A stretch of DNA of 64,000 nt, from NCBI GenBank assembly GCA_009859145.1, contig VRVR01000016.1:112594-176593 (forward strand). Direction: 5' to 3'. Numbering within the stretch: position 1 is the first letter of the stretch; every line of letters starts with the position of its first letter. Origin of the DNA: Andalucia godoyi And28 (Eukaryota > Protista > Jakobida). Below the pieces are notes generated by a model. That model did no database searches, was not told where the DNA came from, and saw only the letters and a list, made by a program, of their open reading frames with translations. Positions 1 through 64,000 of this stretch are shown here, in pieces. Position numbers and translations under genes: made by a program.

Positions 1-706
1 GCGACCGCTGTTGGCTTCTGTGTGAATCCGGAGCTGGATAATCATACTCCTTCATCAACCTTTCCACAGCATACTTTTTCATATGCTCAGCAGTGTCGGA
101 AATCGCCTGGGAAGCCATGTCCTCCACATGCGCAAAAGTGTCGCGATGCGGTCCCGTGTTCGTTTCGGACCCATAGAGCAGATTTCGGCTTTCTTGTGAT
201 TTGACATAGCACAACTTTCCAGTTAATGAATCTGGAAGCATCGAATGCAGTTCCAAATCCAGATCAAACTGCACGAAATCGTCAGGCTCCACAGTCACTG
301 GTTTCAAGAATTGCAGAATCTCTTGTTGCGAGCGATGCGAAACAGAAGATCGAGCTGTCGAACATCGTGCAGAATTCGCATTAGATCTTGCAGACAGTGG
401 CGGCCTCGGAGAAACCATTCGTGTAGCTTCTTTTTTTTTTCCTCCCCCCTTTCTCGCCCTCCTTCCCTCTTTTTTCCAGCGAGTCAAAGAGAAGACAGAA
501 GACGCTGCTTCATCGTTGTTCTCGGATTCTGTCGCCGATCGAACGGTTTTCGTTGCGGGGAATTTCGAGGATTCTGCCCGACGGATTGCAGAAGGGCCGA
601 TTGATGCTTGAGCCTTCGGAGCCTTCTGCACCGGTGTGAACTGTAGTCTCAGCACGGGATTCTTTTTGCGTTCGGACGAGTTCGGACTTCGGAGACCTCC
701 GTTCAT
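1..706 (-). CDS. Hypothetical protein, 3'-truncated by the window edge
   Basis: Manual translation: ATG at 706 opens a stop-free frame (MNGGLRSPNSSERKK...EILQFLKPVTVEPDDFVQFDLDLELHS...) that runs off position 1. Not in the ORF track because it lacks a stop. It is divergent from the gene at 846. Confidence 0.65.
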   Translation of the reverse strand, partial: MNGGLRSPNSSERKKNPVLRLQFTPVQKAPKAQASIGPSAIRRAESSKFPATKTVRSATESENNDEAASSVFSLTRWKKEGRRARKGGGKKKEATRMVSPRPPLSARSNANSARCSTARSSVSHRSQQEILQFLKPVTVEPDDFVQFDLDLELHSMLPDSLTGKLCYVKSQESRNLLYGSETNTGPHRDTFAHVEDMASQAISDTAEHMKKYAVERLMKEYDYPAPDSHRSQQRS

Positions 707-771
707 AGAAGAGAGGTGGAGAAGGGAGACAAGGTGAAGGCCAGTAGAGTAGAGGAAACGCCTGGCGCGCA

Positions 772-815
<44 letters not shown>
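772..815. repeat. (AAAG)n/(AG)n microsatellite in a ~140-bp divergent intergenic gap
   Basis: Read directly from the sequence. Confidence 0.9.
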
Positions 816-845
816 TACGGGTTTCCACAGTTGGAACAGACATAA

Positions 846-3305
846 ATGATTCGCGTATTCCGGCGATGGTTCACTTCGTATGAGCACGGGCAAATTATAG
901 AGTTTATGCAGAATCATGGGCCTCGATTGGGTGTGCTGGATGGTGCGATGTGTGCTTCGGACACTCGTATGAAGGTGTATTCGAGAGATGGAGTGCTGCA
1001 TCGAATAGATAGGGGCATGGTGATCCACGTCTGGTCGTCTTCTCACGGGCTCTATACTCCGGATTCTCTGAAAGATCTTCACCAATCCGCCTCTGGATTC
1101 TTGTTCTACGACTTTGCAGATCGAATTTCAAAGGTATCAAGCGTGTTTGTCAGAGAAGAAGTTTCGCAAATGATGGAGTCTTTTCACAAGGCGTGTACAT
1201 TGCAATCCAGGCAATACAGAGCAAACTCAGAGTCCTGCGCGAAGTTCTTGTTTGGCGAAGCAGGGACTCCGGTGCACACGTATCTCGCTGCAAAGCTACT
1301 GGGCTCCGATTTTCGATTCTCACGAGCGGAGCCGGAGAGAGGGTACAAAGCGCTGGTGCAGAACGCGGTGTTTGAAAAGATAAAGAAGCGGTTTGCGGAG
1401 CGAATGTCCAGCTGGAAGAACGGCGGTCGGGCAGAGCCATTCTTGATCGAGGCTCGCGATGTGCCGTTTCTAGCGGCCGTGGATCGGCTGATCCAGTTTC
1501 ACCGCCACCCAAGATCTGTCGACGTCAGGGGATTAACGGTCCACGAGGATTCTCACTCAAATTACACGCAGTCCGCCGAAATGAGGAACGCAAGGGAGCT
1601 TCTTGCTGCATTAGACATTGACGCCACCGATCCGTCTGCATTGCAGCAATTTTTAGAGTTGATCGATTGGTATTTGCATCCTTTGCGACCTTTGGACCAC
1701 CGAACATTCTATTCATCGACAGGCGATAGAGGTCCTTCGCCTGGTATCGGATCACAAGGAACAAAAGGTACGGATGCTGCAGTTGGTGCGAAAGACGTGG
1801 GCGGCCCTACTTCTCGTTCCGTGTCCGGGCTGGATGACGTGGAGAGTGCTGTTGCGGACGAATCCTCCTGTTTGGAAGAGGCGGTCACACCCATGGATCA
1901 CGAGTTGATTGATCAGCACGCAGAAGCTGTGCAATCGGTGTCGAAATCCTGCCAGCCATTTTCGTATGCATTCCGTGTGCCCGCTGCTGATATCAAGCCC
2001 TCCGTTCCATTCACGGACTCGGTGCAGCGAGTGACGGTCGGGGGTCCGGTGTACTGCATCGATCGCCGGGCGCTAGGATCCCTCGCAGACGACGCCTTTT
2101 CTGTAGAGTTGCCGCACATTTTGTACAAAGAAAAGGAGATGGCTGACCCGGATTCTCGATGGATATGGAGCCATGTGGCAGATGTAACCAGAATTGTACG
2201 GCCCGAATCGCTGCTTGCCAAGTATTCTCTTTCTCGTCTGCGAACAATCTATCCAATGCATGGCACCCCGTCGTTTATGCTTCCTGCCCAACACGCTGCT
2301 CAATTAGCACTGAGTACGACTTCCAGAAACCACGTCTTGTCGTTTGGAGCCCGAATCAGCTCCCGGGGCGAACTCCTCAATTACAAAGTTCAATGTTCTG
2401 ACGTTGGCCCCATTCAGCGGTACTCGTTTCAGGAGGTCATGCACCCGTCTCTGTGCAATCCTCAAGCTCTGGAGCCACAATTTCGAAATGCGGTATTGGA
2501 AGGGTTCGAGCTACTGAACAGTTGGGTGCTGCGAGATCCAGTGTTGCGAGAACTTTCCAGAATGCCCTCGTTGTCAGAGAAAAACGCATTTGTCAATGAC
2601 TCCCCAGCAGCACGTGTGCGTTCTGATTATTACAACCCGCAACTGTTTGTTCGGTTGCTTGGCACCATGGCTGCCTATGTTGCAGATCTGTTCGCTTCGG
2701 ATCGTCACGTTGTGCTTCCGCGAGTGCCTGCGATCACTGTTACAGCGCCTCTTCGACGATTCCAAGATTTGTGTGCGCACATGCAAGTGCGGTCTGTTCT
2801 GGAGGGTGCAAAACGCCCTCCTTTCTCTCTCGAAGAAATCCGCAACGTGGAGCGCTCTGTCATGGAGCAGTCGCGCCGTATCCGCGATGCATCATTCATG
2901 CACAAACGAGCACTGGCCGTGGATGGATTTCGACAGCTGTGTTCTCTCTTTCGCTTGGTTTCAGAATCCGATGAAGTGTATCTGCCGGCTGTTGTGCTAC
3001 GTACAGAAGCCCCCCGTTTGGGCTACCCCATTTTTAGACAACGAGTCCTCAAAAGACCGGCGCCAATGTCCAACATGCCGGCCTCTGCGACCTCAATCAA
3101 TACTCCGTCCTCGTCTGCTTCATCACCACGATCTTCTGCAGATGAACCATATTTGATTATCACTGCTGGAGGATGTTTTGCAACCATTTGGGTTGACAGG
3201 AACCGCGTTGCTCTTGAGCCTAACCAGAAGATTATCATTCGCGTCAAGGCACTGTCTGTGCGAGAAGGCGAGGTGGAATGCGAGTATGTCTCCGACATGT
3301 ACTGA
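846..3305 (+). CDS. RNase II/RNB-family 3'-5' exoribonuclease-like protein, Dss1-like, probably mitochondrial
   Basis: 819-aa ORF. RNB motifs VYCID...ADDAFSV, SHVADV and TAPLRRFQDL. The N-terminus MIRVFRRWFTSY resembles a mitochondrial presequence. Confidence 0.75.
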   Translation: MIRVFRRWFTSYEHGQIIEFMQNHGPRLGVLDGAMCASDTRMKVYSRDGVLHRIDRGMVIHVWSSSHGLYTPDSLKDLHQSASGFLFYDFADRISKVSSVFVREEVSQMMESFHKACTLQSRQYRANSESCAKFLFGEAGTPVHTYLAAKLLGSDFRFSRAEPERGYKALVQNAVFEKIKKRFAERMSSWKNGGRAEPFLIEARDVPFLAAVDRLIQFHRHPRSVDVRGLTVHEDSHSNYTQSAEMRNARELLAALDIDATDPSALQQFLELIDWYLHPLRPLDHRTFYSSTGDRGPSPGIGSQGTKGTDAAVGAKDVGGPTSRSVSGLDDVESAVADESSCLEEAVTPMDHELIDQHAEAVQSVSKSCQPFSYAFRVPAADIKPSVPFTDSVQRVTVGGPVYCIDRRALGSLADDAFSVELPHILYKEKEMADPDSRWIWSHVADVTRIVRPESLLAKYSLSRLRTIYPMHGTPSFMLPAQHAAQLALSTTSRNHVLSFGARISSRGELLNYKVQCSDVGPIQRYSFQEVMHPSLCNPQALEPQFRNAVLEGFELLNSWVLRDPVLRELSRMPSLSEKNAFVNDSPAARVRSDYYNPQLFVRLLGTMAAYVADLFASDRHVVLPRVPAITVTAPLRRFQDLCAHMQVRSVLEGAKRPPFSLEEIRNVERSVMEQSRRIRDASFMHKRALAVDGFRQLCSLFRLVSESDEVYLPAVVLRTEAPRLGYPIFRQRVLKRPAPMSNMPASATSINTPSSSASSPRSSADEPYLIITAGGCFATIWVDRNRVALEPNQKIIIRVKALSVREGEVECEYVSDMY

Positions 3306-3707
3306 GGTTTCCGCCTTTCTCCGATTTGCTTGAGCGCAAGTCCTTGGAGCACACAGAGAGTTTCATAATATCCGCACGCACGTGCAAAGCCAATTCAATA
3401 AACAGAACACAATGGATTGCGGCGGCGGCGGCGGCGGCGGGGGGGAATGTTTTGTTTTTTATTCTTTTTAAATAAAAAAAATTCTCTAAACCAAGCGTTT
3501 CTAATAGACGTTTCTGAAGAACTGGGAATGTCTGAGAGAAATTACAAGAAAGACAGTTGGGGATACATGCACAGATGCAGACACAGGTGCAGACACAGAT
3601 GCAGGCGCTCGGTCCATCACCCACACTCCGCTACGCTCTCCTTACGCATGCAGACCGACACTCGGAAACGCCTTGAGCACGATTCACGAACGCCAGAGCG
3701 ACTGGGC

Positions 3708-4403
3708 TTACCAGCGGAAAGCCGGGATGACAACCGTGTCTTCGCGGCACGTGTTGTCCGACATGGTTGACGGGTAAGAGCAGAACGGAAGATCTGCTGA
3801 CTTTCCAATGCACAGACGGACCTCGGAAAGGTACTGCGTAGACGTTTCCTTATCCCAGAAACATTCAAGCATGACGGCATTGTCCGGCAGTAACAATGAT
3901 TTTTCAAGAGCGGCAATGATATCAGTACGCTTAACCTGCGAGTGGTCGTCTGGCACAATTCCTGCAATGGAAAGGGACGCCAAAACATCCACGCGCTTTC
4001 GCAAGTTGAGCGTGTTTGTGAAAAAGGACAATTCGTCCGGGAACAAATCTTCTGCGCAAGTACCGTGTTTCTCCCATTCGTGTTCCCACAGGAAAAGCGG
4101 GCCATCAAACAAAGAAGGCCAGTACTCCTGCAACTCGCTCTTGAGAGACTGAACCTTGCTCATGTCGAAAGGCTGGTTGGGGTTGCAGTTCGACGGGTAA
4201 CTGCCGTCGTTGTTGTTCGGCCACAAGCCATGGATCAGAAAGCCATTTGCGGGCTCCACAGTCGCATTACACGGATGGTGCTGGATGTCTGCAATGATGC
4301 AAGTCGAGCCCGGCCAGCCTTGTGCCCACACAAAGAAATCCCAAGCGAGAGCTGCCGAGCACGAAACCGACAGGATCGCAAGCGCAAAAAGAATGCGGGT
4401 CAT
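3708..4403 (-). CDS. RNASET2: Secreted ribonuclease T2
   Basis: CAS I FLIHGLWP and CAS II WEHEWEKHGTC. Signal peptide MTRILFALAILSVSCSAALA from the ATG at 4403. Confidence 0.93.
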   Translation of the reverse strand: MTRILFALAILSVSCSAALAWDFFVWAQGWPGSTCIIADIQHHPCNATVEPANGFLIHGLWPNNNDGSYPSNCNPNQPFDMSKVQSLKSELQEYWPSLFDGPLFLWEHEWEKHGTCAEDLFPDELSFFTNTLNLRKRVDVLASLSIAGIVPDDHSQVKRTDIIAALEKSLLLPDNAVMLECFWDKETSTQYLSEVRLCIGKSADLPFCSYPSTMSDNTCREDTVVIPAFRW

Positions 4404-4842
4404 TTTCCTTTCTTTTCTCTTCCCCTTTCCTCTTTCCACAGTGAACACCAAAATGATAATTACTTGTTTGTTTGTGTTTGTTTTTTGTTTTTGACCTTCT
4501 TTGAAAATCAGAAAAGATGAACGAAACGAACGAAAACAAAAGCAAAAACAAAAATACGAAAATGCTCAGAAATAAACCGAAAATCGAAAGCGAGAATAGT
4601 CGGGAAAGTCCGCCAGAATTGATTTGGGAATTCCCCCGATTGCGCGCAACAGCCGCACCCTTCCAGCATGGTTATCGAATAAGAAGAAAGGGGGCTTTTA
4701 ATTTTTTTTTTTAATTTTTGGGCGAGGCTTTTTTGAGAATATATATTTTTTTTACAGTGGGTTCCACTCGTACGTGCGTTTTTTTTTTGTTTATTTGATT
4801 TTGGTGTTTTATCGTGATTGAAGTAAAATATTTAGCGGTGCG

Positions 4843-6594
4843 TCATTTCTGTGTCAGATTTTTCAAGTGCTGTGTTGCGGACGGTGATCGAGTGCTGAGT
4901 GGAATGTTAGGCGTAAACAGTCCAATGATTGCCGATACAACGCAGCACGCAAAGTTCAGCCAGAATCCTTGTGGGAGCCGAGAGTACTCTCCTCCGTTTG
5001 TGATGGAGTGGAACAAGGACAGCCCAAGAACACCGGCAACAGATCGGATAATCACAATGGCGGAGGATGCCGGTGACACATCAGTGGCACACACTGCATT
5101 CTGGACAACGGGTAGCACAACCTGCAGCACAATGCCTGTTCCAAAGCCCGACGGAATCGAGTAGATAATCACCATCCAGAGACGAGTGGATGCACTCATG
5201 GTGGTCAAGGAGGCATTGGAAACTGCAATAAGAAACAACCCAAACGAACAGAGGAAGCGGTACTTTCCCGTCTTGGACATGAATACGCCACTCAGAAGCG
5301 ATGCAGCCACAAAGGATACCATCATCGGAATCATTGCGGCTCCTGCGGTAGTTGCAGAATAGTCTAGTACGCTGTGCAAATAAACGGGCAGATACGTTAG
5401 GGAAGTGAACAGATTTAGGCCGACTCCAAACGCACAAGCCGAGCCAATGCTTACCATTCTGTTCAAAAACAACTTTGGCGGAAGAATGGGGCTCTGCACT
5501 CGGAACTCGACAATGAAGAACGCTGCAAACAGTGCAAGAGACGCAATTAGCAGAGCGACAATCGTGGTCGAAGACCATGCATAGTCGATTCCCGCCCAGG
5601 TGAACAGCAGCATGACAGAGATAATACCAGAAAGCAGCAAAACGCACCCGAGGAGGTCCATCGACCTGAGAAATCCCAGCAGCTGATTTGGACATCGGCA
5701 TCGAGTGTCGTGGTCTTGCCGTGAGGTATGCTCTGGTGCTGCGTGTGCAGGAGAACCTTCCTTGTAGTACAGAATGAGACAACACGTGAGCAAGCAAAAT
5801 GGGACATTGATCCAAAACACAAGCCTCCAGGAAACCACATCCGAGAAGAAGCCGCCAATCACCGGCCCCGAGACTGCAGCAACAGCATACACCATCCCAA
5901 AGAGCCCTGCATACTTGCCGCGTTCTCGTGGAGCAAGCAAGTCGTGCAGCACGAGATTCACACACGCGTTCGCACATCCGCCCCCGACTCCTTGAAATCC
6001 TCGCAAAACAATCAGCATGGTCATGGAATTCGACAGTGCACACAGGACGGAGGAAACCAGAAAGATGATCTGCGACGACAGAAACACTATTCGGCGGCCA
6101 AAATAATCCGCGAGTTTGCTGCATAAAGGAACAATCGCAGTGGAGGCCATGAGATACGTTGACACTATCCAGCCTGTATAATCCGCGCCTCCCAAGTCTT
6201 CGACAATCGCAGGAATCGCCGTCGTGGTGCACATCGATTCCATGGAGGAAAGAAACAGTGATATTGCCAGAGCCGCCATTGCCAGACGGAAATTCAGGCC
6301 TTTTTTTCCATGCCTGCGGTCTGCGATGTTAGTTGTCGATGCCACCGCCGTATCAAAGCTGTCCTCAGTGCACTGATCCGCGGATGCCAAGCGCGAGGAC
6401 TCGTGAATCTCCTGCGCACCGACATACTCGCTAATCAGCAGGTCCGACATCTCCTGTTCTTCTTCTTGTTCATTCTGCACCGCACCATGTGCCCCTCCAG
6501 AACGAGAATCCACATCGGTATGACCGGGATCGCTATACTCAACCGCACTTTCATGTCGGAAATCATCATTTCCTCCCACTTTGGCTCCGCCCAT
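4843..6594 (-). CDS. MFS drug:H+ antiporter, DHA2 (EmrB/QacA-like, 14 TM)
   Basis: Motifs TTAIPAIVEDLG, W-VSTYL, KLADYFGRR, RGFQGVGGG and GPVIGG, plus many TM helices. First ATG in the ORF is at 6594. Confidence 0.9.
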   Translation of the reverse strand: MGGAKVGGNDDFRHESAVEYSDPGHTDVDSRSGGAHGAVQNEQEEEQEMSDLLISEYVGAQEIHESSRLASADQCTEDSFDTAVASTTNIADRRHGKKGLNFRLAMAALAISLFLSSMESMCTTTAIPAIVEDLGGADYTGWIVSTYLMASTAIVPLCSKLADYFGRRIVFLSSQIIFLVSSVLCALSNSMTMLIVLRGFQGVGGGCANACVNLVLHDLLAPRERGKYAGLFGMVYAVAAVSGPVIGGFFSDVVSWRLVFWINVPFCLLTCCLILYYKEGSPAHAAPEHTSRQDHDTRCRCPNQLLGFLRSMDLLGCVLLLSGIISVMLLFTWAGIDYAWSSTTIVALLIASLALFAAFFIVEFRVQSPILPPKLFLNRMVSIGSACAFGVGLNLFTSLTYLPVYLHSVLDYSATTAGAAMIPMMVSFVAASLLSGVFMSKTGKYRFLCSFGLFLIAVSNASLTTMSASTRLWMVIIYSIPSGFGTGIVLQVVLPVVQNAVCATDVSPASSAIVIIRSVAGVLGLSLFHSITNGGEYSRLPQGFWLNFACCVVSAIIGLFTPNIPLSTRSPSATQHLKNLTQK

Positions 6595-6963
6595 CCATTC
6601 AACGGGATGCTGACGACCGCTGAAGCCGTCCTCTAACCCACCCACCTCTCGTTCGTTCCCATTTCCTTACCCGAGGCCATTCCAAAAAGGAGTGAAAACA
6701 AAACCCAAACGAATCGGATGTTTGGGAGCGGGCCTCAAGGCTCAACTCTCAGGTCCAACGCAGCGTGACACAAACGTCGCCAAAAAAAGATCTTCCGCAG
6801 CTGTAACCGCAATGGTTTTTTCTGTTCCCGATCCCCTCCGCAAACTCTATCTTGTGGCTGCGCTCCTCCTTGTCCAGCTTGTGGTTTTGTCTATTTTCGC
6901 ATCTTTATTTTATTTTTTATTTTGGTAATTTGAATTGCGAGTTTGGATGGCACTTGAAGAGCA

Positions 6964-8343
6964 ATGGTGGAAGGAAGCGGTGTAGAGTCTGTAACAATTG
7001 ACGGCACAGAGTATGTACTGTCGACACTGATCGTGCAATGTGTCCCGGTTTTCATCGTGTCGCTTGTTCTCGAGATCGCATATGATCTCTTTACCAGACA
7101 GCGGCGCAAGTTGTATCGCATTCCGGATACGATATCCTCGCTTTCAGCTGGCATTTTCCAGCAGGTTGTTGAAAAGGCCGTGGTTGGTTCGCTGACGATC
7201 GTTCCGTACTGCTACATTTTCCATTACTACCATTTCTCGTTGTCGACGCTGAACTCGACGTCTCCTGTTGCATATGCCTTGTGTTTTCTCTCGGTTGACT
7301 TGTTCTACATGCTGTTTCATTGGGCAGCACATGTCACAAACCTTGGTTGGGCGCTACACCACGCACACCACTCTTCGGAATCGTACAACTTGTCGACTGC
7401 GCTTCGGCAGTCGTCGTTCCAAGCGTTTTTCTCATTTGTGTTTTACTTGCCAGCAGCATTCTTCTTCCATCCTTCGGTGTTCTCGTCGTGTGTCCAGCTC
7501 AACACAGTGTTCCAGTTCTTTGTGCATGTCAAATGGATCGGGCATATGGGCTGGCTGGAATACGTTCTCAACACGCCTTCGGCCCACCGAGTCCACCATG
7601 CCCGAAACACCGAGTATCTCGACGCAAACTTTGCTGGAACATTGATTGTGTGGGATAGGCTCTTTGGAACATACATTCCAGAAAGACACGAGCCGCTGTA
7701 TGGCGTAACCACTCCGTTGGACACATGGAATGTGTTTGTCGTGCAGTATGGCCATCTCTGGGACGGTGTTCTCATGCCCATGGTGAAGGCAAAGTCTCTG
7801 CGCGATGCGTTTGGATTCGTCTTTGGACCTCCAGGCTGGAGTCCTGTGGCTGCCGAAGCCTCGACCACCAAGCACATGCAGAACATGCTGAAGAGCTCCC
7901 AGGACACCACACAGGCTACCAAGCCCGCAACCAAGATCACCGAGCCGCTGGACAAGAGGGTCAACGGCGCTTGGGATCTCTATGTGTGTGTTCAGTTTGG
8001 ATTGTCGCTGTTCTTGTCGATTGCGTTTGTGGAGAATCTCCAGGTGGGGGCGTTTCGCGGAGCTGGCCAGGCTGCGGTCGTCATTCTCAGTCTTTTCTCG
8101 TTTGCCAACTTGTTTGAACGCGGACGATGGGCCGTCCAGATCGAGGCGTTCCGTGTGTGCCTATTGACACTGACGACTCGTCAATTGTTTGGGTTTGCTA
8201 ACGTGTGCCTCGGACCACTGTGTGTCGCGGGTGCCTGTTACATCCTCGGTGGACTGTCTCTTGCTTTCCTTGCCCTCAAGCATTCGGACATAACGCGCGT
8301 TCCAAAGACCTCCTTCCCTGCTTCATTCAAGAAACAGCAGTAG
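6964..8343 (+). CDS. AGMO: Alkylglycerol monooxygenase (fatty acid hydroxylase superfamily)
   Basis: His boxes HWAAH, HHAHHSSESYNLSTALRQS and HRVHHARN...NFAGTLIVWDRLFGT closely match AGMO/TMEM195. C-terminal TM extension present. Confidence 0.88.
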   Translation: MVEGSGVESVTIDGTEYVLSTLIVQCVPVFIVSLVLEIAYDLFTRQRRKLYRIPDTISSLSAGIFQQVVEKAVVGSLTIVPYCYIFHYYHFSLSTLNSTSPVAYALCFLSVDLFYMLFHWAAHVTNLGWALHHAHHSSESYNLSTALRQSSFQAFFSFVFYLPAAFFFHPSVFSSCVQLNTVFQFFVHVKWIGHMGWLEYVLNTPSAHRVHHARNTEYLDANFAGTLIVWDRLFGTYIPERHEPLYGVTTPLDTWNVFVVQYGHLWDGVLMPMVKAKSLRDAFGFVFGPPGWSPVAAEASTTKHMQNMLKSSQDTTQATKPATKITEPLDKRVNGAWDLYVCVQFGLSLFLSIAFVENLQVGAFRGAGQAAVVILSLFSFANLFERGRWAVQIEAFRVCLLTLTTRQLFGFANVCLGPLCVAGACYILGGLSLAFLALKHSDITRVPKTSFPASFKKQQ

Positions 8344-8600
8344 CCCCGTAGTCCTCCCGGCTCTCCAGATCGCTTTCATTCCGGCTTACTGTAATTAATA
8401 ATTAAAAAACAAAATTAACTCGACTTGTCACACACGTTCTATGGCGGAGTTGGGACTTCCGAGCTGGCTGCAGACATGCCCGTTGGCGTTTCTTGCCTTT
8501 TCTTGCCTTTTCTTGCCTTTTCTTTTTCTTTTTTTTTAACTTTTTGTTTGATTTTTTTAATTAAAATTTTTCTACTGTGCTTGTTAGAGTTTTTGGTAGA

Positions 8601-9065
8601 ATGAGCCGCCTTGTTGTGTGTGTTCTTCTTGTTGCAACGGCGTTTGCAGCGACGTGCCGCGCAAGTGCTGCGGATACTGCGATTGCCTGGGAAGCAGAGC
8701 AGTTCCGTGAGCATTCTGCACCGTATGCAGGGCTTTGCCTTGGCTTTGTAAAAGATGCGTATGCTGCAGCTGGCATTTCTGGAAAGGCATATATGGATGC
8801 AGGCAGTGCAAAAGATGGTGCTGGGATTGCAAAGGGACTCGGAGGCTGGCATGGATTCTCGTCTGCCGGCGCTGTTCCGCGCGGTGCGCTTGTCTTCTGG
8901 CCTGGATGCTCCTCCAATGGACATGTTGCATTGGCAACCGGTGGCGGAGGAGCTTCAAGCTCGGGTGATGGATCGAAGTGGAATGGTTCTCCAAACACGA
9001 CCATCGATTGGCTCTCCGAACACTGGTGTGGTGGAAATCCCGCCGGATGGATTGTTCCTTCGTAA
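8601..9065 (+). CDS. Secreted CHAP/NlpC-P60-like cysteine hydrolase (putative peptidoglycan amidase/endopeptidase)
   Basis: 154 aa from the ATG at 8601. Signal peptide, then AIAW...YAGLCLGFV..AY (Cys) and PRGALVFW...GHVAL (His). Intronless. Confidence 0.7.
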   Translation: MSRLVVCVLLVATAFAATCRASAADTAIAWEAEQFREHSAPYAGLCLGFVKDAYAAAGISGKAYMDAGSAKDGAGIAKGLGGWHGFSSAGAVPRGALVFWPGCSSNGHVALATGGGGASSSGDGSKWNGSPNTTIDWLSEHWCGGNPAGWIVPS

Positions 9066-9194
9066 GCATCGACATCTGCGTTATTCTTCTTTATCATTGA
9101 GAAAATGAAGTTTGTGTTCGGATTTTTAATGCAGTAATAAAAAAATTCATTTAATAAACATATAATAAACGAGGCAGCAGTCACGCAGCACTGT

Positions 9195-11702
9195 CTAGTC
9201 TGCAACAGATGCGCCCGCAAAGGATGACGATGGGAGGGATTTTCGTGCACGATCGATGCAGGCCGCAATCGTCTCGTTCAGCAGCGCGAGCCACTCGGTC
9301 GTCTCCTCTTGCGTGGCGAGCTTGATCTTTATGCCGTGCTTGGCAGACGAGACCTGCAAGAACCCACTGTCCGTACTGGATGCGGCACACGAAATAAGCG
9401 GTAGAAACAGCTTCTTGTTGGCAGAAACATCCACATGCAGCAAAACATCAGTCATCAGAACAATTTGAATGGAGTCCGAGGAGCTGTTCGTGCAGCTTGC
9501 TTCACGGATAAGTCCGCGATGAGGCTGAACAAGGTCCTTTAGTTTCAACTCCGTTTGCAATTGCACGAGACGCAACCGGCCCTCGGCCTCGCGCTTCTTT
9601 TCATTGCAGTATGCCGCAACCTGGTGAATGGAATCCTTTGCCTTCAACAAATCCTTGTAATCGACATACGATTCGTCCGAGTGCTTGACCAGCTCTTTGA
9701 TCAAGAGCTCATACCGCGGGATTCGTTGAATCGGGGTGATCAGCAGGGACTCGAGCGTGTTGTTCCTGCAGGAAGGGTGTTTTTCAGCCTGGGCAATAAA
9801 CCTGAAGAACCGAGAGTTCTTCTTTTTCAGCCTGGAAATGGCATCCATCTGGGCCATGTATCCGTTGATGTAAGCAGTGTACAACTTGAGCGACGGAATG
9901 CGAGCATTGATGGCACGAACGATCGAGTTGTCTCCTCGTCCCTTAATGAGATCATCCAGAAACTCCTTGTTAATCCGGAGCAAGATTTCGATTTGTCCAA
10001 AAATGCTGGATACCTGATCTTGCGTAAGAATATCTGTGCCACGCAACGGTTCAAGAAACTGGGTCTTGATTGCGTCCAAAATCGACACGTAATTCTTCTC
10101 CGTCGAGATTAGCTCGTCAAAAACATGAGGAAGCGTTGGAAAATTGAGAAACGGGTTCGCAGGAACCGGCGCCTGTTCTCCCTCTTGCTGAGAATTCGCA
10201 ACTTCATCTTGCAAGACCGAGTCGAAAGTCGTCTGATTCTCGACTGCAGGGGTTTTCGATTTTTCTGGGACAAATGGAGAGGTCGCAGCAGGATGCGGTG
10301 GCGGTGGCGGTGGCGGTGGCGGTGGTCCAATCGATGCTCCTGAGCCTCTACTGTCATCCGATTGATCAACAGATGTCGCCGACGGGCTTTCGACGCTTGC
10401 AGAACAAGATGACGACGAAGATGACGGCAACGCAGCATCGTGGGGCGGCGCGAATCTCGAATTTTGATAACCTTGGTGCAAATGGAAGGGGCTCAGGGAC
10501 GACGAATTGCGGTAGCTCGAAATCGTGGAGGAACGCATGCGTTCACGAGGTGCAGTGGAGTGACGATTGGGCTCTTGATGGCGGTCGATCTCTTGAGACG
10601 GAGAGGAAGCACGGGCTGGAGCTTGCGGGGTGCTGTCGTGCTGTCTGACCTGCACATCCGCAACTGCCGCGCGCTCTTGGAGTTCTCGTGCACTTCGTAG
10701 CAACTTCAATTCCGAAGAAATCGAAATGAGCGCCGATCGCAATTCCTTGTTTTCCGATTCCAAGTCCCCAAGACGGCTGGCCATCCTTTCCATCTCCGCT
10801 TTATGCGCGTCGACGAGCGTATCCCGGACAATTGTACTCGGAGGGGACGGTGTTCTTGCAGAGCGCGGATGTCTGCTCGAATACTCCGATGCCGGTCCCA
10901 CAGACTGCATGTTGTCATTGGCTTGCTGCACAGACGATGCTGACCGGCCCGAGTATATTCTTGATGTGGTGTCCGCACTTGTACTTTTCCCAAAATAGGC
11001 TTGCTCCTGTCGCCCGACGGAAGAGGGCGACTGGGAGTGGAGTGCTCTGTCAGGAGGCGATACTTCTCCTTCCTTGGAGGCATTGGAGAGTCCGTAGGAA
11101 TCGGGCGTCCACTCAACGTGCTGCACGGGAGAGAACATGCCGAATTCGGAATCCCTTCTCTGCTGCGCAATAGCCACAGGAACTCGATGTCGGAGAACAT
11201 CTACTACAATGTCTCGAAGATGAGAATCAACTGCCTTTCTATGCGACGCCATGGTGTCCAATTGACTGTACATTTTCCAAATACCAACCGCAGATTGCTG
11301 GACATGCGGAACATCTCTCCCTTCGATTCCCCCGCTCAACGCCAGCTTTTTCACTTGCATTTCTGCATTTCTTGACTGCTCTAGAAAATGTTCATATCGA
11401 TGCAGTGAAGAGACAAACCCTGCTTCCCTCCGAGTCCGTTGAGACGGCTGTTTTGACTGTGCATCCTGTTCCAATCTCCTCGCAGCCATGCTCTTGATTC
11501 TAAAACGTTCTCTCTGTGCACAGTAATTGATCCAACACGAGTCGTAGTGTCGAGAAACCGCAACAAGATTCTCGGGATCCTGCAAAAACCGCAGACACAA
11601 ACGAAGAAACTCGTCCACATGAAACCGATATTGATCACTTTGCACATTATAGCGATGAAGCTGCTCGATGAACCGAAATTCAACATCCTTCCGTGCATCC
11701 AT
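9195..11702 (-). CDS. RhoGEF (DH-PH) with a long disordered, Pro-rich central region
   Basis: DH motifs ELISTEKNYVSIL and LESLLITPIQRIPRYELLIKEL, followed by a PH-like region. PolyPro tract. Confidence 0.92.
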   Translation of the reverse strand: MDARKDVEFRFIEQLHRYNVQSDQYRFHVDEFLRLCLRFLQDPENLVAVSRHYDSCWINYCAQRERFRIKSMAARRLEQDAQSKQPSQRTRREAGFVSSLHRYEHFLEQSRNAEMQVKKLALSGGIEGRDVPHVQQSAVGIWKMYSQLDTMASHRKAVDSHLRDIVVDVLRHRVPVAIAQQRRDSEFGMFSPVQHVEWTPDSYGLSNASKEGEVSPPDRALHSQSPSSVGRQEQAYFGKSTSADTTSRIYSGRSASSVQQANDNMQSVGPASEYSSRHPRSARTPSPPSTIVRDTLVDAHKAEMERMASRLGDLESENKELRSALISISSELKLLRSARELQERAAVADVQVRQHDSTPQAPARASSPSQEIDRHQEPNRHSTAPRERMRSSTISSYRNSSSLSPFHLHQGYQNSRFAPPHDAALPSSSSSSCSASVESPSATSVDQSDDSRGSGASIGPPPPPPPPPPHPAATSPFVPEKSKTPAVENQTTFDSVLQDEVANSQQEGEQAPVPANPFLNFPTLPHVFDELISTEKNYVSILDAIKTQFLEPLRGTDILTQDQVSSIFGQIEILLRINKEFLDDLIKGRGDNSIVRAINARIPSLKLYTAYINGYMAQMDAISRLKKKNSRFFRFIAQAEKHPSCRNNTLESLLITPIQRIPRYELLIKELVKHSDESYVDYKDLLKAKDSIHQVAAYCNEKKREAEGRLRLVQLQTELKLKDLVQPHRGLIREASCTNSSSDSIQIVLMTDVLLHVDVSANKKLFLPLISCAASSTDSGFLQVSSAKHGIKIKLATQEETTEWLALLNETIAACIDRARKSLPSSSFAGASVAD

Positions 11703-11872
11703 TTGCGTTTCTGGTCCACCGTTTTGTATTATTTTTTTTTTTTAAATTAAAAAATAAAAAATAAAAAACCAAAGAAACTGCGTGGACCAATCTACTCGCT
11801 CGTCTTGTCACCCCAAATTTCCAATCACGCAGCAGCACATCGATGAATGATGCAATAATCGAGCAAATGTAT

Positions 11873-11873
11873 G

Positions 11874-11906
<33 letters not shown>

Positions 11907-11912
11907 ATGTAT
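11873..11912. repeat. (TA)n(TG)n microsatellite
   Basis: Read directly from the sequence. Confidence 0.85.
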
Positions 11913-11941
11913 ATAAATCATCCTACACATTGTGGACAAAC

Positions 11942-12496
11942 CGTTGAATAATAGCACGTCATTGTCGTGCATATGGAAGCACACATAAACAGACACGGTC
12001 AATACTGGCCGACACCAGCACGTTTTATTTCACAGGCATTCGTGCTTACGCACGCTCGGCCAAAATTCAGCTTGCGACACAGGCCCTGCATTTTCGACAC
12101 TCTTTAACGCAGCATCCGTAGCCATCTATTCTATCATTCGTTGGGTCCACTTTTTAATTCAAATAGGGGCGTGAGTGCGCTGGGATGACGCATTCGCCTA
12201 CGCCTACGCCGCTCGATACAGGGCCTCCTAGGTCCCGCAGACCTCCTAAGAGACCGCGTGTCACTACGCCTGCTGCTAGGGCCGTCAGAATCAAAATGCA
12301 CCCTTCTCAGGAACAACGCGTCACGCTGAGAAAGTGGCTCACCGATTGATCGAGATTGGGAACGGAGCGCGGATCATTTATCTGAAGAATGCCGTGAGGC
12401 GTATTGGGGGGCCGATCCCCTTCCCGGCAACGGGATGCAAGGATTGAATATGCACGTCTGTTCGTAGATATGCATGTTCAGTGTATAACGTAGGCG
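11942..12496 (+). mobile_element. Non-autonomous, internally deleted IS607/Fanzor(TnpB)-derived element, copy 1
   Basis: Homologous to 47462-48013 in inverted orientation over the full length. 12185-12340 translates to ...PPKRPRV..AARAVRIKMHPSQEQRVTLRKWL (TnpB N-terminal HTH-like). This is joined at ~12341-12344 to IDRDW (12345-12359), then +1 frameshift, then NGARIIYLK (RuvC-III-like). CG occurs at both boundaries. Confidence 0.85.
12345..12496 (+). ncRNA. Putative omegaRNA scaffold (Fanzor/TnpB guide RNA); guide would continue into the flank beyond 12496
   Basis: CCCG-GCAA-CGGG GNRA hairpin and a 16-bp UUCG hairpin (12445-12480) directly after the remnant stop codon, followed by the conserved end TCAGTGTAYAAYGTAGGCG. 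The 5' limit is unknown. Confidence 0.55.
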
Positions 12497-12849
12497 TGCT
12501 TTACAGTAAAACAAATTTTTTTTGGAAGCTGTAGCTCCAAGCATCAATTCGCAACGGCTAATCGAAAACATTCGAACACGGATTCTCTCGACGATCAAAA
12601 ATAATAAGAAAAAAACCATAAAGGCGTTTTTTCCGTTTCATTAATATATTTTATTTTTCTTATATCTCTCTGTTTTTGCACAAAAAAGAGCCTTTTTCAT
12701 TTTTCACTTGTTTTTCTTTTCTTTTTTAATTTTATCATTGTATTATTTTGTTGAATCGGAATTTTGTTCTGGTTATTTCTTGTTATTTATTCTAGGAGTG
12801 CTGCTGCTGCCGCCTGGCTTCTTCTGGTCTCGTCGCGGTGTAGGAGGGA

Positions 12850-14490
12850 ATGCTTCGAGGAGGAAAGATCGACGAGGAAGCACTTTTGGAGTCGGAAATT
12901 GCAGATTTGGATCTTCGAGCATCCAAGCACAGAACACCAACATCTCCACCGTATTCATACCAAGACTTTTCAAAGCTTTCGGAGGATGATCGTCGCAGAC
13001 TCATGATTTGCATGTTCAAAATGCCTCGACAATCGGTTCGAGAGCTATTCCGCGATTCGAAAACTGGCGTGATCTTTGTTCGATGCCATATTGATCAGCA
13101 AGTCGAAGAAGAACGGGTGCGAGAAGTCCTCAGAGAACGGGATGCATACATGGTGGAGGCACTTCGAAGAGAAAAACTGCATGATGCTCATTATCGAGGA
13201 CGGGCTTCGTTCTTGGATACAGAACCGATGTTTAGTTCTCCGGTTTCGCAGCGCTCCACTTCCGCAAGACCTGCTTCTGCCAAGGCCTCGTATTCTTCAG
13301 TGCCAGCTGCTTCTGCGCGTAAGACCAAAGGATTCTCGGATGTCAAGCCCATTACGTGGACGCGACGCCTGATTAGTCGCATTTTCGACGCAAAGTTCCA
13401 TGCATTGGATACTGAATTGTCTCAAGGAAAGGAGCAGCCGGCGAGCACGGATTTTTCAGCTTTTGTCTTTGATTGGCTTGCGAAGACCTTTGGACTTGAG
13501 GAAATCGTCAAACAGACATCCATTGAACTGGTGGCGAGCACACAGGCATATGCACGATACGATAAGCTCATGCTTTTGTTTCAGGAGTTCTTGAATGGAA
13601 ATTTGGGCGCACTTGTTCTTGTGTTCTTTTTAATGGCAAGGTCCAAGGTGTACTCAGAAAGGGAAGTGAAGCTTGTGGAGCAGCGTCATGGCCACCTGCT
13701 CATTCCAGGAAATGCGGTCCAACGGCTGCTGCACTCCATTCTCAGAGAATTCCCCATCGAGCTCTACGAGAACTCGTTGCAAGAACTTGGACAACAGCAT
13801 CTGAATCGAAAAACTAGCAAATTCATAGATATTCCGATTTACGATCTATTGTATACTGTCACTGTGCAGTTTGCACAGCTGAATGCCGAATTTGAGGGTG
13901 ACCAGAAGGAAGCCCAGAACCAGAGTATTCGAGACCAGGTGTATCGCTCCCGGATGATGCACGATGAAGACCGTGTTCGCCGGGCCGCGGAACTACTGGT
14001 GAGTCCCCGCCGAGCCGCGTCTTTTGGCAGTCCCTCGCAGTCTCCAGCGTTCAAGGATGATGGAGGTTCAGCTGGCTACGGTGGAGGAAGCAGGCGAAGC
14101 CCGCCCCGTGCAGGCTCCGCTGCCTTCCCGGACTCCCGCGAAGGACGCCATGCCCGACGGACGTCGAACGCAGACGATAGCATGAACATGTCGAATGATG
14201 ACGACGACGGAGAGGCAGATCCGCAGGACCGGATCATCGAGCGGTTAGCAATGGGTGACTTTCACGGATTTGAGATGCAGACGTTCGAGAATGCGCAGTC
14301 GCCTGCAAACGACACCGCAGCTTCCTTCGAAGACTCGACGGTTGAAAACCAGAACAATGTCGCGTCCAATCACGAGCTGGACAGCCCGTCGACTGGTGCT
14401 AGCGCTGATGCTCACTTGAATTCGATGCATTACAGCCACATTGGCGATGACACTGCGGAAACGGAGAGCGGTGCGGACTATGCGATGTGA
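12850..14490 (+). CDS. Hypothetical protein with a helical domain resembling the TSNAXIP1-like C-terminal family
   Basis: 546-aa ORF. The segment FSAFVFDWLAKTFGLEEIV...LFQEFLNG...FFLMARSKV is similar to a segment of 29792-32395. Family name is from memory and tentative. Confidence 0.75.
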   Translation: MLRGGKIDEEALLESEIADLDLRASKHRTPTSPPYSYQDFSKLSEDDRRRLMICMFKMPRQSVRELFRDSKTGVIFVRCHIDQQVEEERVREVLRERDAYMVEALRREKLHDAHYRGRASFLDTEPMFSSPVSQRSTSARPASAKASYSSVPAASARKTKGFSDVKPITWTRRLISRIFDAKFHALDTELSQGKEQPASTDFSAFVFDWLAKTFGLEEIVKQTSIELVASTQAYARYDKLMLLFQEFLNGNLGALVLVFFLMARSKVYSEREVKLVEQRHGHLLIPGNAVQRLLHSILREFPIELYENSLQELGQQHLNRKTSKFIDIPIYDLLYTVTVQFAQLNAEFEGDQKEAQNQSIRDQVYRSRMMHDEDRVRRAAELLVSPRRAASFGSPSQSPAFKDDGGSAGYGGGSRRSPPRAGSAAFPDSREGRHARRTSNADDSMNMSNDDDDGEADPQDRIIERLAMGDFHGFEMQTFENAQSPANDTAASFEDSTVENQNNVASNHELDSPSTGASADAHLNSMHYSHIGDDTAETESGADYAM

Positions 14491-14587
14491 TCAGCAAAAT
14501 TCGTCGGACGACGGAAACACCAAAGAAGCAGTTTATTTAAAATACCTGAAACCAAAAAAAAAAAAAAAAAGTATTTGTCTTATTCAT

Positions 14588-15751
14588 TTAGTGTACCTCC
14601 CCAATCTTGGATCCCAGTCCTTTTGCGAGCTCTTGCATGGAGACTTGTGCCGTTCCTCTTCTCTTTGCGTGCGGCTGCGACGCATCAAATTTCCATCCAA
14701 TCAGGTACATGACTTGGAATGTTGCCAGCACTTCTTCACCCTCTGCAGCCTCGGGATTTCCGAACATGCTTTGGTAAATCGCAGCAGCGCTCATGAGCGT
14801 GTCTCTGCTTATGAATCCGCGGCGATGTTTGATCGAATTACTCTCTTCCATGAACCAGAGATGCTGCATCAGCGTAAACGCATCGGGATACGGCACCGTG
14901 ATCGTATCCACATCCACTCCGGGCAGCGAAAACGCGGCTCTTGAAAGAAGATTTCCAGCATCCCGAAATCCTGCCATCGGCGATATGTACGCAGCCAACC
15001 CGGACTCTCGTTCTTGTTGTGCCAACGTCAGACTGATCCTCAACTCTTTCAGCGTGTCACCACCCAGCATCGCACCAAGAAACAGCCCGTCAGGCTTCAG
15101 CGACCGTTCAATCTGAATCAGCGAACCTGGAATGTCATTCACCCAGTGCAAACACAGCGGTGACAGAACCGCATCAAACGTGTTTTCCTCAAATGGAAGC
15201 GATTCTTCGTCCACAACGAGCGTGGAATGCTTGAAGCTGGCGGGAAGCAACTGCTCGTCTTGCATGACCCTCACTGCCCGATCCAGCGCAGCTTGACTCA
15301 TATCTGTGCTAACCACTTCTGCGACGGAGGACCGAGAGCCGGCAAGAGCCGGAGCGACCAGATCTGCAGGACCCCCGAGGTTCAGAACCTTTGGAAACGC
15401 CCGACTGATGTCCTCCAGTCGATCGACTAGTCGAGACACAATCTCCTTCTTTAAGTATCTGTAATCATCCACATTCTGCACCTTGTTAACCGCTTCTTTT
15501 TGTGTCCGTTTCAAATCTCGGTTAAAAACTTCTCTGGAAATGGGGGGGAAAATTCAAAAATTCAAAAATACAACAGGAATTGCAAATGATGAAGTCAGTG
15601 TTAAACAAGGCAACGCGGCGGAATCCATAAAACACAACCACACACAGAAAAGAAGGAGGAAGACGTCATACATTGTGCTGCCAGCTTGAGAAGCTGAAAA
15701 TCGGCGTGTAACAATGCACCTTGTGCCCTGCCTTACAGCATTTTGCAACAT
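14588..15751 (-). CDS. NDUFAF5: Mitochondrial complex I assembly factor NDUFAF5 (SAM-dependent arginine hydroxylase), 2 exons
   Basis: Exon 1 is 15672-15751 (presequence-like MLQNAVRQGTRC...). The intron 15534-15671 (GTATGA..CAG) restores EVFNRDLKRTQK. Motifs RLVDRLEDI, LHWVND and GDTLKELR. Confidence 0.92.
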
Positions 15752-15989
15752 GACTTTGTGACGATCGGTGGTACACAAAATACCCAACGCAACAGCAAAC
15801 AAGTGCTTAAATGGGTCCTAAAAGTGAGCAAACATTATGTAATTTATACGGGAATGTTGAAGTTGACGCAGCCGTTAAGTCTCAATTCTTTCGCGCCAAT
15901 CGGCGATCCCGTTTTTTTGCTTTTTGTTTTTTGTTTTATTTGCTCGTTTGTGTGTTGTGTTTGTATTCTTTTGCTTCTGATTTTCTGGA

Positions 15990-16109
<120 letters not shown>

Positions 16110-16123
16110 AGGGAGCATAGGCG

Positions 16124-16879
16124 ATGCAGATACGCGGTGAGCGATTTGTTGGACCAGAGTCCAAGCGCAGGTATGAAGCTGCATTACTGCTGCAGTCTGT
16201 GTTCAAACGACATTTGTGCCAGCGTTCCCTTCGAGACGCAAAAGAAGAATTTCAGCGGCTTGTTGCGGACATTGATGGAGAAGACTGGGTGCTTTCGAAA
16301 GATCAAGGCAATGTCGTTCCAAAGAGATTTCCCGTGCCCTTTCATGCTCCTCTGGTCGTGCAGAGACAGACTCTGACAGAAGACCCGGTTCCGCAAAGCC
16401 AGCAGCCGGTGCTGGTCTACGAAGAGGATGCCTCCAATATCGTCTCGGTGTCACCTGTCCAGGAAGAGGGCGGGCATGCGGATGTATCGATGGCTGTGCA
16501 GACGGAAGCAGAAAAGGCGTCACATCAAACCCAAACTGGTGACGATTCAGAATCGTCTCTGGGATCTGACTTTTGGAAAAGAAGATGTGAGGTTCTGGAG
16601 TTTGTCCAAGATTCTGCAGATCATTCTGCGGACATGCAGTTTGATCTGGACAGTGACTTTCTGGGTGGTCGCAATGCTTCGAAGGACATTGGCTCCGTGG
16701 AGTCTCTCGAGTCCGAGCGGACTCTCAAAGCGCTTTTGAATGCTCCCGTGGACGCGACAGAACTGTCGGCATCAGAGATGAAGAAACTCGAGTTGGAAAT
16801 GGAATTGCTAATTGCAAAAGAAGCGTTGCGAGTTCGCCAGGAGTTCCTGAGGCAGATGAAGGCGCACGGGCATCGATAG
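16124..16879 (+). CDS. IQ-motif protein, IQCC-like
   Basis: N-terminal IQ-like motif [13 protein letters not shown] followed by [12 protein letters not shown]. The C-terminal helix [19 protein letters not shown] resembles the IQCC layout. Confidence 0.7.
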
Positions 16880-17044
16880 CATTCGAGGGGAGTGAAAATC
16901 TGTTTGGTTTGTAATCTGTGTGCGCGCTTCCCCCCCCGTTTTCCATATTATTTTTTCCTTCTTTTTTATTTCTTTGTTTGAAATGACTGTGTATTTGAAT
17001 GTGTTGCATTACCTCCCTCGGTTGTTCTTTCATCCGAAAACCAT

Positions 17045-19621
17045 TCATACCTGTCTCGTCTTGTTGTAATATCTAGGCCCAGGAAGCGTCAGGACAAACT
17101 CATCAAATTCTGCGCTCCGTTTCTTGGCAGCAAGCAGCGCTGCCTTGCGAGATTGTCGCGTGGACATTCCTGCTGGGATCGTCCCTTGCTCGAGAACGAG
17201 CCGATCGGAGATGATTTTTTCATATTCTCGACCCCGGCTCTTCAGTACCTTTTCGAAAACAGGAACTGTCTTGAGGAGATGCTTCTTGAGTTTCTTTTCG
17301 GGGTGTAGTTCGGGGTCTACAAACTCCTGCAGTTGCTGAACGACTGCCACGTCGTCCGTCCACAACCACTCCTCGGCCTCAAGCTTCTTCCTCGCAGCCT
17401 CGCGCTCTTCCACCTCGTACATGAGAAACTTGTTCTCCCGCTCCAGATTCTTGCGGACAGTTTCATCCATGTCAACATCCTTGGGCGGTTCTTCGCCAGA
17501 TCCGTCGGTTGCAAGAGACTCGAGTGATCGGTTCAGAGAATCGCGGCTCTTACTCTTGGACAACTTCTTGGAGTTGATCAGCATGTCGATGGGCCTCGTG
17601 ATTTGCTCAGTGCCCGATTGAATCTCTGAATCCGTGCTGTCATCGTTGTCCAGCAACGATTGGGTCTTTCGTTTTCCGCTTTCCGACTTCACCGGTGACT
17701 CGTCCATGAACCCAGCAGGAGGAACAAAGGTCGACAAACGCTGCCGATCAGCATTTACATCCGTGTACTGGATTTCGGTGGATTCGCGCGAGACATGACG
17801 TTCAATGAACAGCCGGCCTGATTTGTCTCTGTGGGACATCAAGTTCGAGCCAAAGAACCAGTATCGGTCCCCGGTTCGATCGACCCCAAGTGGGGATCCC
17901 CTGAATTCGAGTTTTTCAATCTCCTTGGACACGAAATCGGCACGCTCTTCAATTTTCTTTTGCAATCGTTGGGCCTGCAACGGAACTGTGTTTGGATCCT
18001 TGAGAACCTTGGTATCTTCTGCATCGAGCGCACGCTGTTCCTTACGGTAAACGTCAATCTGGCTAACTCGATAATCGACATCGGAGCGGATCCTGGAAGA
18101 TTCGCAAGTTTCGTCGGCAAGAAACCGCATCAACGCCACTCGGTCAGAAAACGGGAGTTTTGCAAAGCCGTATGCAATGAGCCTCTGCCTGGCATCCACC
18201 AAAGAAATGCTCGAGAACGCGGTTCGTCTTCCGTCTTTGTTGTTTGCAAAGACCATGCGATTGTGATGGTCCACATCGTCCACGAAATCATTGTACAGCA
18301 AATACGTGGAGAATGCCGCTTCCCAGTGTGCTCGGACATCTTCGAGAACGTGTTCCGGCATCTTGGCACGGATCTTCTCTTGGTCTTCTAGAACAATTCG
18401 AAGCATGCACACAATTGCTTCGTAAACAAGAGGAGTGATGCTTCCCTCGTATTCGATCGACTGATACAAATCCTCAAAGGAGAATGACGGAGTCAGTCGA
18501 AGCACTTTCCAGAAGCGATTCAGAAAATCCCATAAAGAGAGCACTTCGCCGTACAAAAAGGGGGACTGTTTGTTGTCCATATCATGCGGGATCGTCTCCA
18601 GACCTGTTGGCACACCCGTTTTGTCGTCGACGAGTAAAGACCACGGGAACAGTCCTCGAACAAATGCATCATCTCGTGGCTTGAGCGACAATGGAGTCTT
18701 CCACTTTACCTCGGAAGACGAGGCCTTCCTTCGCTTTGCTGCAGGCGTTTCAGCATCTTCTGATTTTGCCTTGCGTGCGGCAGCCTTCTTCTTCGATCCA
18801 TCCTTTGGTCCTTGCCCTTGCTCTTGCTCTTGCCCTTGCCCTTGCCCTTGCCCTTGCTCTTGCTTCTCCTTGGCCTTCTCTTTTCCATTCTTTGACTGGT
18901 CATTCTCATCAACGGGAACGGATCCAGCCAATGACTTGACAATCCACACATGTGTTTTGGTATTCTTTGACGCCACTCCTTTCAGCCACATTCTGATCAG
19001 CGTCTTCGACACGACTGGTTTTTGCCTCTGCACGTCTCGAAACGAAATATCGTGATGCTCAACTTCATCCAAACGCCGCACACGAAACGTTCTCGAGTCA
19101 TTGATTCTCTCTTGCTCTTTTTTGGATTCCTCGCCCAGCATTGCATGTGCAACACCGACAATAGGCATCTTCTTCAGCACTGCAGGATTCGTCAATTCTG
19201 CCTCGATCATGATTGGATACAACAAATCCGAGTCATGCTGGAGATCCGCAAACGAAACTTCGCCTTCGAAAACACTCAGCTCCACTCGTTCATACAGCGC
19301 ATTCACCAAATCAGAAATATTCAGTCTCGACCCATGTACGTTTCGCTCCAGTGCCGACTCGAGGAACACCGGAAACTGCTGAACAGTCTCCTGGTAGTTG
19401 CGTTCCGAAACAAGCGCTTCTTCAAATCGAAGGCCCGATTTCCCGGTGAACTTGCAAGTCCAGCGCTTGCTCTGATACTCAAGAATTCGCTGCACATACT
19501 CCTCATAATCCAAAAACACTTCTCCGGTAAACCGGACTTCAAAGTACGATGTCCCCTCTGGCATTTCAGACGCAGGTGGCCGCAGAAGAGGCTCCCATTC
19601 GCGACCGTCTTTCAAAGGCAT
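17045..19621 (-). CDS. ISWI-associated chromatin remodelling subunit (WAC-DDT-WHIM; ACF1/BAZ1A/Itc1-like)
   Basis: WAC: FTGEVFLDYEEY...WTCKFTGKSGLRFEEALVSE. DDT: GEVLSLWDFLNRF. WHIM1: LPFSDRVALMRFL. WHIM3: PLGVDRTGDRYWFF. First ATG at 19621. Confidence 0.88.
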   Translation of the reverse strand: MPLKDGREWEPLLRPPASEMPEGTSYFEVRFTGEVFLDYEEYVQRILEYQSKRWTCKFTGKSGLRFEEALVSERNYQETVQQFPVFLESALERNVHGSRLNISDLVNALYERVELSVFEGEVSFADLQHDSDLLYPIMIEAELTNPAVLKKMPIVGVAHAMLGEESKKEQERINDSRTFRVRRLDEVEHHDISFRDVQRQKPVVSKTLIRMWLKGVASKNTKTHVWIVKSLAGSVPVDENDQSKNGKEKAKEKQEQGQGQGQGQEQEQGQGPKDGSKKKAAARKAKSEDAETPAAKRRKASSSEVKWKTPLSLKPRDDAFVRGLFPWSLLVDDKTGVPTGLETIPHDMDNKQSPFLYGEVLSLWDFLNRFWKVLRLTPSFSFEDLYQSIEYEGSITPLVYEAIVCMLRIVLEDQEKIRAKMPEHVLEDVRAHWEAAFSTYLLYNDFVDDVDHHNRMVFANNKDGRRTAFSSISLVDARQRLIAYGFAKLPFSDRVALMRFLADETCESSRIRSDVDYRVSQIDVYRKEQRALDAEDTKVLKDPNTVPLQAQRLQKKIEERADFVSKEIEKLEFRGSPLGVDRTGDRYWFFGSNLMSHRDKSGRLFIERHVSRESTEIQYTDVNADRQRLSTFVPPAGFMDESPVKSESGKRKTQSLLDNDDSTDSEIQSGTEQITRPIDMLINSKKLSKSKSRDSLNRSLESLATDGSGEEPPKDVDMDETVRKNLERENKFLMYEVEEREAARKKLEAEEWLWTDDVAVVQQLQEFVDPELHPEKKLKKHLLKTVPVFEKVLKSRGREYEKIISDRLVLEQGTIPAGMSTRQSRKAALLAAKKRSAEFDEFVLTLPGPRYYNKTRQV

Positions 19622-20270
19622 GCTTGACAGACAGGCAATGTCTCTTACAACCCACGAAAGCAACTCTTGCAAATCGAACCACCAAATAAAATATAATAAA
19701 ATAAAATAAAAAATATATAGTAGAGGGTGGTGAAGGGGGGAATCCAGTGATAAAACTGATTGTTATTATTATGCAGAATCAAATGATGAAGAATCGGATT
19801 ATAAAAAATAATGATAGGAATAAGTGATAATACAAATATTGATTATAAAATAAGAAAAGAAAGATTGCAGAAGATTGCAAAAACCACAAACACAGACGAG
19901 CGCGCGATTGGCCCAGAAGTGGAGTATGGCGTGAGTGGCTCGTGAGGAGGATGACGAGCTTGAACGAGGAAATTGAAAAATAAAAAGGAGAAATTGAATA
20001 TGATAATTATGAAAGCATAAAATATTAAAACTGAAAGAAGAAAGAAGAAAAAGAATGGTGAAAAAACCGAGACTCGAGAAGGAGTGTGGCGAATTGGAAC
20101 TTGTGAACTCGGAGGTTTCAAAAGGCGGTGGAAATTTGGCGGGGAATAGAAGGACTACAGCAGTCCTTGTGGGCATCCGAACGCACTGCATCCAGAGGGG
20201 TGCAGTGGTGACAGATTTGAACGGATTAAGAGGCGTTCCTGGCACACGAGTATTAGATGTTCGAGAAGCT

Positions 20271-21341
20271 TTACCAAGCAGACGGCGGCGTGGAGGAGCC
20301 TGTACGCTGCGATGAGGAGGCAGGAACGGAAGCGGGGGCGCGCGCGGGAGCGGGAGGAGGATGCGGGTAAGGATTAAAATGCGGATCAGGATAAGGATAC
20401 GGAAGAGACTGAGAATATTCCGGATGTGCATACAAGGGGAAAGGTTGGCCATACGGAGGCTGGGGATACATGGGTTGAGCAGAGTACATGGGAGGAGATT
20501 GTGGATACTGCGATGGATCACCTCGATCTGTGACGGCATTCGCAACGCGGGCAGCCGAGGACCCAGGTGCGCATCCGCCTTGCATTGGATCATAATCCGT
20601 GATAGATTCGAGAAAGTATACTTGAGCGTCTGTGCAGGTGGTGGTGATTGTCATATTGCTGGACACGGAAACCGTTTTTGACACATTGTATTCGCCCAGA
20701 ATGTCGAACGGCGGATCGTTTCTTTCGACGGCACCACCGCTTAGCATGCGCCTACTGCAAATCACGAAATCCGCCAAGGGAACAATGATCCAGAGATACC
20801 ACAAATTGCTCGAGCTGCGAGTCGGGCTGAAAACGACGGAAAGGATTGTCACGAGAAAGAAGAACAGCAGCCAAATGCAGTACACAATACGCAGCATGCT
20901 GTTCTTGGACACAATAATCGGTAGCCAGTCGATCCACCGAGAATACGCTTCGTAGATATGCACCAGAAATCCCTTGTCCACAAAGTTTTCCGATGTAACC
21001 ATGGGGCCCGAAAAATGCAAAAGACGCCATCTGCGGAACAAAATGTGAAGAGGGTTGTAAGTCGTCGCGTTGATCACGAGACGAGCAATGATGGAAACAA
21101 AGAATGCCATCCCGAACCATGTATCCCGCGGGATCGTTTCACTGAATAGGACGAACAACATGAGAAGGATAGCGAGCTGCAGCACGGAATACACAGCAGT
21201 CAAATAGGACTTCGCTGTCTCATAGTATTCGAGAGGATTGAAAACGTCCACTTGCCATCCTCCGCGGAACTGGGGATTGGTTATGAATTTTCGATAGTTG
21301 CCTTCCGCGTCCAGCAGTGCCGTTGTTAGTTCACGAACCAT
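20271..21341 (-). CDS. Hypothetical multi-pass membrane protein with a Pro/Tyr/Gln-rich cytosolic tail
   Basis: About 4 hydrophobic segments and a YPQSPPMYSAQPMYPQPPY tail. First ATG at 21341. Confidence 0.75.
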   Translation of the reverse strand: MVRELTTALLDAEGNYRKFITNPQFRGGWQVDVFNPLEYYETAKSYLTAVYSVLQLAILLMLFVLFSETIPRDTWFGMAFFVSIIARLVINATTYNPLHILFRRWRLLHFSGPMVTSENFVDKGFLVHIYEAYSRWIDWLPIIVSKNSMLRIVYCIWLLFFFLVTILSVVFSPTRSSSNLWYLWIIVPLADFVICSRRMLSGGAVERNDPPFDILGEYNVSKTVSVSSNMTITTTCTDAQVYFLESITDYDPMQGGCAPGSSAARVANAVTDRGDPSQYPQSPPMYSAQPMYPQPPYGQPFPLYAHPEYSQSLPYPYPDPHFNPYPHPPPAPARAPASVPASSSQRTGSSTPPSAW

Positions 21342-22014
21342 CGGGATCGCTTGTTTTTTCTCTCTTGACTGGCGCAGCGAGTATCTCACCAGATTTTGCA
21401 GCGTGCGCTAAGGGATTCACAGGTGAATGGCGGGAGGGAAAACGACGTTCCAGTAATCGAAGAACAATGCAGCCGAAGAGAGTCGAGCGGTGCTGTGAAC
21501 TGTTTCTTCCTGCGTCCAGTTTCCATTGTCTTGTCTGCACCCTCCCTCCCTCCCCCAGAAAAAAACAACTCACACAGGTCGCACACCGGGATGCAAGCAA
21601 CGAGATCTTTCTCGGAGTATTTTCCAGAGCTGCAGTGGGATGGCAGATGCAAGGAGTTCTGGATTCTGTTTACCGCTTCTTCTAACACACGAGCGCTCAC
21701 ATCCTATCCGGGCGCGAAATCCACTCCCACCAGCAACCCCAAAACGTGCCTCCCCCCCTGTGCACACTGCAATCGAAAATGCAACATCAGAAAGAGCTGC
21801 TGAAAGAAACGCAGAGCACCCCAAGTCCTTGTTGCACAGACAAGCGCATCACGGAGGGGGAAACCGGAACATGGATCTGTATGGCTGCGCAAACTGTCAG
21901 ACAAAGAGTACGCTTCTCCGAGTATTACAGGAGCGAAACGACGTCATCATGTAAAATGGGAATTTTTTAAGGTATAGATATATATGTACATGCCTACGGA
22001 GCTGAGAACATTTG

Positions 22015-23401
22015 CTATGAGGTGCTCGTGGTGTCTCGCCCAAGAGCAGACTTCCACACTTTGCGAGTCTTTGGATCCACAAACATAGTCACATTCTCCG
22101 GCGCGGGATCCTCTGATTCCGCAAACGACTTCATAGGCCTGTGATCCACATCCGGAGTGCCTTCGTGGGCGAGTTGGACCCTTCTGAATTCTTGCTGCGA
22201 CTGCCGAAGGTTCGTAACAAACTTTTCGTCCAGCTTCCAGTCTGCCACGGGGTCCTCACCATCCACGGAAGGGCCCTTCAGTGTGCGCGACATCCCAAGA
22301 TTCAGCGACTGCACCTCGCGCTCATCCGACGCCTCTGCATATGCTTCTGCCTCCGCTCGGGCGCGGGCATCGGAGCTTTTCCGGATCCACAACCGAACTT
22401 TGTTTCCAAAATCATTCATCGAGCTCGCGGTCCCCGCAAATCCATCTTCGACCGGTCTTGCCCCTCCAGCTCGCTTTGCATGTGACGAGTTCAAATTATT
22501 CGCAAACGGAGCACTGGAAGGTGCGGCCTCCTCAACAGGCGCGCCGGAATCCCCTTGCGATATCGCGCTTGTGTCCTTGATCTTGCTTAGGTCCAGCTGT
22601 CCTGTATCAATCATCTCCTCACCCGGACTCATCGAGAACTTTGTAGCTGGTTTTCCTAGTCCATCGCCATCCACCGGAGCACTCTCTGGCGGAGTCCCGA
22701 TGATGCTTTCTACCGCTGACTTCCGAACCGATTGGTCGTGGACGTACTTTTCCAACTGCTGGGAGAAATCCCTAACTTCTTCCCCTTCTGTGGATTCAAG
22801 GACCTTGTTTCGAAACCGTCTTGGAACAGGTTCTGCAGGTACTCGCTCTTCATCGCATACGTCGATTTCTGCATGCACTACCGCTGGAGTGCGCTTTGTG
22901 AGCTTCCCGAAATCAAAAAAGTACGGAAATTTCCTCTTCTCCAGTTCCGCTGCCTTCTTGTCAACGCTGAACTGCACGGATCGGACCGCTGATTTCCGAC
23001 CATGTCTTCTCCCAATCAGGTATCCAATTCCAGCAGTCGCGGCAGACACAGCCACCACTTCTTTCGATAACAATGAAAACAACCCGGGGGGCTTTTGATT
23101 GTGCTCTCCTCCGCGGACTTGTTCAATTTCCGTGGACAACGTATGAATCTTCTCTTCCAACGACCGCTGGTGGCTTACTCGCGCTGTATATCCAGCCCAT
23201 GCAGCAACTATATTCAGCGATCAGAAGAAGAAAAAAAACAGATAGTCAATTAATTAATCAGCACAGCCCAAAGAAGGACATCATCAGTGATTCAAACAAG
23301 CACATACGAGAAGACAGGACCGTTGCCGATATGGAGATGAACGTCTTGTGACGCTCAAAGACAGCCTGGACGTCTGCTACAGTATTTCGGATTCTGTTCA
23401 T
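22015..23401 (-). CDS. Hypothetical membrane protein, 2 exons
   Basis: Exon 1 is 23308-23401 (MNRIRNTVADVQAVFERHKTFISISATVLSS). The intron 23208-23307 (GTATGT..TAG) joins in frame to LAAWAGYTARVSHQRSLEEKIH. A second TM segment reads SAATAGIGYLIG. Confidence 0.8.
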
Positions 23402-23428
23402 CAATCAGCAAGTCCTGCTATGCAGGTG

Positions 23429-23429
<1 letters not shown>

Positions 23430-23466
<37 letters not shown>
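23430..23466. repeat. (CA)n microsatellite
   Basis: Read directly from the sequence. Confidence 0.9.
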
Positions 23467-23469
<3 letters not shown>

Positions 23470-23692
23470 CTTTTTTCTACGTTACCAAACCCACTTCTTT
23501 TTTCTTTTCTTCTTCTGAAATTTATGAAACAAACAGCAAATTGGAGAGGTCTCTCAAAAAGAAAAAATCGATTTCGGTCGGCTCAATCCCAGTATCCGAA
23601 ACGAGCTGTACAGCAGACATGAGCGACTGCGTATTCAACAGTTTACGCAGAGATGGGGAGAACGGGCGCACATGGTGCAGCGTGCAGGCTCA

Positions 23693-24874
23693 TCAATCCT
23701 CTTCTCTCCCCTTCTTGCCCACTCGTATTGGCTTCATATTCGAGTCGAGGTCAGATGGTGTAGAAAGAAACGCACCGGCCAAATTGGCGACTTCCTTGCT
23801 CCACAGCATGGAGGTATGGGTCGCTCGAACGACGGAAACCTTTAGATTCGGTCTCAGCGGATCAATGCTCATCCAAAGATTGCCCTTCTGCCCGGCAATC
23901 TCGCTCGCAAAGGTCATGCTCACGTCAACAGGAGGAGGAGATTCTGACCACAGACCTGACACGCTCCTCTTTCCGAGCCCCGGCGAATGAACCGCCGGGG
24001 AGCTGCCTGAGCTGCCGGAAGAAGGCAAGCTTGCCTTGTAGATCTCGGGGATTCGATCCAAATAATGTGACGAAATGCTGTCGGACCAACAGAGTGTACC
24101 ATCGTTCGGAGAGTCAATCAGCGGATTCGACAACCGTCCAGCATCGGCCAAGACTGTCAACACAGACACGTCATTCGGCCAATCTCCAAGCATATTCTCA
24201 AATTCTTGTGCGGGAACAGTAGAAAGTTCTCGACCCCCGCCGCCGGTGCCCCCGAGTATCCACGAAGGAATCCCATACGCGGACATCTTCCGAGCGATCT
24301 GTGCTCCGCGGACCACAGGCGCAAGCAACACGACTCTTGTTGGGCATTTATGAGAGTCCTTAGATCGAGGAGGCGTGTAGAACCCTTTGGACAAGAGCAT
24401 GCGGACCACCGCACCACCAAACGAATGGGCCGCAAAGTGAACGGGCATTCCCGGCTCCAACACAAGCGACAAGTGCTCCGAGAGGAATGTTGCAAGTGCT
24501 CGAGCATTCTCTTCCGTGGACATTTTTGTGTGCTGTATTTCGCGTGGAAAGAGCTTGAAAGAAAACTGATCGTTGAGATATCGCCCCATGAAGTGAAACT
24601 GGAGAGAGAACCCCCACAGCCCATGAAGCAGCACCAACGCTCCTCCGCAGGGAACAACCTTGTTGGAGTGCGTCTTCGTCTTTGACAAGAACGCACGGAC
24701 ACTTTCCGTTGGAATCGACCAAGCCTCGCTGTTATGACGCATCCTGAACCATTGGAAACTGCGTTCCTGCTGCGAAGATACCAGAAAGCACAAGCAAAGC
24801 TCCAACATTTCTTCCATCGACCACGGTGAATCTTGCATTCGAGGGCGGAGATTTTGCGGGGGAATAAAAAGCAT
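23693..24874 (-). CDS. Alpha/beta-hydrolase (lipase/esterase-like)
   Basis: Oxyanion motif LVLLHGLWG, nucleophile elbow AHSFGG, acid NDG and C-terminal His HTSML. The start is uncertain (24874 or 24741). Confidence 0.8.
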   Translation of the reverse strand: MLFIPPQNLRPRMQDSPWSMEEMLELCLCFLVSSQQERSFQWFRMRHNSEAWSIPTESVRAFLSKTKTHSNKVVPCGGALVLLHGLWGFSLQFHFMGRYLNDQFSFKLFPREIQHTKMSTEENARALATFLSEHLSLVLEPGMPVHFAAHSFGGAVVRMLLSKGFYTPPRSKDSHKCPTRVVLLAPVVRGAQIARKMSAYGIPSWILGGTGGGGRELSTVPAQEFENMLGDWPNDVSVLTVLADAGRLSNPLIDSPNDGTLCWSDSISSHYLDRIPEIYKASLPSSGSSGSSPAVHSPGLGKRSVSGLWSESPPPVDVSMTFASEIAGQKGNLWMSIDPLRPNLKVSVVRATHTSMLWSKEVANLAGAFLSTPSDLDSNMKPIRVGKKGREED

Positions 24875-25893
24875 CCTCGTCCCGAAACGGGAAGCTCCAT
24901 CGTCAACACATACATGCACACATATACACACGCGCACACATACATATACATACAGGTCAGCGGTAAAAGAAAACAAAAGGATTTATAGACAAAGGGTACA
25001 TGGTACAGACGGGTCACTGCACAGTGAGCAAAAATATTTGGTCAATATTGATCATGACGTAAAAAATACGCATTTCCACGATTTTCGTTTTCCACCTTTC
25101 CCGAAATCCCAACACACAATCCTCATGTTTCTCAACTGCAAGAAAACAACAGAAAAATGACTCGGAAACGCAAACTTCCAGGAGGTCGCAAACCCGACAA
25201 GAAGCGCCCTAGGAAGACTTCCAGGCCCTTCTTCCTACGTCGCTCGAACGGTGCCTTGGATAGACATTGAACGCAAAAAAGGTTGCTTGCGCAGCATCGA
25301 TCTCTGGGACGATGCGTATAACAACTGCGTCTTCCTTTACCAGAAACGCAATGTTCCTGCAAGATCCTGAAAGTTGGATCGACATGTGTTTCCGAACTCC
25401 AACTCCAGGTTGACGAAGAACACGAGACATTGTCCGAAACGCTTCGTCGTGAAACCGCGAGACAAGCATTCCGATCATCGCAGCTTCAAGGTTCCCAAGA
25501 ATGGTGGAAAACCTCCCGTCCAATTGTCGGTCGAGGAAGGTGCTGCTTTCTGGTCCACTTTCATTCCCGGAAGCACCATCAAATTGTGGAAACGAGGAAG
25601 GGAGGCGGAGCGTGAAATTCGACGGCTACGTGAGATGGAGCGTGAGAAACCCCAAGGTGGCTGTAACGGCTCGGTTTTCAATGTCCTGCGCACGTGTTCC
25701 ATTTCCTATGTCCAAGGACGATACTTTTTTGATTGTCCCAGTCGCGCGATCCATGGCACCACCCAAGACGAAAACCGGGGACATGGTTGTCATCAACAGC
25801 TGCGATGGCGGAGGCCGTGTCTTCCAGACTGTTTATGATGGCTGTGGGAATTACAAGGAATATGGGTTCTCCGAGGGCGACCCTTGACGCTGA

Positions 25894-26388
25894 TCAAACC
25901 CCAGAAACGCTATCAGAAATTGCAATCGAAACGCGCCACCGAGACGACTTGCATGTCGAAAAACGGCAAGACGGAATGCCCGGCGCAAGATGCGCAACAT
26001 TTCGCACCGCATTCAGAACATGCAACATGATGGGCATGTACGCATTGCCAAGGCGGTGTGCCAGAAACAGAGTGAAGACGGCACAGTGTCCCCACGCGGG
26101 ATGCACGTATTCGCAACCTCGTGACCAGCATGGTGCGAGAAACGTTGCGATCTTGGGTGTGGAATGTATTGGCATTGGAGTCTGCCAACACCCAAGCCCC
26201 TTTTCATCCTCCTCGTAATAAGGGGGAGGTGTTTGCGTGGGACTGAAAACACCCAACAACCTACTTGTTGTGGGAAGCCCTGAACCATTTTCATGGAAAA
26301 GGGAGCAGCTTCGCCATAACGTCTCCAGTTGGCGACTTTGAGACTCCAATTGAACTCTCCGGTTTCCATGCGCAGATTTGAAACTCAT
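25894..26388 (-). CDS. Possible small hypothetical protein
   Basis: 164-aa ATG-initiated ORF starting just downstream of the ABCG stop. No recognisable motif. Confidence 0.3.
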   Translation of the reverse strand: MSFKSAHGNRRVQLESQSRQLETLWRSCSLFHENGSGLPTTSRLLGVFSPTQTPPPYYEEDEKGLGCWQTPMPIHSTPKIATFLAPCWSRGCEYVHPAWGHCAVFTLFLAHRLGNAYMPIMLHVLNAVRNVAHLAPGIPSCRFSTCKSSRWRVSIAISDSVSGV

Positions 26389-26427
26389 TATTGTTGTTGA
26401 TCAGCGTTTAACTAAGCGGGTCACTGG

Positions 26428-28731
26428 TTAGGATCCCTTCTTGTAGTCGGAGGAGCTTTGCGCTTCCTGCTCGTAAGCAGGCGCCGCGTCCTCGTCTTTG
26501 AGACCGGTGGAATGCGGCTCCTCCTCGATGGAATCCACCTTGGTGACCCCACTAGATGTGCGGAACCCCTTCACGTTTCCATACAGTAAAACATACGCCA
26601 AAATGCGGTATCCAACGATAAGACATGCAAGGTACAGGCAACACTCCCACGGTTCAAAGTTGTTGCTGTAGTAGTTCAAAGCCTGCGATCCAGACGTGAT
26701 TGGGCAGACACCATTGACAAACTGGCCTGGATCGCAGTGGAATTCCAAACCAGTCATCTCCACGGCCATCAGTCCGTTCCAGCCATAGTAGATCACAGAG
26801 ATCTTCTGGAGCCAGATGAACCAAGGCGGCACATCGTCAGAGTTCAAAAATAAGCCGCTGAGCAACATCTGGGGAATCATGGCAAGCGGCATGAGTGCTT
26901 GCGCAATTTCTGGGTTGGAAGATAGAGCAGACAAGCAATATCCAATGGACGCCGCAGCTTCCGCTCCAAGCTCGCAAATTGCCAAGAACATGAACCAATT
27001 CGACGCCTTGTTCTGCAGACCCATCATGAAATACGCAATCGAGAGCAACACAGCCGGCATAATTACTTGGAAAGGAAGCTCAGCGAACCACTTTGCAAAG
27101 AAATACGGTGTCACTTTGACCATTCCGGAATCGTGCTCTCGCGTGAAAATGGGCTTTTCCCGAGGAAAAGTCATAATGATGGCGGCAATACAAGACATGA
27201 CCGAGTTGGCAGTCAAAAAGAACAATGCACCGGCGCGATTCTGCACTCCTTGCTGGTCTGTTGTGAGCTGGAAGAAAATCAAACCGCAGATCAGGGCAAT
27301 TGTCAGGGTTTGTGCAATTTTGGCCTTGAACATCATTGGATTGCGGAACGTCGTCACAAAGGCACGATCCGTCAGGATTGCGACTTGACGAATAAAACCT
27401 GGTTTGCCGAGATGCTGTGCATGCTTGAAGCGCGCAACATCATCTGCGTCTGCAGCCGCAGATTCTTCCAAACCGACTGCAGAAGCGGATGCAAGTGCGC
27501 TGGATCCCCTGTTCGGAAGAGCCTTTCGGAAGGGATAGTTTTCATCGTTGAACTCCTCGCGGTATACTTTGGAGTTCTTGTAGTACTCGGCCAGCTGCTT
27601 GGGGGGAACACGACGAGTGATTGTGATAAAATGGTCTGCTGGATTCGAAAACTCCGGAACCGGGTATCCAATTGTCTCGAAATATGACGGAGCAGAGTCA
27701 AGCTTTCCAAAGTATACCATTCGGCCTTCACTCAGAAGAATCATGTTGTCAAACAAACACATGAGATCCCATGACGGTTGGTGGATTGTGCAAATGATTG
27801 TTTTTCCTCCGTACGTTCCGTTCGTGTCGCGAGTGAGTTTCGCAAGTCTGCGCAGCAAACTGATCGTCTGGATTGCTGTGTAAGAATCCAATCCAGAAGT
27901 CGGTTCATCCAACATCAGGACGGACACATTCGGATCCAGCAGATCCTGCGCAATGCAGACCCGCTTGAGCTGTCCTCCCGAGATTCGGGCAATCGGAGTG
28001 CTTTTGCACATCTCCAAATCCAAGTCTCTCAGAACATCGGCGACTCTGTCCACAGACAAGCCCTTCAGTTTGCACGCGTACGTCAGCAACTCGGTCGGAG
28101 TCAGATTGTCATACACCACATCCTGTTGCATGACATATGCACCATAGTTGCGGATCAAGCCAGCAGTCTTTGACGGATCGTACGAATTGATTTGAACGCA
28201 CCCAGACATCGAGCCGTCTCTGAACCGCCCTGCAATTAAATTGAGGAGCGTGGTTTTCCCCGAGCCAGACGGACCCATGAGTGCTGTCAGCTCGCCGGGT
28301 CTCGCGTACCCGGAGATTTCCTTCAGCAAGCATTTCCTGCTCAATGCAGCCTTGTTGGCGACTGCAGTAGAGCCTGTCTCCAGCGACTTTCCACCTGGAG
28401 TAGGAAGCACAGTCGCACCCGACGCCGCCGCCGCCGCTGCCACTGCTGCAACATTGATTGTCGATGCAGACCGAGAAGGCAAATTGGATGCTGGATTCGA
28501 GCTTGCTTTGCTTTCCTTCTTCTTGTCTACTCCTCTATCCTTCGACAACGGGACGGCGAACGAAAGATTGTTCCAATGCACAAACATCGGAAACGAACCC
28601 ACTTTCGTGCCTGCAGGAGTCGTTGGCGGGTGGCCGGCAGACGATTCCCCGACTTCCCGATCATCATCATCATTATTATTATTATTGTTATTGTAGCCCG
28701 TACCAGCCACAACAGCAGGCGCTTCTGACAT
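26428..28731 (-). CDS. ABCG (White-family) half transporter
   Basis: Walker A GPSGSGKTT, signature ISGGQLKRV, Walker B LMLDEPTSGLDS, H-loop TIHQP, then an ABC2 TM domain. First convincing ATG at 28731. Confidence 0.95.
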   Translation of the reverse strand: MSEAPAVVAGTGYNNNNNNNDDDDREVGESSAGHPPTTPAGTKVGSFPMFVHWNNLSFAVPLSKDRGVDKKKESKASSNPASNLPSRSASTINVAAVAAAAAASGATVLPTPGGKSLETGSTAVANKAALSRKCLLKEISGYARPGELTALMGPSGSGKTTLLNLIAGRFRDGSMSGCVQINSYDPSKTAGLIRNYGAYVMQQDVVYDNLTPTELLTYACKLKGLSVDRVADVLRDLDLEMCKSTPIARISGGQLKRVCIAQDLLDPNVSVLMLDEPTSGLDSYTAIQTISLLRRLAKLTRDTNGTYGGKTIICTIHQPSWDLMCLFDNMILLSEGRMVYFGKLDSAPSYFETIGYPVPEFSNPADHFITITRRVPPKQLAEYYKNSKVYREEFNDENYPFRKALPNRGSSALASASAVGLEESAAADADDVARFKHAQHLGKPGFIRQVAILTDRAFVTTFRNPMMFKAKIAQTLTIALICGLIFFQLTTDQQGVQNRAGALFFLTANSVMSCIAAIIMTFPREKPIFTREHDSGMVKVTPYFFAKWFAELPFQVIMPAVLLSIAYFMMGLQNKASNWFMFLAICELGAEAAASIGYCLSALSSNPEIAQALMPLAMIPQMLLSGLFLNSDDVPPWFIWLQKISVIYYGWNGLMAVEMTGLEFHCDPGQFVNGVCPITSGSQALNYYSNNFEPWECCLYLACLIVGYRILAYVLLYGNVKGFRTSSGVTKVDSIEEEPHSTGLKDEDAAPAYEQEAQSSSDYKKGS

Positions 28732-29507
28732 GTCTTTCCTTCTCCAAAAAAGAATAGCAGCAATAATAATAATAATAACAGCACCAATGTAGCAATAAGA
28801 AAAACAAAAGAATAGAGACAACAAGAACAAGAGAAACTCCTACGCAGGAATGTTGCTTGTTTTTGAAATCAAAAAAGAAGGGTAGGATGAAAGGATGAAA
28901 GGATGAAAGAAAAATATGAAAGAACCCCAAGATTAAAAAGATGAACAAGATAAAATTATAATAATATGCAATACAAAATATTAATATGCAAAGTATGATT
29001 GGCAAAGTTGAGAAGAAGAAAAAGAACCGACTGTTTCGCTCGGATTTTGGCAAGCGGCATTTTCAGCGGCAACCGTGAAAAAAAAAAGCCGTCGATTCAC
29101 CGCGTTTTCCCGTCCTCCGCCTCCTGTAGTTGCCTGGTGGGTCTTTTATTATTTTTTTTTTACAGCCGGCAGATTCTGCTTGAAGCAAATGATGGTCGGA
29201 CGATGCTGTTTTTTGGGGCGGACGACGAGGAGGAAGAGAACGACGCGCATCGAAGAGCGTGTAGTGCGTCAGGAAAGCGGATCGTGTGCATTCGAAGTGG
29301 GCAGGCTGCGAGCGTGCATCACTAGTAATCGGAGCGATTGTATTCCTCGTGTATCAGAAAAACAATATTTTAAATTCAAAAAATTAATAAATAATCAGAT
29401 TATAAGAGTCTCCTGTTCTCTTTCATTCTGAGATCCAGAGCGGTCAACACCTGTTTTTTCTGCAACCCGCAAGGCGGCCTGTATCTCTCTGTACGCAGAA
29501 CACAAAA

Positions 29508-29566
29508 CACAGAATACAGAATACAGAATACAGAATACAGAATACAGAACACAGAATACAGAACAC
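29508..29566. repeat. Heptamer tandem repeat (ACAGAAT/ACAGAAC)n
   Basis: About 8 units read directly from the sequence. Confidence 0.85.
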
Positions 29567-29791
29567 TGTCGGAAACACTGCACGAAACATTTTCTTTCCT
29601 GTCGTAAAAATTGGCCGCCCTAACGTTTCTTGTCTCCATATCTTTCAGCAAAAAAGAACCAAACGGAAAAGACGTCTTTTGCATGTTTATCCGAATGGTG
29701 CTATAAAAAAAGAGCGCGCAGTGCATCCTAATCGACCTTGTAATTAAATTTCCCGTCCCTCTCTCGTCTTGGTTGGAAACGTTGCTGGACG

Positions 29792-32395
29792 ATGAGCGAG
29801 CCACCTCCAGCGTCCGCGCAGAAAAGAGTTGTTCGGATTCCCGTTGATGCGCGTCTTTTGCGGTCCATGTCGCCCGAACAACTGTCTCTGCAACTGAAAA
29901 AGGCTGGTGTGTTGGACCATTTTCTGGAGAAGTCGAATGGCAACCACGGCACGGAATCTTTTCCGCATGGAGGAGCGTCTTCTTCTTCTTCTTCTTCTCC
30001 GCTTCATGTCGTGTCTACCAATGTGCTCATTGAAAAGACTATGGAAAACGCAACATCACCTGGCAGTGCACGTCGAGAAGGCTACACCAACAACGAAAAA
30101 AGGAATAATGTCAATGACAACAGTAATAACACGAGTGCAGGTAGGAATAGGAATAGAAGCAGTACGAGTCCAAGGTTTCAGAGTCCGACGTATGCTTCGA
30201 CGCTGCATCAGTTTCAGTCACCACGGTCTCCGAGTCCTACGAGAAGTCAGTCGAGACCGCAATCACATGGGCAGCAAGGGCATTATGTCCCATTCGATCA
30301 GAATGGACAGCCACAAACAGGAGATGATCGCCATCCAAACTTGTGGCCAATGTTGCTGAGACGGTATGTCGAGCGTGAGAATGGTGCGTTTCGATCTCCT
30401 CCGAAATCGAATTCGAGAACGGCATCCCCAGTGAAATCCGTACGTCGGACAAGCCCGTCGATCGCAATGTCTCCTGGCCGACTTCAATCTCCAGATTCTA
30501 GAAAACAGAGCCAGAGCCAAACTCACCACCATCCACATCCTCATCCTCACCATCTTCAAAATGGAGCGCCGTCTCCTCGAAGTCACGCTGTTTCACCGTT
30601 GCGAGCGACTCCCGGAAAGACCGGAAATGGCCACAGCCACAATCGGCTGGTGTCTCCCACCAGGAATACGGCAGCGTTCTCTCCTCCGCACAGCGCACGA
30701 AAAGATGTACTCGGATCCGAGAAGAAAAAGGTTCCAAAGACATCACCAGTAAGAGATGCTGTCAACCGATCGTTTGTGGATGAGGCAGTGTTTGCAGACT
30801 TCACGGAACGGATACCTCCCATTGTGGATGTAGTGTACAAGAAAGCGGCGAACTGGACCGTCAAAATCGTATCGGAGTTCATGGACTTTTGCATTCGATG
30901 GAACGGTTGGAGAGGAAAGGAGGTTTCGTTTGCAAACCTGTTGAAGACCTTTTTTGAGAAGAAACACGGACTTGTCGACATTTGGTCACAGGTTGCGTGG
31001 GATTTTGCGTTCAACCTGGGCAGACAGCGCACAGAGTTGCTTGAGCTGGAGACAATTGCAAAGTTCATGGATGGATCGTACTCGCTGGATGATTTCAGAG
31101 CGTACGTCGACGCACGTGTGCTGGTGTCCAACGAGTTGTTTTACAAATCTCCGCCACAGCTCAAGCATCTTTCCCGTGAGGAATGCAAGAAGGTTTCCAA
31201 GGCTTTTGTGGTTCAGATCGTAGGAGATCCGCGGTATCTCGGAAAATTCTGGTCTTTTGTTCGCGGCTGGTTCGAAAGTGGAAACGATAGCATCGAGCTT
31301 TCCCGATGGCTTGCGTTTGTTGCGCATTTCTTCCATGCGGTGTACATGCAGATCCTGCCTTCCATGATAGGGTCCCCGGGCTCCCCATCCGTGGCGCACC
31401 AGTCTACCGCAGAGTCGATTGACCTGCCCTCGTCAGTTTGGACAGATTCGTCGCCGCGACAAGCACGCCTCTTTGAGAAACTGAAAGAGATGCATGTCCC
31501 GGACTCCTCGCGCGCCGCAGGTGCGCAGCACTACATGGATCCGCATTCGGGCAGAGAGCCGCGTCAACGCAGCCCCCGGAGAAATTCTCCGCCGCGTCGT
31601 TCCACCGTCGATCCGGCATACGGATTTGCGGACAAAGTACAGCAGCAGCACCCGGGTCGTGGGGAGCAGTTCGCTCTCAGCGCTGCGGATGTTAGTGCGA
31701 TTGAGAATATCAACGCGGATACGTCCATGGCCGCGATCCGTCCAGCTCCCGTGGAAGTGAAGTCGCAAGAGAAAGAAAGAGAAGACATGTTTTTCGAGTT
31801 GGAACGCATTGTCATGTCCTTTCCGGCCTGTGTGAAGTTGTCTGTGGACGAGCCTTCGTTCTTTTTGGATTTTCTGTACCGCCTGGCCGGCCAATGCCAT
31901 GCATATCTTCTGGTTCTTACCCATGGAGTTTCTTACTTTTCCCATCCCGCATTCGCAAAGGTTTGCACTGTTCTATTTCAGCGGGTTTCTGACATTTTCG
32001 ACGCGTTGACTGTCAACAAAACGGAGATGATTCCAAGAAATATGCCCTCAACCTTGTCCGACGTGTTGGCCCGTCATCGAGAGGCAGAGTCGAATCTATC
32101 GCTGTCCGTTGACGTCGCTATGACGTCTGTGAACGAGTTGTTCGATCGAGTATGCAAGGCAATTATCGGATGCACTCATGTCCGTGACGAGGTGGAACCC
32201 GCTTGCGCATTTGCTGTCTATTCGATTGAAAGCGTTGCCGGAAAGGAACTTGCAATGATTGCGGGTGAGGAAGATCTGAACGGGAAGTTTGCAGAAATGA
32301 ACCTCCTCGAACCGGTTCCTGACAATTTTGCCTCGGACCAACAGCACGTTGCCGTTCATGAAGAAGTTCATCGGTCTGACGCTTCTGAAATATAG
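29792..32395 (+). CDS. Hypothetical protein: SP-rich disordered N-terminus plus a helical domain related to 12850-14490
   Basis: 867-aa ORF. Segment SFANLLKTFFEKKHGLVDI...IAKFMDGSY...YVDARVLV. Confidence 0.8.
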   Translation: MSEPPPASAQKRVVRIPVDARLLRSMSPEQLSLQLKKAGVLDHFLEKSNGNHGTESFPHGGASSSSSSSPLHVVSTNVLIEKTMENATSPGSARREGYTNNEKRNNVNDNSNNTSAGRNRNRSSTSPRFQSPTYASTLHQFQSPRSPSPTRSQSRPQSHGQQGHYVPFDQNGQPQTGDDRHPNLWPMLLRRYVERENGAFRSPPKSNSRTASPVKSVRRTSPSIAMSPGRLQSPDSRKQSQSQTHHHPHPHPHHLQNGAPSPRSHAVSPLRATPGKTGNGHSHNRLVSPTRNTAAFSPPHSARKDVLGSEKKKVPKTSPVRDAVNRSFVDEAVFADFTERIPPIVDVVYKKAANWTVKIVSEFMDFCIRWNGWRGKEVSFANLLKTFFEKKHGLVDIWSQVAWDFAFNLGRQRTELLELETIAKFMDGSYSLDDFRAYVDARVLVSNELFYKSPPQLKHLSREECKKVSKAFVVQIVGDPRYLGKFWSFVRGWFESGNDSIELSRWLAFVAHFFHAVYMQILPSMIGSPGSPSVAHQSTAESIDLPSSVWTDSSPRQARLFEKLKEMHVPDSSRAAGAQHYMDPHSGREPRQRSPRRNSPPRRSTVDPAYGFADKVQQQHPGRGEQFALSAADVSAIENINADTSMAAIRPAPVEVKSQEKEREDMFFELERIVMSFPACVKLSVDEPSFFLDFLYRLAGQCHAYLLVLTHGVSYFSHPAFAKVCTVLFQRVSDIFDALTVNKTEMIPRNMPSTLSDVLARHREAESNLSLSVDVAMTSVNELFDRVCKAIIGCTHVRDEVEPACAFAVYSIESVAGKELAMIAGEEDLNGKFAEMNLLEPVPDNFASDQQHVAVHEEVHRSDASEI

Positions 32396-32514
32396 TTTCC
32401 ATTTCTCTCCGTTCCACTCTTTTCCTTTTCTATTTTTTGTTTCTGATCTCCTACGCCATTTTGTACATCAATCGCCACCACCACATAAAGAACATGCACA
32501 TTTTCTTTTCGTCT

Positions 32515-34318
32515 TTATTTAACAGGCGCTTCCCCTTTCTTCTCAGCTTCTTTCGCTTGGTAATACTTGGTGGACTCCTTGAAATACTTGTTTGGATGAC
32601 CGTGGGGAACGTCAGATACGTATCCGGGGTGCGTAGCATCGAAGTATCGCTGGCAAGCGACTTCGTAGTGCTGGTTCCGCACCAAATCCAGAATCTCTCC
32701 GATGACATTCTCGGTTGTGCCGTATCCAGCCAATGTCAGTTTGAGCTGATTTGCATCTTGGTGTTTGAAAGGACACCCATGGTGATCACCATAGGATGGA
32801 CCTGGATTTGTGATGATCTTTCTGCATGAGTACGGTGTGTAGTCGACCCGGCGACCTTCTTGGCCATAGTTGTGTCGGACGTTGTACGCGTACGTCTTCT
32901 CAAACTTGTCCGCTCCAACCCCCTGTCCAAACTCGCTCCTCCAGAATTCGAGAGCGTGCTCCAACGACAATCCAATGCCTTTTAAAAACAGCCCATACTG
33001 CATGCGCCCGCCGTGCTTCAGGTGATGGACAGCCCGCAGCTGGAAATGAATCGACCGCATGCACAAGGGGAACGAACGCGTCGCAAGATGATCCAATTGC
33101 GCAGGAAGTACTTGCTGATTGCCCGACGCATCCCATTCCTGCTGTGAAGCCGAGAATCTCTCGGAAAGCGTGTTGAGAAACGGCAGTAATCTGTCGGCCT
33201 CCATCTCGATCATCCCTGGTCTGGCTTTAAAGGTCATATTCAAGGACTCGGAAAGAACCTGTCGAAACCGCGTCACAAGAAGCGACACGAGTGAGTCACG
33301 CTCTACAAAAGCAGTTCCTCGCGACAAGAACACCCTTCTTGTTGACACAAGATCCAACACCTGGGTGAAGTGCACTTTGTAGAATTCCAGCGGTTCGATG
33401 GTCGTGCATCCTGGAATGAGGGAGCGCAGCTGATCCTCGAACATTTTCTTTTCTTCGGGCAGCGCCTTTTCACCAGGGATCTGGTTGGCTTTCAGAAACT
33501 CCTCTTTTTCAGCCGGACTCAGCATTGACAATCTGAATTTGAACAATGCGCACTCCTGAGTTAGAAACCATCGTCGCAGTGCCTCACTACACCCTCCCAA
33601 TTTCAGTAAAAGAAGACAAGAAAAACCCATTAGAAACAAAACGCATAATATTAAAAAAGCCAGCAAGAAAGAAAGGAAAAGGCTGCGGGAAAGAATAAAC
33701 CATGCATACTTCTTGCAGTAGACAAGCCGCAAAATGAAATGCGAGAGGTTGTCTTGGGCGAGATCGTCGAGAAACGCAAATTTCTTCAGCGTTGCGCGTG
33801 TGTCCGCCTCAGTGGCCTTTCCTTTCAGTTTCAAAGTCTCAAGTTCACGCAGCACTGGGAGAGGGAAAGAGGGATTGAACAATAGCAAGCACGAACGATG
33901 AGCAATCGAGGCACATGTAAAGTTGGATACAAATGCAATCAAGGAAGATGAAGACGAAAAAGAAAAGGAAAGAAGAAAAAAGAAGGACGCATACTTTTCA
34001 AACGGCGAATAGCAACATCTTCAAATTCCTCGACAGTGATTTCATGAACAGGCGGCACAGTGTACATATTCATCCATCCTGAACCACCCAACGAATCAGT
34101 CAGTATCACATCATATCATCCTTTCCATTCAATGCGATCGCGCATGCCAACAATATCTGCAACAATAATGAAATGAGAATAAGAATAAGAAATTCCATAC
34201 CTTGGCGATCAACTGACGACAGATCAATCTGCACCATTCGTCTCATCGAAACTGCTCCAGATGGGGTAGCAGGAGTAGAAGGAACATTCTTCTGAGCACG
34301 ATTCACTAAACGCTTCAT
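32515..34318 (-). CDS. PRIM2: DNA primase large subunit (PriL), 4 exons
   Basis: Exons 34201-34318, 33995-34078, 33710-33854 and 32515-33586, with phases checked. They give MYTVPP..ITVEEFE, HFILRLVYC and the Fe-S domain (FPLCM, HLKHGGRMQYGLFLKGIG, YNVRHNYG, YSCRKI, HGCPF). Confidence 0.95.
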
Positions 34319-34981
34319 GATGACGCAACGCCGGACCAGATCACGCACACTAAAGAGAAGATAGGATAAAAGCAGTTGACAAATGACAAAAGAAGACGAC
34401 GAAATCGCAGGGGAAAATGACGGGGAAAAGCTGATCCATGAAGAGGATTTTGGCGGGAAACCGAAAAAAATGAAACCTAAAACAAGCTTGGTTTCCCCGC
34501 TCAGTTCAAGGATCAATTTGATGCTTGCGTCGTGGGAAACTCGTGTCCCCTAATTTCCCTTGTGGATGTTTATTGTGTGTGTGTGCATGTGTGTGTGTGC
34601 ACGTGTGTGTGTATATGTTTGAGAAAGGGCTCTAAACCAGAGAAGTTCTGTTGCGTTAGAAGAATCTGATATAGATACATACTGCGGTGGTGCACTGTAG
34701 AGAACGCAGTGTATCCCGATTAGAAAAAAGGCCTTCATAAGCTATTGCTGGTTTTACTGTTTTCATTTTTCACTGATTTGATTTTCCTGCTTTTCCATTT
34801 ATTTATTATTTTAAATTTGTATTTTTGTTTTGGATTTGGTGTGCACAGAAGAAACACAGTCGGCACAGCTTGACAGAGAAAACAAACAATCACAACGAAC
34901 TTTTCACAGGAGATTTACGTTTAATTTTTTTCTCTTCTCCTTCCTCTTTTTTTTTTTTTTTGGTGTTTGTGTGTGTTGTGG

Positions 34982-36640
34982 ATGATCTGTGCGTTTCGAC
35001 CGTCTCTGTTATCTCGGTCGATTATTCAGAAATCAAAACATTATAGTCTACGAAGTCCATGTATTCGGCTGTTTTCGAATGGGACTGAGCGCATGACTCC
35101 GCCCGTCTCGCCGAACCCACCGAGTGCTTCACTGGATTCCGAAGCAGGAAGTGTTGGCGAGATGTCCTCCTCCTCCTCCTCCTCCTCCTCTTCCTCCTCC
35201 TCCTCCTCCTCCTCTTCTTCTTCTTCTTCTTCTTCTTCTTCGACTACGGCGAACGCATCGGACGTGAATCCTGAGCGGAAAAAGGTGTTTGAAACATTTC
35301 GAATTGAAGAGCATTTGGAAGATGCAAAGAAGTTTGTGTATTTTGTTCATTCGGATCACCGAATTGACGAGAAGAAAGTGGTTGATGCTCGTAGTCGACG
35401 ATCGAAGCACCCCAGGTGGATTGATGCGGGGCTGATGTATGTTCGAAGCGCGCTGTTGCCGAAGGGATATCCACACACCGTGTCATCTGATTACGCGAGA
35501 TGGCATTTCTGGCAAGCTTGTCAGCAAGTGTGCTCTGCGTTCAACGGCGTCATGTCCACCCACGCATTGTTGACAGCTCTCGGAATGGGCTCTTCGGCTC
35601 GTTCTTCGGCTTTTGGTGCGGTTGCACAGTGGGTTCTGAAAGACGGGCTGGGGAATTTGGGCAAGATTCTTTTTGGGTGGAGGTACGGCTCCATTTTGGA
35701 CTCGGATTCAAAAAAGTGGAGGTTTCGAGCTGACATATTCTTCAATGTCGGAGTGGCGATGGAGATATCCACGTTGTTTGCACCGAGCGCATTCTTGCCT
35801 CTCGCAGTGTCTGCCAATCTTGCAAAGGGCGTTGCGGCGGTTGCAGGCGGTGCAACCAGAGCTAGTATTGTCAAGTCGTTCTTGCACGGCGAGAACATGG
35901 CGGATGTGGCAGCGAAAGCAGAGTCCCAGTCCGTCATTGCTTCTCTAGTAGGAATGTTGATGGGCATCGCTGCTCTGCCCTTTGTTTCTCATTCTAGCTT
36001 TGCTGTGGTTCAGGTGGTCGCCCTCTCGACGACGTGCCACATCATGTTCAACTACATGGCCGTTCGCCAAGTGTACCTTCCTACTCTGAACAAGTTCCGC
36101 ACAACGACTGTCATGCACGGCTTCTTGAATGAGCAGATAGTTCCGTCACGAGAAGAGGTGGCAAGCGTCGAGAAGATTATGTTTCCCAACGAAGAACAAC
36201 GCCCATTTCTTGTCGTTGGACATCAGTTCCGGTTTGCTTTTGCTGGCAAGCAGGACGCTGTGAATCCAATCTTGGACATGTTTCGGCACGACGCGTATCT
36301 GCTGACTCTGAATCGCCAGAGTTTGCACATCATTTTCAGAAAAGATGTTTCCACGGAATTCGTCCTTCGCGGGGTGTTCCACGCTGCTTGCGTGCAGTAT
36401 GTGCTTAACAAGATTGGTGGTCGGTCGACCTACGTCATGCTTCGAAATGCTGTTCTTGATTTGGAAGAAGAGCTAAAATTACTTCGCTACACTCAAGAGA
36501 TGTGCCAGGAACAGTTTCCTGCTCTGATGAAGGGAATGCGAGAAAAAGGCTGGAATCTGAACCAACTTCTCATCGATCTCGGTCCGACTCGCCTCGACTG
36601 GCATGCTTCTTCAGACTCCATCCACGAAAGCAAGACGTAG
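34982..36640 (+). CDS. RUSF1: RUS1/DUF647 family protein (RUSF1/C16orf58-like)
   Basis: Motifs LLPKGYPHTVSSDY, WVLKDGLG, LDSDSKKWRFRAD, ENMADVAAKAESQ and LPTLN. Presequence-like N-terminus and a polySer tract. Confidence 0.9.
   Translation: MICAFRPSLLSRSIIQKSKHYSLRSPCIRLFSNGTERMTPPVSPNPPSASLDSEAGSVGEMSSSSSSSSSSSSSSSSSSSSSSSSSSTTANASDVNPERKKVFETFRIEEHLEDAKKFVYFVHSDHRIDEKKVVDARSRRSKHPRWIDAGLMYVRSALLPKGYPHTVSSDYARWHFWQACQQVCSAFNGVMSTHALLTALGMGSSARSSAFGAVAQWVLKDGLGNLGKILFGWRYGSILDSDSKKWRFRADIFFNVGVAMEISTLFAPSAFLPLAVSANLAKGVAAVAGGATRASIVKSFLHGENMADVAAKAESQSVIASLVGMLMGIAALPFVSHSSFAVVQVVALSTTCHIMFNYMAVRQVYLPTLNKFRTTTVMHGFLNEQIVPSREEVASVEKIMFPNEEQRPFLVVGHQFRFAFAGKQDAVNPILDMFRHDAYLLTLNRQSLHIIFRKDVSTEFVLRGVFHAACVQYVLNKIGGRSTYVMLRNAVLDLEEELKLLRYTQEMCQEQFPALMKGMREKGWNLNQLLIDLGPTRLDWHASSDSIHESKT

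Positions 36641-36643
<3 letters not shown>

Positions 36644-36734
<91 letters not shown>
36644..36734. repeat. (CT)n(GT)n microsatellite directly after the RUS1 stop codon
   Basis: Read directly from the sequence. Confidence 0.95.
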
Positions 36735-37094
36735 ATGTGCGCGCGCGTCTGTCTCATTGTATCCCAATGTATTCTATTGATTGTACATTTTTTTCTCCAC
36801 TCTTCAGACATACTGGGAACTCAAAACATGACGGAGATCGCCGGGAATAGAACAATAAGAATCTCAAAAAGCCGCTGTAACCAAATTCTGATTTCTGGCG
36901 CCCAACAAATTCGGAATTGGCGCGTATGGAAAATTCCGGGCTTCTATTTCTCTTTCGTGTCCTCGGGACATTTCCTGTCTTTCTTTCTTTCTTTCTTCCT
37001 TTCTTATTGAATTTCCCCCCTCTCTCTTTCCAATCTTTTCTCCTTCTCTTTTCTGTCATCTTACGATCTCGTTGGAGCCAATCCTTTTATTTAA

Positions 37095-40000
37095 ATGTCC
37101 ACAAAACGTGAAAATGATTCTCCTTCAGAACCTGGAGCAAAAGTAGCCCGCATAGCGCCGGCGTTCGACGATGACGATTTCCTTCTCGATGAAGACTTTG
37201 CATACGAACCACAGCAACATTCTCAAGCTTCTCAAAATGCAGCGGGTTTTCCTCCGGTTGCGGCACAAGCAACTTCAAAGTCTCTCTCGATTACAACGAA
37301 CTATTCTGCGAAAACGAGTGCTACTTCCGCAAACTCGGCGCTGCCGAATCCGTCGTCTGCAGCGAAGAAACCCGGGTTCCATTCTGGGAGCGGCGGTCAT
37401 CCGTCAAGCTCGGCGAAGCCGTCTAATCCAAGCAACAGCTACGGAAGCAAGAACGGGTCTCAAGAGAAAAAACCTTTTGTTCCTCGAAAACGGAGGAATG
37501 ATGATGACGATGACGTGGGTGACTTTGGAGACGAGGATGAGGACAATGATGTTGATGACATTGGTATAGATTTTGAAGACGACATGATGGAAGAGGGCGA
37601 AGGATCTGTGCTGGATGAGACTGCTTTTGGGGACCGTGCTCGATCAAGATATGATGACCTGATGAAGCAACTGGCACCGATCCGAGATGCGAATGACGAA
37701 GAAGAGTTGGATCGACGGTTTGCATGGATGCGGCCGCCATTGACAAAGGTGTCGGATCCCAGTGAAGAATCCATTTCGTTCATGCAAGTTGATATGGATT
37801 ACACAGTAGGACCGGCATTGGACGATGTCCCATTGTTTGTGGATCACAAGAAGCCTGGAAAACGAAAACAGGTGCCCATTGTCCGGATGTTTGGAATCAC
37901 AAAAACGGGAATGTCTGTTTTGGCACACATCTATGGATTTGAGCCATATTTCTACATTGAATCACCCCAAGGATTCTCGGATTCTGAAATGGCGACTCTT
38001 GTCCGGATTCTCAACAACTATCTCATGAAGAAGGATTCGAAGAACGATCCAGACAATCTGCCAGTTTTGCGAGTTGAGGCAGAGTCGAAACAGTCCATCA
38101 TGTACTACCGTTTCGGAGCACAGCATACGTTTTTGAGGATTACAACGTCGTTGCCAAAGTTTGTGCCGGAGTGCAAATCAGCGCTGGCGAAGGGATTTGA
38201 ATTTCCGGGTCGCGGACCATTGCAGTTCACAACTTACGAATCGGACGTACTGTTCATTCTGCGTTTCATGATCGACACCGACGTTGTCGGAGGAAATTGG
38301 ATCGAGCTTCCAGCCGGAAAGTATTTGTACTCGGGAGATAATTCTCGCACTGTGTCCCAGAAAATGAGGTCGATGTTCACAAGTGCTTCGATGAGTGACT
38401 GGAAACTGCCTCCTCGCACATCTGTTTCGCAGTTCGAGGTCTGGGCACATTACAGGGATTTTATCTCGCATGCTCCTGTGGGTGAATGGGCTCGCATCGC
38501 GCCGCTCAGGGTGTTCTCATTTGATATTGAATGCGCTGGACGCAAGGGAGTCTTTCCGGAACCAGAGCATGATCCTGTGATCCAGATTGCAACAGTTGTG
38601 AACCACTATGGTATTACCTCTGTGTCCTCAACGGCTGCGGTCGCGTCTGAGGATGAAGACGATGCCCCAGACAGACTGGCAAACAAGTATCGGCCAACGG
38701 TGATCAGGACGGTGTTTACTCTTGGCACGTGTGCACCGATTGTTGGAAGCGATGTCATTCCCTGCAAAACCGAAGTGGAACTGCTGTCCCGATGGCGGGA
38801 GTTCTTTACGCTGGTTGATCCCGATTTTGTCATTGGGTACAACATTGCAAACTTTGATCTCCCGTATCTGCTTGACCGTGCCGACAAACTCGGTCTCAAG
38901 AACTTTGCGCACTTGTCCCGAATTGTGGGACTGCTATCGAAAGCAAAAGACACTCGTTTCTCGTCGGCTGCATACGGTACGCGAGAATCGAAGGAGGTTT
39001 CCATGCCTGCTCGAGTCACGTTCGACGTGATGCAAGCCGTGCAGAGAGACTACAAGCTGTCGTCGTACTCTTTGAACGCGGTGTCTTCCCATTTCCTCGG
39101 AGAGCAGAAGGAAGACGTGCATCATTCGATCATTTCGGAATTGCAGGAGGGAAACGAAGACACTCGAAGACGCTTGGCTGTGTACTGTCTGAAAGATGCC
39201 TTGCTGCCGCTTCGAATTCTCGAACGATTGATGATGGTTCCGAATTACCTCGAAATGGCTCGTGTGACAGGTGTTCCGCTTGGATTCCTTCTCTCGCGCG
39301 GTCAGCAGATCAAGGTCATTTCGCAGCTTCTTCGCAAAACGAAAACCCGGAACATTATCATGCCGACTTATTCAAGGAAGGCAGAGACTTCGGAAACGTA
39401 CGAGGGAGCCACTGTTATCGAGCCAAAGAAGGGGTTTTATGAGAAGCCAATCGCAACTCTGGATTTTGCTTCCCTGTACCCGTCCATTATGATGGCCCAC
39501 AATTTGTGCTACACAACTCTTGTGCGCCCCTCCGACGTCAGCAAACTGTCCAGTGTCGATGAAAAGTTGCGCGAACAGGAATGGGCGAGAACGAGGAGCG
39601 ACGCTGACGGTGCATTGGATGAAGTGTCTGCAGATCCAATTGCGTATCGAAAGACTCCAAATGGGGATGTTTTTGTGTCTGCAAAATTGCAGAAGGGAAT
39701 TCTCCCGGAAATTCTCGAAGAACTTCTAGCTGCGCGTAAGCGAGCAAAGCAGGATCTCGCAAAGTCCACGGATCCGTTCGAAAAGGCCGTGTTGGATGGA
39801 AGGCAGCTTGCGCTGAAGGTCTCTGCGAACTCGGTGTACGGATTTACCGGTGCCACGGTAGGAAAATTGCCGTGTTTGGAAATTTCATCGTCCGTTACGG
39901 CGTTCGGCCGAGAAATGATCAATCTCACCAAGCAAACAGTGGAATCCGAGTTTCCAGGAGCGGAAGTTGTTTACGGCGATACAGATTCCGTCATGGTGTC

Positions 40001-41024
40001 CTTCCCAGTTGGGCAGGATGAGGTTGCAAAAGCAATGGAACTCGGTCGGATTGCTGCCAAGACAATTACCAGCAAATTTCAACGGCCCATTTCGCTGGAA
40101 TTCGAAAAGGTCTACTTCCCGTTCTTGCTGATTTCGAAGAAGCGGTATGCTGGATTGCTGTGGACCAAGCCAGATAAGTACGACAAGATGGACTTTAAAG
40201 GTCTGGAGGTCGTTCGCCGAGACAACTGCTTGCTCGTGCGTCAAGTGGTCGACACAGTTCTTCGTAAGATATTGATTGAAAGGTCGCCGGAGGGTGCGAA
40301 GAGTTACGTGAAGTCGATCATTTCAGACCTGCTGAGAAACAAGATGGATATTTCGATGCTTGTGATTACCAAGGCACTGTCAAAGAGCGGATCAGATTAC
40401 GCTGCAAAGCAGGCGCACGTGGAGCTCGCTGAAAGAATGAGAAAACGTGACGCTGGGACTGCCCCGCACATTGGCGATCGTGTCCCGTACGTCATTATCA
40501 AGGGTGCTAAGGGTGCAAAAGCATACGAAAAAGCAGAGGACCCCATTTACGTGCTGGAAAACAACATTCCGATTGACACGCAGCACTACCTCGAGCATCA
40601 GTTGTCCCTTCCATTAACCCGCATTTTTGAAGGAATTATGTCTCGGCCGGAGTCGCTGTTTTCCGGGGAGCATACCAGAGCGATCTCCATTTCAACGCCT
40701 TCTGTTGGCGGTATCATGAAGTTCGCAAAGAAGACGATGTCCTGTCTGGGATGCCGGACTCCATTGCCTGCTGATCAGCAGGACAAGGCGCTGTGTGTTC
40801 ATTGCCAGGCCAAGGAGCCAGACATTTATCAGAAGAATCTGACGGAGCTTTGTGATCTAGAGCAGCAATTCGGCAAGCTGTGGACGGAGTGCCAGCGCTG
40901 CCAGGGTGCGCTGCACCTGGATGTTCTTTGCACAAATCGGGATTGCCCGATTTTCTACATGCGGAAAAAAGTTGCAAAGGATCTGAAGGACATGCAAGAC
41001 ACTGTCGATCGATTCGGATGGTAG
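37095..41024 (+). CDS. POLD1: DNA polymerase delta catalytic subunit
   Basis: Exo I FDIEC; PolB motifs DFASLYPS, RQLALKVSANSVYG and YGDTDS; CysA CLGC..CVHC and CysB CQRC..C..C. Intronless, 1309 aa. Confidence 0.98.
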   Translation: MSTKRENDSPSEPGAKVARIAPAFDDDDFLLDEDFAYEPQQHSQASQNAAGFPPVAAQATSKSLSITTNYSAKTSATSANSALPNPSSAAKKPGFHSGSGGHPSSSAKPSNPSNSYGSKNGSQEKKPFVPRKRRNDDDDDVGDFGDEDEDNDVDDIGIDFEDDMMEEGEGSVLDETAFGDRARSRYDDLMKQLAPIRDANDEEELDRRFAWMRPPLTKVSDPSEESISFMQVDMDYTVGPALDDVPLFVDHKKPGKRKQVPIVRMFGITKTGMSVLAHIYGFEPYFYIESPQGFSDSEMATLVRILNNYLMKKDSKNDPDNLPVLRVEAESKQSIMYYRFGAQHTFLRITTSLPKFVPECKSALAKGFEFPGRGPLQFTTYESDVLFILRFMIDTDVVGGNWIELPAGKYLYSGDNSRTVSQKMRSMFTSASMSDWKLPPRTSVSQFEVWAHYRDFISHAPVGEWARIAPLRVFSFDIECAGRKGVFPEPEHDPVIQIATVVNHYGITSVSSTAAVASEDEDDAPDRLANKYRPTVIRTVFTLGTCAPIVGSDVIPCKTEVELLSRWREFFTLVDPDFVIGYNIANFDLPYLLDRADKLGLKNFAHLSRIVGLLSKAKDTRFSSAAYGTRESKEVSMPARVTFDVMQAVQRDYKLSSYSLNAVSSHFLGEQKEDVHHSIISELQEGNEDTRRRLAVYCLKDALLPLRILERLMMVPNYLEMARVTGVPLGFLLSRGQQIKVISQLLRKTKTRNIIMPTYSRKAETSETYEGATVIEPKKGFYEKPIATLDFASLYPSIMMAHNLCYTTLVRPSDVSKLSSVDEKLREQEWARTRSDADGALDEVSADPIAYRKTPNGDVFVSAKLQKGILPEILEELLAARKRAKQDLAKSTDPFEKAVLDGRQLALKVSANSVYGFTGATVGKLPCLEISSSVTAFGREMINLTKQTVESEFPGAEVVYGDTDSVMVSFPVGQDEVAKAMELGRIAAKTITSKFQRPISLEFEKVYFPFLLISKKRYAGLLWTKPDKYDKMDFKGLEVVRRDNCLLVRQVVDTVLRKILIERSPEGAKSYVKSIISDLLRNKMDISMLVITKALSKSGSDYAAKQAHVELAERMRKRDAGTAPHIGDRVPYVIIKGAKGAKAYEKAEDPIYVLENNIPIDTQHYLEHQLSLPLTRIFEGIMSRPESLFSGEHTRAISISTPSVGGIMKFAKKTMSCLGCRTPLPADQQDKALCVHCQAKEPDIYQKNLTELCDLEQQFGKLWTECQRCQGALHLDVLCTNRDCPIFYMRKKVAKDLKDMQDTVDRFGW

Positions 41025-41255
41025 ACATTGGAAATCGTGACCGCTGCCACTTATTGTGATATGATGAAGCAGTCTGAAGCGCACGCAAAGAAAAACACTG
41101 CCACGCGCCATGCGCATGCGTTTGCTATCTTAGCACCTCCGTCACACGATGCCGATTCGTTTCGCCCCATTTTGATCATGAAGTCCCTATAAACACGCAG
41201 CCGTGTTGCATTCTCGCACAGCGACACTCATTTCTTATTTTTATTGTCCATGCAA

Positions 41256-41405
41256 CGCAACATCTATCTTGGGAACGTCTCTCATGCCGAGGGGGCGTGT
41301 TGGGGCCTACCCCCCTTCCCAATCATGCTATGCATGTTGCTGGGTTGCAACATTGATTATAGGTGATCGGTGATGATTATCCGTGGTCAGTGTACAATGT
41401 AGGTG
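41256..41405 (+). mobile_element. Diverged 3'-end fragment of the same Fanzor/IS607-like family (copy 3)
   Basis: 41256-41270 translates to RNIYL. GGCGTGTTGGGGCCTACCCCCCTTCCC resembles copies 1 and 2. The 17-nt end TCAGTGTACAATGTAGG (41387-41403) is identical to the 47.5-kb copy. Confidence 0.75.
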
Positions 41406-41571
41406 TGTAATCGTGATGCATTTTCCGGTTTCTTGTTTATTATTATTAAATCAACCAATTAATATTATCGTTATTGCCGCTGTTTGATTGGCTGGTTGGT
41501 TGTTTCGTTTCGTTTCATTCCGTCCCTTCTTCTTTTTACATAGACGGGATACGAAAAAAAGAACTTCGTTG

Positions 41572-44500
41572 CTATCGTCCGTGTGCACTTGGCCTCCGTG
41601 CACTTGCTGGCCGACCGCCTCCACGTCGAAGGCTTTCAAGTTCCCTTGAGAATTTGTCAAAGCTAACGGTTAACGCACTTCTGACTTGCAACGACGAATT
41701 ACTGCCGACAGCGGATCTCGTTGACATTGGTTCAGCAGGACTCTGAGACGCCTCCGGTGTCTCGGTCGGCATTCGATCAGATGCTCGAACGGCCAACGAT
41801 GTCCTAGCACTAGATGGTCGACCTTTCCACGATGCCGCGAACAACGGCTGAATTCCGACAGCCGTCGCGCGGCTTGGGATGTTCCGGGCCGATTCTGGAC
41901 GTGAGAGCCTGGAGCCAGGCGTTACTGCTGATGACGATCGACAGGACACCAGCTGATGTGCGTTCGCATTGGTGGTGATTTCACTTTCGATTGCGGGTCG
42001 ATAGGTCACCGACCCAGAAGATTTTGCAGACTCGGGACGGGGCGAAATGGTTCGAACAGTATGGCTACCGATTGTGGTGCCGTAACTCACGGTAGGAGTT
42101 TCCGATTTCACGATCTTCAACTTGGAAAGATCCACTTTAGGAATGAGAGGATGAATTGTCGTCAATGCGGCCTCGACACTGAATGATGGATCCACTCCTT
42201 TCAGCCAGTGATCGACTTCTTCTGGCAGGACCGCCGTGTCGCTACGAGAGTTCATGAATTGGCGTTCTTTCTGCCAGTTCGACAAAATATTCTCAAGATC
42301 CTTTTGGCCCATGGAATTCATGGATGACGCAGTCCATGGGCGAGAAGACGGCTTCCGAGAAAATGACATTGAGCTGCGTCGCTTCTCGGTGTCCGCATTC
42401 ACTGGAGACCGCAGAGATCCCTCGTAGTCATCAACAGCCGTGCGCGCCGTCATGCCAGACTCCAGTAAGCCATCGGCTTCCACTGTAGTGTGCAAAACAC
42501 GACTGGATTTCGGGCGTCTGCGTACCTGCTCCGACACCCACGCATCAACAAGCTTCGTTTTTGTCGTCGTGTTGCGCATCGGTGCACTCCGTGGCCGGGC
42601 TCCGGGGCCTCCGACCACTGAGGAATCTTGAACTCGCGGAGCAAACTGCTGGACTTCAAACTTTGTCTCAACGTTTGAGACCCGAAGGAGACCAGTGAAC
42701 TTCTCCGTCAACGTGGCAGGATTCGCAGACAGCGGACGTGCCAGCACACCAGAGCTCTTACGGGCAATTGGGCTGCCGTCTTCGCTCCAGGAGCCCTCAC
42801 TGTCCACTTCCTGAACAAATTCGTCCAGCGATTGACTGTCAATCGACGGACGGTTGAGAATCGGGACAGCAAGATTCTCGACAAAGAAGTCGGACCTTCT
42901 GTCCATAAGACCGGAACTAGCAGACTTTTGGACGACGGGCAGCGAGGGGCGCACGCTGGTGGGCAGACTGTCCAATCGCTGGTGACGCGAGGATTCTGGA
43001 ACTGCTGTTTCGGACAGTTTGTGCAGTTCAAGCAGTTTGGTGACGTCTAAATTGTGCAACCGAACAAGCTTCCAAAACCCAGAGTGGTCAGCTGGTCGAA
43101 TACCTCTTCGCAAATCGTCCAGAATTCTGCTGAAGATCGCTTTCTCCACGCCATGAACATCGGCTGCATGTACAAAGAACTCAAACTCTTCCAGGTTTGT
43201 GATTGCGTGCGCGACCTCTGAGCGAATTGGCTTCGACTCCGCAGTCACTTGCTCGCTCTTTGAAGACAGCATCTGCTCGTCTTGCGGAGCATGGTGCTCC
43301 GGAGATGACGGCACCACGTACTCGGGCTCCGGCTGCGCCATGGCAGTTGTCGGACGGCCTGCAGGCGGCGGCCGTGGCATTGGAAGACGGGTTCTTGCGC
43401 TAGAAGGTCTCTTCGTGTGACCAGATTTCCTCGGAGGAGGCGCAGGCGCTGGAGATTGTACTTGTGAAGCAGCCTTTGATTTAAGTAACGCGGCCAAAAT
43501 TCCGTCCCCTGCAGACAAGCAAGTCAAAACCCAAAAAAACAAGGAAAAAAGGGAAGGAGAGAAGAAAAAAAGTAAAGTTAATAACAGGATTGTGAGAAGA
43601 CCGTGCAAAGAACAACACACCATTATGGAAACATTGCGGGAGAAGAAAACACATACGTCGCTTGACATAATCGGTATTCAGCACTTTCTTTCTTAGTTTC
43701 TTGAGAAAGTCGACATACGAGTCGGGGTCGATTTCCTCGACCCATGTATCTGCAAGGTCAAACAATGAAGCGGAAAAGGCTCGCTGCGAGATGCTCGACG
43801 CTCCGTCCGCATCGTTCTTCCAGTCCTCTTGAAGAATGGCAGCCAGTTCGGTGCCCGACGATGTCTCCATAAGCTCGGGAACTACAATGCGATATATCCT
43901 ATCCACAATATATAAATATTCGTCCTTGTCCAGCATTAAAGGGTCTTCTCTGCTCTTGAGAGCAAGATCCCACCACGATTTCACTTCTGACTCAAAGTGT
44001 GCGTGCTCGCGGATGCGGTCTCTCTGCAACAGTGCGCTATCCGTGTACAAATCTAAATTGCCCTGGAATCGATACGGAATGCTCTCTGGATCAACACTAA
44101 ACGGGATCTCTGGAATGACCACCCCCTGGATCACAAGCAACTGGATTTCCTTGCGCAGGCTTTCGTATCGCTGAATTCGAGTACGGACCTTTGCACGCCC
44201 AGCCCACGAAACAATTTTGAAGACAATCGAAGATGAACGGTGCATCGTAGCTTTCGAAGACGCGGTAATCGACTGGCTCTGCTCCGATCCGTTCGGATGA
44301 AGTTGCGGATGCGGATGCGGATGCTGCTGCTGCTGCTGTTGCAAAATCCTTTCGATGCAGTCCTTTCGTAGTTGACGATAGACAAGTTTTAGTTTCACGA
44401 CATTCGAGAGTGTAAGAGACCCATCTGGTCGTATGCTCACCCACTCATCGTCCGCCGATGTTCGTGAGGTGGTCTCCACAGCGGGACTGACAGGAGCCAT

Positions 44501-44967
44501 TTTCCAAGCTAAACTCAGCAAGCAAACACAATAACAATAATAACAAAAAACAGCAGTCAGTAAGGAGTAAATTCAACTAAACTGAACTAATTCGAAGGCA
44601 GTGAGACGCATACTTGACAAATTAGGCTCAGAACCGCGTCGTTGAAACGATGTCGTCTGATGATCAGCATTCTGTTTTTGAAGTCTGTACGGCCCGGAGT
44701 ACACATCGTTGCTATCTGAAGCTGACTGCTGCGTCCATCCTCCAATTGACACAATGGAAAGGCCAGCTAAAAGAATTTGATCGAAAAAAGAAGAAGACGA
44801 AAACGCATGAGAAGCAATGAGAGAGCAGAGGACAGAGTCGGGAAAAGGATCCAAATTAAGGAAAACAACATACTCTTTCGAGAATCTGTGGTTGCGGACG
44901 ACGTCTCGCTTCGCTTGGTGGACTCCAAAATTTTGGCCTTTATGGCCCTTGACCACATCTGCGACAT
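41572..44967 (-). CDS. Large hypothetical protein (~1010 aa) with an EF-hand-like helical domain and 'RPxSAR'-rich disordered tail, 4 exons
   Basis: Exons 44874-44967, 44614-44766, 43657-44508 and 41572-43508 are joined by three GTATG..AG introns with consistent phase. This unites three separate ORF-track entries. Domain LDKDEY...EDWKND.DG..ISQRAFSASLFDLADTW. Confidence 0.75.
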
Positions 44968-45440
44968 CGGCGCATACTAGGATCGAAATGAGAAAAAGGC
45001 GGAGATGTATGTACAGAGAGCAAGATAATTCCTGTCACTGTTATTGCCGTTTGTGATCGTCGTCGTGATTACTACAATTCCCTGTTGTTATTGTATGTTG
45101 GACAGCGAATCGATTGAAGAAAACACCCAAATCAAAGAGAGACTATTCATTTTTTTGGGAGGGAAAATTTTTTAATATAAAACGACACGTCGATGATGGG
45201 CTTTTGGGCTTTCCGACGTGCTTTTGGTTCGGGAATCTCTCAACGAGAAAACTGTTGTTTGTTGAGGACTGTTTTTGTCGACTTGTCGGGTAATTTAATG
45301 AGAATTTTCCGACACGACGCTGTGCTTCAAAAACAAAACAGAAGAAAAAACAGAAGAAACGAAGAGAGAAAACGAAAGGCAAAGACCGTGAGACTGCTGG
45401 AGGTGATGAAACGAAGAGAACTGTACTGTAGGTGAATTGG

Positions 45441-46136
45441 CTATACATATCCAGAGGGTGTTTCTGCACGAGCGATCTGCACACCAAGGGCAACATCGGT
45501 TTGATTGATTGCGGAAAGATCGGGAACCGGGTGCTCGACAGGAGTGGGTTCAGGGGCATCTCGTTTCCTGTTGTTGCTCTTCAATGCCGTACATTCGGCG
45601 ATGGAGCCATGCGACTCTTGATTTTGCGTCGGAACCAGTCGTGTAGGATCAGATAGGACAGGCGTCTTCCTCCTCTTGTACTCTGCATATGTGACGACGC
45701 TGTCCCACTTTTGCTTCACAGCAGCACCGGCTTTTGCGATTGCGAGAAATCCTGCACCGTAAGGATCCATTTGGATTAGCTGCGGATTCTCAACGATTTT
45801 CTCGTTGATTTCGAGTAAAAGACCCTTCATTCCGGCGTACATTTTGTACTTTGTTCCGTCCTCCATGTGCAGAATACACAGAATCATCGTCACTTCGCAA
45901 TACGATGAATTTCGTTTGGATCGGTTCACACTCGTTGGAATCGCTCTGTTCTCTGGAATCTCCACCTTTTCAATCCGCTTGCCTGAAGTCAGGCACGGAT
46001 GCCCTTCCGCAATCCCCGTTATGCATACATGGTTCGAATGCATCGCAAAGTACCGATCGCGATCCACATCAAACTTGACGTCATACTCGCCACTACGCAA
46101 CAGCCGCGGTGTCTGAAGAACACGAGTCGCTGCCAT
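45441..46136 (-). CDS. ABITRAM: ABITRAM/FAM206A (Simiate; GCV-H-like single hybrid motif)
   Basis: Motifs HSNHVCITGIAEGHP, LCILHMEDG..Y and GLLLEINE..VENPQLI..DP..GFLAI. Confidence 0.85.
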   Translation of the reverse strand: MAATRVLQTPRLLRSGEYDVKFDVDRDRYFAMHSNHVCITGIAEGHPCLTSGKRIEKVEIPENRAIPTSVNRSKRNSSYCEVTMILCILHMEDGTKYKMYAGMKGLLLEINEKIVENPQLIQMDPYGAGFLAIAKAGAAVKQKWDSVVTYAEYKRRKTPVLSDPTRLVPTQNQESHGSIAECTALKSNNRKRDAPEPTPVEHPVPDLSAINQTDVALGVQIARAETPSGYV

Positions 46137-46648
46137 TTCTCGGATTTCCTCTTCTTTCTCTTCTTCTTCTTCTTGCACTTTTCTGTTCTGTCCGTTTTGC
46201 TTTTCTCCCAAAAAATTTCAGTTCCTCCTCCTCCTCCAACAACAACAACACCAGGATACTCGCCTTTATAGAAAATCCGAATCAAGACGCTTGCGAATGA
46301 ACGAATGAGCGAAGAAGAAATGGACAAGCACGTGCTGGCAAACGCCATGTTGTTTTTACGCCAGCCCAAATCGGCAACAAACAAGGTTATGTTCGGTTTG
46401 TTAGATTATTTTAAATTTTATTTTATTTTATTTTTTTAAAATAATATATTTAATTTATTATTCTGGTACGTTGCGGTGAGCAGGAGAGACTGGAGAGAGG
46501 TAGGAGCATTTTGTGTATAGTGCAATGCGGCCGGAGTGCCGACTGTCGCCTGGATCAGAGCTGCACCCCTTAGCAGCCATCTGTGGCTTTTGAGAGGGTT
46601 TCAGGTTTTACTGCTAGCCACGCACAAAAAGCAGTGTTTGGGAGACAT

Positions 46649-46824
46649 CGTCTGCATTGCACATGGAGCATGCCTAGTCATTGCAGCCCCTCCAGCATCC
46701 GAACCGAATGTGAATTCAATTCAGAAGGGGTGGTGGGCCTCAGTACGCTGAAGCGTTTTCGAAAGTAGATATTGCGCGCACCTCTCCAATCTCGGTCCAG
46801 ACATGTCGAACAGGACGGGGCCAT
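46649..46824 (-). mobile_element. Diverged 3'-end fragment of a related Fanzor/TnpB element (copy 4)
   Basis: Translates without frameshift to PSCSTCLDRDWRGARNIYFRK. CCCCTTC...GGAGGGG stem. The end CATGTGCAATGCAGACG matches the family end at 14 of 18 positions. Confidence 0.7.
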
Positions 46825-47149
46825 CGGAACGACGATGAATCGGCGTGAATGGGAAAAAAAAGAAGACGAGTGGAACAGCATTGTCTGAAATGACTGGGTG
46901 AGTGGGGTAAGTATGGTAAATTACATTTACTCAAGACTGCATTTACAACCACAAACTACTATTACTGCTACACCGACTGACGGAAGGACGGACAAGCCGC
47001 CTGGCTGACTCGAAAAGAAAGAGTGTCCCGACCCCTCGAGATCTGGAAGTGGAAAGCGGAGTGGAGGAGAGGCGGCGAAGAGACAGGATGTTGTGGACTG
47101 CGGAGTGACTAGCGGACATGCCCGTCACCGCCATTTCATATTGAGTGAA

Positions 47150-47305
47150 TTATTGCGATTTCTTTTCGTCTGATTTAGAAGGAAACCACGATGAAAAGAC
47201 TGCTTCGCGCTGTGATTGAGTAAGCAGAGCTGGAAAAAGAACCACAGAAGCTCCGACGACAATCACCGACACAAGACTCACAACCGCAACTCTTTCTTTG
47301 GACAT
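47150..47305 (-). CDS. Small single-pass membrane protein candidate (51 aa)
   Basis: Manual translation: MSKERVAVVSLVSVIVVGASVVLFPALLTQSQREAVFSSWFPSKSDEKKSQ*. Below the ORF-track cutoff; AT-rich sequence lies upstream. Confidence 0.5.
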   Translation of the reverse strand: MSKERVAVVSLVSVIVVGASVVLFPALLTQSQREAVFSSWFPSKSDEKKSQ

Positions 47306-47461
47306 CGCGTCTTATTATCCACGCATCAGAGTATTCGTATGTATTATTCGGTGAAACGAATTCTTCAAAACATGTATTTATGTATTTATGTATTCATAAA
47401 AACAAGAAGAAGAAAACGACGATTTATGAGGCAAAATCTAGAGTGCTCAAGTGGATTGAAC

Positions 47462-47612
47462 CGCCTACATTGTACACTGAACATGCATATCTACGAACAG
47501 ACATGCATATTCAATCTTGCATCCCGTCGCCGGGAAGGGGATCGGCTCCAACACGCCTCTCTGCGCTCTTCAGATAAATGTTCCGCGCTCCGTTCCCAAT
47601 CTCGGTCAATGT
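47462..47612 (-). ncRNA. Putative omegaRNA scaffold, copy 2
   Basis: CCCG-GCGA-CGGG GNRA hairpin and a fully paired 16-bp UUCG hairpin (47478-47513), followed by the conserved end. The 5' limit is unknown. Confidence 0.55.
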
Positions 47613-48013
47613 GCGAGCCACTTTCTCAGCGTGACACGCCGTTCCTGAGAAGGGTGCATTTTGATTCTGACGGCCCTAGCAGCAGGCGCAGTGACACGCG
47701 GTCTCTTAGGAGGTCTGCGGGACCTAGGAGGCCCTGTATCGAGCGGCGTAGGCGTAGGCGAATGCGTCTTCCTAGCGCACTCACGCCCATATTTGAATTA
47801 ATAAAGTGGAACCAACGAATGATAGAATAGATGGCTACGGATGCTGCGTTAAAGAGTGTCGAAAAAGCGGAGCCTGTGTCACCGGCTGAATTTTGGCCGA
47901 GCGTGCGTAAGCACGGATTCCTGTGAAACAAACAGGCTAGTGTCGGCGAGTATCGACCATGTCTGTTTACGTATACTTCCATATGCATGACAATGACTTG
48001 TCATTATTCAACG
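47462..48013 (-). mobile_element. Non-autonomous, internally deleted IS607/Fanzor(TnpB)-derived element, copy 2
   Basis: Inverted homolog of 11942-12496. Translates to PPKRPRV..RAVRIKMHPSQERRVTLRKWL / IDRDW / NGARNIYLK with the same junction and the same extra G. CG at both ends. Confidence 0.85.
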
Positions 48014-48613
48014 ACTTCCTGAGGAGGAAACCATAGGCTTAACTTCCGCATTGCCATTTTTTGCCAAATAAGCAATCTGGTTTGTGATTGCCACAAGTGC
48101 GTGAAACAAGGGGTTTTCTGTTGTTGGTTTTATTTTATTTTTGTTTTGTTGGGATACGGCGTCACTGAAAATAATGTACAGATGGAACAGTCTCGAAAGC
48201 TTTGCTTGGTAAAATCTATTTATCACGAGACAATTCTCGAGGGAAAACCTTCAAAGAACCCAAATGGTTTGTCGTCAATTTTTTCTTGTGTTCTCTCTGC
48301 AATGGTTACATGGATTTGTCTGTGTGTGTGTGTGTGTGTGTGCTTCTCAAAAATCGGCATGCTAATCATTGCTTTGTTGTGCAGATTTGCAAAATTTCCT
48401 TCAGGTTCTTGACTGGGTAATCTCTGAAAGAATCCAGCAATCGGAATTCGATGCATTGTATGCTGCATGGCTTTCATCCGGCTCGGACAGCGTATGTTTG
48501 ATCTTTTATGAATTTTAGTATTATCGTGGTTTGGCTTCTTTTTTTTGTGGTACATTTTTCTGAATTTATTTGTTGCGTGTGTGTTTGTGTGTGTTTGTGT
48601 GTAGAGTTCAAAG

Positions 48614-50911
48614 ATGCGCATTCCGGAAGATGAATTTCGAAAGCTCATTCGGACGAGAGCAGAGACGGAGCTTGATTTAATGCTCAGTTGCATCATGACG
48701 TCGTTCAACAACTCATTGTTGACTTCTGGAAAGGTGTCGCCTCAGTGGATCCGAGATGCAGAGACGGTGTTTTTCATGCTTGATTCTGCAGGGTATGGGT
48801 ACGTCACGATTGATGAACTGCAGTTCTTGGTGCTGGCGCTCGTGGGGGAAGAAGAATCTTCGTGGTCGCATCGTCGACTGTTGAAATCCACTGCAGAGTT
48901 CATGAAGGATGCCGCAGCGGTCAATGGAATTCTAACGTTGAGAAGATTCAAACAGTACTTCTTGGTCAATAACATTGATGAAATGGCGCTGGAAAGCACA
49001 ATTCGAAAGCTCGAGTCGGAGGCCACGAAATGGATTGGTTTTGTGCAGCGCGATGTGGATACGATACCCCGGACCTGGGAAAAGGCGGTTAGGGAAGGTG
49101 CCCGATTCGTGGGAAAGACCCTGTTTAGCGGTGGTTCAACTGGCGCTGGAGAAGATGTTGATTACTATTTGTGGATGGATACTGCAGATTTGCGATGCGA
49201 TTTTGTGGAGGAGCAGCAACAGTGGAAGTTGTCCTTGGAGCTCTTTCGACGGTTTGCAGATCATCATGAGGACCTATACTCCCTGACCACAGAGGAAGAC
49301 ATTTTAAACAGCCCAGTCTTCATTCAAATGCAGCAGACCTTGTTGCTCTATCAGGAGTACATGTCGAAGATTTTGTCGTCGCTGACAGAGCCGCAGTCGT
49401 TTCGGACCTCGACACTAAGGAGCCCTCCTGGCGGGCCGCTCTCTTCACGATCTCGATCATATTTGTCTGAAACACCCGTTAAGGCGGCTCCAGGATCTGC
49501 GTCGCCAAGACATGCGTCCATGCGCTTGACGAATATTGCTTCTCCCGAAAAGGACTTCAGAGACTCCATTTTGAATGTGACTGCCAAGGACGACATCTCT
49601 ATGGTTACCAATAAGAACGACTCGGTGTCGGAATCCAATCTTTCCGATTCTCAGGATTTTCCGCAGCTGGTCGTCGACGATCCCCTGCCGGAAGCTGCAG
49701 AGGTGGATCGCATGGTTCGAAATGCTGAATGGGTCGATGTGCGCTTGGAGGATGTCATTTCAGCTCCACGGCCGCAGTTACTGTCCTTGCTCGATACCTC
49801 CGGTTCGAAGCAGTCGTCTTTGATCTCGGCCACTGCTACCGCTACCGCCATACCGACGTCCACACCCACATCCGTGTCCATTCCTGCTGTAGCAAGCATG
49901 CAGCGGCCCGGTGAGGTCTCGTCGACGCATGATGGTCCGACGTCCATCGTTAATGTGGACTCGGAGACTGTCGACACGTTGTCCTCGGTGCCCCCTACGC
50001 CAATCCCGCCCTGGGTGGAACACCTGACCAAGTCGATTGTGGATAGCCTGGTGGAGTACCAGAAGAAGCTCTCTGAAACCCAAAACTCGTCGGCCGCACA
50101 CAACTCGGTGTCCCACGTGGACCAGACACAGGTTCCGCCCTCGCCGAGCGTTATTGCGCCGGGACAGTCGGGTCTGTTTACCCCAGCGAGTCGCATGCAC
50201 AGTTTGACGTCGCCGTCGCCGGGTGTCCAGGCCCCACCCCCAAAGTTTGGAAGTCCCCATGTTCCGCCAGACCTTCTTGCTCAGTCTTATGAATCTGCCA
50301 TGCATCGGCTTGCGGAGTTAAACGTTGCATTCCCTCCATTCGCTCAAACAGAGCCGACTCCGGAGCAGGAATTGCAGACAATGCTGAGCGCTCATTCAGG
50401 AACCAAGGGTTCATCGCTGAACACCGTTCCTTCTGTGGATCTCATAACCCCGGACTATCTGAAGTCCGTGCTTCGGACGATGGGACAACCTCACGATGAC
50501 CTCCGCGAACTGCAGGCTGGCGTGATCCATCCTCCTCCTCCAGTGATGGTACCAGGAAGCAGCTCCGACCAGCATGCGAAAACAATTCGCCCGTCTGTAC
50601 TGTCCGACGTTCCGCACGCATCGGATGGGTATAATAAGGGAAGGACAGGTGGATCGTCGAGATCAACCACGCCTCGTGAATCTCTGAAAAGAGGAGACTC
50701 GTCGTCCTATGCAGAGATATTGTCGACGATGAACTTGTCGACGGAACCGTTCAAGAAACAGGCTAAATCCAATGCCGCCGCTGGTGCTGGTGCTGGTGCT
50801 TTCTCGTCAGCAAGCTCCAAGAACAGCAACAGCGGTAACAATCGATCTGCGGCTAGTAATCCGCGAACTACACAGCGTTCCTCAAGAGCGCCCGCTGGGG
50901 AACGATTCTAA
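48614..50911 (+). CDS. EF-hand-containing hypothetical protein with a long Ser/Pro-rich disordered tail
   Basis: 765-aa ORF. EF-hand-like FFMLDSAGYGYVTIDELQF and a degenerate second loop AVNGILTLRRF. Confidence 0.75.
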   Translation: MRIPEDEFRKLIRTRAETELDLMLSCIMTSFNNSLLTSGKVSPQWIRDAETVFFMLDSAGYGYVTIDELQFLVLALVGEEESSWSHRRLLKSTAEFMKDAAAVNGILTLRRFKQYFLVNNIDEMALESTIRKLESEATKWIGFVQRDVDTIPRTWEKAVREGARFVGKTLFSGGSTGAGEDVDYYLWMDTADLRCDFVEEQQQWKLSLELFRRFADHHEDLYSLTTEEDILNSPVFIQMQQTLLLYQEYMSKILSSLTEPQSFRTSTLRSPPGGPLSSRSRSYLSETPVKAAPGSASPRHASMRLTNIASPEKDFRDSILNVTAKDDISMVTNKNDSVSESNLSDSQDFPQLVVDDPLPEAAEVDRMVRNAEWVDVRLEDVISAPRPQLLSLLDTSGSKQSSLISATATATAIPTSTPTSVSIPAVASMQRPGEVSSTHDGPTSIVNVDSETVDTLSSVPPTPIPPWVEHLTKSIVDSLVEYQKKLSETQNSSAAHNSVSHVDQTQVPPSPSVIAPGQSGLFTPASRMHSLTSPSPGVQAPPPKFGSPHVPPDLLAQSYESAMHRLAELNVAFPPFAQTEPTPEQELQTMLSAHSGTKGSSLNTVPSVDLITPDYLKSVLRTMGQPHDDLRELQAGVIHPPPPVMVPGSSSDQHAKTIRPSVLSDVPHASDGYNKGRTGGSSRSTTPRESLKRGDSSSYAEILSTMNLSTEPFKKQAKSNAAAGAGAGAFSSASSKNSNSGNNRSAASNPRTTQRSSRAPAGERF

Positions 50912-51089
50912 CGTTTCATGTTGGTTGTGTCAACGATGTGCCGTAAATTTTCATCGTAATATATACAAGCATCGTGCTTCTTCGTCTTGCATGCGGGTCG
51001 GGAAAGGAAAACGACATGCTGATGCATTTTGTCTTTTTCATTTTTCATTTTTCATTTTTTAAATTTTAATTATTGTTATATAACTAAAA

Positions 51090-52547
51090 TCACGAAATAG
51101 AATTGCCGACGGCAACGCTCAATCCAAGTCCCATGCTTGATCCACAGGATATTCCAAGCAGCAAAAAGAAGGACATCATGGTTCCTGCGGTTTGCTTTTC
51201 GAAATCATCGGTCGGACCTGGTCCCCACATCATCAGCGTGGAGCCTAGATATCCATTTGAAAACGCCATGAGTACCATGAGAATGATTGGAATGGAGTCG
51301 TGTTGGAAATACGCTGGATGTACGCAGAACACAAACAGTGGAATGAACAGAAGGCGGGCGAGAACGGCATACACAATCGTCGTTTCGTTCACCAGATTAA
51401 TTTTTCCAGCAAGCGTTCTCCCCGCGGTATCAAACACATTGAAGGTCGTGATGAGGATGACCGGGAACCAGTCTCCGAGTCCCTGGTACGACGGAATGAC
51501 GACGCACAGGCCGGGGAAAATGCCGAGAGTGACGAAAAAGACGCACCAAACCAAGAATCCGTGCTTCTTAATCTTGCCCAGCACGACAAAAGTGCTCGGA
51601 TGTGGAGCAACTTCATTGATGGATGCTGCTGACTTGGAAGCCAGCAAGGAAGACGTCTCTGAGCTTCCAGATTTGATTTCCGCATACTCTTCATCGGCGG
51701 AGATCGCTTGAGAATCAATGTACTGTTGAATATACGGAATCCTTCGCAACACAAACAAGGAGATGATCACTGCAACCATGACGACTGCTGCAACCTCAAA
51801 GTAGATGATGGTTGCTTCCTTGATTCCATCATCGGATGCAGGCATCGTTGCCTTGGTAATGATGCGCAGCAAACAAACGAACACGCCAGAAACACCGTTG
51901 CCGGCCATCAACGCCTGCGTAAAATGAAAAGGCAGAGCGCCTCCTAAGCCGAACGATCCTGCCTGAGTAGACGCCGTCCCAACACCCATGATAACCACAA
52001 ACGCCACAGTAATTCCCATCGCAACAGACGAGGACAGCATGTACGTCAACAGCGGCATCAGCACCAGAATGGCAAAGAACACGGCAAAGAACGGTACCGT
52101 CTTCGACATGAAAGACATGCGATGTCCGAACTTCACCAGCAGCAACAGCCCCAAAAGATTAGGATACGAAAACGCAATCGAAAAGTAAAACTCAATCGCT
52201 GGGCCGTACAGCAAGCTAAAGTAGTCTGGGGCAGAAATCACAATGTTCCACGGAAGCAGCACACCGACTCCCAGCAGCAAAAAGATCCAATACGCCACAT
52301 GCGACTATTTCACACAGCTCAAATAAATAAAGAAGAAAGAAGAAAGAAGGAGGGGGGAAAGCACCCAAAATGACCAATGAGAACATTAATTCGCAAAAGA
52401 AAAAAAAAACAAATTTCAAAACCCGAAAATGACTGAAGACTCTCCATGATCATCAACGCGAGATTGCCGAATGTACATTAAATGCAAAGATCGAAAAACA
52501 CGAAAAAAAACAACAACAAAAAAACATACGGTTGGTTCTGACGCCAT
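51090..52547 (-). CDS. Equilibrative nucleoside transporter (SLC29/ENT)
   Basis: Motifs LLGVGVLLPWN..I.A.DYF, FFVTLGIFPG, FNVFDTAGR and SNGYLG; about 11 TM. Probable micro-exon 52530-52547 (MASEPT) with an intron at 52305-52529 (GTATGT..TAG); this exon is less certain. Confidence 0.9.
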
Positions 52548-52870
52548 TTCGGAAGATGGTCTTCGTGGCTTTAGCAAATCATCCTCGAATGAAGCAAAGA
52601 AGACGAAGAACAAAGACGAACTCGCAGAAGCAGCAGTCCTCTCTCAGATGCTTCCTTCCTGCGTGTGTTGGGCATACTGCAGGCATACCTTCACGAAACA
52701 ACGAAAGAGAGATACGCGAATGTTGGTTACGACGGTTGGCACCCCCAACAGACAATTGTCCGACATTCTGCATGGGGCCACTGGCCCAAGGACTACTGCT
52801 ATGTTGTAGGACACCGCCGTCTTTCCAGCGTTTTCTGCGCTGACGAGTGAAAGCAGAAAAAAGGAAAAGG

Positions 52871-52931
52871 AAGAAGAACAAGAACAAGAAGAAGAAGAAG
52901 AAGAAGAAGAAGAAGAAGAAGAAGAAGAAGA
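52871..52931. repeat. (GAA)n trinucleotide repeat upstream of the saccharopine dehydrogenase ATG
   Basis: Read directly from the sequence; explains the polyLys N-terminus of the ORF-track entry. Confidence 0.9.
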
Positions 52932-52945
52932 GTGTGGGATTGGTA

Positions 52946-54361
52946 ATGAAGGCGTCTCGAAAGATACTGGTGCTTGGATCTGGCTTTGTGTCTGCTGGAT
53001 TTGTGAATTACTTTGTGCAGCATGGAGAGACGAATGTGAAGTTGACGATTGCGTCGAATCTCGTTGATCAGGCGCAGAAGCTTATTGATGAGTTTGCTCC
53101 GGAGATCGGCCATGCCATTTTCTTTGATTTGAAAGACGAGGCAGCGAATCGAAAATTGATCAAAGAACATGATGTTGTTGTGTCGCTGCTTCCTGCGACT
53201 CTGCATGTCGTTATCGCGAAGCTGTGTGTGGAGGAGAAGAAGAACATGGTGACGACCAGCTACATCTCCAGCGAAATGGCGGGTCTTGATGCAGCGGCAA
53301 AGGCTGCAGGAATCATCATCATGAATGAAATCGGTCTTGATCCCGGCATCGACCACTGCTCTGCAAAAGCCGTTTTTGATGACATTCATGCCCGCGGCGG
53401 GAACGTAACGGGCTTTGTGTCGTACTGCGGAGGGCTTCCTGCTCCGGAAAACTCCCGCAATCCACTGGGATACAAGTTTTCATGGAACCCACGCGGCGTC
53501 CTCACCGCTGCCGAAGCCCCTGCTCGATTCCTGTGGAACGGAGAAGTCGTGGAGTACGACGCAGGCGAGACGTACGCGCATGCCATTCCGCAGAAGCAGT
53601 ATCCGGGGTTCAACCTCGAAGGAGTAGCCAACCGCGACTCGATCAAGTACAGAGAGCTGTATGACATCCCAGAGGCAGAAACAGTGCTCCGAGGCACTCT
53701 GCGATTCCCTGGCTTTGCAACGATGGTGCTCACGTTTCGAGCACTGGGGCTTACCGACACGACCGAGTACGGGGATGGCGCCGCGCCGGCGACGTGGCCT
53801 GCACTATTGAGTCGCGTTCTCAACGTACCGCAAGACATCTCCTCTCTGCGCGCGGCTGTCGAAGCAAAAGTCCAGGAAAGGTTTGCGGGGAGCCAGGGTC
53901 GTGTGAAGGACGCTCTTAATGGCCTGCAGTGGTTCGGGGTGTTCTTGGAGACTACCAAGGTGGACTTGGCTACGCGGTCTCCTATTGATTCGCTCACAAG
54001 CTTGCTGAATGCAAAGCTTGTCTACGGAAAAGGAGAGCGTGATCTTGTGATTCTTACTCATGAGTTTACGTATCAGCTACCGGACCAGCCTCGTAGCCAT
54101 GGTGCCACAGGAAAGCAGAGGAAGACGTCGACCCTGGTGCTGTACGGAGACCCCATTGGCTCGCATCGAGCGCTTACTGCGATGGCCCGATGCGTCGGTA
54201 TTCCTTGTGCAATCGCGACACACCTCGTACTGGATGGCGTGATCACTCGAACCGGAGTCTGTGGACCGATGACCCCGGATCTCTACAAGCCGCTTCTGGC
54301 CAGCCTCGCTCAGAACGGCATCCATCTGGACGAGTTCGAGGAAGACGTCGTGGAATCGTAA
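52946..54361 (+). CDS. LYS9: Saccharopine dehydrogenase (glutamate-forming; Lys9/AASS-SDH domain), standalone
   Basis: Motifs ILVLGSGFVS, VVSLLP, NEIGLDPGIDH, SYCGGLPAPE..NPLGYKFSWNP, LRGTLRFPGF and AMARCVG.P. Confidence 0.9.
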   Translation: MKASRKILVLGSGFVSAGFVNYFVQHGETNVKLTIASNLVDQAQKLIDEFAPEIGHAIFFDLKDEAANRKLIKEHDVVVSLLPATLHVVIAKLCVEEKKNMVTTSYISSEMAGLDAAAKAAGIIIMNEIGLDPGIDHCSAKAVFDDIHARGGNVTGFVSYCGGLPAPENSRNPLGYKFSWNPRGVLTAAEAPARFLWNGEVVEYDAGETYAHAIPQKQYPGFNLEGVANRDSIKYRELYDIPEAETVLRGTLRFPGFATMVLTFRALGLTDTTEYGDGAAPATWPALLSRVLNVPQDISSLRAAVEAKVQERFAGSQGRVKDALNGLQWFGVFLETTKVDLATRSPIDSLTSLLNAKLVYGKGERDLVILTHEFTYQLPDQPRSHGATGKQRKTSTLVLYGDPIGSHRALTAMARCVGIPCAIATHLVLDGVITRTGVCGPMTPDLYKPLLASLAQNGIHLDEFEEDVVES

Positions 54362-54831
54362 TTGTAAAAATATCAACCAGCTGTAGTAAATTAGAGGGTT
54401 CAAATTTCCGAATCTTTTTTTTCCCCCCGAATTTTTTAAAATCGGAGATAAACTCACCCTTCTTCCTAGCGGCTATTCTTTTGAAATCTCAATGCTTTTC
54501 AAATCTCCATCTCTTGATTCTTTGATTCTTGAACTCCCGTTTGCTCAAAAAGCTCTCAACATTCTTATCCATTTCAGTTTTCCAAAACGTTTTTGTTATG
54601 AATGTTTTTTTAACTTTTACTTTTTATGTTTTAAACTTTTATTTTTAGTATTTTCATTTTCATTTTCATTTTCATTTTATTTTATTAAATTAAATTTCTT
54701 TTTTGGAATCCGGCACCGTGAGCAACCGTCAACCGTCAACCGTCAAACTTCAACATCAGCACTCATTCACACAGTCACTCAATCATACAGTCACTTAGTC
54801 AATCACGCGTATACAGACAATAGCGAGACAA

Positions 54832-56628
54832 ATGTCGGATCCTTTGTCGAACTCGGATGGCGCGAGCTTGTCTCCTGACCGAAATGTTCTCGGACAGCAG
54901 CAGCAACAGACGATGGTTGGTCCGTATATCCTTGGGCCGACGCTCGGGACTGGGTCGATGGGCAAGGTAAAGCTTGGGACGCATGGCGAAACTGGGCAAA
55001 AGGTTGCAATCAAGATTCTGAGAAAGGACATGCTTACTCGAAATCCGCTTTTGCGTAGGAAAGTTGAGCGTGAAATTGCAGTAATGAAACTTATGGATCA
55101 TCCGAATGTGCTTTTGCTGTACGATGTGCTTCAGTCGACTCGGTATTTATACCTTATTCTCGAGCACGCTCCGAATGGAGAGATGTTTCATTTCTTGAGG
55201 CAGGAAGGAAAGCTTGATTCAAAGAGGGCATTTCACTTCTTCCGCCAGATCATTAATGGGCTGGAGTACTGCCATCAGCGCTTGATCTGCCATCGCGATC
55301 TCAAACCGGAGAATTTACTGCTCGACGCAAACACAAATGTCAAGATTGCGGATTTTGGAATGGCAAACATGATGCGGGAGGGCGAGTTTATGGAGACGTC
55401 GTGTGGATCACCGCATTATGCTTCGCCAGAGGTTGTTCGTGGAGATAGGTACAATGGAATGCTCTCCGACGTCTGGTCTGCCGGTGTGATTCTGTACGCG
55501 TTGGTGTTTGGACGATTGCCGTTTGATGACTCGGGTGGATCGCTCCAGAAAATCCTTCTCAAGGTGAAGAAGGGCGATTTTTCGTTCCCCAAGGACGTTC
55601 AGGTCGATTCGGAAGTCAAGGATCTCATTTCAATGATGCTGCGCGTGGATCCTGAACAGAGAATCAAGGTCGCGGAAATCAAGCGCCATCCGTGGTGGGT
55701 CCATCAAATGGAGTTGCTTACTCCGGAACAGCGTGCGTACGGAAAGGTCACGACAGACGACTTTGACATGGAGCTTGCTCCAGTCGCCGAGACGGAAATC
55801 GATCTTGAAGTCATGAGAACGATCCAATCGCTTGGCTGGAACGACGCGGCATTGCTGAAATCGTCGCTCGGTTCTCGAGAGGAAAACGTCGAGAAGGTCA
55901 TGTACTACACGCTGCTAAGACGAAAGGCCGGCCTCGCTTCTGCCGAATCAAATGATCAATCCGGCAACAATGCTGCCCCCTCGAATGCGCTTCCGAGTGC
56001 AAACGATAAGCTGTCTGTTGCAGATGCAGCGGCTGCGGAGGAGCTCCGGCGTGTCACCCCGGCGTCGCCTATTTTTGATGAGGATGAGCCCGGAAAGGGT
56101 CCGTCGCTTCCGCCGTCATCGACCCTTCACTCAACTGGCCATGGAGACTCGTCTCCAAAATTGAGGCCGCGTACCATGTCCATTGTCGATACTGAGGTCG
56201 CTCCGTCGTCATCTGCGTTGGGCGCAAAGAAGAAGAGCGCGAGACTGGACTCTGGATTTGGTCTGTTCTCAGACCGGTCACTTGCTGAGGTCATGTCGGA
56301 GCTGGAGCGCGTACTCAAGAAGCTTGAAATCCAGTGGGAGAAACCATCTGAGTACAAGATCCAAGCGTGGTCTCGAGTGCCGCAAAAGGTGGATTTCGAT
56401 GTCGAAATATTGGAGGTCCCAGATGCTGGTGGCTATGTAGTCAACGTCATCAAGAAGAAGGGTGATCAGAGTGCAATTGTTGCCATTTTCCATCAGCTTC
56501 AGGAAGAGCTCAGATTAATGAGGAAGAGCAAGGACACGCCTGGGCATAATTCCGATGATGCAAAGAGTCCTCTTTCACGCAGGTCTTCGTCAAATGAGCA
56601 CCAAGCGACAAAGATTGCGGATGACTAG
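54832..56628 (+). CDS. AMPK-related Ser/Thr kinase, BRSK/SAD/Nim1-like, with UBA-like and KA1-like regions
   Basis: Motifs GPYILGPTLGTGSMGKVKLG, HRDLKPEN, DFG and TSCGSPHYASPE. C-terminal KA1-like fold. Confidence 0.92.
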   Translation: MSDPLSNSDGASLSPDRNVLGQQQQQTMVGPYILGPTLGTGSMGKVKLGTHGETGQKVAIKILRKDMLTRNPLLRRKVEREIAVMKLMDHPNVLLLYDVLQSTRYLYLILEHAPNGEMFHFLRQEGKLDSKRAFHFFRQIINGLEYCHQRLICHRDLKPENLLLDANTNVKIADFGMANMMREGEFMETSCGSPHYASPEVVRGDRYNGMLSDVWSAGVILYALVFGRLPFDDSGGSLQKILLKVKKGDFSFPKDVQVDSEVKDLISMMLRVDPEQRIKVAEIKRHPWWVHQMELLTPEQRAYGKVTTDDFDMELAPVAETEIDLEVMRTIQSLGWNDAALLKSSLGSREENVEKVMYYTLLRRKAGLASAESNDQSGNNAAPSNALPSANDKLSVADAAAAEELRRVTPASPIFDEDEPGKGPSLPPSSTLHSTGHGDSSPKLRPRTMSIVDTEVAPSSSALGAKKKSARLDSGFGLFSDRSLAEVMSELERVLKKLEIQWEKPSEYKIQAWSRVPQKVDFDVEILEVPDAGGYVVNVIKKKGDQSAIVAIFHQLQEELRLMRKSKDTPGHNSDDAKSPLSRRSSSNEHQATKIADD

Positions 56629-57016
56629 TCTCTGCATCTTCTGTGCGATCGTCTTCGTGTTGGCTCCAGACAATTGTTTCCGTTTTTCTATTAATTTTTT
56701 TTCTTCCATTTTTTCCTCTCTCTCTCTTTTCAATCCTCTGTTGTTGTGTTTTTTAATTAAAGAATACGGGAATTGGAGAAAAGGGCGGCGGCGAAGAAAC
56801 AGGAATTTGCAACAAAAAGAGGGCGTGAATCGACAATCAAATGAAGGCGGGAGAGAGATGATAATTTGTTCTGCTCATCTAATGTGTGGATTTTTCATGT
56901 CAAATTAAAAATTAAAAAAAAAAACAACGTCGCAGAAGTCCAAGAGGAAACCGACTCTGAAGGGGGGGCTTGGGGAGCCAGAGTGTGGAAGGAAAATCAA
57001 AATCCGTCTTTCTAAC

Positions 57017-58090
57017 TCATGACTGTTTGGGCTTGACGCGTGATGGAACGACGATATGCTCGGTTTTGGATTTGATTTCGTGGCTCTTGACCGAGGAGCT
57101 CTCTTTTTCGAGAACAAAAATGCAAGCAAACACCATCAGCGCACACGCCCACTGTGCTGGTGCGAGATGATGTCCAAAGTACACAACCGACAAGATAACC
57201 GAGAAGAACTTCCGGGTGGTTGTGATTAGAGCACACGCAAGCGACGAGTGGCTGACAATAACGTAGTGGATGAACACCTGGCCTCCAGCAGAGCAGAGCG
57301 AAAACGTGAGCAAGTCAATCAGAACCTCTGGGTTGCGCGCAACAAATCCGAAAGAATCATACAACTGCCCACTCGCCAAGATCATCGCAAACGAATAAAC
57401 AGTAGACCACACGTTATTGTACAGCATGGAAGCTATGGGGGACGGTTTTGCAGCGGAGCCCGTGTGGTCTTGGTATGCTCCACTGAAACCGTCAAACAGC
57501 AATGACAGCAAAAGAAGGGCTGCTCCAAGAGGTTCCAGAGCAATCTCGCTCGTAACGGCTTTCGTGCTTGGTTTGAACAGCATGAAGGCAGAGATGCCAG
57601 CACAGATGGCAAACACGCACGCATACTGCATCCGGGAGTACGGAGTCTTGAAAAAGAACGCTTTTGCAATGATAACGGGAATGGACTTTGAGCTCTTTGC
57701 GACCACCTGCGTCGGATACGGACAATAGTTGAGCGCCCATGTAGACGAAAGCATAGCACCAAACACAAAAAACGAGGGCTTCGCAAACTTGAGTAAAGCT
57801 GACAGAGAAAGCGACGAATACGACCTTCCCTTCTTTGGTGGGGTAAGTATATTCTGGAACGGAAGCAAGATCACGGCTGCGACAACATGAAACATGCACT
57901 GCGCAAACATCAGGAACGGCTTCTGAGAAAAACGCTCATCCAAGACTCCGTAACGCTTCGTAACCATCTTCTCAAGCTCCAGACCATACAGAAAATAGAA
58001 GAAATAGATTCCTGCAGTCGCCTTTAACACCGACAATACAGCGTGCTTTCGACTCGCGTGCTCCACAGCCGGATCCTTCTTTTCACTCAT
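57017..58090 (-). CDS. SLC35B1: UDP-galactose/nucleotide-sugar transporter, UAA family
   Basis: Motifs ALNYCPYPTQVVAKSSKSIPV, SLLFDGFSGAYQD, SAGGQVFI and ITTTRKFFSVILS. Confidence 0.88.
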   Translation of the reverse strand: MSEKKDPAVEHASRKHAVLSVLKATAGIYFFYFLYGLELEKMVTKRYGVLDERFSQKPFLMFAQCMFHVVAAVILLPFQNILTPPKKGRSYSSLSLSALLKFAKPSFFVFGAMLSSTWALNYCPYPTQVVAKSSKSIPVIIAKAFFFKTPYSRMQYACVFAICAGISAFMLFKPSTKAVTSEIALEPLGAALLLLSLLFDGFSGAYQDHTGSAAKPSPIASMLYNNVWSTVYSFAMILASGQLYDSFGFVARNPEVLIDLLTFSLCSAGGQVFIHYVIVSHSSLACALITTTRKFFSVILSVVYFGHHLAPAQWACALMVFACIFVLEKESSSVKSHEIKSKTEHIVVPSRVKPKQS

Positions 58091-58092
58091 GC

Positions 58093-58094
<2 letters not shown>

Positions 58095-58158
<64 letters not shown>
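58095..58158. repeat. (TG)n microsatellite abutting the SLC35B1 start codon
   Basis: Read directly from the sequence. Confidence 0.95.
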
Positions 58159-58159
<1 letters not shown>

Positions 58160-58740
58160 ACGTTAATGATACAGAGAGAAGAGCGGGAATGACAGAGAAA
58201 GGGAATCAAAGTCTTTCCAAAGACCTTCTCAAATTCGTAGGCTGCGGTTTGTGAATAAAATTGACTATTAAAGTATTCAGAGAGGAACAACGACTCAAAA
58301 CCAACAATTATGATGATGATGTACTTCCCAACTTCCAAAAGAGCAGCGTTGGCCATTGCAGTCTTTTGGTCTTCGCGTTTCGCGGACTGTAAGGACGTGA
58401 TTCGTCATACCAGACAGGACAGGCAAATAGGGGACTTTTGATTTTGCAAGACGCTCCCACTTCAACATAATCAAAGAACCGTAAATTTTTACAAAAAGCG
58501 TCATCTCCGCGACTACCAGCAGAGGTGCTAGAAGCAGAAGCAGGGAGCGGTGCAGGAGACGGGATTTGAGAAAAGGGATTTTAATTTTAAATAAATAAAT
58601 AAATAAATGAAAAGAAGAAATCTCGGGCTCTCTGAATTCAATTTACGGAAGCGACCTTATGGAGTATCCCGGCGAAGAAGAAGTAGAAGGAGATCAACGG
58701 AACGTGGGAGGGGAAAGAAAGAAAAACTCGACAACAGAAG

Positions 58741-61700
58741 TTAAATAAAGGAGAATCCAACGCACTCCATAATAGCAATTTCGAGCTTCTTTCGAAGAGT
58801 TTCTTCGTCGTCATACGGCGGCAGTTCTATTTGATTGATGCATGCATGAGCAGTGGGAAGGCGGTTCATCTCGCCGGCCCGGACGATTTTGAACTTGTTC
58901 TCGCCGGCTCCCCCGCCGAGCATGGCAAATCCTCCTGCGGGAACGACTGGAGAACCATGTACAAAATCCAGAAGACGCGCACGCTGCAATGCGTTCATTT
59001 TCCGGACGACGTTCCAGAAGAAACGGACAGTGGACGCTTCTTCTCCGGGATAACCTTCATACGACGTGTTGCGAGCCCAATCCTCAACATCGATTTCCTG
59101 AAGACCGTGAATGAACAAAGAGACTTCCGAAGGCGTGAACACGTCCAGCAGTGACAACGGAATAATAGTCGATAGACCTCGCACCAAGTGCAGCCATAGA
59201 TGGTTTCGTTCCTGGGGCAAATCACCCGGGCAGCAGTCCGGATCTGCAACAGGGAACACACTGCTGACGCCCGAAGGACCATACAATGCATTTCGAACAT
59301 ATGCGGCGGCGAACAAGCGCACATATGCGTGCACATTGTCCGAATTGACCGAGATGAATGCGCCGTCTTTGATGAGAGGGCAGCCATCGGAAAACGTAAA
59401 CTGCAAGTCCAATGCAGCAAGATCGGAGGCTGGCATGTCAACCAGCGCAAGAAGAGTCTTTCCAAAATGCGGATCCAACGCCTCCAAGTCGGTGATCTTC
59501 ACGGGACGCCCAAGCAATACCTTGATGAACAAGCGCGAAAGTTTGGACGGCATTTGCACATCATGTCGGGCAATGGTCATTCCGAGCAGCTGACCGAGGA
59601 CACGCAGTCTGCGACGAAGCGACACGGAAGGTGAGGAACCCAAAGTCTGCGAAATTGCATTCGCTGCAAACATCACATCCGAGTTGCTCTGCGATACTGG
59701 AGCGAACAGAGGCAGTGTAGACGGGGGCTGCGGTTTGAAAAGCAATTGTTCGAAGGAAGATCTGAGAAATTCTCGTTCGGGACCCGCCCCAGAACCAAGA
59801 TCGTTGGCAAACTGAACATCCAGGCCAGATCGAAGATTGGCCGGGTGAACATTTGACCGACGTGCAATGGCAGGACTTGACGACCCTCGTTGCTCTGCAT
59901 GCGGCGATCGCGAGCTGTCGTCGTCGATGTCAGGAAAAACCAATACCTGCAGTAAGAAGTCGGATTCTCGACCACGCTCAACGTCTCGAATCGGCGCGTG
60001 TGAAAGGGTTCCAGTTTCATTGTCACGATTGGGGCGCAAGAATTGCTCCCCTTGAGTAGCAGGGCCAGAGCGCTCCGCGGAAAAGCATTCACGCTCCTGA
60101 ATGAGCTCCAAGGCCAAAGTAAACCAACGAGAACGCGCATTGAAATCTGCCAAAGCATGAGGATGCACCAGCAAGAATCGCAGCTCTCTCTGCAGCACGG
60201 CATGGCGGCCCCCAAATTCATCTCGCACAAGACGCGGAGACAGCGATATGGACCGCAAGGACTCATCGTGCTCCCGCAAGAACGTCTCCATTGCTGGAGG
60301 AAGACATGTCAACAAGGCAGGAGAGAAAAATTCCAATACTGGGTTATGGTCGCAAAGCTCCTCCACGGAAGACCACCAAGACGCGGTCAATTTGCACAAG
60401 CCAAGACTCCAGTCAAAGAAGCAGCAAAGAGGCGTCTGTGTTTCCCCAAGCGCAGACACGGCTGGATGCGCAGTCACGTGGTCTTCAGAAGCCTGAAACC
60501 CCCCGCGATAAATCGGGACAGCTTCAATTAACCCGCGGTGAGCCACCTGCAATGCATCATCCTCTGAAAGCGAAGAAACACTCCACGTTCGACCAAGAGA
60601 GGCGGAACGATCAGCAGAAATGGGGGATGACATCAGGGACGATTCGGGAGAGAAGGCGGTGGAAGAGCCCGACATCAATTCATTCGCCATCGAAAGACTG
60701 AGAGCACATTGCAACAACTCTCCAAGTAGTCGCTCCCGAGCAGTAAACTTATCATCCACTCGAGAGTCATATTCCTGCTTCATCCGAGAAGCAGATGGCG
60801 GCCCCGTTGCTTTCACTTTCTTGATCACGCGCTCCAGAATCTCGGAAGATCTCCACCGACGCTTGTCAAGAACTCCACCCAAACGACGGCTTATTCGCTC
60901 GAAACTGTCCGCGGAGGACAGTCCAAGTCCCAGCGCCTCGCGGAAAAATTCGAATCTTGAGCTGGAAGATGCACCCCTACTGCGAGATCTAGGACCTGCC
61001 CCCATGCCGGGGACCATATAGGATAGAATCATACTGTCGATATCCCCGCTATTGGTCATCATTCGCATGTGCTCGTTTTCGGGATCCTCAAACAATTTCA
61101 TAATCGACTCCCTGGATACATTAGAAAACTTGTTCGAAGTGAACACCGACCGAAGAGTGCCAGGCAGCGAGCCGCGGCAGAAATGACACAGAAGACTGGA
61201 AGCACGCAGCAACTCTCCAGGGAAAGGAATTCGTGCAGCCCACGCTGGTTGTGGGATGTTCGCGCGAGAATGCGCTTGACTCTGTTGTTGCTGCTGCTGT
61301 TCAATCATGTGCTGATTCAACCCAGAAGCGATGATTTCGTCAAGGAAGATCGGATCGCCGGCCGCAACTGCCCCAACTAACAATTCGCGGAAAACTTCAT
61401 TGTTCTGCACAAGTTCTTGTGCATTCTGCAACAAAGGATGCGATCGAATCACTTGCACTACTTCTGCAGGCAAGCTGTCCATGATGTTTTGGGCAGCGTC
61501 TTCCACATCCACCACCTCATCGTCATCTACGTCGGAAGAGACGTCGTCGTCATCATCCAATGCCGGCCAGGCACGCTCCGCCAAATGAAGTACGGTCGAC
61601 AACAGCGCTCGACCCAAATCAGGAGTTTTCGAAGCAATCATATTTGTGAACAGCCCAAGAACGGGCAAGAAATACGTGTAGGAGAAGCACAGCGAAGGGT

Positions 61701-63932
61701 CTGGACCGGGGGTGTGCACATTCTTCACAGACAGCAGAACCATTCGAATGACACGCTCCTCTGTGGTAGTGTCAATTGAAGAAATTGACAGTCTGGACAT
61801 CAAAAACACAGCATAGAGAGCAGAATTCGTCGCTACATGCGAAGACTGGCCAGCTTGGCACATGCCTCGAAGACGATCGAGGGAATCGAGGACATCAGCA
61901 ACGGAAACTTGCTGAGGAGTCAGCTTATTCATGACAGATACGGGCCGTGACGATTTTTCGATCAGCACACGGCACACAGCCCGGGGCAGCGGACGTTGAA
62001 CTGGCACGTGCTGAAGCAGATCCACAACGAGGTCCGCTATTTTCGAACTAGATGGAGTATGCATGGTTGGCTGTCGCATCAATGCAGAATTTTCAACGGC
62101 ATCTACAATGTCTGCCCCGACAGAGATCAAAAACAAAGCCACAGTTCGCTTTCCACGCTCAAGAGCGATCGTCAATGGGGATCGCTTGGCATTGAGCGGA
62201 TGCGCACGAGAAATCATTTGGGAACCAGAGTCGGAAGGGGAGGGCGGAGTGTCTCCGGCCCCACGGGCTCTCTTTGCCGCTTTTCCCCGAGCTGCGTTTG
62301 GTGACGGAGCCGGTTTGAGTAAAGCATAGAGCGAAGTATGCTGAAGCACAGAAAAATCCATGGATTGCACTCCAGTCACTGGATCCGCAGTCAAGGGCAC
62401 CTGACGATCATCAAAAGCGCTGAAACACGCTTCCAACGCAAAATGAATAGGGTACAGGGCTCCAGCATTATTGCTGCCGGCACCAGTGGCAGGGTCGCTG
62501 GACGCATTTGGCCTCCTGCGCGCAGAGGATGATGCTGAGGCGGCAAGGTTCACGTCCACCGGGAAATCGGCGTCCGCACCCGCACTCAGCAAGATTCCAA
62601 CTGCGCCTACATCATTCTGGGCGCATGCAATCATCAGAGGGGTCATACCGTCTGAATCTCGCATGTTGATGTCGATATTTGGAGTCAGAATGATCAACTC
62701 TTGCAGACTCTCGTGAGCGCGCGCATGTACCGAGTAATGAATCGCGGTCGAGTTGTTACGGTCCACAGATTTCAGCAATACTGCATGGTCAGTGTGATCT
62801 GGGAGAACCGTTGGAGTGACGTTGCGCACTGCGGATTGGAACAGTTCTCGTGCTTCTCGCAAACAGGGATGTCGCGGTGCAAACTGCGGGCAGGCAACAT
62901 GCGGTTCGTCGTTTAAAATACGTTCAATCGCACTGGCTCGAGTGCCCCACGATCGGGTATTCCTGATGTACTCCAGTGCAGGTGTTGGCTGGTTTCCGCT
63001 GATTGAAAATCCTGAACTGGAAGGTGCCGGAGCTGCGGACGCGGCAGCACCATTCCTCTTCGGGCTTGGCTTTCCGGCATCCCGAATTCGCGAACGGTTC
63101 ACAATAAACCGATCCGATGAATAGAACCCACATGAAAACGCGCGAGCGACTAAGGCACCGACACCGTGCTCACGACCACGACTCCCGGGTCCGCGAATGG
63201 CGCCAACCCCACCGTGCAACCCAGAAATTCCCATTCCAGGCGGGCCTCCAAGGAACATTCCCTCGATCGCCCCTCCGGCACCTGTTTCAATGATGACATT
63301 CTGGCCTCCTCCACTGCGCATCATGAAAGGCAGCAAACCCTCCATCATTTGCGAAGACTGAGGATCCATGTCAAACAGATCGTCCGGAACTCCCCGGAAG
63401 CCCGGCGGACCGCTGCGACCTCGATTCGATCCTGCCAGACCCCGCATCCTCCCGGAGTCTGATCCTAGAAGCGTACTCAGCAGCATATGTGCTAACGGAT
63501 GCCCGTGGTGACCCGAACCACTTCCATCGTCCTCGTCGTCCTCGTCTTCGTCGTCCTCATCATCCTCTTCTTCTCCTTCTCCTTCTTCATCCTCTATCAT
63601 CCCATCATCATCATCATCATCATCATCATTATTGCCACCAGTCAGATGGCGATAAGGATTCTCGTCCTCTTCATCTTGAGCAGCGTAAAACGGCGAAGTG
63701 ATATCAAACGCGTCGTTCATCTCTACATCATTCTCATCGGTCTCACCATCAAACGCACCCCACGATGACGACCCTGCCGACGCATCAGACGAATCTCTCG
63801 AAACATCCACAAACCGTCCCTGGACAGACGAGTTCGGCGATATGCGGCTTGCGTTGGATTGCCCGGAAGACAATTGCAAATGGCCCGGAGATTGTCCTTC
63901 ACCGCCGCCGCCACCGCCGCCACCGCCGCCAC

Positions 63933-63965
<33 letters not shown>

Positions 63966-64000
63966 CTGGACGATTCCGAGACGCAGTACTTCGGCCCGTT
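58741..64000 (-). CDS. Ankyrin-repeat HECT E3 ubiquitin ligase, 5'-truncated by the window edge
   Basis: The frame stays open from 63879 to the window end. Ankyrin repeats STAIHYSV..., GMTPLMIACAQND..LL..GAD. HECT motifs G.GAGPEREF, IDVEDW..NT.Y, LLDFVHG and the catalytic RLPTAHACINQIELPPY. Confidence 0.93.

Follow-up and report, generated by a model that had tools for sequence, protein, structure and literature searches.

The jakobid Andalucia godoyi carries two nuclear copies of a protein-less Fanzor2-type derivative, probably mobilised in trans

Eukaryotes possess RNA-guided nucleases akin to TnpB and Cas12, the Fanzors. What these naturally do in eukaryotic genomes, and how IS607-type elements move there, has largely been inferred so far.

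Elements of the IS607 family bear neither terminal inverted repeats (TIRs) nor target-site duplications (TSDs), carry subterminal repeats and share an identical dinucleotide between both termini and the target—GG in the case of IS607 (PMC6188088). For Fanzors, nuclear localisation signals (NLSs) have been documented (PMC10530073). Among bacteria, the PATEs, protein-less and non-autonomous derivatives of IS200/IS605 elements (Y1-HUH type), have frequently kept omegaRNA genes (PMC10055086). IS607-like fragments in eukaryotes, namely Amoebozoa, fungi and stramenopiles, were described by Gilbert & Cordaux 2013 (PMC3673617), who read them as horizontally acquired. These fragments were found by ORFA/ORFB protein similarity and were mostly taken as decaying pieces or segmental duplicates.

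Here we describe family A, a 555-bp intergenic repeat of the nuclear genome of Andalucia godoyi on scaffold VRVR01000016.1, with two copies in the window, i.e. the whole stretch of 64 kb that was analysed (Table 1). Copy 1 is very probably one of two copies of a non-autonomous, 555-bp Fanzor2-type derivative that has retained a 3′ module and was presumably mobilised in trans. Like Fanzor2/IS607-type TnpB elements (mimivirus L79/R104-type, Acanthamoeba ACa-1/2), family A displays relics of a basic NLS-like patch with a helix-turn-helix (HTH) and of a C-terminus of the type DRDW-NGARNIYLK, as well as a predicted structured 3′ non-coding region up to the right end, and it lacks TIRs and TSDs. Unlike these elements, it has no nuclease core, makes no protein and carries no tnpA. 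Its apparent crossover dinucleotide is CG, in contrast to the GG of IS607, and its host is a jakobid. A literature search returned no mention of Fanzor together with Andalucia, and neither Andalucia nor jakobids are named in the supplementary tables examined from the Fanzor surveys published in 2023.

With PATEs, family A has in common a minimal make-up of ends and guide-RNA-type module, several copies, and the need for transposase and nuclease in trans (PMC10055086). Unlike them, it is eukaryotic, would belong to the IS607/Fanzor2 serine-recombinase lineage and keeps coding relics, and its RNA module is a predicted one. It resembles the fragments of PMC3673617 in being ORFB-type sequence with stops and frameshifts, scattered in a nuclear genome, and differs from them by its defined ends, a common deletion junction and evidence for mobility after the deletion. 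Finally, like eukaryotic MITEs it is short, non-coding, multicopy and intergenic, and it derives from a DNA transposon by internal deletion; since it lacks TIRs and TSDs, it is not a strict MITE.

Table 1. Coordinates of family A features and of related elements, in window numbering unless stated otherwise
Feature	Position	Strand	Remarks
Family A copy 1	11942-12496	+	555-bp protein-less Fanzor2-type deletion derivative; blastn against copy 2
Left end, copy 1	11942-12041	+	Terminal CG 11942-11943; motifs CGTGCATAT 11966-11974 and AACAGACACG 11988-11997; inverted versions near right end
Internal motif GACACTCTTT	12096-12105	+	Common to families A, B and C
Fanzor2 N-terminus relic	12185-12349	+	54 codons plus stop, frame 0: MTHSPTPTPLDTGPPRSRRPPKRPRVTTPAARAVRIKMHPSQEQRVTLRKWLTD, then stop
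Basic NLS-like PPKRPRV	12242-12262	+	Inside N-terminal relic
First half of HTH, RAVRIKMHPSQEQRVTLRKWL	12278-12340	+	Inside N-terminal relic
Deletion junction	12341-12346	+	P0045 residue ~59 joined to ~398; ~1 kb gone (alignments to P0045 and L003)
Fanzor2 C-terminus relic	12345-12447	+	RuvC-III and C-terminal tail
Right-end module	12371-12496	+	Candidate guide-RNA/reRNA scaffold and recombination end; covariance model 135.6 bits
Right-end stem-loops	~12389-12403, ~12408-12420, ~12423-12434 (CCCG-GCAA-CGGG)	+	RNAalifold
18-bp hairpin	12443-12482	+	Followed by terminus ...GTAGGCG
Family A copy 2	47462-48013	-	Junction and extra G as in copy 1; flanks differ
TnpB/Fanzor core relic, separate	25501-26152	+	Frameshifted; pre-RuvC-I region, RuvC-I, helical region, RuvC-III 'PRDQHGARNV'
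Family B element, ~366 bp	41042-41406	+	Covariance model; no coding relic
Family B second copy	L012 4539-4904, 4.3 kb left of window		Covariance model
Family C relic	46642-46881	-	Next to copy 2; TnpB C-terminus ...PSCSTCLDRDWRGARNIYFRK, then diverged right-end module

Coding relics of a Fanzor2-type gene

An initial annotation of this DNA had reported the repeat and its inverted copy 35 kb away, with an estimated identity of 85-90%. The repeat is found exactly there, at 91-92%: blastn of copy 1 against the 64-kb window yields 91.0% over 556 columns, or 91.8% without the 5 gap columns, and 31 of the 45 substitutions are transitions. The alignment breaks off within one base on either side (CGTTGAATAAT...GTAGGCG). 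Each copy sits in intergenic DNA with divergently oriented genes on either side. Stops and frameshifts occur in every frame and leave the copies without coding capacity; a small functional ORF was considered and discarded, as copy 2 lacks the ATG of the N-terminal relic (difference at 12186). Bacterial contamination was likewise dismissed, as the scaffold measures 390 kb and the genes around the elements are ordinary eukaryotic ones.

The peptides that had been read from the sequence—PPKRPRV, an N-terminal peptide, and IDRDW joined to NGAR(I/N)IYLK—translate as described, but the fusion takes two frame changes. IDRDW (12345-12359) lies in the +1 frame, and NGARIIYLKNAVRRIGGPIPFPATGCKD with its stop (NGAR(I/N)IYLK..., 12361-12447) in the +2 frame; one change falls on the deletion junction and the other on an extra G at ~12360. 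This G is missing in the intact relative L003 (GATTGGAAC vs GATTGGGAAC) and present in both family A copies, which also have an identical deletion junction.

The closest full-length relative is the metagenome Fanzor2-type protein P0045 (437/583 aa; loci L003 and L013), to which the next protein is 55% identical. P0045 contains the Pfam domains PF12323 (HTH_OrfB_IS605, 40-71) and PF07282 (343-409). By the criteria of PMC10711439 (DPG, alternative Glu) it bears the Fanzor fingerprints: D226-P-G, and E368 placed six residues ahead of its zinc finger (CGKC 374-377 and CPQC 392-395). Its best solved relative is the mimivirus L79 Fanzor2 (PDB 9b0l, E=3.6e-26), with ISDra2 TnpB at 1e-7, and its homologues in viral contigs reach 38-40% identity at most.

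In a tblastn search of P0045 against the window, the N-peptide of copy 1 matches residues 24-59 with E=4e-7 and its C-peptide is found with E=3e-3; for copy 2 the N-peptide reaches E=1e-6, and the C-peptide is 91% identical to residues 404-425 (E=4e-7). N- and C-terminal matches, the latter spanning DRDW-NGARNIYLK...PLPG, are collinear in both copies. In addition, an HMM of the family's N-terminal region matches 12212-12340 (14.4 bits, i-E 7.6e-6), its other match having an i-E of 1.1e-4, and the DRDW/NGARNI ending of RuvC-III recurs across family members. The assignment of the peptides to the N-terminal HTH and the RuvC-III tail of TnpB/Fanzor2, as proposed at the outset, is thereby significant. 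The significance comes through the full-length relative P0045 and the family HMM and not through direct profiles: a Pfam scan of the three short relic peptides gave nothing significant (best PF07282, positions 50-60 of 60, E=0.18), and HTH_OrfB_IS605 had no match in the N-terminal peptide itself, because these peptides are too short. The chimeric relic peptide of 88 aa found nothing at E<=1 among 5.8 billion proteins; hence, a near-identical predicted protein is absent from that database, the A. godoyi proteome in it included.

PPKRPRV (K-R-x-R) stands directly upstream of the HTH, in the same position as PRKRKEKK of P0045, and is a candidate NLS. No trace of the PFWN...SWF module, which is conserved at the N-terminus, was seen in the family A copies. 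The deletion has taken P0045 codons ~60-397, i.e. ~338 codons in the middle of the gene, so that the described loss of most of the nuclease holds. Missing from both copies are WED/REC, RuvC-I with its DPG motif, RuvC-II with the alternative glutamate that precedes the C4 zinc ribbon by six residues, and this ribbon itself. Since RuvC-I is deleted in both, the element is a derivative of a Fanzor2 gene and not a Fanzor2 gene—the overall interpretation as a Fanzor2/TnpB deletion derivative was essentially right. Most likely, copy 1 is an inert relic today.

The right end and its 3′ module

Beyond the coding relics, similarity to the full-length relatives continues at the DNA level: the 3′ 130-160 bp of family A are 74-82% identical to L003/L013 over the blastn matches, and the right-end module is 72-78% identical over 127 aligned columns. 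Family A, L003 and L013—two independent full-length copies—have the right terminus ...CAGTGTAnAAyGTAGGCG in common, and the mutual homology of L003 and L013 also ends one base past GTAGGCG. The left side is different. The 5′ 245-260 bp have no match above shuffles in L003, L013, family B or the region adjacent to copy 2 (blastn, local alignment), a short shared motif excepted, and the left 245 bp show no similarity to the N-terminal extension that the full-length relative carries. The left end is defined by the two copies alone, with no full-length element matching it. As these 245 bp match nothing, the earlier statement that both ends were kept is shown for the right end only, with its shared terminus.

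The last ~145 nt of family A form conserved stem-loops with compensatory changes at 6 pairs (RNAalifold, pair counts). Pairing is upheld in 95.8% of the cells of the right-end module, compared with 32-56% when the pairing is slid. Within the long hairpin, 18 of 72 cells are G.U, which fits a structure of the sense strand only. Fold z-scores are -4.1 for L003, -3.2 for copy 2, -2.2 for family B and -1.4 for copy 1, whose 3′ fold is thus no better than shuffles. A covariance model of the right end detects five modules on the scaffold, three of them beyond the family A copies. The retention of the omegaRNA region, as initially annotated, is consistent with this structured 3′ module, whose conserved stems make it a candidate reRNA/omegaRNA scaffold. 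The long hairpin consists, however, of direct repeats that are nearly palindromic (two ATATGCAYGT at a distance of 20 bp) and may hence be a recombinase-binding array at the DNA level, instead of or besides an RNA stem.

An Rfam scan of 11700-12800 returned microsatellite-driven miRNA noise only. The right-end pattern TCAGTGTANAAYGTAGGCG, when used alone, matched three metagenome and two viral contigs, all by chance.

Ends and mode of movement

Family A begins and ends with CG, and L003 and L013 also have CG at their right end; the ~366-bp elements of family B read CG...TG. Apart from this CG, the family A ends bear no terminal inverted repeat, and no target duplication is seen at four insertion sites (copies 1 and 2 and both family B copies). 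Two motifs recur inverted near both ends, CRTGCATAT at 21-33 bp and AACAGACRYG at 35-56 bp from the terminus, and the outermost 100 bp of either side have more inverted 7-10-mers in common than shuffled sequences do, both in copy 2 (p<0.001) and in copy 1 (p ~0.01-0.03). Judged by sequence, these subterminal motifs with their ~20-bp phasing resemble IS607-family ends. The giant-virus locus L001, whose protein belongs to the same clade as P0045, has tnpA directly upstream. From end architecture and protein clade together we infer the label IS607-type. Trans mobilisation of this type is suggested by the lack of TIRs and TSDs, the CG at both ends and the common subterminal motifs.

The two copies differ in their flanks and yet share junction and frameshift, which shows that the element was already gutted when it moved. 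One might propose instead that one pseudogene fragment was copied by segmental duplication—only two family A copies are seen, both on one scaffold—or that the TnpB resemblance is due to chance. However, the match ends within a base on both sides, its right end is the terminus of unrelated full-length copies, and family B also consists of two sharp-ended copies at unrelated sites; the collinear N- and C-terminal matches (E ~1e-6 to 4e-7 in both copies) speak against chance. Sharp ends and collinear matches effectively refute this explanation, the probability of which we consider negligible.

What moved the element is a separate question. A Fanzor2-derived element need not owe its mobility to a serine recombinase of the IS607 type; the mover could, for example, have been a eukaryotic cut-and-paste transposon that had captured the Fanzor2 gene ('Fanzor2*'), the flanking CG then being a 2-bp target duplication, or recombination or a retro-type process. 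Capture of Fanzor2 by non-IS607 transposons is documented (PMC10711439; PMC10530073), the CG on either side can be read in this way, the closest full-length relative is Fanzor-only in that L013 lacks tnpA, and tblastn with one giant-virus TnpA—that of L001—found no TnpA relic in the window. Against this, the inverted repeat is limited to CG, a variable target duplication is present at none of the four insertion sites, the phased subterminal motifs are like IS607-family ends (PMC6188088), and the protein clade is that of giant-virus IS607 elements such as L001 with its tnpA. On balance, we judge another mover to be improbable.

The sequence of events began with an internal deletion of ~1 kb that removed codons ~60-397 of the nuclease gene and left the NLS-like linker and the first half of the HTH in a different frame from the RuvC-III/C-terminal tail now joined to them. 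The +1 G frameshift arose after the deletion, and the gutted element then inserted into at least one new site. For this step, an IS607-type serine recombinase TnpA probably acted in trans, with strand exchange at the CG dinucleotide. If transcribed, the 3′ module would run on into the flank at its right and yield a guide RNA, with which a Fanzor2 provided in trans could cut empty sites (homing)—the way in which PATEs are thought to use TnpB (PMC10055086). Movement after loss of the nuclease implies trans-mobilisation inside a eukaryotic nucleus.

Further relics and a possible active system

At least four further Fanzor-type relics lie in or beside the window. The two family B elements score 123.7 and 118.6 bits with the covariance model; their left part is different, and they have the same terminal CGYTG, the motif GACACTCATT and the same right-end module. 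With 6 differences in ~366 positions (98.4% identity), sharp ends and unrelated sites, family B is younger than family A. To the left of the window, the adjoining 9 kb gave no match with blastn or the protein HMM, and the family B copy there was detected by the covariance model only. The family C relic matches the family HMM (11.8 bits, i-E 2.5e-5), its module (covariance model, 18.1 bits, E=0.013) is placed exactly after the RuvC-III relic, and it may reach as far as 47461. The core relic matches positions 226-337 of the family HMM (26.2 bits, i-E 1.1e-9) and, in addition, positions 417-440.

These relics bear on the prediction that a Fanzor system should exist, or have existed, in this genome. 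By their sequence, Fanzor-type elements once existed in A. godoyi; no intact Fanzor was found in the window or the 9 kb to its left. A still-active Fanzor2 and recombinase system, with families A, B and C as guide-RNA satellites and hence a eukaryotic counterpart of PATEs, is an unlikely possibility. It is suggested by the 98.4% identity of the family B copies, by the last ~145 nt being spared in every successive deletion and by compensatory changes that upheld the stems across lineages ~35% diverged. Such a system might perhaps be located on subtelomeric 'transposon/viral-like' scaffolds omitted from the assembly. Should the younger family still be active, Fanzor homing could be studied in A. 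godoyi, an organism that is small and has hardly any introns.

Whether by selection or chance, repeated deletions have left the candidate guide-RNA-type module and the ends. Surveys for RuvC domains miss such relics, and hence the past presence of Fanzors in protist genomes is probably underestimated. With the right-end covariance model and the two consensus ends, the 20-Mb genome can be screened for the parent element.

The divergence between copies 1 and 2 is uneven: 15.3% at the left end, 3.6% in the central 250 bp and 11.5% in the 3′ part (chi-square p=1.6e-4). This pattern, the location of both copies between divergently oriented genes and a 10-mer of the conserved centre that is common to three element families might indicate that part of the element was co-opted by the host or is under selection, as a promoter/regulatory module or a non-coding RNA gene. 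But no ORF is conserved in the central block—copy 2 has lost the ATG and replacement changes are present—and a short gene-conversion tract between copies 35 kb apart is an equally good explanation. Family B, moreover, shows the same pattern, with all 6 of its differences in the first 140 bp, which points to a property of the element and not of a single locus. Co-option is highly improbable, and a mobilised deletion derivative remains the preferred reading. The motif GACACTCWTT occurs four times in the window, as against 0.4 expected, each time within one of these elements and in element orientation; for family C it is found at 47018-47027.

Two inverted copies of a gutted Fanzor2-type element

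The jakobid Andalucia godoyi hosts these elements in its nuclear genome (scaffold VRVR01000016.1, 389,962 bp; assembly GCA_009859145.1). This genome is compact, with ~20 Mb, and mostly intron-less, and its assembly omits, according to its authors, short subtelomeric scaffolds with transposon/viral-like sequence (Gray et al. 2020, PMC7050145). Family A comprises two copies of 555 bp (copy 1) and 552 bp (copy 2), inverted relative to each other, as the initial annotation had noticed and as reading of both sites, alignment and blastn bear out. They differ by 45 substitutions (31 transitions) and 5 gap columns—a blastn identity of 91.0% counting gaps and 91.8% without them. In both copies, the similarity starts at CGTTGAATAAT and stops at GTAGGCG, with unrelated flanks. 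A divergently oriented gene pair brackets copy 1, and the remaining ORFs of the window are ordinary eukaryotic genes, e.g., DNA polymerase delta and RhoGEF (Pfam scan).

Translation returns the relic peptides described before: ...RRPPKRPRVTTPAARAVRIKMHPSQEQRVTLRKWLTD* of the N-terminal peptide, IDRDW, and NGAR(I/N)IYLK... occupy three successive frames. The direct profile match proposed as a check on their TnpB/Fanzor origin did not materialize, as the short peptides gave no significant match in a Pfam scan; joined, they had no match in a protein database of 5.8 billion sequences. A degenerate-pattern scan of viral contigs picked up the C-terminal motif in two of them, both from giant viruses. 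The giant-virus metagenome contig L001 carries a classical IS607-type unit—a MerR-HTH/resolvase tnpA followed by a tnpB ending in ...VDRDWNGARNIYLKSFL—and its TnpB as query led to a family annotated with HTH_OrfB_IS605, OrfB_IS605, and TNB zinc-ribbon domain. A member of this family, P0045, a full-length protein from JGI metagenome 3300042934, contains both ...AVRVKMYPTAEQRITLRKWL... and ...MDRDWNGARNIYLKNAERRVGAYPLPG.... Its tblastn matches in the whole window are collinear within each copy, and together with the HMM of the family's N-terminal region (see the table) they establish the claimed origin of both peptides. P0045 itself belongs to the Fanzor lineage, since it bears both lineage fingerprints (PMC10711439), namely a DPG motif in RuvC-I and, six residues ahead of the zinc finger, a glutamate, is closer to eukaryote/virus proteins (Lipomyces, the amoebozoan Phalansterium, and an R104-like sequence; 42–47% identity) than to cyanobacterial TnpBs (35–38%), and has the mimivirus L79 Fanzor2 as its best solved relative (PDB 9b0l, E=3.6e-26). 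The element hence derives from a Fanzor2-type gene.

Compared with P0045, the relic retains residues ~24–59 and ~398–425 and misses ~338 codons, among them those for D226, E368, and the zinc ribbon. From DRDW to NGAR, each window copy reads GATTGGGAAC, against GATTGGAAC in the intact relative, which corresponds to a common +1 frameshift. Since junction and frameshift are identical and the flanks unrelated, the gutting preceded the second copy: gene deletion and frameshift came first, and mobility followed. Copy 1 itself is probably inert, given 8% divergence from its sister, a weak fold, and a relic ORF start codon already gone in copy 2.

Divergence between the sisters is very uneven (p=1.6e-4): it amounts to 15.3% at the left end and 11.5% in the 3' part but falls to 3.6% in the centre. 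In family B, a family of protein-less elements, all six differences between sister copies likewise fall within the first 140 bp. This pattern could stem from gene conversion, from constraint, or from left ends that mutate in a peculiar way.

Element ends and the structured 3' module

The last 130–160 bp of family A align to the 3' end of the P0045 gene on contig L003 (blastn matches, 74–82%), with 72–78% identity over the 127 aligned columns of the right-end module. The similarity between family A and L003 ends in common at ...CAGTGTAnAAyGTAGGCG. A further copy of the full-length element, on another contig (L013) from that metagenome, shows 96.9% identity to L003, and the homology of these two ends one base past GTAGGCG; hence, this motif marks the true terminus. 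Of the earlier statement that the element "kept both ends", the right end thus stands, while the left one is unmatched to a full-length element: the left 245 bp have no match outside the A. godoyi genome and the window copies show no trace of the N-terminal PFWN...SWF module, so this end is defined solely by the two copies.

The end architecture is IS607-like. In keeping with the IS607 family (PMC6188088), terminal inverted repeats beyond CG and target duplications are absent, and the inverted subterminal motifs CRTGCATAT and AACAGACRYG are common to both ends; this inverted sharing exceeds that in shuffles. Both family A termini carry CG, a candidate crossover dinucleotide. No TnpA relic was found within the 64-kb window by tblastn with one giant-virus TnpA. 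A serine recombinase supplied in trans and acting at CG probably mobilised the gutted element.

The right-end module is conserved and structured. RNAalifold on copy 1, copy 2, L003, and one further copy predicts small stem-loops and then an 18-bp hairpin right before the terminus. Of the cells, 95.8% are paired, versus 32–56% with partners slid; compensatory changes occur at six pairs, and the covariation score exceeds that of every shuffle. In the long hairpin, one cell in four is a G.U pair; such pairs would be mismatches on the opposite strand and hence favour a sense-strand RNA. At the same time, the two arms of this hairpin form near-palindromic direct repeats with a spacing of 20 bp and may thus serve in recombinase binding at the DNA level, instead of or alongside an RNA role. 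Fold z is strongest for the intact relative L003 (-4.1), followed by copy 2 (-3.2), family B (-2.2), and copy 1 (-1.4). In position and length, the module agrees with the ~150-nt reRNA of an IS607 TnpB (PMC10711439). By analogy to the protein-less TnpB satellites known in bacteria (PATEs, PMC10055086), it might provide a guide RNA for a nuclease supplied in trans.

Fanzor2/IS607 sequences (PMC10711439, PMC10530073) and decayed IS607 fragments (PMC3673617) are already known in eukaryotes. In the literature, we found no report of a Fanzor in Andalucia or of protein-less Fanzor2 derivatives retaining the guide module. That A. godoyi harbours an active Fanzor2 system with guide-only satellites appears unlikely.

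Further relics on the scaffold

Positions of the elements, relics and structural features (window coordinates unless a contig is named; L012 is scaffold DNA left of the window)
Feature	Position	Strand	Evidence
Family A copy 1	11942-12496	+	
Family A copy 2	47462-48013	-	
N-terminal relic	copy 1; copy 2		tblastn with P0045, E=4e-7; E=1e-6
C-terminal relic	copy 1; copy 2		tblastn with P0045, E=3e-3; E=4e-7 (91% identity)
N-terminal region	12212-12340; copy 2 counterpart		family HMM, i-E 7.6e-6; i-E 1.1e-4
Deletion junction, copy 1	12341-12346		
Predicted stem-loops, copy 1	~12389-12403, 12408-12420, 12423-12434 (GNRA loop)		RNAalifold
Predicted 18-bp hairpin, copy 1	~12443-12482		RNAalifold
TnpB/Fanzor core relic, frameshifted	25501-26152	+	family HMM, 26 bits, i-E 1e-9
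Family B copy	41042-41406	+	
Family B copy	L012 4539-4904, ~4.3 kb left of window		
Family C relic	46642-46881	-	
TnpB C-terminal piece, adjoining copy 2	46678-46881	-	family HMM
3' module	copy 1	 	covariance model, 136 bits
3' module	copy 2	 	covariance model, 147 bits
3' module	41257-41412	+	covariance model, 124 bits
3' module	L012 4755-4910, 4.3 kb left of window		covariance model, 119 bits
3' module, directly after the 46.8-kb relic	46642-46775	-	covariance model, 18 bits, E=0.013

The family protein HMM reveals two additional TnpB relics in the window. The core relic reads SCDGGGR instead of DPG at RuvC-I, followed by PRDQHGARNV; it stems from another, more distant family, and the region downstream of it gave no right-end module. 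The second one belongs to family C, directly downstream of copy 2, where the TnpB C-terminus PSCSTCLDRDWRGARNIYFRK precedes a weak covariance match.

Family B is younger than family A; its two copies (~366 bp each) differ at 6 positions, have sharp ends (CGYTGCCACTT...CAATGTAGGTG), and bear no coding relic. It resembles family A in the terminal CGYTG and the right-end module—~35% diverged, yet alike in fold—and differs in its left part. One copy begins 17 bp past the stop codon of DNA polymerase delta.

The window contains four occurrences of GACACTCWTT (0.4 expected), all of them within these elements and oriented as they are. At 47018-47027, between the family C relic and copy 2, the shared 10-mer GACACTCTTT suggests that the intervening 580 bp belong to family C, the third element; copy 2 may hence abut or sit inside another relic, and family C possibly extends up to 47461.

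On the viral contig L004, whose TnpB is 38% identical to P0045, a weak covariance match (5013-5139, 13.9 bits, E=0.14) lies exactly at the TnpB 3' end, possibly as a distant homologue of the 3' RNA module.

The N-terminal module and neighbouring repeats

The full-length relative on L013 is ~1.8 kb long and Fanzor-only, with a 583-aa ORF and without tnpA. In the N-terminal extension of this ORF lies a PFWN...SW.P...SWF module, present in 75 of 236 family members (set P0002-P0236), in which PFWN, ~15 aa, LWLPT, ~25 aa, and SWFS/T precede the HTH; no Pfam model exists for it. The module is located at L003 1-405 and L013 333-770, and the truncated database gene call of P0045 misses it.

A long (CTT)n tract (L013 ~40-290) directly adjoins this relative on its left, as a (TA)n(TG)n microsatellite (11860-11929) adjoins copy 1, which may be coincidence. 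Rfam miRNA matches near 11877-11997 are artefacts of dinucleotide/microsatellite repeats. Long dinucleotide microsatellites at 15990-16114 and 36644-36736 show up as mutual "inverted repeats", and a (TG)n tract lies at 58095-58170.

The conserved PFWN...SW.P...SWF module also occurs in L001, whose extension matches that of L003 by BLASTP (E=8e-7). Here (2522-3141), the tnpA ORF (2536-3141) overlaps the N-terminal extension of tnpB/Fanzor2 by ~600 nt in a different frame—apparently a two-frame overlap of unusual length.
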